From Granulicella sp. (GTDB lineage Bacteria > Acidobacteriota > Terriglobia > Terriglobales > Acidobacteriaceae): 39,260 bases of DNA. The stretch lies in NCBI GenBank assembly GCA_027339965.1, contig DAHWNL010000017.1:1-39260 (forward strand), in the 5' to 3' direction. Shown in pieces: positions 1 through 39,260 of the stretch. The position numbers and the translations under genes are program-made. The notes below the pieces were generated by a model. It searched no databases. It was not told the DNA's origin and saw nothing but the letters and a program-made list of their open reading frames with translations. How positions within the stretch are numbered: the stretch's first letter is position 1; every line of letters begins with the position of its first letter.

Positions 1-2
1 TC

Positions 3-860
3 TCCGCGGTGCAGGATATCGGCGGCGGCATCAAGACCGTGCTGGCGCAGATTCTGGCCGAGCAGTTCGGCGTTCCCCCCGGCCAGGTGGAGGTGAAGAT
101 CGGCGACACGAACTATCCGGTTGGCCCCAACTCCGGGGGCAGCGTCACCACCGCGTCCCTGACGCCCGCGGTGCGTGACGCCGCATGGCAGGCTGCACAG
201 AAGTTTCTGGCCAGCGTGGCGCCCGCGCTTGGGGTTGCGCCCAGCGACCTCGCTCTCAGCGCTGGCGTGGTGCGCAGCGCCTCGGGCAAGTTCCAGCCCA
301 TGGCCTTCCGCAGCGCCGCGGCGCGGATGGATACCGATCAGGTCTCGGCTCAGGCCAGGCGCATCCCGGACTACGCGCCCAAGAGCTATGACACCTATGG
401 CGGCGTCGACGTGGCTGAGGTGGCTGTGGACACAGAGACCGGGCGGATTCACGTCAAGCATGTGCTGGCGGTGCATGACTGCGGACGCCCGATGAACTCC
501 CGCCAGTTGGTCAGCCAGATCAACGGTGGCGTGATTCAAGGGCTCTCCTACGCGCTGTTTGAGAACCGGCTGCTGGATCCGAACTACGGAATCATGGTGA
601 ACCCCAACCTGGACATGTACAAGATCGCCGGGGCGCAAGAGATTCCCAAGATCGAGGTGCACGTGATCGAGTCCTACATCGGGCAGAGTTCAACCGACGC
701 CTCCGGCATCGGAGAGCCGGGCGGGATCATCGCCACGCCGGCGGCCATTGGAAACGCCTTTTACAACGCCACCGGGGTCCGTATCCGGCAGTTGCCCATG
801 ACGCCGGCCGTGGTCCTGGCGGCCCTGAACCAGCCCCTACCTCAAGCGGAGGCGCTATGA
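3..860 (+). CDS. Xanthine dehydrogenase / aldehyde oxidoreductase family molybdopterin-binding subunit (PaoC/YagR-like), 5'-truncated by window
   Basis: Motifs QDIGGGxKT, GDT...GGSxTT, VAVDTETG, VHDCGRxxN...QINGGVIQG and GIGE (catalytic Glu) followed by PAAIGNA..NATGVRIRQLPMTP. The frame is open from the window start. Confidence 0.92.
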   Translation, partial: SAVQDIGGGIKTVLAQILAEQFGVPPGQVEVKIGDTNYPVGPNSGGSVTTASLTPAVRDAAWQAAQKFLASVAPALGVAPSDLALSAGVVRSASGKFQPMAFRSAAARMDTDQVSAQARRIPDYAPKSYDTYGGVDVAEVAVDTETGRIHVKHVLAVHDCGRPMNSRQLVSQINGGVIQGLSYALFENRLLDPNYGIMVNPNLDMYKIAGAQEIPKIEVHVIESYIGQSSTDASGIGEPGGIIATPAAIGNAFYNATGVRIRQLPMTPAVVLAALNQPLPQAEAL

Positions 861-1858
861 ACTCCTTCTCTCTTGCCGACTGCACCTCTGTCGATGCCGC
901 GCTCGCGCAGTTGAAGAACGGCGCTGTCATCAAGGCCGGCGGCGTGGACCTTCTGGACCGCATGAAGAACGGAACGGACCAGCCGACGCGCCTGGTGAAC
1001 ATTCTCAACATCAAGGAACTGCGCGGAGTTCACGCCACGGATCAGGGGCTGACGATTGGCGCGCTCACCACCCTGGCGGAGATCGCCTCCGACCCGGTGA
1101 TCCGCGCGCAGTACACCATCCTCTCCGATGCCTGCGGGCACGCCGCCACGCCGCACATCCGCAACATGGCCACCGTGGGCGGCAACATCCTGCAGGGATT
1201 GCAGTGCTGGTACTTCCGCTCCGCTCAGTTCGAGTGCATTCGCAAGGGCAAGGACCAGTGCTTTGCCTTCTCCGGGCTCAACCAGTACCACGCCATCATG
1301 GACTACGGCGGATGCCCTTCCGTGGCTCCATCCTCCGCAGCCGTCGCTTTGCTCGCCCTGGACGCCGGCATCGAGCTTGTCTCGGCGTCGAAGGGGAGGC
1401 GCAGCGTGGCCATCAAAGACTTCTACATACAGCCCGATTCGAATCCGCACCGCTTCACGGTGAAGGAAGAAGACGAGATCCTCACTGCGGTTCACATCCC
1501 CCGGCCCAAGGCCGGAACGCGCTCCGCATATCAGAAGTACGGCGATAAGGAGAGCCATGACTGGGCCCTGGCCGACGCTGGAGTTGTGCTGGAGATGGAT
1601 GGCGCCGTCTGCCGCCGCGCCGTGGTGACCATGGGCGCGGCCTCACCCGTCGTCCGGCGCTCGGCTGAGGCGGAAGCCGAACTGACCGGCAAGCCCATCA
1701 CCATGGAGACGGCCAGAGCCGCCGGGCATGCTGCGATGAAAGGCGCGATGCCGCTCTCCATGAACGGCTACAAGGTGCAGTTGTTTCCAGTCGCGATCTA
1801 CAGAACCATTCTGCTGGCCGCCGGACAGATGGATCGGGACCCCAGTGCCGCCGGCTGA
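857..1858 (+). CDS. FAD-binding subunit of the same molybdoenzyme (PaoB/YagS-like) with 4-Cys [4Fe-4S] insert
   Basis: KAGGVDL, IGALTTL, IRNMATVGGNILQ, then CWYFR..C..K...C.....N.YHAI....C. ATGA overlap with the upstream gene. Confidence 0.92.
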   Translation: MNSFSLADCTSVDAALAQLKNGAVIKAGGVDLLDRMKNGTDQPTRLVNILNIKELRGVHATDQGLTIGALTTLAEIASDPVIRAQYTILSDACGHAATPHIRNMATVGGNILQGLQCWYFRSAQFECIRKGKDQCFAFSGLNQYHAIMDYGGCPSVAPSSAAVALLALDAGIELVSASKGRRSVAIKDFYIQPDSNPHRFTVKEEDEILTAVHIPRPKAGTRSAYQKYGDKESHDWALADAGVVLEMDGAVCRRAVVTMGAASPVVRRSAEAEAELTGKPITMETARAAGHAAMKGAMPLSMNGYKVQLFPVAIYRTILLAAGQMDRDPSAAG

Positions 1859-1913
1859 AGATCCGTCTGCCGAATGCTGATTCAACCCGCTCAGAAAGGA
1901 AGACGAACCGGAG

Positions 1914-2156
1914 ATGACACAGCCTGAAGCCAATCTCGCCCAGCCCTGCCGTTGCCTGCGCACGAAGAATCCCTACGGCTCTACGGCGCAGGACTCCGAA
2001 TCGTGGCTGCCCGGAGTCGCGACAAGTTCCAGTTACTGGTGCCTTTTGACGATGAGCCCAGCGGGCCCGGACGATCACTACGTCCATCTTTCCCGCTGCA
2101 TCCCGTCGCGAAGCTGCTACCTGGCGCAGACGGAGGAAAGCCCTCCGAATACTTGA
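1914..2156 (+). CDS. Small Cys-rich hypothetical protein (80 aa)
   Basis: Purine-rich sequence upstream of the ATG, 55 bp after the FAD subunit and on the same strand. Motif CxxLRxK...YWCxxT..PxGPD.......C...RSCY. Confidence 0.7.
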   Translation: MTQPEANLAQPCRCLRTKNPYGSTAQDSESWLPGVATSSSYWCLLTMSPAGPDDHYVHLSRCIPSRSCYLAQTEESPPNT

Positions 2157-2410
2157 GTCCAAAGCACCTTTGCCTGTTCTTCGCGACTGGGCTGTGTCGA
2201 CAGCGGCGAGGCGGGAGAGTCTGTCGCCGAGCAGAGCCTGCTGAAACTGCGTGAAAGCCGCAGCGAGGGAGCCGGAACCAGTTCGCCTAGTTCCAAGGTG
2301 AGGCCGCAGCAGGGAAACTTTCTACCCATTCAAGGCAGTTCCCTATGCAAAGAGTTGCGGCCACGGCTCATCCCAAGGGTAAATCAACTCGTGTTTCCAA
2401 TAGTTTGCAT

Positions 2411-2427
2411 TTGGCTCTTCAATTGCT
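2411..2427 (+). promoter_or_regulatory. Putative sigma-54 (-24/-12) promoter upstream of the PEP-CTERM gene
   Basis: TTGGCTCTTCAATTGCT has GG (2413-14) and GC (2425-26) exactly 10 nt apart, matching TGGC-N7-TTGCW. It lies in an AT-richer intergenic stretch with an IHF-like AATCAA at about 2382. Confidence 0.6.
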
Positions 2428-2544
2428 TCAAGAGATATCGAGGTCAATTTGAGACAGCACTTGAGCTGGGGACTCGCCTGAGCGTTGCGCAGGATAGCCT
2501 CTCAGCCAACGAGACTTCAGGCATGGAAAGCCGGCACGGCTTGC

Positions 2545-2591
2545 CAGTGCGCCTGGAACCTTTGGTCAGTGCGCCTGGAACCTTTGGTCAG
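2545..2591. repeat. Perfect 22-bp tandem duplication (cagtgcgcctggaacctttggt x2 + cag)
   Basis: Read directly: 2545-2566 and 2567-2588 are identical. Confidence 0.95.
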
Positions 2592-2742
2592 ATTGCGCGC
2601 GGTACACCTCAAGATGGGTTTCCGAGTCCAGCCGCTCCATCAGGGCTGAGGGCGGAACCAAGTGGTTTTGAAGTTTGCTGGACCCCGGCTGGAGTGGCCT
2701 GGACGCTGGGCAAAAGAATCTCGGCAGCGGAGGCGAAAGACA

Positions 2743-3381
2743 ATGTTAAAGAAGCTGATTTATCTTTCAGGTTTGTGTCTGTTCCTTGTGGCGGCGGCAG
2801 GTGTAAGCCGGGCCGACTCGCTCTCCTTTACTCTCACTGAGGATGGCTGTTCGAGTGGATGCGGCGCTGGCCCGTACGGCACCATCACTCTGACCCAAAG
2901 CGGTTCGAATGTCGACGTCACCGAGACGTTGGCCAGCGGCTATTTCTACGTGAACACGGGCGCCGGCAACCCGCTGGCGTTCAATCTGAACACGGTGGCT
3001 ACGCCCACGGATGTACAGAGCGCCACTTACTTTGAGGCTGGAGGCAGCGCGAGCGCCTCAACGTTCGGCAGCTTCACGAACTCGATTGGATGCACGTCCA
3101 ATTGCGGACATGGCGGAAGCAACTCCCTCAACATTCCGCAGACGCTCAGCTTCGTCGTGGATGGCGTGGATATCTCCAACTTTGTCGCCAATGGCAATGG
3201 CAATTACTTTGCTACGGACATCGGAGAGGAAGGGTCGAGTGGCTCCATCATCGCCACCGGCAATGTAGGAGCTCCCGGGAACACGACGCTTGCGATGGCT
3301 CCCGAGCCGACGTCGCTGCTGCTGCTGGGCACAGGGCTGTTGGCGCTGGCGGCTACGGTGAAGATGAAGATGTCGATTTAA
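2743..3381 (+). CDS. PEP-CTERM sorting-domain secreted protein
   Basis: GGAGG RBS, signal peptide MLKKLIYLSGLCLFLVAAAGVSRA-D, G/S/T/N-rich body, and C-terminal APEPTSLLLLGTGLLALAATVKMK (PEP + TM + basic). Confidence 0.9.
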   Translation: MLKKLIYLSGLCLFLVAAAGVSRADSLSFTLTEDGCSSGCGAGPYGTITLTQSGSNVDVTETLASGYFYVNTGAGNPLAFNLNTVATPTDVQSATYFEAGGSASASTFGSFTNSIGCTSNCGHGGSNSLNIPQTLSFVVDGVDISNFVANGNGNYFATDIGEEGSSGSIIATGNVGAPGNTTLAMAPEPTSLLLLGTGLLALAATVKMKMSI

Positions 3382-3493
3382 AGCATTTTCAGTGTTGATG
3401 GGTGTCCCGAAGAGGGCCTACAGTAGCGTTTTCATTGGGGAAAACGCTCCCGGAAGCCGAGGCATTGGGTATACCTGCACTGAAACTGCTTTA
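3379..3493 (-). mobile_element. MITE-like interspersed repeat, copy 1 (115 bp, inverted relative to copies 2 and 3)
   Basis: Ends TAAAGCATTTTCAGTG / CACTGAAACTGCTTTA (15/16 inverted match); the core aligns with 12784-12899 and 20062-20177. Confidence 0.8.
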
Positions 3494-3550
3494 GCGGTCT
3501 TCCAGATGCCTGCGGGGCGGACGATGCCCTTGCACGAAGTCCAGTACCTT

Positions 3551-3586
3551 TGATGCCATCTCTGCTGCCGCGCGGAGATGGCATCA
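3551..3586. terminator. 12-bp stem-loop, probable terminator between convergent genes
   Basis: tgatgccatctc / gagatggcatca, followed by ctattgttt on the + strand. Confidence 0.55.
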
Positions 3587-3929
3587 CTATTGTTTGCAGC
3601 CACGCTATGCCCGTAGCTGAACGTCGAAGGGCTGCTCAACCTGGCAGGAGTTGGAGGAAGCACAGGTTTTCTTCAAGCTGCTCCCAGGCATTGGCCTGGT
3701 CCCTCTTTTCTGAGAGGTGCGCTGCGCCGGGAGCGGAGCTGCTGCCGCGTCCGGCAGCCGCCGCAAAGGATTCTCCGGCACGGTTCGGTCTCCTGGCCGG
3801 CTGGCCGCGAGAGCAAGGAAAAGTCTGGAGAAGCGGCGTGAGCATCTCGCCGCTCCACATCTCCAAGGGGCGAGATGTAGAGGCCCGTGAGCGTCGAAGC
3901 GTCTCGTGACGCCTGCGCGGAAGACGGCT

Positions 3930-5507
3930 TCACGCGGTCGACTCGGCGGCGGCTTCCGCGTGAATCTGATGCAGCGGTTTGCGCATAATCAGCGCCAGCG
4001 GCGAGACCAGCAGAAAGAGCCAGGCCAGGAGATAAAAGGCGTCGATATCGCTCATCAGCGCCGCCTGCTGTTGCAGCGTGGCGTAGATGGAGCCGAGGGA
4101 CCGATGCACGGAGTCCGCTACGCCCGTGCCCTGACGGCTGAGGTAGGCCGCGGTTCCCTGCTGCATCTGTTGCAGCCAGGGGCTGGAGGGCGCCAGGCTG
4201 CCGGAGAGCCGGGCTTGATGGAACTGCTGACGGCGCGCCGTCAGTGTGGTAACAAACGAGATGCCCATGCTGGAGCCGATGTTGCGCATCACGGCGTAGA
4301 GACTGGTGGCGTAGGCCATCTCTTCCTTGCGGATGGGATCCATGGCCAGGATGGTCAAGGGAAGAAAGATGAACGTCTGACCGACGCCTTGATTGATCTG
4401 CCGCCCCAGGATGTCCCAGGTGCCGGAGTCCAGGTTCATGTTCGCGTAGCCGAAGAAGGCCAGACTGCCAATCACACAGCCCACGAAGACCATCCACCGG
4501 GCATCCATCTGCCGGTCCACCAGGTAACCCACCAGTGGCATGCAGAAGGCCGTGGCCAGGCCGCGCGGGCTGGTCCAGAGTCCGGCGGTCTCCGCCGTCC
4601 AGCCCAGAAGCTCCTGCATGAAGAGCGGCAGCAGGATCAGGCTGCCGTAGAGCACGAAGCTGAGCACGACCACCACGACGATGCCCGCGGCGAAGTTTCG
4701 ATGCCGCAGCAGCGATAGCTTGACCAGCGGGTTCGCGGATCTGACCTCGCGTATGACAAAGGCGGAGAGCATGACGGCGGCCGTGACGGCCAGGGCGGTG
4801 ATGAGATGAGAGCCGAACCAGTCGTCCTCCTGGCCCTTGTCCAGCATAATCTGCAACGAGCCCATACCCAGAGCCAGCATCCCCATGCCCCAGGCATCAA
4901 AGCGCATCGATCCGCGCCGGATGTAATGCGGATCCGAGACGTAGAGAGAGATCAGTACCAGGCTGAGCAGGCCGACCGGCAGGTTGATGTAAAACACCCA
5001 GCGCCAGGTGAAGTTATCCGTAATCCAGCCGCCCAGCGTCGGACCCAGAACCGGGGCCGCGATGATGCCCATGGACCAGAAGGACATCGCCTTGCCACGC
5101 TCCCTGCCGGGAAACTCCTCCAACAGCACCGACTGCGAGATGGGTTGCAACCCGCCGCCGGTGAAGCCCTGCAGCACCCGGAAGAAGATGAGAAGGGGCA
5201 AACTGGGCGCCATGCCGCAGAGAGCGCTGGAGACGGTGAACCCGATGACCACGGTCAGCAGCAGCCGCTTGCGCCCAAAATAGTTTGAAAGCCATCCCGT
5301 AATGGGCAGAATGATGGCGTTGGCCACGATGTAGGAGGTCAAAACCCAGGTTGCCTCGTCCACTGACGAAGAGAGGCTGCCGGCGATGTGCGGCAGGCTG
5401 ACGTTCACCACCGTCGTATCCAGCACCTCCATGACCGCGCTGGTCATCACGGCGATGGCCACCAGCCAGCGCCTGGAGATGTGCGGCATTTTGACGGATG
5501 CGGCCAT
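3930..5507 (-). CDS. DHA2-family MFS efflux permease (EmrB/QacA subfamily)
   Basis: MEVLDTTVVNVSLPHIAG, WVLTSY, GWLSNYFGRKR, FRVLQG, GPTLGGWITDN..WRWVFYINLPVG, LQIMLDKGQEDDWF. AAGGAG RBS before the ATG at 5507. Confidence 0.93.
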   Translation of the reverse strand: MAASVKMPHISRRWLVAIAVMTSAVMEVLDTTVVNVSLPHIAGSLSSSVDEATWVLTSYIVANAIILPITGWLSNYFGRKRLLLTVVIGFTVSSALCGMAPSLPLLIFFRVLQGFTGGGLQPISQSVLLEEFPGRERGKAMSFWSMGIIAAPVLGPTLGGWITDNFTWRWVFYINLPVGLLSLVLISLYVSDPHYIRRGSMRFDAWGMGMLALGMGSLQIMLDKGQEDDWFGSHLITALAVTAAVMLSAFVIREVRSANPLVKLSLLRHRNFAAGIVVVVVLSFVLYGSLILLPLFMQELLGWTAETAGLWTSPRGLATAFCMPLVGYLVDRQMDARWMVFVGCVIGSLAFFGYANMNLDSGTWDILGRQINQGVGQTFIFLPLTILAMDPIRKEEMAYATSLYAVMRNIGSSMGISFVTTLTARRQQFHQARLSGSLAPSSPWLQQMQQGTAAYLSRQGTGVADSVHRSLGSIYATLQQQAALMSDIDAFYLLAWLFLLVSPLALIMRKPLHQIHAEAAAESTA

Positions 5508-5982
5508 GATGGAGCGCTCCTTCACCTCAGTCGGCGCGGGGCTGAGGTAACGACGGTTCGGGCGGCGGGAAAGTTTAGCCGCCGCCGCATGCCCGTGCGA
5601 CGGCTGTTCCGCAGAGTTGCTCCGCGGGAGGGCCGGGCAGCCGCACTGCCGGGATGAAGCGCGGAGCTGCTCATCGTCTCTCCCGTCCGCGGTCTCTGGT
5701 CCTCGGCTCACCTGTTTGGCCCGGCCGCGGCAGGGGCGCCGGCGCGGTCTCCGGCGGCATCGAGAGCGAGGCTCGCCGGCACCACGTAACCCACCCGCTG
5801 CGCAGGAATGGAAAGGATCTCCCGAGACAGCGTGTCAAGAATGTCATTAGACGGAACATTCAAGGGCAAAGCGTGAGCCACCCGCGTGTCCACAAGAACT
5901 TGGGCAGACCCGCCCACGCATCTTGCTGATCTGGTCTTGCTGATATGGGCGGAATCAGGGAGGATGGAAGAGTTGCCGGATC

Positions 5983-6798
5983 ATGCCCGAGTTGCCCGAG
6001 GTCGAGACCATTGCCAATGGAGTGAATGCGCGCGTGCGTGGCCGGCGCATCGAGCGGGTGTGGACCAGCGGGAAGCCGCAGACCTTCAAGTCCAGCCAGG
6101 CCGAGATCGCCCGTACCCTAACCGGAGCCCGCATCGAGCGGGTGCGGCGCGTGGGCAAGACCATCGTGATGGATCTGCGCGGAGCCGAAGCGCAGTCGGC
6201 GCAGTTCCTGGTCCACCTGGGTATGACCGGGAGGCTTCTGGTCGCGCAGCCTGAGGTTCCATGGCCAACCCATACCCATGCCGTACTCTCGCTCTCCGAT
6301 GGGCGCCAGGTGAGGTTCGTCGATCCACGGCGCTTCGGCAGGCTCTCCGTCCTGAGCGGCGCGGCCACCTATCAGGGGCCGGGAACGGAGCCCACGACCG
6401 TCTTGGTGGATGAGTTCGCGCAGCTCTTCCAAGGCAGGAGGCTAGCCATCAAGGCCGCTCTGCTGCATCAGTCGATTCTGCACGGAGTGGGGAACATCTA
6501 CGCCGACGAGAGCCTGTTCCGAGCGGGGATCCGCCCGCGTCGGCAGGCGGGACGGCTCAGCCGCACGCAACTGGGCAGGCTGCACGCGGCGCTGCAGGAG
6601 GTGCTGGCAGAGGCGATCCGGCTGGGCGGATCGTCTGTCTCCGACTACGTGGACGCGGATGGCGTCCAGGGATTCTTCCAGCTCCAGCACAAGGTCTACA
6701 GCCGGGCGGGCCAGCCCTGCCGCGAGTGCGCCACGGTGCTTAAGAAGATTGTGGTGGGCGGCCGCACCACTGTCTACTGCCCACGGTGCCAGCAGTAG
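5983..6798 (+). CDS. mutM: Formamidopyrimidine-DNA glycosylase (Fpg)
   Basis: N-terminal PELPEVET, HLGMTG, DPRRFG, GVGNIYADESLF and a C-terminal CxxC...CxxCQ zinc finger. Confidence 0.96.
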   Translation: MPELPEVETIANGVNARVRGRRIERVWTSGKPQTFKSSQAEIARTLTGARIERVRRVGKTIVMDLRGAEAQSAQFLVHLGMTGRLLVAQPEVPWPTHTHAVLSLSDGRQVRFVDPRRFGRLSVLSGAATYQGPGTEPTTVLVDEFAQLFQGRRLAIKAALLHQSILHGVGNIYADESLFRAGIRPRRQAGRLSRTQLGRLHAALQEVLAEAIRLGGSSVSDYVDADGVQGFFQLQHKVYSRAGQPCRECATVLKKIVVGGRTTVYCPRCQQ

Positions 6799-6816
6799 CG
6801 GCGTAGACTTGGAAGC

Positions 6817-7434
6817 ATGTTGCGCTGTGCGATCACCTGTGGAGAGGGTTGGACGGCGGTGGGGCAGGCCAGGCGTTGGGCCTCCGCCGGCGTGGAGTTT
6901 GTGCAACTGCGTGAAAAGCAGCTTGACGCGGAGGAACTGGGAAGGCTGGCCGGCGCCGTGGCCACGGTGGTGAGGAAGATCCGCGCCGGTCGAGATCATG
7001 AGCCTCTGGGCGGGACCAGGCTGCTGCTGAATGGTCCGGCGGAGCTGGCCGCACGGGCTGGATTGGACGGCGTGCATCTGACCGCGCGCGAGAATGAGGC
7101 GACGCCGGCCGAGATTCGGCGAAGATTCGCGCTGCTGGGCGCTCCGCCTCCGCTCGTGGGGGTCTCCTGCCATACGCTGGAGCAGGTGCGCCGGGCCGAC
7201 GATGGAGGCGCGGACCTGATCCTCTTCGGACCGGTCTTCGAGAAGCGCGTGGCTGGGGTGGTGGTGGCTTCGGGCGCAGGGTTGGGGCTGCTGCACGCAG
7301 CCTGCACCGCCGCCGCGGCGACGCCCGTGCTGGCGCTGGGCGGCGTCACCTGGACCAACGCCGCGAGATGCCTGGAGGCGGGAGCGGCGGGCGTGGCCGG
7401 AATCCGCCTGTTTGACGAAGACCAGGTGGCGTGA
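6817..7434 (+). CDS. thiE: Thiamine phosphate synthase / TenI family protein
   Basis: VQLREK, DGVHL, GVSCH, GAD.ILFGPVFEK, PVLALGGV, GAAGVAGI. May be TenI-like rather than a catalytic ThiE. Confidence 0.75.
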   Translation: MLRCAITCGEGWTAVGQARRWASAGVEFVQLREKQLDAEELGRLAGAVATVVRKIRAGRDHEPLGGTRLLLNGPAELAARAGLDGVHLTARENEATPAEIRRRFALLGAPPPLVGVSCHTLEQVRRADDGGADLILFGPVFEKRVAGVVVASGAGLGLLHAACTAAAATPVLALGGVTWTNAARCLEAGAAGVAGIRLFDEDQVA

Positions 7435-7516
7435 AGCGCGGAGTTGGAGCGGGCGAGAGTCAGCCGGCGTTCGGCAGCCGATTGACGGCGATGCGCGGGC
7501 ATCCTAGGGTTAAAGC

Positions 7517-8068
7517 ATGCTGATTACCCCCGCACAACTCATGGATGAGCCGCTGAAGCTGGACGAATCCTTCGCGGAAGATGCTCTGGATTATGCGCCG
7601 AACTTGCGGCAGATTGGCCCGCTGACCCTGCAGGGGCAGGCTGAACTGCTGGTGGAACACCGCGGGTCACGGGAGTTGGTGCAGGACATCCGGGTGCGCG
7701 CCGGCTACGCGGGCGAGTTCGAGCAGCTCTGTGCCCGCTGCCTGGAGCCGGTGCGACGACGGCTGGAGGGGAACTTTGACCTGATCTTCCGCCCCGTCGG
7801 CGCTGATGGCGGAGCTGGCGAGCACGCCATTACGGAAGATGAGGCCGAAATCGGTTATTATGAAGAGAGCGGCCTGCTGCTGGAGGACGCCGTCCGGGAA
7901 CAGGTGCTTCTGGCCCTGCCGGGGCGGGTGCTTTGCCAACAGGACTGCAAGGGCCTTTGTCCTCACTGCGGAGTCAACCGTAACCTTTCCACCTGTGAGT
8001 GCGTCGTTGAGCCAGCCAATCCGCGTTTCGCCGCGCTGGCCGGACTTTCGATCGCGCACAAGCGATGA
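7517..8068 (+). CDS. yceD: YceD / DUF177 family protein
   Basis: CARCLEP, REQVLLALP..LC..DCKGLCPHCG.N.N...C.C, NPRFAAL; canonical position upstream of rpmF. Confidence 0.9.
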   Translation: MLITPAQLMDEPLKLDESFAEDALDYAPNLRQIGPLTLQGQAELLVEHRGSRELVQDIRVRAGYAGEFEQLCARCLEPVRRRLEGNFDLIFRPVGADGGAGEHAITEDEAEIGYYEESGLLLEDAVREQVLLALPGRVLCQQDCKGLCPHCGVNRNLSTCECVVEPANPRFAALAGLSIAHKR

Positions 8069-8210
8069 GAGGGGTTCTTTGCCGTGCAGAATCTTTGCGG
8101 TGCAGGGTCCAGCGGCGGCGATGCGCCGTAGCGCCGTCACAAGCTCCTGGTTGTAAATGACTTCGGCCGCACCGCTTTGCGTTGGCTGGCCATTCAAGAA
8201 GAGGTTCACC

Positions 8211-8396
8211 ATGCCGAATCCAAAGCGCAGGCACTCCAAGCAGCGCACCGCCAAACGACGCAGCCATGACTTTCTAACGCCCACCGGCGTCTCCGACTGC
8301 CCCAACTGCGGAGAAAAGAAGCTTCCCCACCGCGCCTGCAAGAAGTGCGGCGAGTACAAGGGACGGGCTGTGGTGGCCACCAAGAACGCCGCCTGA
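8211..8396 (+). CDS. rpmF: 50S ribosomal protein L32 (Zn-binding form)
   Basis: [19 protein letters not shown]...CPNCG...[21 protein letters not shown]. Confidence 0.97.
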
Positions 8397-8651
8397 AGCC
8401 GATCTCCAGAGGCTGTTCTCCTGCGGCCACTCGCTCGATCCGTCCGGCTTGCAGGAGCCCGGCAGCCGGAAGCATCTCGACGGGAAGTTTTCGCCGCGCA
8501 GCTTGCCGGAGAAGGCAGACGCTGTCTGAAGCCCTGAGGGGCCTGCTTCCCGCGGTCTGCTTTACGCCACGCGGAAGGCGCTTTCCTTCAGGTCTTGCGC
8601 AGCCAAGCGAGCCGTCCAACCCAGTCAGGGAAGTTCGAGCCGAACCAAACC

Positions 8652-9698
8652 ATGCCGATCGACATCGCGCTGGATGCCATGGGATCTGACCGATCCCCCG
8701 AGCCGGAGATTCGCGGGGCGATACTGGCCTGCCGCCAGTTGGACGTCCGTGTTCACCTGGTGGGGCCGGAGGAGATGCTGCGCCCCAAGATGCGAGAGGC
8801 GCTGAAGAACTTAGCCCGGCCTCGTTTCGGGGTCGCTCCCCGGCCCCGGCTGCCCATCTTCATGGTGCAGGCCAGCGAGTGGATCAGCATGGAGGACAAG
8901 GCATCCCAGGCGGTGCGCTCCAAGCGCGATTCCTCCATGCGGGTTGGGTTGAAGATGGTGCGCGAGGGCCGCGCAGCGGGCTTTGTGACCGCCGGCAATA
9001 CCGGCGCGGCGATGGCCACCGGCAAGATGGTGCTGGGCAGCCTGACCGGGGTGGACCGTCCCGCCCTGACCGCGGTGCTGCCAACCAGTGCCGGCCAGCC
9101 GTGCGTGGTGCTGGATGTGGGCGCGAATGTGGACTGCGGTCCGGAGAATCTGGTGCAGTTTGCCATCATGGGGCAGATGTACGCCAAGGACGTGCTGCGC
9201 GTGGCGCATCCCCGGGTAGGCCTGCTCTCTATCGGCGAAGAGGACACCAAGGGCAACGCCCTGACCCATGCGACCCTGCCGCTGCTGCGCGCCGTGGCCG
9301 GCAAGCTGGGTATGAACTTCATCGGCAACGTGGAGGGGCGGGAGCTATACAACGGCCGCGCCGATGTGGTGGTGTGCGACGGGTTTGTGGGAAATGTGGC
9401 GCTTAAGGCCAGCGAGGGGCTGGCCAAGCTGGTGAACACCTCGCTGCGGGAGAGCTTGAAGTCAACGGTCACCTCGCAGGTGGGCGCGATGCTCTCCCAG
9501 CGGGCGTTCAAGGCCTTCAAGAGCCGGCTGGACTACTCCGAGTACGGCGGCGCTCCGCTGCTGGGATTGCGCGGGGTTTGCGTGGTGGGCCATGGCTCTT
9601 CTAATGACCGGGCAGTGATGAACGGGATCCGGGTGGCCGCGGAGTTCGCCAATGCATCCGTGAACGCGAGCCTTGAGGCAGCCCTGGCGGTGCGCTGA
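8652..9698 (+). CDS. plsX: Phosphate acyltransferase PlsX
   Basis: IALDAMGSD, AGNTGA, GVDRPAL, LDVGANVDC, GEEDTKGN, FIGNVEG, VCDGFVGNVALK, YGGAPLLG, HGSS; follows rpmF. Confidence 0.96.
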   Translation: MPIDIALDAMGSDRSPEPEIRGAILACRQLDVRVHLVGPEEMLRPKMREALKNLARPRFGVAPRPRLPIFMVQASEWISMEDKASQAVRSKRDSSMRVGLKMVREGRAAGFVTAGNTGAAMATGKMVLGSLTGVDRPALTAVLPTSAGQPCVVLDVGANVDCGPENLVQFAIMGQMYAKDVLRVAHPRVGLLSIGEEDTKGNALTHATLPLLRAVAGKLGMNFIGNVEGRELYNGRADVVVCDGFVGNVALKASEGLAKLVNTSLRESLKSTVTSQVGAMLSQRAFKAFKSRLDYSEYGGAPLLGLRGVCVVGHGSSNDRAVMNGIRVAAEFANASVNASLEAALAVR

Positions 9699-9736
9699 GG
9701 AGCTTGGGCCAGGGGTGAGATGCTGAGGCTGCGGCC

Positions 9737-10501
9737 TCAGGCGAAGCTGGCCCGTTTGACCTTCTGGCGGAAGTCTTCGCCCGTCATCTCCAAGACCACG
9801 CACATCTCCTGCAGGCGAGAGCGCATGCGTTCGCCGATGCGGTCGCCTAGAGTCTCTTCGCGCACAGCCAGGCGTGGCAGGCTCTCCTCGGCCGCCAGCG
9901 GGGGGAGATTGGGATAGTTGGTGGTGATGATGGTGGTGCGGCGATCGTTGTAGCGTGTGTTCAGGATATGGGCCACCGTGTCCCAGACCCAGTCGGTGGG
10001 CTTGGAGGCGCCGAGTTCGTCCAGCACCAGCACCTCAGCGTCAAAAACCGGTCGTAGCACCTCCATCTCAGTGACGTCCACGCTGCGGTTGTAGCTGTTC
10101 TGCACCTGCTTGAGCAGGTCCCGGTAGTCAAAGAATAGACACTTGGCGCCGCGCTCCTGGATGAGCGCCTGCAGAATGCCAACAGCCAGGTGGGTTTTGC
10201 CCACGCCGATGGAGCCGCTCATCAGCAGCCCGTTGCCGCCGGTGCCCAGCGGATAAGCCTGGACGAAGCCGCGCGCCTTCACCAGAGCCTCCTGCAGGGT
10301 GGGGTTGGAGGAGGGAAAGTGGGTGTCGTAGCTGTCCAGCGTGCAGTGCATATAGCGCTGCGGAATGCGGGCCTGCCGGATCATACGCACTGCGCGCAGG
10401 GAGCTGCGGCAGGCGCAGGGCTGCGCGAAACGGGTTCCGCCCGGGCGCACCACCACGCGCAGGCCCGAGCCTTCACACAGGGGGCAGAGATCTTCCGGCA
10501 T
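9737..10501 (-). CDS. DnaC/IstB-like AAA+ ATPase with N-terminal Zn-binding Cys motifs
   Basis: CPLCEGSG...PCAC, Walker A GSIGVGKT, Walker B VLVLDELG, RYN..TIITTN, IGERMRSRL.EMC....GEDFR. Confidence 0.88.
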   Translation of the reverse strand: MPEDLCPLCEGSGLRVVVRPGGTRFAQPCACRSSLRAVRMIRQARIPQRYMHCTLDSYDTHFPSSNPTLQEALVKARGFVQAYPLGTGGNGLLMSGSIGVGKTHLAVGILQALIQERGAKCLFFDYRDLLKQVQNSYNRSVDVTEMEVLRPVFDAEVLVLDELGASKPTDWVWDTVAHILNTRYNDRRTTIITTNYPNLPPLAAEESLPRLAVREETLGDRIGERMRSRLQEMCVVLEMTGEDFRQKVKRASFA

Positions 10502-10938
10502 GAGTCGGTCCTTCCTTCGCGCAGCCCAGGCCCCGGCAACCGGCCGGGGGGGGGCGAGACCAGCGGCGGCAAGCGCGGGCCGGCAGCGGCGCGATGCCTT
10601 CAGTATCGCAGGCCGGAGGCCGGAAGCAAGGCTGTGCGAATCCCGCCCGCAGCGAGGAAACCACACTCGGCGAGGAGTCATTAGCGGCCCGGCCGGGCAG
10701 CGAGGGGGTCGGGGATATTGCCGTGCCTGGAGAAGTCTCGCTTGCCTTCCCCGCGGTGGTAGACTAACTTGAGCGCCTGTAGCCCCGGGAGTCGGGGCCC
10801 AAGCTCGCAGCGCGACAGGAAGATCGATGCACGCACGCCCGCGTCCCGGGCCCGGGCTCTGCCCCGTGGTCTGGAGCTCGCCCCGATGGCGGTGTGCAAG
10901 CGAACCGTTCTGCAGCGGGATTGCTAGAAAGAGACCAG

Positions 10939-11175
10939 ATGCCCAAGACCGGAGTTCATCCCCACTACGAAGCCACGCACGTCAAATGCGCCTGCGGAAA
11001 CCAGTTCGACACCCGCTCCACCCACAAGGGGCCCATTGTCCTTGAAATCTGCGCTGCCTGCCACCCCTTCTTTACCGGCAAGCAGAAGCTGGTGGATACC
11101 GCCGGCCGCGTCGAGCGGTTCCGCCGGAAGTACGCCGCCGCCGATTCCAAAAAGGCCGCAGCCGCCGCGAAGTAA
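10939..11175 (+). CDS. rpmE: 50S ribosomal protein L31 (type A, Zn-binding)
   Basis: HPHY...CACGN.F.TRST...[28 protein letters not shown]. Confidence 0.97.
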
Positions 11176-11195
11176 CCTTGAAAGGACCAAAACGG

Positions 11196-11228
11196 AGGGC
11201 CTCCGCGGAGCAGCGGAGGCCTTTCTTG
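11196..11228 (+). terminator. Intrinsic terminator after rpmE
   Basis: ggcctccgc / gcggaggcc stem followed by tttcttg. Confidence 0.8.
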
Positions 11229-11378
11229 TATCGGCTGAAGCGCGCCCGACGATGCGCCGCAGACCACCAGCGAAGCCGCCCGAAAAGCCGGCAAGGGACG
11301 TCGAAAGGGCGAGGAACGCCGAAAGATAGACGCGAAAAGGAAGTTGGCAAACATAGTGGCCGAATCCAGGACGCCGCG

Positions 11379-12776
11379 ATGAAGAAGGGCTGGGACAATC
11401 CGGAGGATGTTGCCGCTCGACCCGGCGCGCGGCAAGCCAGCGTGCCCGCCGAGGTATGGATCGGCGGCGTGCGCGTGGCCCCGGCTACAGTGCTGGCCCC
11501 AATGGCCGGGGTGACGGACACGGTCTTCCGGCGGTTCATCAAGAACGCTTCGCTGTTCACACAGCCGGTCCAGCCGGTGGCTGCGGCGGCGGTGCAAGAC
11601 GGCGCGCCGGCGGCTGGAACGGCTCAGGTGTCTGCGCAAATCATGCCGCGGGCTGCGCAAGCGGTGCCGGACGTGGATGCGGAAACCAGCAACGAGGTCT
11701 CCGGCTGCGGCCTGATCATGACCGAGTTCACCTCCGCCGACGGCCTGAGCCGGATGCGCGAGAGCAAGCGGCAGCGCTATCTGACCTACTACGAGGACGA
11801 GCATCCCATCTCGGCGCAACTGTTCGGATCCAACCCGGCCACGCTGGCCGAGTCCGCGCGGATCTGCCAGGATGCGGGCTTCGATCTGGTGGATCTGAAC
11901 CTGGGCTGCCCGGCCAAACGCGTGGTCCGTTGCAACGGAGGCAGCGGATTGCTGCGCGACCTGCCGCGCATCGGAGAGATCTTTGCGGAGATTCGCAAGG
12001 CCGTTTCCATCCCCTTCACGGTGAAGTTCCGCCTGGGCTGGAGCGATGCCAGCATCGTCTGCGTGGAGCTGGCCAAGATGGCCGAGGACTGCGGACTGAA
12101 CGCGGTGGCGCTGCACGCCCGCACCCGCGAGCAGGGCTACAGCGGCAGCGCGCGCTGGGAGTGGATCGCCGCGGTGAAGGCCGCCGTCCGCATACCGGTG
12201 ATCGGCAACGGCGACATACGCACGCCGGAGGATGCGGCCGCCATGGTGGAGGCCACCGGCTGCGATGCGGTGATGATCGGCCGCGCGGCCCCGGCCAATC
12301 CGTGGATCTTTCGCCAGATCGCGCAGTACACGCTCTCCCGCGGGCAGACCGGCGTGGGCGTCTATGACCGGCCCACGGAGTTGGACCGCTACCATATGAT
12401 CCGCGGCTACTTTGACCGCCTGATGGCGGAGCTGGCTGAGCATCCGGAGGTTGGCGGCCCGGCGGAGACGGAGCTGGAGAAGCGGCTGAAGCGCAACCAT
12501 GAGAGCGCGCAACGCGATGCCATTGGGCGGATGAAGCAGTTTGCGAGCTGGTTTACCCACGGCGTTCCGGGCGGGGCCACGCTGCGCCGAGAGATCTTCG
12601 AGGCGCGCCGCGCCGCCCAGGTGATGGACCGCGTAGAAGCGTTCTTTGCTCAGAGGACCGAAGATGCCGCGGAGGCCCGTGGCGCTGGCCCAGATGCTGA
12701 AACGCATCGCTCCGTCTCCGTCCTGCTGCCGGAGCCGGAGATGGATTGCGACACGGCGCCCTGCGCCTGGGGCTGA
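11379..12776 (+). CDS. dusB: tRNA-dihydrouridine synthase (DusB/NifR3 type)
   Basis: LAPMAGVTD..FR, TEF, QLFGS, DLNLGCP, GGSGLL, TVKFRLGW, HARTREQGY, VIGNGDI, VMIGR...NPWIF. An Ala-rich insert follows RRFIKNAS. Confidence 0.9.
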   Translation: MKKGWDNPEDVAARPGARQASVPAEVWIGGVRVAPATVLAPMAGVTDTVFRRFIKNASLFTQPVQPVAAAAVQDGAPAAGTAQVSAQIMPRAAQAVPDVDAETSNEVSGCGLIMTEFTSADGLSRMRESKRQRYLTYYEDEHPISAQLFGSNPATLAESARICQDAGFDLVDLNLGCPAKRVVRCNGGSGLLRDLPRIGEIFAEIRKAVSIPFTVKFRLGWSDASIVCVELAKMAEDCGLNAVALHARTREQGYSGSARWEWIAAVKAAVRIPVIGNGDIRTPEDAAAMVEATGCDAVMIGRAAPANPWIFRQIAQYTLSRGQTGVGVYDRPTELDRYHMIRGYFDRLMAELAEHPEVGGPAETELEKRLKRNHESAQRDAIGRMKQFASWFTHGVPGGATLRREIFEARRAAQVMDRVEAFFAQRTEDAAEARGAGPDAETHRSVSVLLPEPEMDCDTAPCAWG

Positions 12777-12783
12777 GGGGAGC

Positions 12784-12899
12784 TAAGCCGTTTTCAGTGC
12801 AGGTGTAACGCGACGCCTCGACTTCTATAGGCGTTTTCCCCAATGAAAACGCCACTCCAAGCCCTCTTCGGGACACCCATCAACACTGAAAATGCTATA
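12784..12899 (+). mobile_element. MITE-like interspersed repeat, copy 2 (116 bp)
   Basis: TAAGCCGTTTTCAGTG...CACTGAAAATGCTATA with central GGCGTTTTC-CCCAAT-GAAAACGCC; lies between convergent dusB and the nuclease-like gene. Confidence 0.8.
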
Positions 12900-12919
12900 A
12901 GCCCGGGGGCGGGGGTGAG

Positions 12920-14899
12920 TCAGAGGCTGTGCGCGCCGCCGCTCTGCTTGCGCCAGACCACGCGAATCTGCTGCCGCCAGCGCTCGTCCAGGGCCAGCAG
13001 GCTCCACTCCACGCGGGGCGAAAGATAGCGCAGAATCGTCTCCGTGGCGGGATGGATGTGCAGCGAGGGCGCGACCAGGTACAGGCGGGGCTCCAGCGGC
13101 GAGAGCGCCACGCCAGGGAAGTATCCGTGGCGTTGGAACTCCCCCGGAGCGGCGTCCGGGCCGGAGCTCTGACGATGGTGATGACGCACGCGGATCCAGT
13201 AGTCCAGGCCCTGCAGGACGAAGTTCGGGTCGTCGTCCGCCTTGAGCTCGATCACGGCCAGGCGGCCGTCGGCGGTGACTCCCAGCAGATCCAGCAGACC
13301 GCGATCCCCGGCTCCGGCGACCACGGGAACCTGGGAGTAGATGTGGCGCGGGTCCAGACGCGGAATCACCTGACTCTGTGCAGCGCAAGGCGGGTCCTGC
13401 GCCGGCCAGCGGTTGCCGTCCGGCTGCGCGGAGGCTTCGGCTGCCACGGCCTCCGCACGGTTGCCGATCGTATCCGGATCGGGGTCGTTGGCGAACTCGG
13501 CCAGGCGGCTTGGGACGGCCGGGGTGGGATGGGGCGCCAGGGTGCGGGTCAGCGGGGCCAGATCGCGGCGCAGCATGGACTCCAGCCAGCGCTCGGGAGC
13601 GGCCCGGAAGAGGGGGTCGCGCATTTGGCTGCGCTCGCCGCGCCGCCCGGCAGCCGTCAGCCGGGCGTGCGCCGGGGCAGTGCGGGTTGAGCCGATTCCG
13701 CGCTGCATCCAGCGTCTGCGGCGGGCCTCGCCGGCGTCCGCATCTTCCGCATCGTCGATTCGCCGGCGGGCGAAGAGATCCTGCACCAGAGCGGCGATGG
13801 ACTCTCGATTGGCCGCCGTCAGCTCCGTCTCCTGCGCGCCCACGCCGACGCGCACCTGCAGGTGCCGGGCAAAGCTGCCCGCCTCCAGATCGACCTGCAC
13901 GCGAGCAAACTCCAGCCCATGCAGCAGAAACGCCAGTTCGGCCGGGTTGCGCAGGCGCAGCTCCACGCGCCCCTGCTCGGGTGGAGGCACCAACTCCATC
14001 ACGGCGGCAATGCCGGGAGCAAAGCGCTCCCGGGCCGAGCTCTCATCCGCCAGATGCACCAGCCGCGTGCGCAGATTGCCTGGGTCGCTCAGATCGCATG
14101 GGGTGAGCTCTTCGCTGCGCTCGTTCAGCTCCCACAGCTCCCATTGCGCCGCGTCGCGGTTGAACCAGGCCATGCGGAAGCTGGTAGACGCCGCGGTTCC
14201 CGTGGGCAGAATCACCTTGAGTCCCTGGAAGAGCCGCTTCCCTCCCGCCTGCTCGCGGCAGTGGTGCAGCCAGAGGATGCCGGGAGTCAGTACGCTGTCA
14301 ATGACCGCGGCGCTCTCTCGCCCATTGACTCCGATGACGGCCCAGGCTGTGTTGCCCTGGGCCAGCACGCCGCGCGTATAAGCCGGCCCAAAGCTGCGCT
14401 CCAGATCCATTGCCGTGCGCAAGCCCTCCGGCTTCCAGGGATTGAAGCGGCGCTCCAGCACGCGCTCCAGCAGGCGCGTGTAGCTCTTCCGGGCGGCGTC
14501 GCGGGAGGTGGGGGAACGCCGCTCGCGCTCCGCGCGGAGCTCCAGCAGCTTGGCCTGCCGCTGGCCAAAGCGCAGCGTAGCCAGGCGCAGGACTCCGGCG
14601 CGCTCTGTGACGCCGGCTACCTGCCGCACCAGATTGCGCTCCTCGCTCCACAGGTGCAGCGTGCAGCGGCCATGTTCGGTGTTGAGAGAGGCCCGGGCGG
14701 AGCGGAGGTCAAAGATCTCGTTGCCGTCCTCGAGCACGGCAGCCTCGGGGTGCTGGGCGAGGAACGCCTGGATGCGTTGGGCGGTCTGGCCAGCGGTCTG
14801 GGCAGCGGTCTGAACTGGAATCTGGGCTGGAGTCTGGGTTGGGGCTGGGGGATTGGAGCAGAGAGCCGATCGGTCCGCGGAAGGGGCTCTGGGCGGCAT
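12920..14899 (-). CDS. Large hypothetical protein with a C-terminal PD-(D/E)XK restriction-fold nuclease-like domain
   Basis: Long ORF; C-terminal E..LE...IYSQVP...LLDLLG...GRLAVIELK...LQGLDYW...LYLVAP resembles the NucS-like D-x(11)-ExK and QxxxY motifs. Start placed 6 nt after TGcTACCTT. Confidence 0.7.
   Translation of the reverse strand: MPPRAPSADRSALCSNPPAPTQTPAQIPVQTAAQTAGQTAQRIQAFLAQHPEAAVLEDGNEIFDLRSARASLNTEHGRCTLHLWSEERNLVRQVAGVTERAGVLRLATLRFGQRQAKLLELRAERERRSPTSRDAARKSYTRLLERVLERRFNPWKPEGLRTAMDLERSFGPAYTRGVLAQGNTAWAVIGVNGRESAAVIDSVLTPGILWLHHCREQAGGKRLFQGLKVILPTGTAASTSFRMAWFNRDAAQWELWELNERSEELTPCDLSDPGNLRTRLVHLADESSARERFAPGIAAVMELVPPPEQGRVELRLRNPAELAFLLHGLEFARVQVDLEAGSFARHLQVRVGVGAQETELTAANRESIAALVQDLFARRRIDDAEDADAGEARRRRWMQRGIGSTRTAPAHARLTAAGRRGERSQMRDPLFRAAPERWLESMLRRDLAPLTRTLAPHPTPAVPSRLAEFANDPDPDTIGNRAEAVAAEASAQPDGNRWPAQDPPCAAQSQVIPRLDPRHIYSQVPVVAGAGDRGLLDLLGVTADGRLAVIELKADDDPNFVLQGLDYWIRVRHHHRQSSGPDAAPGEFQRHGYFPGVALSPLEPRLYLVAPSLHIHPATETILRYLSPRVEWSLLALDERWRQQIRVVWRKQSGGAHSL
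14781..14852. repeat. Degenerate 12-bp tandem repeats (about 6 units) encoding the N-terminal PAPT/QTPA/QIPV/QTAA linker
   Basis: gcggtctggcca, gcggtctgggca, gcggtctgaact, ggaatctgggct, ggagtctgggtt, ggggctggggga. Confidence 0.8.
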
Positions 14900-15050
14900 G
14901 CATCGAAGGTAGCACCTTTCATGCGCAGTGGGAAAGATTGATACGCAGCGGGAAAGATCCCAGCCAGCCGAGCAGAGCCTGCCGGGAGCTTCCGCCGGCG
15001 CAGAATTCGGGGGCAGCGCGGGCTGTCTCCTCCGTGCGAAGCGCCAGAGG

Positions 15051-15581
15051 CTACCAACCCTTGCGGGCGCGCAGGTGCGTGATGTGGGCCAGATGGTGAC
15101 GCGAGTGCCAGGCGTAGAGCATGGTCGCCTGCTCAACGGTGCTGGGACCGCGCTCGGGGTGTTTGTAGCCGCGCCTCCAATGCGCCTCCGTGAGGGAGTT
15201 CAGCACCAGCACCCAGCGCGCGTGGATGGCTTCAATCAGCTCCACGGACCACTCTGCCGGAGCGACGGAGTCGGCCAGGCTGGCGAAGGCCTTCTCGTTG
15301 TAGGCCGTGACAGTGGGCCAGTCTTCGGTGAGGGCGAGGCGAACGCGATGGAAGGCCTCCCCGTGCGAGTCCGCGATGTGATGCACCACCTGCCGTATCG
15401 TCCATCCGCCCTCCCGATAGGGCGTGTTGAGCTGCATCGTATCCAGATCGCGCAGGGCGCTGCGCAGCAACTCCGGCATCTTCTCGATGGAGCTGATGGC
15501 GATCCTTCGGTCCGGCGGCGCGATGGTTGCGGGCGGAGTGAATTTGCCGATGGGGTAACGTGGGTCGGCTACAGGGGGCAT
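15051..15581 (-). CDS. yfiT: YfiT/BstA family (DinB superfamily) thiol transferase
   Basis: DPRYPIGKF, LNTPYREGGWTIRQVVHHIADSH, LALTED.PT..Y.E, HARW, YAWHSRHHLAHI. Confidence 0.9.
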   Translation of the reverse strand: MPPVADPRYPIGKFTPPATIAPPDRRIAISSIEKMPELLRSALRDLDTMQLNTPYREGGWTIRQVVHHIADSHGEAFHRVRLALTEDWPTVTAYNEKAFASLADSVAPAEWSVELIEAIHARWVLVLNSLTEAHWRRGYKHPERGPSTVEQATMLYAWHSRHHLAHITHLRARKGW

Positions 15582-15810
15582 AGAGAAAATCCTTGCGAGA
15601 TTGGGATGAACAGCCTGGGCAGCTTATTCTAACGAGTGCAGGCGGCAGTTGACCACCGTCTCATCGGGCCGTCAGCATCGCCAGTGATGAGCATCACCCC
15701 GGGCAGCGCGGCCACGCAGCACCGCCTCCGCGGGGCTGCCGAGAGGTTGCGCCGCAGGGATGCCGTCGGATTACGCAATCCAGCGCCGGGGGTAAAAGGG
15801 AGAGGCAACC

Positions 15811-16878
15811 ATGAGGGGTGCGTCAAGGAGGGGTGCGTCAAGGAGGGTTTGGCTACGGGAACAAGGCGCGCGGAGGCGCGGACGTCGCAGAGATGGGTGG
15901 TCGGCGATGGGCGCGCTGAGCTTGGCCCTGATGCCGGTGGTGATTCCTGCCGCAATTCTGGCTGCGATTCTGGGTACGGCCGGGGGCTTGCACGCCGACG
16001 GGCAAGCGGCTGCCGCTTCCGCGCGCGCGTCCCGGACCGCTGCGGCCAGCACGGAAGCGGCCGGCGGCGGCTATCTCGGCTTCGATCGCAACGAGTATCC
16101 CGGCGATCAGGCAATGGCCGCGCTACATCGCTCCTTCGCCTTCACCGGCTACTGGCTGACCAACCCGCCGGGCGAGGACAGCAACACCTGGCAGGGCAAG
16201 CGCGAAGCTCTCCTGCGCCAGGGATGGGGTTTTCTGGTGCTGGCCAACGGACGCCTGGACGCTGAGATCCGCAAGGCGCAGCGCCGCGGCATCACTCCCG
16301 CGGCGCTGGCCCGCAGGGACGCTGCGGCGGCCGTGGCCAGGGCCCGCGCTGAAGGCTTCCCCGCCCACAGCATCCTCTTCCTGGACCAGGAGGAGGGCGG
16401 AGAGTTGCTCGCGGAGCAGGCGGCCTACCTGCTGGCCTGGACCCAGGATGTGGCTGGAAGCGAGTATCGGCCGGGAGTCTACGCCAGCGGCGCGCCGGTC
16501 TTTGTCCGCAGCGGCAGTCCGGTACCGGTGGGAACCCCGGCGGGAGCCGGGCACACCACGACGATCGATGACATCCGCTCCCGCGTGCTGGCCAAGGGGC
16601 TGCATCCGGTGGCGATCTTTGACGCGCAGGACGCCTGCCCGCCCGCGCCCGGCTGCACGCTGAAGGCGCGGCCGCTCGAGAGCAGCGGGGAGGCGGTGCT
16701 GAGCCCGGGCGGCGACCTTGCGGCCTGGCAGTATGCGCAGTCCCCGCGCCGCCCGGAGCTGACCCGCGCCTGCGCAGCCACTTACGGCCGGGATGGCACC
16801 TGTGACGCTCCCGAGGCTCCTGGCGTCTTTCTGGACATGGATCTGGCCGCCAGCCCCGACCCGTCCCATGGCCGCTGA
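15811..16878 (+). CDS. DUF1906 / Rv2525c-like secreted glycoside (peptidoglycan) hydrolase; start may be 15907
   Basis: Hydrophobic signal segment, YLGFDRNEYPGD, FTGYWL, GWGFLVL, LFLDQEEGG, YRPGVYASG, AWQYAQSP, LDMD. The 5' end carries a 15-bp tandem repeat (15813-15847). Confidence 0.78.
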   Translation: MRGASRRGASRRVWLREQGARRRGRRRDGWSAMGALSLALMPVVIPAAILAAILGTAGGLHADGQAAAASARASRTAAASTEAAGGGYLGFDRNEYPGDQAMAALHRSFAFTGYWLTNPPGEDSNTWQGKREALLRQGWGFLVLANGRLDAEIRKAQRRGITPAALARRDAAAAVARARAEGFPAHSILFLDQEEGGELLAEQAAYLLAWTQDVAGSEYRPGVYASGAPVFVRSGSPVPVGTPAGAGHTTTIDDIRSRVLAKGLHPVAIFDAQDACPPAPGCTLKARPLESSGEAVLSPGGDLAAWQYAQSPRRPELTRACAATYGRDGTCDAPEAPGVFLDMDLAASPDPSHGR

Positions 16879-16916
16879 GCGAGGTGCGCGCGGGCCGGAA
16901 GCTACAATCAGAGAGC

Positions 16917-18434
16917 ATGGCTAACGACTCCCACTCCGAAGCTGCGGATCACAAGCGTTACTTCCTGACTCACCTTGGCCTCACCGAGCGCCTGATGGAG
17001 CGCTGCCTGGGCGAGGCGCTCTCCGCCGGTGGGGAGTTTGCCGACCTGTACTTTGAGGCCGTCCTTTCAACCTCCTTGGGCATGGATGAGGGAATCCTGA
17101 AGACAGCGGCCCAGGGCATCAGCGTGGGCTGCGGGGTGCGCGTGCTCAGCGGCGAGCGCACCGGCTTTGCCTACACGGACGACCTGAGCCCGGAGCGTCT
17201 GCTGAAGGCCGCCCGGGTGGCCGCGCTGATCGCCAGCGGACCCCAGGCGCAGCGCGTGCAGAGCCTGCGCGAGACCGCCGCGCCTTCTCTCTACCCCATC
17301 GCAGGCGTCACCGCCGATGCGGAGATCGCCGCCAAGCTGGAGATGATCGAGCGCGCCAACCAGACCGCGCACGCCTACGACCCGCGCATTACCCAGGTGC
17401 GGGTGAGCTTCAACGACGAGCTGCGCCGCATCCTGATCGCCGCATCCGACGGGACCTACGCCTCTGACACGCAGCCGCTGGCGCGGCTGCATGTGGCCGT
17501 GGTCGCCAAGGATCCGGCGGCGTTGAGCAACACCACCTCCGGCTCCAGCGGCGGCGGAGGACGCGTCACGCTGGAGTTCTTCACCGGGCTCCACTCCCCT
17601 GAGCACTTTGCGCGCGAGGCCGCGCGCGCCGCCATTCTCCAACTGGACGCGGTAGCGGCGCCGGCCGGCGAGATGCCGGTGGTGCTGGGTCCGGGCTGGC
17701 CCGGCGTTCTGCTGCATGAGGCCGTCGGGCACGGGCTGGAGGCGGACTTCAACCGCAAGAAGACCTCGGCGTTCGCCGGACTGATCGGCCAGCGCGTCGC
17801 CGCGCCCGGGGTGACGGTGGTGGATAACGGACGCATTCCGGGACGGCGCGGCTCGCTGAACGTGGACGACGAGGGCAACCCGACGCAGGAGACTGTGCTG
17901 ATTGAAGATGGCATCCTGCGCGGCTACCTCTCCGACAAGCTCAGCGCCCGGCTGATGAAGATCGCCAACACCGGCAGCGGAAGGCGGGAGAGCTACCAGG
18001 CCATCCCCATGCCGCGCATGACCAACACCTACATGCTCAGCGGCCAGGATGACCCGGCCGACATCCTGCGCTCAGTCAAGCGCGGCCTGTACGCGGTGAA
18101 CTTCGGAGGCGGCCAGGTGGACATCACCAACGGCAAGTTTGTCTTCTCCGCCAGCGAAGCCTACCTGATTGAAGACGGCGTGGTCACCGCGCCGGTGAAG
18201 GGCGCAACCCTGATCGGCAACGGGCCGGAGGCCTTGAAGTACGTCTCCATGGTGGGCAACGATCTGGCTTTGGATGAAGGGATCGGCACCTGCGGCAAGG
18301 CCGGGCAGAGCGTTCCTGTGGGAGTCGGCATGCCGACGGTCCGGCTGGACCGTATGACGGTGGGCGGCACTGGCCTCAGCACTGGCCCCAGCATCGGCTC
18401 CAGCATCGGCTCCAGCATCGGCCACCGAGGCTGA
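16917..18434 (+). CDS. tldD: Metalloprotease TldD
   Basis: ADLYFE, GVRVLSGERTGFAYTDD, PVVLGPGWPGVLLHEAVGHGLEADFNRK (HExxGH), DDEG, GRRESY..PMPRMTNT, GQSVPVGVG.PT. Confidence 0.95.
   Translation: MANDSHSEAADHKRYFLTHLGLTERLMERCLGEALSAGGEFADLYFEAVLSTSLGMDEGILKTAAQGISVGCGVRVLSGERTGFAYTDDLSPERLLKAARVAALIASGPQAQRVQSLRETAAPSLYPIAGVTADAEIAAKLEMIERANQTAHAYDPRITQVRVSFNDELRRILIAASDGTYASDTQPLARLHVAVVAKDPAALSNTTSGSSGGGGRVTLEFFTGLHSPEHFAREAARAAILQLDAVAAPAGEMPVVLGPGWPGVLLHEAVGHGLEADFNRKKTSAFAGLIGQRVAAPGVTVVDNGRIPGRRGSLNVDDEGNPTQETVLIEDGILRGYLSDKLSARLMKIANTGSGRRESYQAIPMPRMTNTYMLSGQDDPADILRSVKRGLYAVNFGGGQVDITNGKFVFSASEAYLIEDGVVTAPVKGATLIGNGPEALKYVSMVGNDLALDEGIGTCGKAGQSVPVGVGMPTVRLDRMTVGGTGLSTGPSIGSSIGSSIGHRG
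18366..18425. repeat. 12-bp tandem repeat x5 extending the TldD C-terminus (GTGL/STGP/SIGS/SIGS/SIGH)
   Basis: ggcactggcctc agcactggcccc agcatcggctcc agcatcggctcc agcatcggccac. Confidence 0.85.
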
Positions 18435-18555
18435 GGAGCAGGCCCGGCAACGAAAGGTTCAGCAGCGGAAGGCCAAGCAGCGGGCGATCCGCTCGCTCCA
18501 ACCGAAGAGACCCGCGCCGGCACAGCCGGAGCAGAGACGGGAGACGAAGCAAGAG

Positions 18556-20064
18556 ATGGCCAGCCTTGGCGCAGCACCAACCCCCGGCCCGGCGTCGGGC
18601 GCAAGATTCAACGCAACCTCCCCCGCAGTCACCGGCGAAACGCCGTATCCGGATCTTGGCCGGCTAGCCGCTGAAGCGGTGGAGCGTGCGCTTGCTCTGG
18701 GTGCCGGCGACGCCGAAGCGGTGGTGATCGGCAGCGAGGAGTTTCACGCCAACGTCCGCCTGGGCCAGGTGGAGCAGCTCACCGAGTCCGGCTCGCGCGC
18801 TCTGGGCCTGCGGGTCTTCTTCGCCGTGGATCCGCAGGATCCATCGGCCGGCTGCCGCACGGCCAGCACCTCCACCAACGATCTCTCCGCAGAGGGCCTG
18901 ACGCGCATCATCGACTCCGCCGTGCAACTGGCCCGGGTGACCGGTCCGGATCCCTTCGCCGGGCTGCCGGCGCGGGAGGCCTTTGGCTCTCACGACCCAG
19001 GCTCCCTGGGGCTCTACTTTGACGACGTGGCGGCCATGCCGGCGAACGAGCGCATCGCCGCCGCGCGGGAGGCCGAGGCTGCCGCCATAGCCTACGATCC
19101 GCGCATTCAGAACAGCGCTGGAGCGGATTTCAGCGCGAACACGATGTGGCGCTCCATGGTGAATTCACGCGGCTTCTCGGCAGCCTACCGCAGCAGCTAC
19201 TGCGGTTTTTCGGTCGCGCCGATTGCTCAGGACGCCGCCGGCTCCATGCAGCGCGACTACTGGTACTCCTCGGCCCGCGCGGCCCGGCTGCTGCAAAGCC
19301 CGGAGGAAGTGGGGCGCATCGCCGCGCGGCGCGTCCTGCGCCGCCTTGGCGCGCGCCGGGCGGCTACCCAGCGCTGTCCGGTGGTCTTCTCGGCGGAGAT
19401 GGCGCGGGGCCTGATGAGCAGCCTGCTGGGCGCGGCCAACGGCGACGCGATCTATCGCAAGAGCTCCATCTTCGCCGACCGGCTGGGAGAACAGGTGGCC
19501 GGCGAAAATATCACCATGGTCGACGATGGGACCATGGTGTTTGAGCATCGCCTGCCCGGCGGCGGAGATTTGCGGGTGGGCGGCTTTGGGACCAGTCCCT
19601 TTGACGGCGACGGCCTGCCGTCGCGCCGCACGGTGATTGTGGAGCGCGGCGTGTTGCGCTCGCTGATGCTGAATACCTACACGGCGCGCAAGCTCTCCAT
19701 GAACTCCACGGGCAAGGCCTCGCGCGGGCTGGCCGGGGCTCCGGGGATCGGCGGGGGCAACTACTTTCTGGAGCCCGGGAACCTGACGCCGGAGCAGATC
19801 ATCGCCGGCGTCTCCTCCGGGTTTTATGTCCTGCAGACCATGGGCCACGGCGTGAATCTGGTGACCGGCGACTACTCGGTGGGCGCCAGTGGACTCTGGA
19901 TCGAGAACGGCGAGCTGGCTTTCCCGGTGGAGCAAATCACCCTTGCGGGCAACCTCAAGGAGATCTTCCATAACATCGCTGCGATCGGCAATGACCTGGA
20001 GTTTCGCGGCGCAGGGGCTGTTCCCACGCTGCGCGTCGAGAGCCTGACCGTGGCCGGAAACTAG
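18556..20064 (+). CDS. pmbA: TldE/PmbA protein (non-catalytic partner of TldD)
   Basis: VRLGQVEQL, MQRDYWYS, G..AARR..RRLGAR, PFDGDGL, GVNLVTGDYSVGASG.WIENGE..FPV..IT.AGNL; lacks HExxH; follows tldD. Confidence 0.92.
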   Translation: MASLGAAPTPGPASGARFNATSPAVTGETPYPDLGRLAAEAVERALALGAGDAEAVVIGSEEFHANVRLGQVEQLTESGSRALGLRVFFAVDPQDPSAGCRTASTSTNDLSAEGLTRIIDSAVQLARVTGPDPFAGLPAREAFGSHDPGSLGLYFDDVAAMPANERIAAAREAEAAAIAYDPRIQNSAGADFSANTMWRSMVNSRGFSAAYRSSYCGFSVAPIAQDAAGSMQRDYWYSSARAARLLQSPEEVGRIAARRVLRRLGARRAATQRCPVVFSAEMARGLMSSLLGAANGDAIYRKSSIFADRLGEQVAGENITMVDDGTMVFEHRLPGGGDLRVGGFGTSPFDGDGLPSRRTVIVERGVLRSLMLNTYTARKLSMNSTGKASRGLAGAPGIGGGNYFLEPGNLTPEQIIAGVSSGFYVLQTMGHGVNLVTGDYSVGASGLWIENGELAFPVEQITLAGNLKEIFHNIAAIGNDLEFRGAGAVPTLRVESLTVAGN

Positions 20065-20177
20065 TGCGTTTTCAGTGCAGGTGTAACGCCACGCCTCGAC
20101 CTCCATGGGCGTTTTCCCCAATGAAAACGCCACTGCACGCCATCTCCGGTGCGCTCATCAACACTGAAAATGCTAGA
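20062..20177 (+). mobile_element. MITE-like interspersed repeat, copy 3 (116 bp)
   Basis: TAGTGCGTTTTCAGTG...CACTGAAAATGCTAGA with the same core and hairpin; begins at the TAG stop codon of pmbA. Confidence 0.8.
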
Positions 20178-20242
20178 GTGCGGCTATCCGCATCCGCCCG
20201 TGGTCCGCATGGGCGCGTAGCGGCGCGAATACAATTTTGCCT

Positions 20243-21517
20243 GTGGCCGCACCTTTTACCTTTCAGCATTGCGCCGAGTTTGATCCCCAAGGCTCCGACG
20301 AGCTTCTATCCGCCCTCCCTTCCGCCCCGGGCGTCTTCGCCTTGCGCGGCGAGGATCCGAGCGCACAGCCCTATTTGAGCCGCGCGGCCAATCTGCGCCG
20401 CCGCCTGCGCCGCCTGCTGGCTCCCGCAGAGAGCACGGACGCGGAAGGAAGACCGGCGCCCAGCCGGCGTCTGAATCTCCGCGCACGGATTCGCTTCATC
20501 GAGTGGACGCCGGCGGGATCGGAGTTCGAGTCCAACCTGCTGCTGTACCAGGCGGCGCGCCAGGCCTTCGGCGCGGAGCCGGCGCGTCTTCGGCTGCGTC
20601 TGCGTCCGCCGTACATGCTGCGCGTGACCCTGTCTGGCCGGCATCCGCGCGTCTACGTCACCAATCGTCTGCAGCGCCGGGCGCTGGCGGAGCTCTTTGG
20701 GCCCTTCCCCTCGCGCGCCGCCGCGGAACGCTACGCCGACGCTGTGCTGGACCTGTTTCAGCTTCGCCGCTGCACGGAGGATCTGGAGCCTTATCCGGAG
20801 CATCCCGGCTGCGTGTACGGGGAGATGAACAAGTGCCTGATGCCGTGCAAACAGGGCCATCCCTCGGCGTGCACTCCGCAGCAGTATGAGCAGGAGGCCC
20901 AGAGGGTCTTCGCCTTCCTGGCCACGCGCGGAGCTTCGCTGCTGGATGAACTGGCCGCCCGGCGCGAGGCTGCCAGCCAGGCCACGGACTTTGAGTCCGC
21001 AGCGGCGCTGCACCAGCAGTGGGAACGGGTGCGCGCTGTGGCTCTGCAGGTTGACCCTCTGGTGGGCCTCATCGGTCGGCTTCGCCTGCTGGTGGTGCTA
21101 CCGGGGCTGCACGGGCAGGCGGAGCGCGCCGCAGATGAAGCTGGATCCGAAGAGATTGGCTACCCGGAAGGATCGGCCGATGCCGCCGTCTTTCGGTTTG
21201 CAGGTGGCCGGTGGAGCGGCCCGCAGCGCCTGCCGGAGCTGGAGATCGGCTCCGGAGGGAGCACGGAGGCTGAACGCGAGCCCGCCGGAACGGAGGGCGG
21301 CCGGGTTGCGCAGACCGAGGTGGATCTCCCTGCGCTGGGCGATGCTCTGGCCCTGCTGCGCCGCTGGTACTACCGCTCGGAGAAGCGGCGCGACGGGGAG
21401 CCGTTCCTTCCCAATCCAGATGGCTCCTGGCCCAAGCGCCGTATTCTCAACGCCGCAGCGCGGATGGCATCGGATCGCTCTGCGCCGGCCGCGGAGAGTC
21501 CCCTTCCTCACTGCTAG
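20243..21517 (+). CDS. UvrC N-terminal-like (Cho-like) protein: divergent GIY-YIG, Cys cluster and UVR domain
   Basis: LPSAPGVFAL...PYLSRAANLRRRL, SEFESNLL, FGPFPSR, LFQLRRC...C.Y.EM.KC..PC, AS...DFESAA. No recognisable RNase H or HhH C-terminal part. Start is GTG 20243 or TTG 20237. Confidence 0.8.
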   Translation: MAAPFTFQHCAEFDPQGSDELLSALPSAPGVFALRGEDPSAQPYLSRAANLRRRLRRLLAPAESTDAEGRPAPSRRLNLRARIRFIEWTPAGSEFESNLLLYQAARQAFGAEPARLRLRLRPPYMLRVTLSGRHPRVYVTNRLQRRALAELFGPFPSRAAAERYADAVLDLFQLRRCTEDLEPYPEHPGCVYGEMNKCLMPCKQGHPSACTPQQYEQEAQRVFAFLATRGASLLDELAARREAASQATDFESAAALHQQWERVRAVALQVDPLVGLIGRLRLLVVLPGLHGQAERAADEAGSEEIGYPEGSADAAVFRFAGGRWSGPQRLPELEIGSGGSTEAEREPAGTEGGRVAQTEVDLPALGDALALLRRWYYRSEKRRDGEPFLPNPDGSWPKRRILNAAARMASDRSAPAAESPLPHC

Positions 21518-21549
21518 ACTTGATGTATCTGAGCGCCGGGAGCAGCCCC

Positions 21550-22236
21550 ATGATCGAACTCGCCTTTTCCATCCTTGCCGCCGACTTCGCCCATCTGGCT
21601 GACGAGATCGCCCGGGCGGCGGACGGCGGCGGGACCATCGTTCATGTAGACGTCATGGATGGCCACTTCGTCCCCAATATCACCTTTGGCCCGCCGGTGG
21701 TCAGCGCCCTGCGTCCCATCACCCCCCTGCCGCTGGACTGTCATCTGATGATTGAGAATCCGGACGAGTATATTCCCGCCTTCGCCGAGGCCGGGGCGGA
21801 TATGGTCTCGGTCCACGTGGAGGCCTGCCCGCATCTTAACCGCACGCTGCAACTGATTCGCGATCACGGCATGCAGCCGGGGGTGGTGGTAAACCCCGCC
21901 ACGCCCATGGCTGCGCTCTCCGAAGTGCTCTCCATGGTGCATCATGTGCTGGTGATGAGCGTCAACCCCGGCTTCGGCGGACAGAAGTTTCTGCCTCGCT
22001 CAGTGGAACGTATCGCGCAGCTTCGGCGGCTGCGCCAGCAGCACGGCCTGAACTACAGGATCGAGGTGGACGGGGGGATTGCTCACGACACGGTAGCCTC
22101 GGTCGTCCAAGCAGGTGCAGAGATGCTCGTGGCCGGGTCGGCCATCTTTGCGCCACGGAATCATCCGGAAGGGGCAGGACAGACCCGGGAGAACGCCCAA
22201 GAGTTCCTGCGTCTGGCGCACGCCGCGGCCGGCTGA
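21550..22236 (+). CDS. rpe: Ribulose-phosphate 3-epimerase
   Basis: SILAADF, HVDVMDGHFVPNITFG, DCHLMI, LVMSVNPGFGGQKF, IEVDGGI, VAGSAIF. Confidence 0.97.
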   Translation: MIELAFSILAADFAHLADEIARAADGGGTIVHVDVMDGHFVPNITFGPPVVSALRPITPLPLDCHLMIENPDEYIPAFAEAGADMVSVHVEACPHLNRTLQLIRDHGMQPGVVVNPATPMAALSEVLSMVHHVLVMSVNPGFGGQKFLPRSVERIAQLRRLRQQHGLNYRIEVDGGIAHDTVASVVQAGAEMLVAGSAIFAPRNHPEGAGQTRENAQEFLRLAHAAAG

Positions 22237-22406
22237 GCCGAAGGCGCCCCTCCTCCCTGGCCTGTGGACGTAGAAGAAGGCTTCCCCAGAGCGATCCCCG
22301 GCCAGATAGAATGAGAGCGGGTGTTGACCTCGCTGCGGGAAGCAGCCGGGTGTCCATCCAGCGCGACCGGAGAAGATTCGGGCGAGGCCGTTGATGGATG
22401 CACCTA

Positions 22407-22493
22407 CGGCGTAAGCCGCGGCAGTTTGGAGTTCAGCGGCGCAAGCCGAGGTAGTTTTGGAGTTCAGCGGCGCAAGCCGCAGCAGTTTGGAGT
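22407..22493 (+). repeat. Three 30-31 bp tandem units, each a CGGC-GYAA-GCCG hairpin plus TTTGGAG, directly upstream of bamD
   Basis: cggcgtaagccgcggcagtttggagttcag / cggcgcaagccgaggtagttttggagttcag / cggcgcaagccgcagcagtttggagt. Confidence 0.9.
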
Positions 22494-22503
22494 AACGACG
22501 CGC

Positions 22504-24501
22504 ATGAAGATTCGGAGTTCCTTGTTCACCCACCCGGCCCGCCACCTCGCCTTTCTCGCCCCGGCTGCTCTCCTCCTGCTGGGCTTTGTCGCCGCATCAC
22601 CCGCACTCCAGGCTCAGGCCTCTGCCGCATCCGCCACGAACAACGCCGGGTCGGCGGCCTCCGCTCCTGCCCAGGCTGCGGCTGCCCCGAGCCATGCGGA
22701 GAAAAAGAAGAAGCACCACTTCAAGCTGTTCAACGCCCAGCGAATTGAACCTGCCACAGTAACCGCCAAGGCGCAGTCCTCAGACACAGGGGCGAAGGCG
22801 GGAAAAAAGAACAAGCCGCATGAGGCGCACGTCAAGGTAGCGAAAGCCGATCGCATTCAGGAGACCAAGGGCACCAAGGCAGAGTTGAAGAAGGAAGCCA
22901 AGTACAATCCCCTGATCGGCAAGGACTCGCAACTGCCGGACAAGCAGCTCTACGACAAAGCCATGGCGCAAATTGCCAGCGGTCACTATGACATCGGCAG
23001 GCTGGACATGCAGGCCCTGCTGGATACCTACCCCGACTCGCAGTACATGATGCGGGCCAAGCTGGCCATCGCCGATGCCTGGTACAAGGAGGGGGGAAGC
23101 GCGGCCTACACCGAAGCCGCGCAGGAGTATCGCGATTTCATCACCTTCTTCCCCAACGTTCCAGAGGCATCCGAGGCCCAGTTGCGGATCGGCGACATCG
23201 ACTTCAAGCAGATGAACGTCCCCGGCCGTGACTACTCCAAGGCGGAGCAGGCCGAGCAGGAGTACCGGACGATGCTGACGCAGTATCCGGACGCGCCCAA
23301 GCCCATTCTGGACGAGGCCCGCCAGAAGCTGCGCGAGGTGCAGGAGATTCTGGCTGAGCGGGAGGCGCAGATCGGCGACTTCTATGCCTCGGAGTCCAAC
23401 TGGCCGGCTGCCATTGCGCGCTACGAGACGGTGGTGGAGACTTATCCGCTGTACAGCCACATGGACGATGTGCTCATCGGCATCGGCGACGCGTATGAGG
23501 CAGAGGCATCGGCAGTGCGCGCTGAGCCCACCTGTACCGCGAACACCACAAAGGGAACTGCCTGCCTTCCGGAGGCCGTCAAAGGCCGTCTGCTTCAGGA
23601 CTATGACGGCAAGGCCGCCCAGAGCTACCGCGCCGTGGTGCTGTATCACTCCGCCGCGCCCCACGCGGAGGAGGCCAAAGAGCGCCTGACGGGCATGAAT
23701 CTTCCCATCCCGACGCCCACCAAGGAAGAGGCCGAGCTGAGCGACGAGCTGGAGAACAGCCGCGCCCCATACAGCTTGCAGAAGCGCATTGAGGTCCTCT
23801 TCATGCAGTCCCCGAACACGGTGACGACGGCCCGCATCGGCCTGCCGCCGCTACAGGATCCTCCACCGGTGCTGGCTCCCACGATCGTCAAGGAGTTGAT
23901 GACGGATTACAAAGATGCCTACAATCCCAACCTGGCCAAGGCGCACCCGGAGCTGAAGGAGAGCGAGGTCTATACGAAATCGGGAGAGACGGCGGCAGCT
24001 TCCGCGCCCGCCCCGGCCTCCACAGCGCCGCCTACGCTGGAGAGCATACCCACCGAGGGCTCCGCGGCAGCGATGAGTAACGACAAGACCGTCACCGTCG
24101 TCGAGCCGGCCAACAACTCCTCGGGAGGTTCGGGGACGGGTCTGGGTGTGGATGTCATCACCCCCGGCTCGGAGGGCGGCTCGAATGCCACCGGCACCCC
24201 GGCCAGCAACCTCCCCTCTGCCACCGGCGCCCAGGATCCAAACTATGGGCTGCCCATGCCCAAGCCTGCGGCCAAGGCTCTGCCGCCCATCGAGAAGCCC
24301 ACTGAGGCTCCCGATCAGGTGAATGACGTGGAGGGACAAGCCACGCCCGTGGCCGAGATCGCCCCGGCCAGCACGAACAGCACCGTGAGCGGCAAGAAGA
24401 AAAAGGGCAAAAAGAAGAAAGCTCAGAAGATTGACAAGAACGATGAGAGTTCCAGCCGAAATAAGCCGAAGCATGGCCTGGACAAACTGAATCCCTTTTA
24501 G
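22504..24501 (+). CDS. bamD: Outer membrane protein assembly factor BamD-like TPR protein with long low-complexity extensions
   Basis: Signal peptide; PDKQLYDKA...LLDTYPDS.Y...AKLAIADAWY, Y.DFITFFPN, LAERE..IG.FY....NW.AA..RY..V...YP; Pro/Thr/Ser-rich and Lys-rich tail. Confidence 0.82.
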   Translation: MKIRSSLFTHPARHLAFLAPAALLLLGFVAASPALQAQASAASATNNAGSAASAPAQAAAAPSHAEKKKKHHFKLFNAQRIEPATVTAKAQSSDTGAKAGKKNKPHEAHVKVAKADRIQETKGTKAELKKEAKYNPLIGKDSQLPDKQLYDKAMAQIASGHYDIGRLDMQALLDTYPDSQYMMRAKLAIADAWYKEGGSAAYTEAAQEYRDFITFFPNVPEASEAQLRIGDIDFKQMNVPGRDYSKAEQAEQEYRTMLTQYPDAPKPILDEARQKLREVQEILAEREAQIGDFYASESNWPAAIARYETVVETYPLYSHMDDVLIGIGDAYEAEASAVRAEPTCTANTTKGTACLPEAVKGRLLQDYDGKAAQSYRAVVLYHSAAPHAEEAKERLTGMNLPIPTPTKEEAELSDELENSRAPYSLQKRIEVLFMQSPNTVTTARIGLPPLQDPPPVLAPTIVKELMTDYKDAYNPNLAKAHPELKESEVYTKSGETAAASAPAPASTAPPTLESIPTEGSAAAMSNDKTVTVVEPANNSSGGSGTGLGVDVITPGSEGGSNATGTPASNLPSATGAQDPNYGLPMPKPAAKALPPIEKPTEAPDQVNDVEGQATPVAEIAPASTNSTVSGKKKKGKKKKAQKIDKNDESSSRNKPKHGLDKLNPF

Positions 24502-24557
24502 TGACGAAATGGGTTCTGCGTTGGGGCTCCCCGGGCAGATTGTCAACTGCTCCCTTG

Positions 24558-24602
24558 AAGTGCGGCGGCCACGGCAACTCCACGCCGTGGCCGCCGCGCT
24601 TT
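24558..24602 (+). terminator. Strong hairpin after bamD (14-bp perfect stem)
   Basis: gcggcggccacggc-aactccac-gccgtggccgccgc followed by gcttt. Confidence 0.65.
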
Positions 24603-24676
24603 GAAGAAGGCTCTCGCAGGCGGAGATGGCCTCGGCTCGCCGGCAAGGAAGGAGATTGGCGACCGGGGAGCGGCGG

Positions 24677-24705
24677 TTGCGCTGCGTGGTTAGCCAATGT
24701 ACCAT
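24677..24705 (+). promoter_or_regulatory. Sigma-70-type promoter of the trp/aro/pro operon leader
   Basis: TTGCGC, 17 nt spacer, TACCAT; ends 8 nt before the leader ATG at 24714. Confidence 0.7.
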
Positions 24706-24713
24706 GGAAGACA

Positions 24714-24788
24714 ATGAAGCTGCTCTACAGCCCGCGATTTACCCCGTCGTTGCGCTACTGGCCTTGGCCAGCGGCATCGGTGGAGTAG
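24714..24788 (+). CDS. Attenuator leader peptide MKLLYSPRFTPSLRYWPWPAASVE (trpL-like, 24 aa)
   Basis: Short ORF between the promoter and a terminator upstream of trpB; Y-W-P-W-P codons at 24756-24770. Confidence 0.75.
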   Translation: MKLLYSPRFTPSLRYWPWPAASVE

Positions 24789-24835
24789 CCTCGCAGGGAG
24801 CTGAAGCAAAACATCCTGCGATCTCCAGATTCCCC

Positions 24836-24872
24836 GAGCCGCAACCCGATCAGGTTGCGGCTTTCGTGTTTT
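24836..24872 (+). terminator. Attenuator terminator hairpin upstream of trpB
   Basis: agccgcaacc-cgatca-ggttgcggct (10 bp perfect) plus ttcgtgtttt. Its 5' arm can alternatively pair with 24771-24780. Confidence 0.85.
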
Positions 24873-24897
24873 GGGGCGGCAGGCGAGGAATGAACGA

Positions 24898-26181
24898 ATG
24901 GCAGTTCAAGGACAGGCGATGGATTCGACAGCGGGTGCGAGGGGAATGATAGCCGGGGCGGCCCGAGAGGCATTGGGACGGTTTGGGGTCTATGGCGGGC
25001 GGTACGTCCCGGAAACCTTGATGGCCGCTCTGTTGGAGCTGGAGGCGGCCTATGCCGCGGCGCAGGCGGATCCGGCCTTCCACGCCGAGCTGAATGGGCT
25101 GTTGAAGGACTACTGCGGCCGGCCGACCCCGCTGTACCTTGCCCGGCGGCTGAGCGAGATGCTGGGTGGAGCGCGGATCTACCTGAAGCGCGAGGACTTA
25201 CTGCACACCGGAGCGCACAAGATCAACAACGCGCTGGGCCAGGCGCTGCTGGCGCGACGGATGGGCAAGCAGCGGATCATCGCCGAGACCGGAGCCGGGC
25301 AGCATGGCGTGGCCACGGCGACGGTCTGCGCCCTGTTTGGCATGGAGTGCGTGGTGTACATGGGCGAGGAAGACATGCGGCGGCAGGAGCTGAACGTCTT
25401 CCGGATGCGCCTGCTGGGCGCGGAGGTGCGTGGGGTAAGTGCGGGTTCGGCCACGCTGAAGGACGCCATCAATGAAGCCATGCGCGATTGGGTGACCAAC
25501 GTGCGGTCGAGCTTTTACATTCTTGGCTCGGCGCTGGGCGCGCATCCGTATCCGACCATGGTGCGGGACTTTCAGCGCGTGATCTCGCGGGAGAGCAAGC
25601 GCCAGATTCTGGAGCAGGCCGGGCGGCTGCCGGATGCGGTGATTGCCTGCGTGGGCGGAGGATCCAATGCGATTGGAGCCTTCTATGAGTACATCCCCGA
25701 AGAGAACGTGGCGCTGATCGGCGTGGAGGCCGGCGGACGCGGTCAGGGGCTGGGCGAACATGCGGCGCGGTTTGCCCAGCAGGGCGGCGGAGTCCCGGGG
25801 GTGTTGCAGGGAACCTACAGCTATGTACTGCAAGATGAAGCGGGACAGATTGCGGCGACCCACTCCGTGAGCGCCGGGCTGGACTATGCCAGCGTAGGGC
25901 CGGAGCATGCCATGCTGCATGACTCCGGCCGGGCCACCTACACCAGCGCCACGGATGCCGAGGCGCTGGAGGCCACCAGGGTGTTGAGCCGCACGGAGGG
26001 GATTATTCCCGCGCTGGAGAGCGCCCATGCCATCGCCGAGGTGATCAAGTTTGCTCCCCGGCTGGGCAGGGAGAAGGTGGTGATGGTGAACGTGAGCGGA
26101 CGCGGCGATAAAGACATGGGGATCCTGACCCGTGAGTTGGACCGGAGCGGCGAGGCGATGGGAAAGGTGAGTGCGCGGTAA
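24898..26181 (+). CDS. trpB: Tryptophan synthase beta chain
   Basis: [30 protein letters not shown] (PLP Lys), [41 protein letters not shown]. Confidence 0.97.
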
Positions 26182-26957
26182 TGGCGATCGCATTCAAAAA
26201 GAGACCGGGCCTGGTGATCTACCTGACGGCCGGGGATCCGGATCTGGAGACGACGCGGTTGATGGCGATCGAGGCGATCGACGCGGGAGCGGATGTGATC
26301 GAACTTGGCGTTCCGTTCAGCGATCCGCTGGCGGACGGGCCGGTGATCCAGAGGGCAAGCCAGCGGGCGGTACTGCGCGGGACGCGCTTGGAAGATGTGC
26401 TGAGAGTGTGCCGGGAGATTCGCGCGGCGCGGCCGCAGGCGGGTTTACTGCTGTTCAGCTATCTGAATCCGGTGCTGCGGATGGGGCTGGAGAAGTTTGC
26501 CCGGGCGGCCAGAGATGCGGGCGCCGACGGCGTGCTGCTGACCGACATGATTGTGGAAGAAGCCGAAGAGTATCGCCGGGTGATGCGTCAGGCGGGGCTG
26601 ATGCCGGTATTTCTGGCCGCTCCCACCTCCCCGGATGAGCGCTTGCAGGCTATCGCCGAGGCCTGTGAGGGATTTGTGTACGCGATCTCTCGGGTGGGCA
26701 TCACCGGAACCCAGGCGGAGCTGGCCGGGGATGCCGAGGCGCTGGTGAGGCGCCTGCGCAGGTTCACCCAGCTACCGATTGCGCTGGGCTTTGGGGTGTC
26801 CACGCAGGAGCATGTGCGGGCGCTGGGAGAGTTTGCTGATGCGGCCGTGGTGGGCAGCGCGATTGTAGGGTTGATTGAGCGGACGCCGGCAGAGCAGGCC
26901 CCGCGAGCGGTCGGCGAGTTGGTGCAACAACTCTGCGGAGGAGCAAAAACCGCATGA
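26181..26957 (+). CDS. trpA: Tryptophan synthase alpha chain
   Basis: YLTAGDP, IELGVPFSDPLADGPVIQ, YLNP, GFVYAISRVGITG, GFGVS, VVGSAIV; TAATG overlap with trpB. Confidence 0.97.
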   Translation: MAIAFKKRPGLVIYLTAGDPDLETTRLMAIEAIDAGADVIELGVPFSDPLADGPVIQRASQRAVLRGTRLEDVLRVCREIRAARPQAGLLLFSYLNPVLRMGLEKFARAARDAGADGVLLTDMIVEEAEEYRRVMRQAGLMPVFLAAPTSPDERLQAIAEACEGFVYAISRVGITGTQAELAGDAEALVRRLRRFTQLPIALGFGVSTQEHVRALGEFADAAVVGSAIVGLIERTPAEQAPRAVGELVQQLCGGAKTA

Positions 26958-27140
26958 GCCGCCGTCCGAGCACGTATCATGAGAGCAGACCGTTCGAAGC
27001 AGCGCAGCCTCCGGCTGAACACCAGAGCCCCGCCCGGGGAGCGATGCCGGCGATGCCAGTGAAACAAGCACCTCCGGCGAAACAGAGTGAAGTTGCCGGG
27101 CTATCTTCGCGAGACCCGCGGGCTCGCTCGATGAGGAAGC

Positions 27141-27404
27141 ATGGAAATCTCCGATTGGCGTAACAGGATTGATGAGCTGGATGAGCAGATCGTGCAGTTG
27201 CTTTCGCAGCGTGCGGCGGCGGCAGTGGAGATAGGGAGGCTGAAGCAGAGCCGGAGCGCTCCCATCTACGAGCCGCAGCGCGAGAAGGACGTGATTGAGC
27301 ACGTGCAGAAGGTAAATCCGGGTCCACTCTCAGGAGCGCAGGTGCAGGACATCTACGAGCGGCTGATGGATGTGATGCGGGAGTTGCAACGCCAGCGTCC
27401 ATAA
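27141..27404 (+). CDS. Monofunctional AroQ-type chorismate mutase
   Basis: WRNRIDELDEQIVQLLSQR......IGRLK......YEPQREKDV; GAGGA RBS. Confidence 0.9.
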   Translation: MEISDWRNRIDELDEQIVQLLSQRAAAAVEIGRLKQSRSAPIYEPQREKDVIEHVQKVNPGPLSGAQVQDIYERLMDVMRELQRQRP

Positions 27405-27488
27405 TATCGGCGGCGCGGCTGGAGCAGCGATGGGCCGCGCCGGCAGGGCAAATGAAAATCCTATTCAGGAGCACAGAGGAATCCAGTG

Positions 27489-28532
27489 ATGATCGTAGCG
27501 ATGCAGGATCAGGCCACCGATGAACAGATACAGCAGGTGATTGAGCGGATGGTCGAGCTGGGCTTCAACGTCCATCGCACCACCGGAGAGGTGCAGACCA
27601 TCCTTGCGGGGGTGGGAACGCCGGCGCACTTTGAGGTGACGGAGTTCCAGGTGTTGGCCGGCGTGGCGCAGGCCTACCGCATCTCGTCGCCCTACAAGCT
27701 GGCCGGGCGCGGGTTTCGGCCGGAGGGCACCAAGGTGACGTTTCCCAACGGCCTGGTGGTTGGCGGCGAAGATGTGGTGATCATGGCCGGACCCTGTTCG
27801 GTGGAGAGCCGCGAGCAGATTCGCCTGAGCGCGCAGCAGGTGGCGGCCTCCGGCGGCCAGTTCCTGCGCGGAGGGGCCTTCAAGCCGCGCAGCTCGCCCT
27901 ACAGCTTCCAGGGCATGGGAGTGGAAGGACTGCAACTGATGCGCGAGGCTGCCGATGAGACCGGGCTGCTGGTGATCACGGAGGTGATGGAGATCTCGCA
28001 GATTGAGCTGATGCTGCCCTACATCGACTGCTTCCAGGTGGGCGCGCGCAACATGCAGAACTTCAACCTGCTGCGCGAGCTGGGGCATGTGCGCAAGCCG
28101 GTGCTGCTCAAACGCGGCATTGCGGCCACCATCGAAGAGCTGCTGCTGAGCGCGGAATACATCCTCTCCGGCGGCAACTACGACCTGATGCTCTGCGAAC
28201 GCGGCATTCGCACCTTTGAGACCTACACGCGCAACACGATGGATATCTCGGCGATTCCGGTGCTGAAAAAGCTGACCCACCTGCCGGTGCTGGGCGACCC
28301 ATCGCATGGCGTAGGCAAGCGCGACCTGGTGCCGCCGATGGCGCTGGCCGCGGTCGCCGCCGGGGCGGATGGCCTGCTGATGGAGATGCATCCCAATCCG
28401 GACAAAGCACTCTCTGACGGAGCGCAGTCTCTCTTCCCGGAGCAGTTGACCCATCTGGTGGAGAAGCTGCGCAGGCTCGCGCCGATCGTCGAGCGCGCCA
28501 TAGCGCCGGCGGTGTCACAGATTCATGCTTAG
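27489..28532 (+). CDS. aroF: DAHP synthase (type I-beta, with N-terminal regulatory domain)
   Basis: MAGPCSVES, LRGGAFKPRSSPYSFQG, QVGARNMQNF, KPVLLKRG, CERGIRTFE..TRNT.D, DPSHG, EMHPNP..ALSDG.QSL. Confidence 0.95.
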   Translation: MIVAMQDQATDEQIQQVIERMVELGFNVHRTTGEVQTILAGVGTPAHFEVTEFQVLAGVAQAYRISSPYKLAGRGFRPEGTKVTFPNGLVVGGEDVVIMAGPCSVESREQIRLSAQQVAASGGQFLRGGAFKPRSSPYSFQGMGVEGLQLMREAADETGLLVITEVMEISQIELMLPYIDCFQVGARNMQNFNLLRELGHVRKPVLLKRGIAATIEELLLSAEYILSGGNYDLMLCERGIRTFETYTRNTMDISAIPVLKKLTHLPVLGDPSHGVGKRDLVPPMALAAVAAGADGLLMEMHPNPDKALSDGAQSLFPEQLTHLVEKLRRLAPIVERAIAPAVSQIHA

Positions 28533-29382
28533 AATCGGCAAGGAGATAGCGCTGCACCGGATTGTGGTCAAACTCGGAACCAACGTCATCATGCGGCAGG
28601 ATGGCAAGGTGGCGCTGGGCCTGCTGTGCGGCCTGGTGGAACAGATCGCCGAGCTGCGCGCGCAGGGCGTCGAGGTTCTGGTGGTGAGCTCGGGGGCCAT
28701 TGGGCTGGGAATGGAGCGGTTGGGGCTGCGGGAGCGGCCGACCGTGCTCTCCCAGATACAGGCCTGCGCCGCCATTGGACAGTCGCGGCTGATGTCGCTC
28801 TACGACGACGCCTTCGATCAGCTCGGCTGCCCCATAGCCCAGGTGTTGCTTACCGAGGACGACTTCCGGGACGCGGTGCGCCATGCGAATCTGCGCGCCG
28901 CGTTGGATGCCCTGCTCACGATGGGGGTGATTCCCATCGTGAATGAGAACGATACGGTCTCCACCATCGAGCTGGAACGATCCACGGAGTACAAGCCGCG
29001 AGAGCGGATCTTTGGAGACAACGACAAACTCTCCGCTCTGCTGCTGAAGCACATCGGAGCGGATCTGCTGGTGCTGCTCTCCGATGTGGATGGCTTGTAT
29101 GATCGCCATCCAGGCGAGCCAGGAGCCACGCTGATTCCGCGCGTGGAAGCAGTGGATGAGAAGATTCTGTCTCTGGCCAATGGAAGCAACGGGCGTGGAC
29201 GCGGAGGGATGGTCTCCAAGCTCGAGTCGGCGCGCATTGTGCTGCATGCGGGCAAGCAGGTGATGATTGCCAACGGACGCACGCCGCATGTGCTGGAGCG
29301 AATCGTCTCCGGCGAGAGCTTAGGTACGCGGTTTGCTCCGGCGCAGCCCAGGTCGGGAGCCATGCTGATGGAGGAGATTTGA
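28525..29382 (+). CDS. proB: Glutamate 5-kinase (short form, no PUA domain)
   Basis: RIVVKLGT, VVSSGAIG.G, AAIGQSRL, AQVLLT, IPIVNENDTV, FGDNDKLSA, LLSDVDGLY, GRGGM.SK. Confidence 0.94.
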   Translation: MLRIGKEIALHRIVVKLGTNVIMRQDGKVALGLLCGLVEQIAELRAQGVEVLVVSSGAIGLGMERLGLRERPTVLSQIQACAAIGQSRLMSLYDDAFDQLGCPIAQVLLTEDDFRDAVRHANLRAALDALLTMGVIPIVNENDTVSTIELERSTEYKPRERIFGDNDKLSALLLKHIGADLLVLLSDVDGLYDRHPGEPGATLIPRVEAVDEKILSLANGSNGRGRGGMVSKLESARIVLHAGKQVMIANGRTPHVLERIVSGESLGTRFAPAQPRSGAMLMEEI

Positions 29383-30836
29383 GCCGAGGTCAGAGACCGG
29401 GTAAGAGCCCAGCTCGCAGACCGGATGAGAGCCCAGGTCGGAGACCAGATCAAGGCTCGGCTGGGATCTCGTTTGGGATCTCGGCTGGGATCTCGGCTGG
29501 GTCTTCTCATGATGCCGCCGCAGCGGGCGAGCGCGCTGAAACGCGCGCCGTGGTGGAGGCTGCCAGACGGGCCTCGCGCGTGCTGGCCACTCTGGCTGAC
29601 GTAACCCGCAACCGGGCGCTGGAGGCGATGGCGGCTGCCCTGGAGCCGGCGGCAGCGCCGTTGCTCAATGCCAACGCAGAGGATCTGCGCGCGGCCGCAG
29701 AGAGCCTGAGCCCGGCGACGCTGGCCCGGCTGCAGTTGAGCCAGGCCAAGCTGGCAGAGATGGCCGAACAGGTGCGCTCCGTCGCTGGTCTGCCGGACCC
29801 GCTGGGGCGGGTGCTGGATGCGATCGAGCTGGATGAAGGATTGCATCTGACCCGGGTGAGCGTTCCGCTAGGTGTGGTGGGCGTTATCTTTGAGGCGCGG
29901 CCGGATGCGGTGACGCAGATTGCAGCCCTGGCCGTGAAGTCCGGCAACGCTGTGATTCTGAAGGCGGGACGAGAGGTCGAAGAGACGGCGAGCGTGCTGG
30001 TGCAGGTGTTACGCTCGGCCTTGGAGAGCTGTGGCTTGCCCGCGGATGCGGTGTCCCTGCTGCGAGGGAGAGAACGCGCCCAGGAGTTGTTGGCGATGCA
30101 CGACCTGGTGGATCTGATGATTCCGCGCGGATCCAAGGCGCTGGTGGAGTATGTGCAGGCAAATACACGCATACCGGTGCTGGGCCACGCCGAGGGAATC
30201 TGCCACATCTATGTGGACCAGCGCGTGGACGAGGCGCTGGCGCTACGGGTGATCGCGGATGCCAAGATGGACTACCCGGCGGCCTGCAACGCAGTGGAGA
30301 CGGTGCTGGTGCATCAGGCGATTGCGGCTGAGTTTTTACCCCGCCTGGCCGAGCATCTGCGCGCGCGCGGCGTCGTGCTGCATGGCGATGCCACCGTGCG
30401 GGGGCTGCTGCGCGGCTTTGAGGTGGAAGCGATAACGGATTGGCATACCGAGTACGGCGAGCCGGCCATCTCTTTGGGAGTGGTGGCCTCGCTGGAGGAC
30501 GCGATCAGGCACATCCATGCGCATGGGTCGGCCCATACGGAGAGCATCCTGAGCAGCGACCCGGAGGCGGCGGAGAAGTTTCTGCGCGAAGTGGACGCCT
30601 CCAGCGTGATGCACAATGCGTCGACGCGCTTTGCGGATGGGTTCCGCTACGGATTCGGCGCTGAGGTAGGCAGCAGCACCAGCAAGCTGCATGCGCGCGG
30701 CCCGGTGGGGCTGGAGGGGTTGACGACCTACAAGTTCTTGTTGCGCGGCACGGGACAGGTAGCCGGAGACTATCGGGCCGACAAGGAGACCGGCCGGACG
30801 GCGCGGACCTTTACGCACCGGCGGGAGCGCGGATGA
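29379..30836 (+). CDS. proA: Gamma-glutamyl phosphate reductase; TTG start overlaps the proB stop, N-terminal extension is repeat-encoded
   Basis: VPLGVVGVIFEARP, KSGNAVILK.G.E, DL.IPRGS, GICHIYVD, ACNAVETVLVH, HGSAHTE.I, NASTRFADGFRYGFGAEVG.ST.KLHARGPVGLEGLT. Confidence 0.94.
   Translation: MSRGQRPGKSPARRPDESPGRRPDQGSAGISFGISAGISAGSSHDAAAAGERAETRAVVEAARRASRVLATLADVTRNRALEAMAAALEPAAAPLLNANAEDLRAAAESLSPATLARLQLSQAKLAEMAEQVRSVAGLPDPLGRVLDAIELDEGLHLTRVSVPLGVVGVIFEARPDAVTQIAALAVKSGNAVILKAGREVEETASVLVQVLRSALESCGLPADAVSLLRGRERAQELLAMHDLVDLMIPRGSKALVEYVQANTRIPVLGHAEGICHIYVDQRVDEALALRVIADAKMDYPAACNAVETVLVHQAIAAEFLPRLAEHLRARGVVLHGDATVRGLLRGFEVEAITDWHTEYGEPAISLGVVASLEDAIRHIHAHGSAHTESILSSDPEAAEKFLREVDASSVMHNASTRFADGFRYGFGAEVGSSTSKLHARGPVGLEGLTTYKFLLRGTGQVAGDYRADKETGRTARTFTHRRERG
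29381..29503. repeat. Three degenerate 24-bp units followed by four 12-bp units (ctcggctgggat) at the proB/proA junction
   Basis: 24-bp units at 29381-29404, 29405-29428, 29429-29452; 12-bp units at 29456-67, 29468-79, 29480-91, 29492-503. Confidence 0.85.
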
Positions 30837-31726
30837 AAAGCGTGCTGGTGGTGGGAACCGGACTGATGGGCGCCTCCGTGGGATTGGCGCTCAAGGCCGG
30901 CGGCTTCGCAGGCGAGGTCATCGGCTGGGATGCCCGCGCGGAAGAGTTGGCCGAAGCGCAGCGGCGGGGAGCGATCGACCGCAAGCTGGCCGGCCGCGAA
31001 GCGGTATCGGAAACGGATGCGGATGTGGTGGTGCTGGCCACGCCGGTGCTGGCCATTCTGGACTGGATGGAGCGGTTGGCTCCGGCGCTGAAGCCGCACC
31101 AACTGGTGACCGACCTGGGCAGCACCAAGGCCGAGATCGCCGCGCGCGCCCAAAGGCTGTTTGGCCGGCCGGGACGAGCGGAGTTTCTTCCCGGACATCC
31201 CATGGCGGGCAAGGAGTCCGGCGGAGCGGCGCTGGCCGAAGCAACGCTGTTCCAGAACGCCGTGTGGCTGTTTGCGCCACCGGCAGGCGAGCCTAAGGCC
31301 GGGGAGCGAAACGCCGGGGAGCCGGAGTCAGCCCAAGCCTGGCGAGAGACGGTGAAGGGCTTTGGAGCCCAGGTGCGGGAGATGGATCCCCGGCAGCACG
31401 ACGAGGTCTGCGCCTGGGTGAGCCATCTGCCGCAGCTGCTCTCCACGGCCATCAGCGCGCTGTTGGAAGACCAGTTCGCCGCCGATGCCGAGGGCATGGC
31501 CGCCGTACAGGCGATCGGGGGCCGGGCGCTGCGAGAGATCACCCGCCTGGGCAGCAGCCCTTACAGCATGTGGCGGGATGTTGCCTTGACCAACACCGAG
31601 GCCATCGCGGCCGCGCTCTGGGCGCTGGAACAGCGTCTGGCCCATGTGCGGGAGAATCTGCGCACGCCGGAGCTGCGCGAGCAGTTCAGCCGCGCCAATC
31701 GCTTCCGCACGTCTCCGCGAAGCTGA
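30833..31726 (+). CDS. tyrA: Prephenate/arogenate dehydrogenase
   Basis: VGTGLMGASVGLAL, VVLATPV, VTDLGSTK, PGHPMAGKE..G, HDEVCAWVSHLPQL, TRL.SSPYSMWRDV; ATGA overlap with proA. Confidence 0.93.
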   Translation: MKSVLVVGTGLMGASVGLALKAGGFAGEVIGWDARAEELAEAQRRGAIDRKLAGREAVSETDADVVVLATPVLAILDWMERLAPALKPHQLVTDLGSTKAEIAARAQRLFGRPGRAEFLPGHPMAGKESGGAALAEATLFQNAVWLFAPPAGEPKAGERNAGEPESAQAWRETVKGFGAQVREMDPRQHDEVCAWVSHLPQLLSTAISALLEDQFAADAEGMAAVQAIGGRALREITRLGSSPYSMWRDVALTNTEAIAAALWALEQRLAHVRENLRTPELREQFSRANRFRTSPRS

Positions 31727-31758
31727 GCACGGATCCGAAGCGGCTCCGGCAGGTGGAC

Positions 31759-32760
31759 TCACTCGCCCATGCCGCGATAACCGTGCTTGCCGTTCCGGTA
31801 AAACGTAATGGTGAACATGGGCGTCTTGGTGCGGGTGTAGCCGGACTCCTTGGCCGTCAGCGTCAATCCCCCGCCCCAGGTGATGGCGAAGCTTTTGTTA
31901 TTCGGCCAGGTGTACTCGGCCTCCGGAGAAAGATCGAAGTACGTCCAGCTTGGCGCGTTGGCGTGACCGAAGAAGAGGTTGGTTTTGCTCTGGGACTCGC
32001 CGTTGTACTCCAGCAGGTAACCCAGCCCCCGCCTGCTGCTGAGCACGTCTTCCAAGGCGCCTGAGAAGTAGAGAAGATTTCCATTGACCACACGCAGATG
32101 TTCGCCGGTCGGAACCACCGTGAATCCATTATTGAAGGTGTAGCCGCTTCCAACATCGTTGGGGTCTTCCACGATATCGCCAAACTGGAAGTATCCTTCG
32201 AAGGGTTTGAACTGCTTGCGCGCCAGTAGATTCAATCCCTCGTTGTAAGTTCCGTTGCCACGCTGGTCCGCGCCAAAGAGCGCCGGATTCAGGTTCTGAT
32301 ACTTGCCCGTGGGAATGAACTGGATGTAGGTGAGCGCCAGGGACGGCCTGGACCAGAAGCGAAAGTCGTCCCTTTCTTTCATGAACTGCTTCTTCAGTTC
32401 AAAGTGAAGATTTCCTATTCCGGTGGCGGTCTCAATCTGGCCATCCGGAGTCGTCGGCGGCCCGATGCGGTTGTAATCGATGGGGACGTAGAAGTCGAGC
32501 TCCAGGTTGTTCACGATGCCGTAGCTGAGCCTCTGTGGCAAGTAGAGATTGGTTTGCCCCAGCGAATGGGTCAAGGAATCGAAGATAAATGGCTCGACGT
32601 AGCCCGACCCGGGAGGATCGGCGTCGGCGGTCCCGGTGTAAAACGGCCCGCTGGTCAACGGACTCCAGGTCTGTTTCGCTTGCCCCGCCGAGCAAACAGG
32701 CGCCAACGCCGGCATCATCATTGCAAGCACGCAGGCAGGGATTCGGCGTAAAAGATTCAT
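31759..32760 (-). CDS. Secreted, probable outer-membrane beta-barrel protein of unknown substrate
   Basis: Signal peptide; aromatic/Gly/Asn-rich alternating strands (LSYGIVNNLELDFYVP, GIGNLHFELKKQF, PTGKYQNL, FDLSPEAEYTW); composition visibly less GC-rich than its flanks. Confidence 0.7.
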   Translation of the reverse strand: MNLLRRIPACVLAMMMPALAPVCSAGQAKQTWSPLTSGPFYTGTADADPPGSGYVEPFIFDSLTHSLGQTNLYLPQRLSYGIVNNLELDFYVPIDYNRIGPPTTPDGQIETATGIGNLHFELKKQFMKERDDFRFWSRPSLALTYIQFIPTGKYQNLNPALFGADQRGNGTYNEGLNLLARKQFKPFEGYFQFGDIVEDPNDVGSGYTFNNGFTVVPTGEHLRVVNGNLLYFSGALEDVLSSRRGLGYLLEYNGESQSKTNLFFGHANAPSWTYFDLSPEAEYTWPNNKSFAITWGGGLTLTAKESGYTRTKTPMFTITFYRNGKHGYRGMGE

Positions 32761-33089
32761 TGAATTCTCCGGCTCGGGGGTGCGTTCCATCAGAGCAACC
32801 CTGGTTGCGAATTCGGATGGGCTCCCGGAGCGATCCTCGGGACGCCGGGTGAGGCGTGGCCGCCGACCGGGCTGGATCGGCGGAAGGGCCATCGGCGCAA
32901 GGGCCACGCTGGTCTCCGCACAAACTTATCCCACTCCGGCGGCGCTTGATCCGGGAAGGGTGGACTTGGTCGAGCCTCAAGGCATCCGCGCGAGGCGACT
33001 CGATGCCTCTTGATTGAGATGCTTGCGCTCACTTTCGAGGCTCAGGGGAGTGGTCTTTTCACCATCCATCCCTCCACAGGTACTGTATC

Positions 33090-33106
33090 ATATCCCCCTA
33101 GGGTAT
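33090..33106. promoter_or_regulatory. CsoR/RcnR-family-like operator
   Basis: ATATCC-CCCTA-GGGTAT is one mismatch from ATACCC-N5-GGGTAT (C/G tracts flanked by ATAC/GTAT); it abuts a minus-strand TATGAT -10. Confidence 0.5.
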
Positions 33107-33211
33107 ATATCTGTTGCCGAACCACCCCATTGCTTCAGCGTTTTAGCGGAAAGTGGCATAGCATGGTCGCAGGACGGCGTCCAAAGGCGCTGCCGGCGGA
33201 GTCAAGAGCCT

Positions 33212-34192
33212 ATGCGGATTCTGGTGATCGGCGCCGGTGCGGTGGGAGGATACTTTGGCGGACGGCTGCGGGCGACCGGCCGGAACGTGACCTTCCTGGT
33301 GCGAGACAGACGAGCGGCGCAGTTGGAGCGGACCGGACTGCGAATCTTCGACGCGGCGCACGGTGACCTGACGTTGGCTCCGCAACAACTGAAGTTGTTG
33401 ACCGCCGGGCAACTGAGGGATCGGCCGGAGACGTACGATCTGGTTCTGTTGAGCACCAAGGCGTACTCTCTGGGTGCCGCCATGGAAGATTTTGCTCCGG
33501 CGATGGGGCCGGAGACGGTGGTTCTGCCGCTGCTGAACGGAATGCGGCATCTAGACGCACTGCAGGCGCGATTTGGAAGCCATGCGGTGCTGGGCGGAGC
33601 GACCTACCTGGTGGCAGACCTGGACGCGGAGGGCGCGGTGCGCTCCATGGCGGCGCTGCATGACCTGAACTTTGGCGAACGCGGCAAACAAGTGACGGCG
33701 CGGATCCAGACGATTGCAGCGGCCCTGACCGGAGCGGGCTTCGACGCGCGGCTGCGGCCTGACATCCTGGCCACGATGTGGCAGAAGTGGACGATGCTGG
33801 CTTCGGCCGGAGCGATCAACTGCCTGTTGCGATCCCCGATTGGAGCAGCCGTCTCGGCTCCCGGAGGCAGAGAGACGGCGCGTCAGGTGATGACCGAGTG
33901 CGAGACGATTGCAGCGGCAAACGGCTACCCCGCGGAAGATCTGGAGTTGCGGTTGGCCACCGAGCAGCGGCTGTTGAATCGGTCCTCCACGCTGACCACC
34001 TCCATGTACCGGGACATGCAGCGTGGTTTGCCGGTGGAGGCCGACCACATTCTGGGCGACCTGGTGGAACGCGGACGCCGGCATGGGGTGGAAGCTCCCC
34101 TGTTGCGGGCGGCCTATGCCCAACTGAGTGTGTACGCTGCGGAACTGGCGAGGAAGTTAGCGAAGGCATCGGAAGGGCCGGCGAAGACGTAG
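33212..34192 (+). CDS. panE: 2-dehydropantoate 2-reductase (ketopantoate reductase)
   Basis: MRILVIGAGAVGGYFG.RL, STKAY, LPLLNGM.H, MWQKW, TSMYRDM..G.PVE.DHILGDL. Confidence 0.9.
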   Translation: MRILVIGAGAVGGYFGGRLRATGRNVTFLVRDRRAAQLERTGLRIFDAAHGDLTLAPQQLKLLTAGQLRDRPETYDLVLLSTKAYSLGAAMEDFAPAMGPETVVLPLLNGMRHLDALQARFGSHAVLGGATYLVADLDAEGAVRSMAALHDLNFGERGKQVTARIQTIAAALTGAGFDARLRPDILATMWQKWTMLASAGAINCLLRSPIGAAVSAPGGRETARQVMTECETIAAANGYPAEDLELRLATEQRLLNRSSTLTTSMYRDMQRGLPVEADHILGDLVERGRRHGVEAPLLRAAYAQLSVYAAELARKLAKASEGPAKT

Positions 34193-34282
34193 AAGGCCTC
34201 CGGGCCGCGCAAAGAAACTCCGATGAGCGGGCCGAGTTGATGCAAGCGGGAAGCGCACGGGCACTTTGCGCGATAATCAACT

Positions 34283-37249
34283 ATGCCTTCTCTTTGGACC
34301 CCCTCCTGTTGGCCTGAGCGTCTTGCAGAACTTGAAGCCCGAACCAGCCCCGCCAAGGAGGCTCCGTTACGGCGCGATGTGCGGTCTTTGGGATCGCTGC
34401 TTGGACAGGTATTGCGGGAGCAGCCTGGAGATGAGCTGTTTGGAGCCGTGGAGAGCCTGCGGCGGATCGCCATTGCGCGCCGTCAGGCCGATGCCAAGGG
34501 TGATGTGGAGGCGGCGGGAAGCTACCTGGAACAGGCGCAGTCGCTGGTCAAGGAGACCGCGCTGGATGCCCGGACAGCCTTCTTTCTGGCGCGGGCTTTC
34601 GCCTTCTACTTTGAACTGATCAACCTGGCGGAGACCAACCATCGCAAGCGCCGGCGGCGCTCGGCTCTGCTGAACCTGGGATCCAAGCCCCAGCGCGGCA
34701 GCCTGCGCGGGACGCTGCGCCGGCTGCGCGCCGCCGGGTTTTCGCGCGAGATCGTGATGACGCTGCTGGAGCGGATCTGCATCACGCCTGTCTTCACCGC
34801 GCATCCCACGGAGGTAGCCCGGCGCAGCGTGATGTTCAAGCGGCGCAGCATCTCCGACCTGCTGGAGAGGCTGGACGCCATCCCTCTCCCGGTGACGGAG
34901 CTGGAGGCTCTGGAGGCAGCGCTGCTGGCGGAGATCACCGCTCTGTGGCAGACCGATGAGGTGCGCCATGAACGGCCGACGGTCCGCGACGAGGTGAACA
35001 TGGCGCTGGATTACTATGATGCGTCCCTGTTCGCCACCATTCCGGTGCTGTATGCGGAGATCGCCAGCGCCCTGGACGCGGAGTTCCCCGCGCCGGAGCC
35101 GACTCAGTTGGCTGATCTGCCGATTCTGGTGCGATTCGGCTCCTGGATTGGCGGCGACCGCGACGGCAATCCGTTTGTGACGGCCGAGGCCACCCGGGAG
35201 TCGCTGGCGCTCGCCCGCGAACTGGCGCACGACTACTATGTGACGAAGTTGACCGAACTGTTCAACCAGTTGGCCTCTTCCACCCGTCAGGCGCCCATCT
35301 CCGTAGAGCTGCGCCGTCGCCTGGCCGAGTATACGGAGATGCTGCGGGCCAACGGAGACGCTACGCCGTTTGACCGCTTCCCTAACGAGGCCGTGAGGAT
35401 GCAGATTGCTTGCATGAAGCTGCGGCTGGGCGGGCTGCAGGCCGTGTCCATGCATCGTGGCCTGGCGCTGCCGCTGGAGTCCAGCTTGCCCCGCTATCAA
35501 AAGGCCGAAGAGCTCATTGAAGATCTGACGTTGCTGCGCGAGTCTCTGGCGCTGAACCGGGGTCGCCGGCTGGCGGAGCACTTTGTGGATCCGCTGCTGC
35601 TGACCGTGCGGACCTTCGGCCTCCATCTGCAGACGCTGGATATTCGCCAACATGCGCGCGTGCATCAAGCGGCGCTGGCGGAGTTGAAGGCCAGTTCTCA
35701 GACAGTGGCCGCGGATGGCCTTCAGAAGGGCCCAAACAGCGCAGCGCAGATCCGCTCCGGCGAGGCCGGAGCCTCCCACGGCGAGCAGCCTCCAGAGCTG
35801 AGCGCGCAGACTCAGGAGGTTCTGGCTACCTTCCGCTCTCTTGCGGAACTCAAGCAGAACCTGCCGGCCACCATCGCCCAGTATGTCGTCTCCGGCGCGG
35901 CCTGCGTGGAGGATGCGCTGACGGTGCTGGAGCTGGCCCGTATGGGTGGAGTAGCCGTGGAGGGCGGAACCTGCGCCAACGGCGAGCGGGATCCTGGTCT
36001 GCAGCCGGTGCTGCTGTTCGAGTCCATCGAAGACCTGCGCCGGGCACCGGAGGTTTGCCGGGAGCTTTGGACCTCAGAGGTCTACAAGCCGCTGCTGAAG
36101 GCCTGGGGAGGACGCCAGGAGATGATGCTGGGCTACTCGGATTCCAACAAAGACGGAGGCATGATCACCAGCACCTGGGAGATATGGAAGGCGCATCGTG
36201 CGCTGCACGTGGTGGCCCGGGAGTGTGGCGTCAGCCTGCGCCTGTTCCACGGCCGCGGCGGCACGGTGGGACGCGGCGGAGGCCCCACCCATGGAGCCAT
36301 CTTTGCCCAGCCCCTGGAAAGCTTCAACGGTGAGCTGCGCATCACCGAGCAGGGCGAGGTGCTGAACTGGAAGTACAGCGACGTGGTGCTGGCGGAGCGC
36401 AACCTGGAGCTGATGATCGCTGCGGCGCTGGAGGCGCTGGCCCGGCCTGACATTCGGCCTCGGGAAGCCGGGGAGGGTGAAGCCGCGAGCGCGACCCGGA
36501 AGCCGCGCCTCAGTGGCGAGATTTTGCCCGAGTGGGAGGCGGCCATGGAGGAGATCTCCGCCCTCTCGCTGGCCTTCTACACCGAGCACCTGCTGGAGAA
36601 TCCCGATGTCTACGCCTACTTTGAGCAGGCCACGCCGGTAGCCGAGCTGGAGCACGCCAGGATCGGTTCGCGGCCGGCCAAGCGCATGGATGCGAGCGCC
36701 TCGGGAGCATCGGCCAAGCAGCGCCGGCTGGCAGACCTGCGGGCGATTCCCTGGGTGTTTGGGTGGATGCAGTCACGGCACGTGGTGCCGGCGTACTTTG
36801 GGGTAGGTCACGCCCTGGAGGAGTACACCCGGCTCCATGAGAACGGCATGGCGCTGCTGCAAGAGATGGCGCAAGGGCTGCCCCTGTTTCTGGAGATTCT
36901 GCAGAATGTGGAGATTGCCATGGCCAAAGCGGACATGGGAATCGCCAGGCAGTACTCCATGCTGGTGACCGACGAGGCGCTGCGGGAGCGCGTGTTCAAC
37001 ATGCTGGAGGTGGAGTTCGAACGCACCCGGCGGATGGTGCTGGCGGTGGAGCAGCAGCCCGAGCTGCTGGAGAACAACCAGATGCTGGCCCACTCCATCC
37101 GGCTGCGCAACCCGTATGTGGACCCGCTCAGCCTGCTGCAACTGGAGATGCTGCGGCGCAAGCGCGCCGGGGAGAAGAGTGAAGAGCTGGATCGCGCCAT
37201 CACGGCCACAATCAATGGAATCAGCGCCGGGCTGAGAAACACCGGGTGA
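34283..37249 (+). CDS. ppc: Phosphoenolpyruvate carboxylase
   Basis: VFTAHPTE, FGSWIGGDRDGNPFVT, LDIRQ, MLGYSDSNKDGG, FHGRGGTVGRGGGP, RITEQGE, LRAIPWVF.W.QSR, RNPYVDPL, GLRNTG. Confidence 0.97.
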   Translation: MPSLWTPSCWPERLAELEARTSPAKEAPLRRDVRSLGSLLGQVLREQPGDELFGAVESLRRIAIARRQADAKGDVEAAGSYLEQAQSLVKETALDARTAFFLARAFAFYFELINLAETNHRKRRRRSALLNLGSKPQRGSLRGTLRRLRAAGFSREIVMTLLERICITPVFTAHPTEVARRSVMFKRRSISDLLERLDAIPLPVTELEALEAALLAEITALWQTDEVRHERPTVRDEVNMALDYYDASLFATIPVLYAEIASALDAEFPAPEPTQLADLPILVRFGSWIGGDRDGNPFVTAEATRESLALARELAHDYYVTKLTELFNQLASSTRQAPISVELRRRLAEYTEMLRANGDATPFDRFPNEAVRMQIACMKLRLGGLQAVSMHRGLALPLESSLPRYQKAEELIEDLTLLRESLALNRGRRLAEHFVDPLLLTVRTFGLHLQTLDIRQHARVHQAALAELKASSQTVAADGLQKGPNSAAQIRSGEAGASHGEQPPELSAQTQEVLATFRSLAELKQNLPATIAQYVVSGAACVEDALTVLELARMGGVAVEGGTCANGERDPGLQPVLLFESIEDLRRAPEVCRELWTSEVYKPLLKAWGGRQEMMLGYSDSNKDGGMITSTWEIWKAHRALHVVARECGVSLRLFHGRGGTVGRGGGPTHGAIFAQPLESFNGELRITEQGEVLNWKYSDVVLAERNLELMIAAALEALARPDIRPREAGEGEAASATRKPRLSGEILPEWEAAMEEISALSLAFYTEHLLENPDVYAYFEQATPVAELEHARIGSRPAKRMDASASGASAKQRRLADLRAIPWVFGWMQSRHVVPAYFGVGHALEEYTRLHENGMALLQEMAQGLPLFLEILQNVEIAMAKADMGIARQYSMLVTDEALRERVFNMLEVEFERTRRMVLAVEQQPELLENNQMLAHSIRLRNPYVDPLSLLQLEMLRRKRAGEKSEELDRAITATINGISAGLRNTG

Positions 37250-37427
37250 GAGCCTGAGGGTGAAGGCCAGGCCCGGGCCAAGGGCTCCGGGAGATCTTTG
37301 GCGCGAGTCTCCGCCGGGTTGCGGTGCAACCTCTGTCCGGTTTCGTGGCGCCCCGGCCCCGCGTTCCGGCCCCGCGGCCAGGATCGGCCTTCGGACAGGA
37401 GCAAAGATCCGGCCCGCCGCGGTTGCG

Positions 37428-38207
37428 CTATTTGGATGCAGGCGCCGCACTCTGGCCCGCCACAGGCACGGGCGTAATCGTCACCGCCTTGTCATTGACA
37501 AAGACGATGCGAATCGGATGGCCATTATTGTCAAAGAGCACCGTGCGGTTGCCGAGGTTGTTCGAGTCCGGGGTGGTCACTTCACCCAGTGACATCATGG
37601 CCTGGTTCTCGCTCATGCCCAAAACGGCCTGGTGCTTGTCGATCGCGGACCACATCGCCGGACCCCAAAAGCTATACAGCTTGTGCGGGTCGTCGTAGAA
37701 GAAGACGTTATCGTTGACGAAGTTATAGCTGCCGTTGCTGAAGTCGCCCACTGGGGTCGCATAGAGGGTTGTGGGATCAGAGGATGCGGGCAGGGTGAAG
37801 GCCAGTAACACTTGACGCTCACCCGCCGGGATACGGAAGACCGCAGGTCCGGAGGCCGGAGCCTTTTCTTCAAAGACACCTTTGATGAGCAGCGGCGTGG
37901 CGCCCAAAAGATTGCCCACAGGCTTGGCGTAGTCGACATGATTGCCGCGGTCGAGGTAGTAGGCCAGTTGCCCGCCGGCGCTCACCCACACCGTCTGGCC
38001 GATCAGGGAGCGCTGGTCTGCCAGCGAGTCCGGATACTTCTTGCGCAGGAAGACGTTATCGTCAGGATTCACAGGAATGTCCGCGTAGGGATTCTTGCGG
38101 ACCGGCCCGGCCTCATGATTTGCCCGGTAGATCAAGCCCACGCGTACGCCTACCATTAGCACCATCACGCTGGTGACGACGATGGCGATCTTCGGTCCAT
38201 TTTGCAT
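37428..38207 (-). CDS. Membrane-anchored or secreted hypothetical protein
   Basis: AAGGAG RBS, N-terminal hydrophobic helix, 259 aa, with C-terminal GMSENQAMMSLGE resembling SmpA/OmlA-like GMT..Q...LG motifs. Confidence 0.75.
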   Translation of the reverse strand: MQNGPKIAIVVTSVMVLMVGVRVGLIYRANHEAGPVRKNPYADIPVNPDDNVFLRKKYPDSLADQRSLIGQTVWVSAGGQLAYYLDRGNHVDYAKPVGNLLGATPLLIKGVFEEKAPASGPAVFRIPAGERQVLLAFTLPASSDPTTLYATPVGDFSNGSYNFVNDNVFFYDDPHKLYSFWGPAMWSAIDKHQAVLGMSENQAMMSLGEVTTPDSNNLGNRTVLFDNNGHPIRIVFVNDKAVTITPVPVAGQSAAPASK

Positions 38208-38489
38208 CGAGAATTCTCTCCTTCTTGTAAGAGACTAGCGTAGAACAAAAAAAGGTTGCCGGAGGATATGCGGGAGCTTCCGGCCGGCGCAGGATCATCG
38301 TGATGCGTCCGGCCCGAAAGATCTGGCCGGTGGGTGCCTCATCCAATCCATCTTTGCAGTTTTGGGCGGAAGAGCCTGGACAGTTCCTGTCCGCCAACGG
38401 TCGACGGCTCTATCCGGCCCAACTTCCTCCCATGCCTATGCTGCTGTGTTGAGCGCACAGGTGTAACCGCTCCCGGCATGATCGTTTGT

Positions 38490-38786
38490 CGAGCATCACT
38501 GTAATGACCAGCACTTCGTCTTGTTCCAGGAGCGTAATCACCAGTTTAATCTGTTCTTGCGGTCCGGGGGCACGCCCTCAACTTTGCGGCGCCACTCCTG
38601 AAGGCGGACATCCAGTTCTGGTTCGTCGTAGATGATTCCTTTGCGGAGGACAAACTGCGCATCTGCTGGATCAACATCACGCTCCCAGCACCTCTGCGCA
38701 AAATGCGGATGATATGGCACGATGCCGGTCTTGAAGCACTCGCGCAGCGGTTTGAGAGCGTCCGATCCGCTGAGCCGTGGCGCCAT
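38490..38786 (-). pseudogene. Frameshifted DUF4258-family (putative RelE-like toxin) gene remnant
   Basis: HPHFAQRCWERDV...DAQFVLRKG.I...PE.....WR.KVEG. The frame stops at 38538-38540, while the typical tail QIKLVITLLEQDEVLVITVM continues in a shifted frame. Confidence 0.6.
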
Positions 38787-38851
38787 GCGTCTATGTGATA
38801 AGGAATCACGCAGACGCATGGTGTACATCGGGGAATCTCTGCCAAGGCCGC

Positions 38852-39260
38852 CTACGATCTCTGCCGTCCCGCAAACTTCCACGTCGACTCAATCTCGACG
38901 ACGCCCTTCTCGCCATAAGCCCAGTGCCGATAGCTCGACCCGGCCCACTCCTCCGGGTGCGCGACCAGATCGCGCGTATAGGGATTGCGATGAATGTACC
39001 GCCGCTTTTCGACACGCTTCTCGTCGGTAAAGACGTTGAAGTCATAGAACCGATGCTGCCAGAAGGGACGCAGCCGCATCCTGCGCGCTACCGAGACCTT
39101 CAGCGCCTGCATCACAACAGAAAGATCTCCTCGCGCCGGATCACTCACCAGGAGGTGGACGTGCTCGGGCATGACGACGTAGGAATCGATCTCGAACCCA
39201 TACTTCACTCGCGCCACCTCCAGACATCGCTCAAAGATCAGCCGCGACTCCGGCGAGGCG
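38852..39260 (-). mobile_element. REP-associated tyrosine (Y1/HUH) transposase, RAYT / IS200-like; 5' end lies beyond the window
   Basis: YVVMPEHVHLL (HUH), FWQ.RFYDFNV, EK.RYIHRNP (catalytic Tyr), LV..PE.W..SSY. The frame is open to the window end. Confidence 0.88.

What the first reader, a model, noticed from the sequence alone, without database searches (positions are those of the whole stretch)
24677..24872. Unannotated ribosome-mediated attenuator whose leader peptide carries Phe, Tyr, Trp and Pro codons, upstream of a hybrid aromatic-plus-proline operon
Seen in sequence: a promoter TTGCGC-N17-TACCAT (24677-24705); an ATG only 8 nt later with no room for an SD, so the leader is essentially leaderless; ORF MKLLYSPRFTPSLRYWPWPAASVE (24714-24788); and an intrinsic terminator (agccgcaacc/ggttgcggct plus U-rich tail) 25 nt before trpB. 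An alternative antiterminator is readable: GCGGCAUCGG (24771-80) pairs with CCGAGCCGC (24834-42, the terminator 5' arm), UGGAG (24781-85) with CUCCA (24823-27), and UCGCAGG (24791-97) with CCUGCGA (24815-21). A small CUGGC/GCCAG hairpin over the Trp codons could act as the anti-antiterminator. Established: this is the architecture of E. coli trp/phe/his attenuators. Inference: instead of tandem Trp codons, the control zone is Y-W-P-W-P preceded by Y, P, F, P. These are the amino acids made by the downstream genes (trpBA, CM, aroF, tyrA, proBA), suggesting one attenuator senses aromatic and possibly proline tRNA charging.
Basis: partly seen in the sequence, partly recalled or inferred. Interest (0 to 1): 0.82.

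Follow-up and report, generated by a model that had tools for sequence, protein, structure and literature searches.

The report
Aromatic leader-peptide attenuator before trpB
A tiny conserved reading frame with Tyr and Trp codons (plus Phe in most relatives) and a transcription-stop hairpin sit in front of this soil bacterium's aromatic amino acid and proline genes, and they likely switch those genes on when ribosomes stall for lack of aromatic amino acids; this is a textbook kind of switch in an apparently uncatalogued family, and whether it also senses proline remains untested.

Summary
The promoter-like site, 24-codon ORF, 1:2 hairpin, antiterminator and terminator are conserved before trpB across Acidobacteriaceae. 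In 149 of 150 leaders the first ATG after the -10 box is in frame. Hairpins 1:2 and 3:4 covary; the antiterminator is invariant, without covariation. Modelled stalls favour antitermination only at codons -3/-2 to +2/+3 around a conserved [F/Y]-R-Y-W core. Trp is fixed before trpBA (76 of 76) but not in non-trp paralogs (13 of 26).

An upstream Pro does track proBA (37 of 41 vs 0 of 41), but proBA was gained once and those C's pair with region-2 G's. Proline sensing is therefore open (about 0.2).

Verdict: a probable leaderless, multi-aromatic classical attenuator, with no Rfam match and no expression data. This scan met the family before on other DNA (the aroK copy in this genome; a CM-pheA-aroF-tyrA leader elsewhere).

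The parts
24677..24682 (+). -35 box (TTGCGC) of a predicted sigma-70-type promoter
   Evidence: TTGC in 124 of 130 leaders with a promoter call
24700..24705 (+). -10 box (TACCAT); transcript start predicted near 24712-24714
   Evidence: -10 to ATG gap 6-10 nt in 145 of 149 leaders; start site not measured
24714..24788 (+). 24-codon leader-peptide ORF, near-leaderless; stop at codon +11 relative to the R of R-Y-W
   Evidence: first ATG after the -10 box in frame and open in 149 of 150 leaders, stop at +11 in 131 of 150
24744..24764 (+). Predicted control window, codons -3..+3 (P S L R Y W P); the conserved core R-Y-W is 24753-24761
   Evidence: modelled stall positions; W at +2 in 76 of 76 and Y in the window in 76 of 76 trpB-linked genus leaders
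24740..24787 (+). 1:2 hairpin (anti-antiterminator, possible pause hairpin), remodelled here around CUGGC/GCCAG 24758-24771
   Evidence: fold -19.6 kcal/mol but z only -0.56; covariation in relatives
24771..24785 (+). Region 2, 5' strand of the antiterminator (GCGGC core 24771-75)
   Evidence: core complementary to region 3 in 132 of 132 leaders, partly fixed by the search pattern; no covariation signal
24791..24821 (+). Variable internal hairpin closing the antiterminator
   Evidence: sequence varies in relatives
24830..24846 (+). Region 3, shared by the antiterminator and the terminator
24836..24872 (+). Intrinsic terminator (3:4 stem 24836-24863 plus U tract)
   Evidence: pairs and T tail conserved in 127 of 132 leaders in which the script found the 3' arm; covariation
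24898..26181 (+). trpB (start inferred from GAGGA at 24885-89)
   Evidence: TIGR00263 above cut-off
26181..26957 (+). trpA
   Evidence: TIGR00262
27141..27404 (+). chorismate mutase
   Evidence: TIGR01807 above cut-off
27486..28532 (+). DAHP synthase (aroF)
   Evidence: NF006421, TIGR01361
28525..29382 (+). proB, the only copy found in the genome
   Evidence: TIGR01027; tblastn
29379..30836 (+). proA (longest frame), the only copy found in the genome
   Evidence: NF001221, TIGR00407; tblastn
30833..31726 (+). prephenate dehydrogenase (tyrA)
   Evidence: prephenate dehydrogenase models, all below their curated cut-offs

Best explanation
A short conserved ORF followed by a terminator precedes the trpB-trpA-CM-aroF-proB-proA-tyrA operon and likely acts as a ribosome-mediated transcription attenuator that senses charged aromatic tRNAs. 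Shown: the sequence parts, their conservation, the in-frame ATG, covariation of hairpins 1:2 and 3:4, and the downstream genes. Inferred: transcription starts 0-4 nt before the ATG, so ribosomes load without a Shine-Dalgarno sequence. With plenty of Trp, Tyr and Phe the ribosome would run to the stop at codon +11, cover region 2 and let the 3:4 terminator form. When they are scarce it would stall in the [F/Y]-R-Y-W zone, hold region 1 and free GCGGC to pair with region 3 before region 4 is made, allowing read-through. Trp and Tyr are the likely signals in this genome, whose only Phe is at -5; Phe is a likely third signal in most relatives. The Pro codons most likely reflect C:G pairing and intrinsic slowing; proBA would ride along as a passenger.
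For: Leader before trpB in 21 of 22 other same-genus loci; the 22nd is cut by a contig end and its leader lies on another contig. First ATG after an independently found -10 box is in frame and open in 149 of 150 leaders. Hairpins 1:2 and 3:4: 94.1% of cells paired, 6 pairs with changes on both sides, 0 of 500 shuffles reach the covariation score. In 126 leaders the antiterminator forms (P>0.5) in 88-98% for stalls at -2..+3 (cover to +11) or 94-98% at -3..+2 (cover to +15). It forms in 0% for stalls at +5 or later and in 14% with no ribosome. Among trpB-linked genus leaders, W at +2 is in 76 of 76, Y in the window in 76 of 76 and F in 62 of 76; genome frequencies are W 1.4%, Y 2.5%, F 3.6%. 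The same family precedes only aromatic-pathway genes wherever the first gene was labelled: aroK, aroF or CM in 24 of 26 non-trp loci. There W at +2 falls to 13 of 26, and none of the 5 CM-first leaders has W in the window. A paralog precedes shikimate kinase in this genome.
Against: No transcript, start-site, 3'-end or ribosome data (see Tried and rejected). The antiterminator has no covariation support (148 of 500 shuffles reach it), and its invariance is partly fixed by the search pattern. At full-length equilibrium the terminator wins at almost every ribosome position in this leader (P 0.95-1.0 at cover +11; -63.4 vs -59.3 kcal/mol), so read-through needs a kinetic step that was not modelled. 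In this genome the 1:2 hairpin is weak: P(2:3) is 0.94 with no ribosome and every stall from -6 to +3 is permissive, so the window may be wider and less specific here. Few control codons predict low sensitivity (PMC1183508, passages). R, the Ala pair and part of Y are explained by RNA pairing alone.
Confidence: 0.8

Rival explanations
1. The same attenuator also senses prolyl-tRNA: after proBA entered the operon, a Pro codon was fixed inside the stall window.
For: Pro at -3..-1 in 37 of 41 proBA+ vs 0 of 41 proBA- trpB leaders; in 57 of 63 proBA+ genus leaders vs 0 of 17 aroK paralogs of that genus; Pro in -3..+3 in 1 of 26 non-trp paralogs. These positions lie in or at the edge of the modelled window. 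The third codon position varies (at -2: CCG 25, CCC 4, CCT 2). proB and proA are single-copy, overlap their neighbours, and TTG..TAnnnT sites are rare between trpA and proB (0 of 65, 0 of 65, 3 of 65 gaps).
Against: proBA changes state twice on the tree (one gain, one nested loss); there are 2 independent pairs, p=1, and with window -3..+3 one pair goes each way. Four proBA+ leaders have Thr there. The CC of the Pro codon faces invariant GG of region 2 in 31 of 31. Pro is also higher outside the window in this clade (1.24 vs 0.46 per leader). E. coli-type pheL leaders carry Pro codons whose C's pair with downstream G's (PMC3082878, passages). proC lies elsewhere, with no model hit.
Confidence: 0.2
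2. Only Trp (or Trp plus Tyr) is sensed; the Phe and extra Tyr codons are by-products of a pyrimidine-rich strand that must pair with region 2.
For: W is the only aromatic residue fixed in all 76 trpB-linked leaders, and this genome has no Phe in -3..+3. In C. glutamicum aroR (Phe-Tyr-Phe) Tyr had no effect (PMC11802643, passage). TAC pairs in hairpin 1:2.
Against: Paralogs before CM or aroF keep F/Y-rich windows (mean 4.5 F/Y/W in 7 codons) and 5 of 26 have no Trp at all. TAC/TAT and TTC/TAC interchange at +1 and -1 keeps an aromatic residue.
Confidence: 0.25
3. The leader is a translation-independent RNA switch (a riboswitch or protein-bound leader) or a general translation-rate sensor, and the codons are incidental.
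For: The RNA core is invariant. In this genome any stall from -6 to +3 is permissive and 2:3 forms without a ribosome.
Against: The frame is kept from the first ATG in 149 of 150 leaders, although the ATG-to-R distance varies from 11 to 16 codons; the stop is fixed at +11 in 131 of 150. TGG stays fixed where its third base is unpaired in 74 of 132. No Rfam family reaches its gathering score.
Confidence: 0.08

Closest known systems
Corynebacterium glutamicum aroR leader before aroF (Neshat et al. 2014, not read; as described in PMC11802643, passage)
   Same: Leader peptide with mixed aromatic codons (Phe-Tyr-Phe) controlling a DAHP-synthase operon by ribosome stalling.
   Different: Here a single Trp is added and the operon holds trpBA, CM, tyrA and proBA. 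Sequence homology to aroR was not tested.
Sinorhizobium meliloti trpL / rnTrpL before trpE(G) (PMC6614838, passages)
   Same: Leaderless attenuator RNA with three mutually exclusive stem-loops (SL1, antiterminator, terminator).
   Different: It controls trpE(G). Here trpE, trpD and trpCF lie elsewhere without a model hit, and Tyr and Phe codons flank one Trp.
E. coli trpL and pheL attenuators (PMC1183508 and PMC3082878, passages; Rfam Trp_leader and Phe_leader, names recalled)
   Same: 1:2, 2:3 and 3:4 logic; Pro codons in pheL whose C's pair with downstream G's.
   Different: Runs of one cognate codon and Shine-Dalgarno-led leaders (recalled). No match to any Rfam leader family at E up to 10.
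Leaderless polycysteine short ORFs of mycobacteria (bioRxiv 10.1101/834739, abstract and outline)
   Same: Leaderless sensory ORFs repeated before several operons of one pathway ('ribulon'), like the trpB and aroK copies here.
   Different: They act on translation through ribosome-binding-site sequestration and sense Cys; here there is an intrinsic terminator.

Membership tests
Ribosome-mediated (leader-peptide) transcription attenuator | Short conserved ORF upstream of a biosynthetic operon | tested here: met
   149 of 150 in frame from the first ATG after the -10 box; stop at +11 in 131 of 150
Ribosome-mediated (leader-peptide) transcription attenuator | Control codons cognate to the operon's products | tested here: met
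   W 76 of 76, Y 76 of 76, F 62 of 76; W relaxed to 13 of 26 before non-trp genes
Ribosome-mediated (leader-peptide) transcription attenuator | Intrinsic terminator before the first gene | tested here: met
Ribosome-mediated (leader-peptide) transcription attenuator | Mutually exclusive antiterminator | tested here: inconclusive
   Complementarity invariant but no covariation; the terminator wins at full-length equilibrium
Ribosome-mediated (leader-peptide) transcription attenuator | Control codons placed where a stalled ribosome frees region 2 | tested here: met
   Folding model only: permissive window -3/-2 to +2/+3 in 126 leaders
Ribosome-mediated (leader-peptide) transcription attenuator | Leader translated; read-through responds to amino-acid starvation; RNAP pause | not testable with these tools
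   No RNA holder listed; needs Ribo-seq, Term-seq and reporters
Rfam Trp_leader / Phe_leader families | Match to the covariance model | tested here: not met
   No such family among the 10 matches at E up to 10 in 24200-25100; none reaches a gathering score
Proline-sensing attenuator (no established family known to me) | Pro codons in the stall window track proline genes across independent events | tested here: inconclusive
   37 of 41 vs 0 of 41 but 2 independent pairs, p=1
Leaderless mRNA | Transcript start at or within a few bases of the AUG | tested here: inconclusive
   -10 to ATG gap 6-10 nt in 145 of 149; start site not mapped

The most novel reading that the evidence does not exclude
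An aromatic attenuator captured a proline operon and evolved a fourth input: when proBA entered the trpBA-CM-aroF-tyrA operon in one acidobacterial clade, a Pro codon was fixed in the stall window, giving one leader that reads Trp, Tyr, Phe and Pro tRNA charging across two unrelated pathways.
Probability: 0.2. Interest if true: 0.78.

Novelty: new member of a known kind. Interest (0 to 1): 0.48.

Why it matters
It gives a concrete, testable regulatory model for aromatic amino acid synthesis in a major soil phylum with almost no characterised regulation. The paralogs form a natural experiment in which control codons follow the downstream genes: Trp is fixed before trpBA and absent from the window of the CM-first leaders. 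The proBA insertion offers a rare chance to test whether an attenuator gains a new amino acid input after an operon captures genes from another pathway. The mechanism itself is textbook.

Tried and rejected
W-P-W-P as the control zone: rejected (1 of 156 leaders; +4 and +5 are non-permissive or borderline; the codons form the palindrome that builds this genome's remodelled hairpin). BLASTN of the leader across 401 family genomes was too insensitive (21 of 401, mostly short chance pieces), so a covariance model replaced it. Sequencing runs: no RNA holder listed. The 3 same-study RNA runs laid only short pieces under 95% alike inside trpB and none on the leader; this is no evidence either way. 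The strict promoter scan misses this promoter, so its blank inside the operon carries little weight. The terminator structure string evaluated was misregistered (-7.7 kcal/mol) and is discarded; searches give -20.1. The anchor choice picked the wrong Arg in several peptides and its codon tallies are discarded; one search replaces them. Searches timed out and were redone. One row of alignment A1 (L020) was mis-cut, so A1 was not used for pair counts. L181 (titled Fuerstiella) has no start codon or aromatic gene and was treated as a chance match. Rows dropped before counts: 14 duplicates of 149; L181, L226, L233; 6 more from the stall model (126 used); 9 of 80 fetched loci that the script could not anchor; L143, L150, L181 and 6 leaders without a promoter call. 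The output was cut around L095-L096; those genomes were covered again.

Full report
OBSERVATION. The leader ORF is 24714-24788. The terminator is 24836-24863 plus a T tail (-20.1 kcal/mol, z -4.96). The whole leader folds into the terminator state at -70.6 kcal/mol, z -2.5. The genes downstream are trpB, trpA, chorismate mutase, DAHP synthase, proB, proA and a prephenate dehydrogenase. No Rfam family reaches its gathering score in 24200-25100. The strict promoter scan does not list the promoter, so its support is comparative.

CONSERVATION. TrpB was found in 23 of 24 same-genus genomes. Of the 22 loci returned for them, 21 show the leader and one is cut by a contig end; that leader lies on another contig. 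Seven loci of a sister family have none. Of 29 further family loci found by TrpB, 8 showed a leader (output partly cut). Of 12 leaderless ones examined further, 11 show trpC- or trpF-like frames directly upstream (motif labels recalled) and none has a model hit before trpB. A pattern scan of genome contigs returned 120 loci, about 170 estimated, nearly all titled Acidobacteriaceae, Granulicella, Bryocella, Edaphobacter, Tunturiibacter, Terriglobus or Silvibacterium. That pattern fixes R-Y-W, so those rows cannot test the core. Of 135 unique leaders, 122 have trpB first, 1 has aroF and 12 have no labelled gene, mostly because the loci are short. A covariance model hits 95 of 101 genus genomes and 53 of 150 family genomes. 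These tallies include genomes flagged unpublished (G452; G042 and G065), from which no sequence was used.

TRANSLATION. With the promoter located independently of frame, the first ATG after the -10 box is in frame with R-Y-W and open in 149 of 150 leaders (156 examined, 6 without a promoter call). The gap is 6-10 nt in 145 of 149, the ATG-to-R distance is 11-16 codons, and the stop is at codon +11 in 131 of 150. This is strong evidence of selection on a translated, near-leaderless ORF. The start site itself is inferred.

RNA STRUCTURE. On 48 aligned leaders, hairpins 1:2 and 3:4 pair in 94.1% of cells with 6 pairs changed on both sides. No shuffle of 500 reaches the covariation score, and slid controls give 28-57% paired (kinship inflates the shuffle test). 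The antiterminator core is invariant, as expected for a strand shared by three helices, but has no covariation signal (148 of 500 shuffles).

STALL MODEL. Folding the RNA up to region 3 with a ribosome footprint, 126 leaders form the antiterminator in 88-98% of cases for A-site codons -2..+3 (cover to +11) or 94-98% for -3..+2 (cover to +15). They form it in 0% from +5 on and in 14% without a ribosome. This window is F-x-[F/Y]-R-Y-W-x. Two results limit the model. At full-length equilibrium the terminator wins almost everywhere in this leader (-63.4 vs -59.3 kcal/mol), so read-through depends on kinetics that were not modelled. And this genome and its three nearest relatives have a weak 1:2 (P(2:3) 0.72-0.97 without a ribosome), so here all stalls from -6 to +3 are permissive.

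WHICH AMINO ACIDS. Among 76 trpB-linked genus leaders, most of them found by the model rather than the pattern, W is at +2 in 76, Y is in the window in 76 and F in 62 (9 of 80 fetched loci were not anchored). Three more distant trpB leaders have W at -5 instead. The same family precedes shikimate kinase in this genome (G000:C82, E 9e-9) and aroK, aroF or chorismate mutase in 24 of 26 non-trp loci. There W at +2 falls to 13 of 26, five peptides have no W, and none of the five CM-first leaders has W in the window. Codon content thus follows the regulated genes, although kin are not independent. trpE, trpD, trpCF, pheA and proC lie on other contigs with no model hit (one search scored 150 of 1671 candidates). 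This genome's leader is atypical: Leu replaces the -1 Phe/Tyr, so Trp and Tyr are its likely main inputs.

PROLINE. proBA sits between aroF and tyrA in 20 of 20 genus loci long enough to tell and in 63 of 64 in the larger set. A Pro at -3..-1, however, is in 37 of 41 proBA+ and 0 of 41 proBA- leaders, and in 0 of 17 aroK paralogs of the genus. Against reading this as sensing: on a TrpB+TrpA+AroF FastTree proBA was gained once and lost once (L146), Pro changes 4 times, and the 2 independent pairs give p=1. Four proBA+ leaders have Thr there. The Pro CC faces invariant GG of region 2 in 31 of 31, the explanation already offered for Pro codons in pheL (PMC3082878, passages). Pro is also enriched outside the window in this clade. 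I put proline sensing at 0.2. proBA is probably co-transcribed: the genes overlap and promoter-like sites between them are rare.

COMPARISON WITH WHAT IS KNOWN. It works like E. coli trpL and pheL (PMC1183508, passages) but is not a member of their Rfam families. Mixed aromatic codons have a precedent in C. glutamicum aroR (PMC11802643, passage; PMC6892785, passages; Neshat 2014 not read). Leaderless attenuators have precedents in S. meliloti trpL (PMC6614838, passages) and mycobacterial polycysteine ORFs (bioRxiv 10.1101/834739, abstract and outline). Nine literature searches (listings only unless named) showed no description of this acidobacterial family. PMC2965389 (passages) notes that almost no predicted attenuators in Acidobacteria have assigned functions. 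PMC4833913 (passages) counts leader genes in Acidobacteria without naming this one in the passages seen. Their supplements and Lopatovskaya 2010 were not seen and may list it. Earlier notes of this scan describe the aroK copy of this genome, mention this copy, and describe a Phe/Tyr leader before CM-pheA-aroF-tyrA in another genome. They are leads, not support; I found the aroK paralog independently.

VERDICT. A real, conserved, probably leaderless multi-aromatic leader-peptide attenuator (confidence 0.8); a new member of a known kind. Its one unusual feature, a Pro codon that appears with proBA, is a single evolutionary event with an RNA-pairing alternative and needs a bench test. Interest 0.48.

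Noticed in passing
window 24554-24607: Very stable GC-rich hairpin (-47.6 kcal/mol, z -7.6) between the bamD-like gene and the promoter; it may end upstream transcription or be a REP-like repeat. Rfam gives only sub-threshold hairpin matches.
   Followed up: partly
G000:C82:36894-37018 (-), L251: Paralogous leader (F-S-Y-C-Y-W-Y core) with a promoter 8 nt before its ATG, upstream of shikimate kinase; 17 such aroK leaders in the genus.
   Followed up: yes
L259-L283, L143, L150: The same RNA family heads aroF, chorismate mutase and aroK operons in many other genera; the CM-first leaders lack Trp in the window.
   Followed up: partly
window 28525-30836: proBA is inserted between aroF and tyrA in one clade (one gain, one loss on the tree), while proC lies on another contig. 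Why proline genes joined an aromatic operon is unexplained.
   Followed up: partly
window 24740-24787; L031, L032, L058: This sub-clade has a weakened 1:2 hairpin; the model predicts read-through rather than termination when the leader is not translated.
   Followed up: partly
window 26954-27163: A 69-codon frame overlaps the trpA stop and the chorismate mutase start; probably not a gene.
   Followed up: no
L033, L034, L044, L047, L048, L049: Gaps of 0.3-2 kb between trpB-trpA, aroF-proB or proA-tyrA in relatives suggest further genes inserted into the operon.
   Followed up: no
L114-L117: In these genomes the leader sits between a trpF-like frame and trpB, i.e. inside the ancestral-looking trpC-trpF-trpB order; 12 other family loci examined have no leader there.
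   Followed up: partly
L197, L207: The leader occurs in records titled Verrucomicrobia and Sphingomonas; L197 nests within the acidobacterial tree, which suggests mis-binning or mis-labelling.
   Followed up: partly
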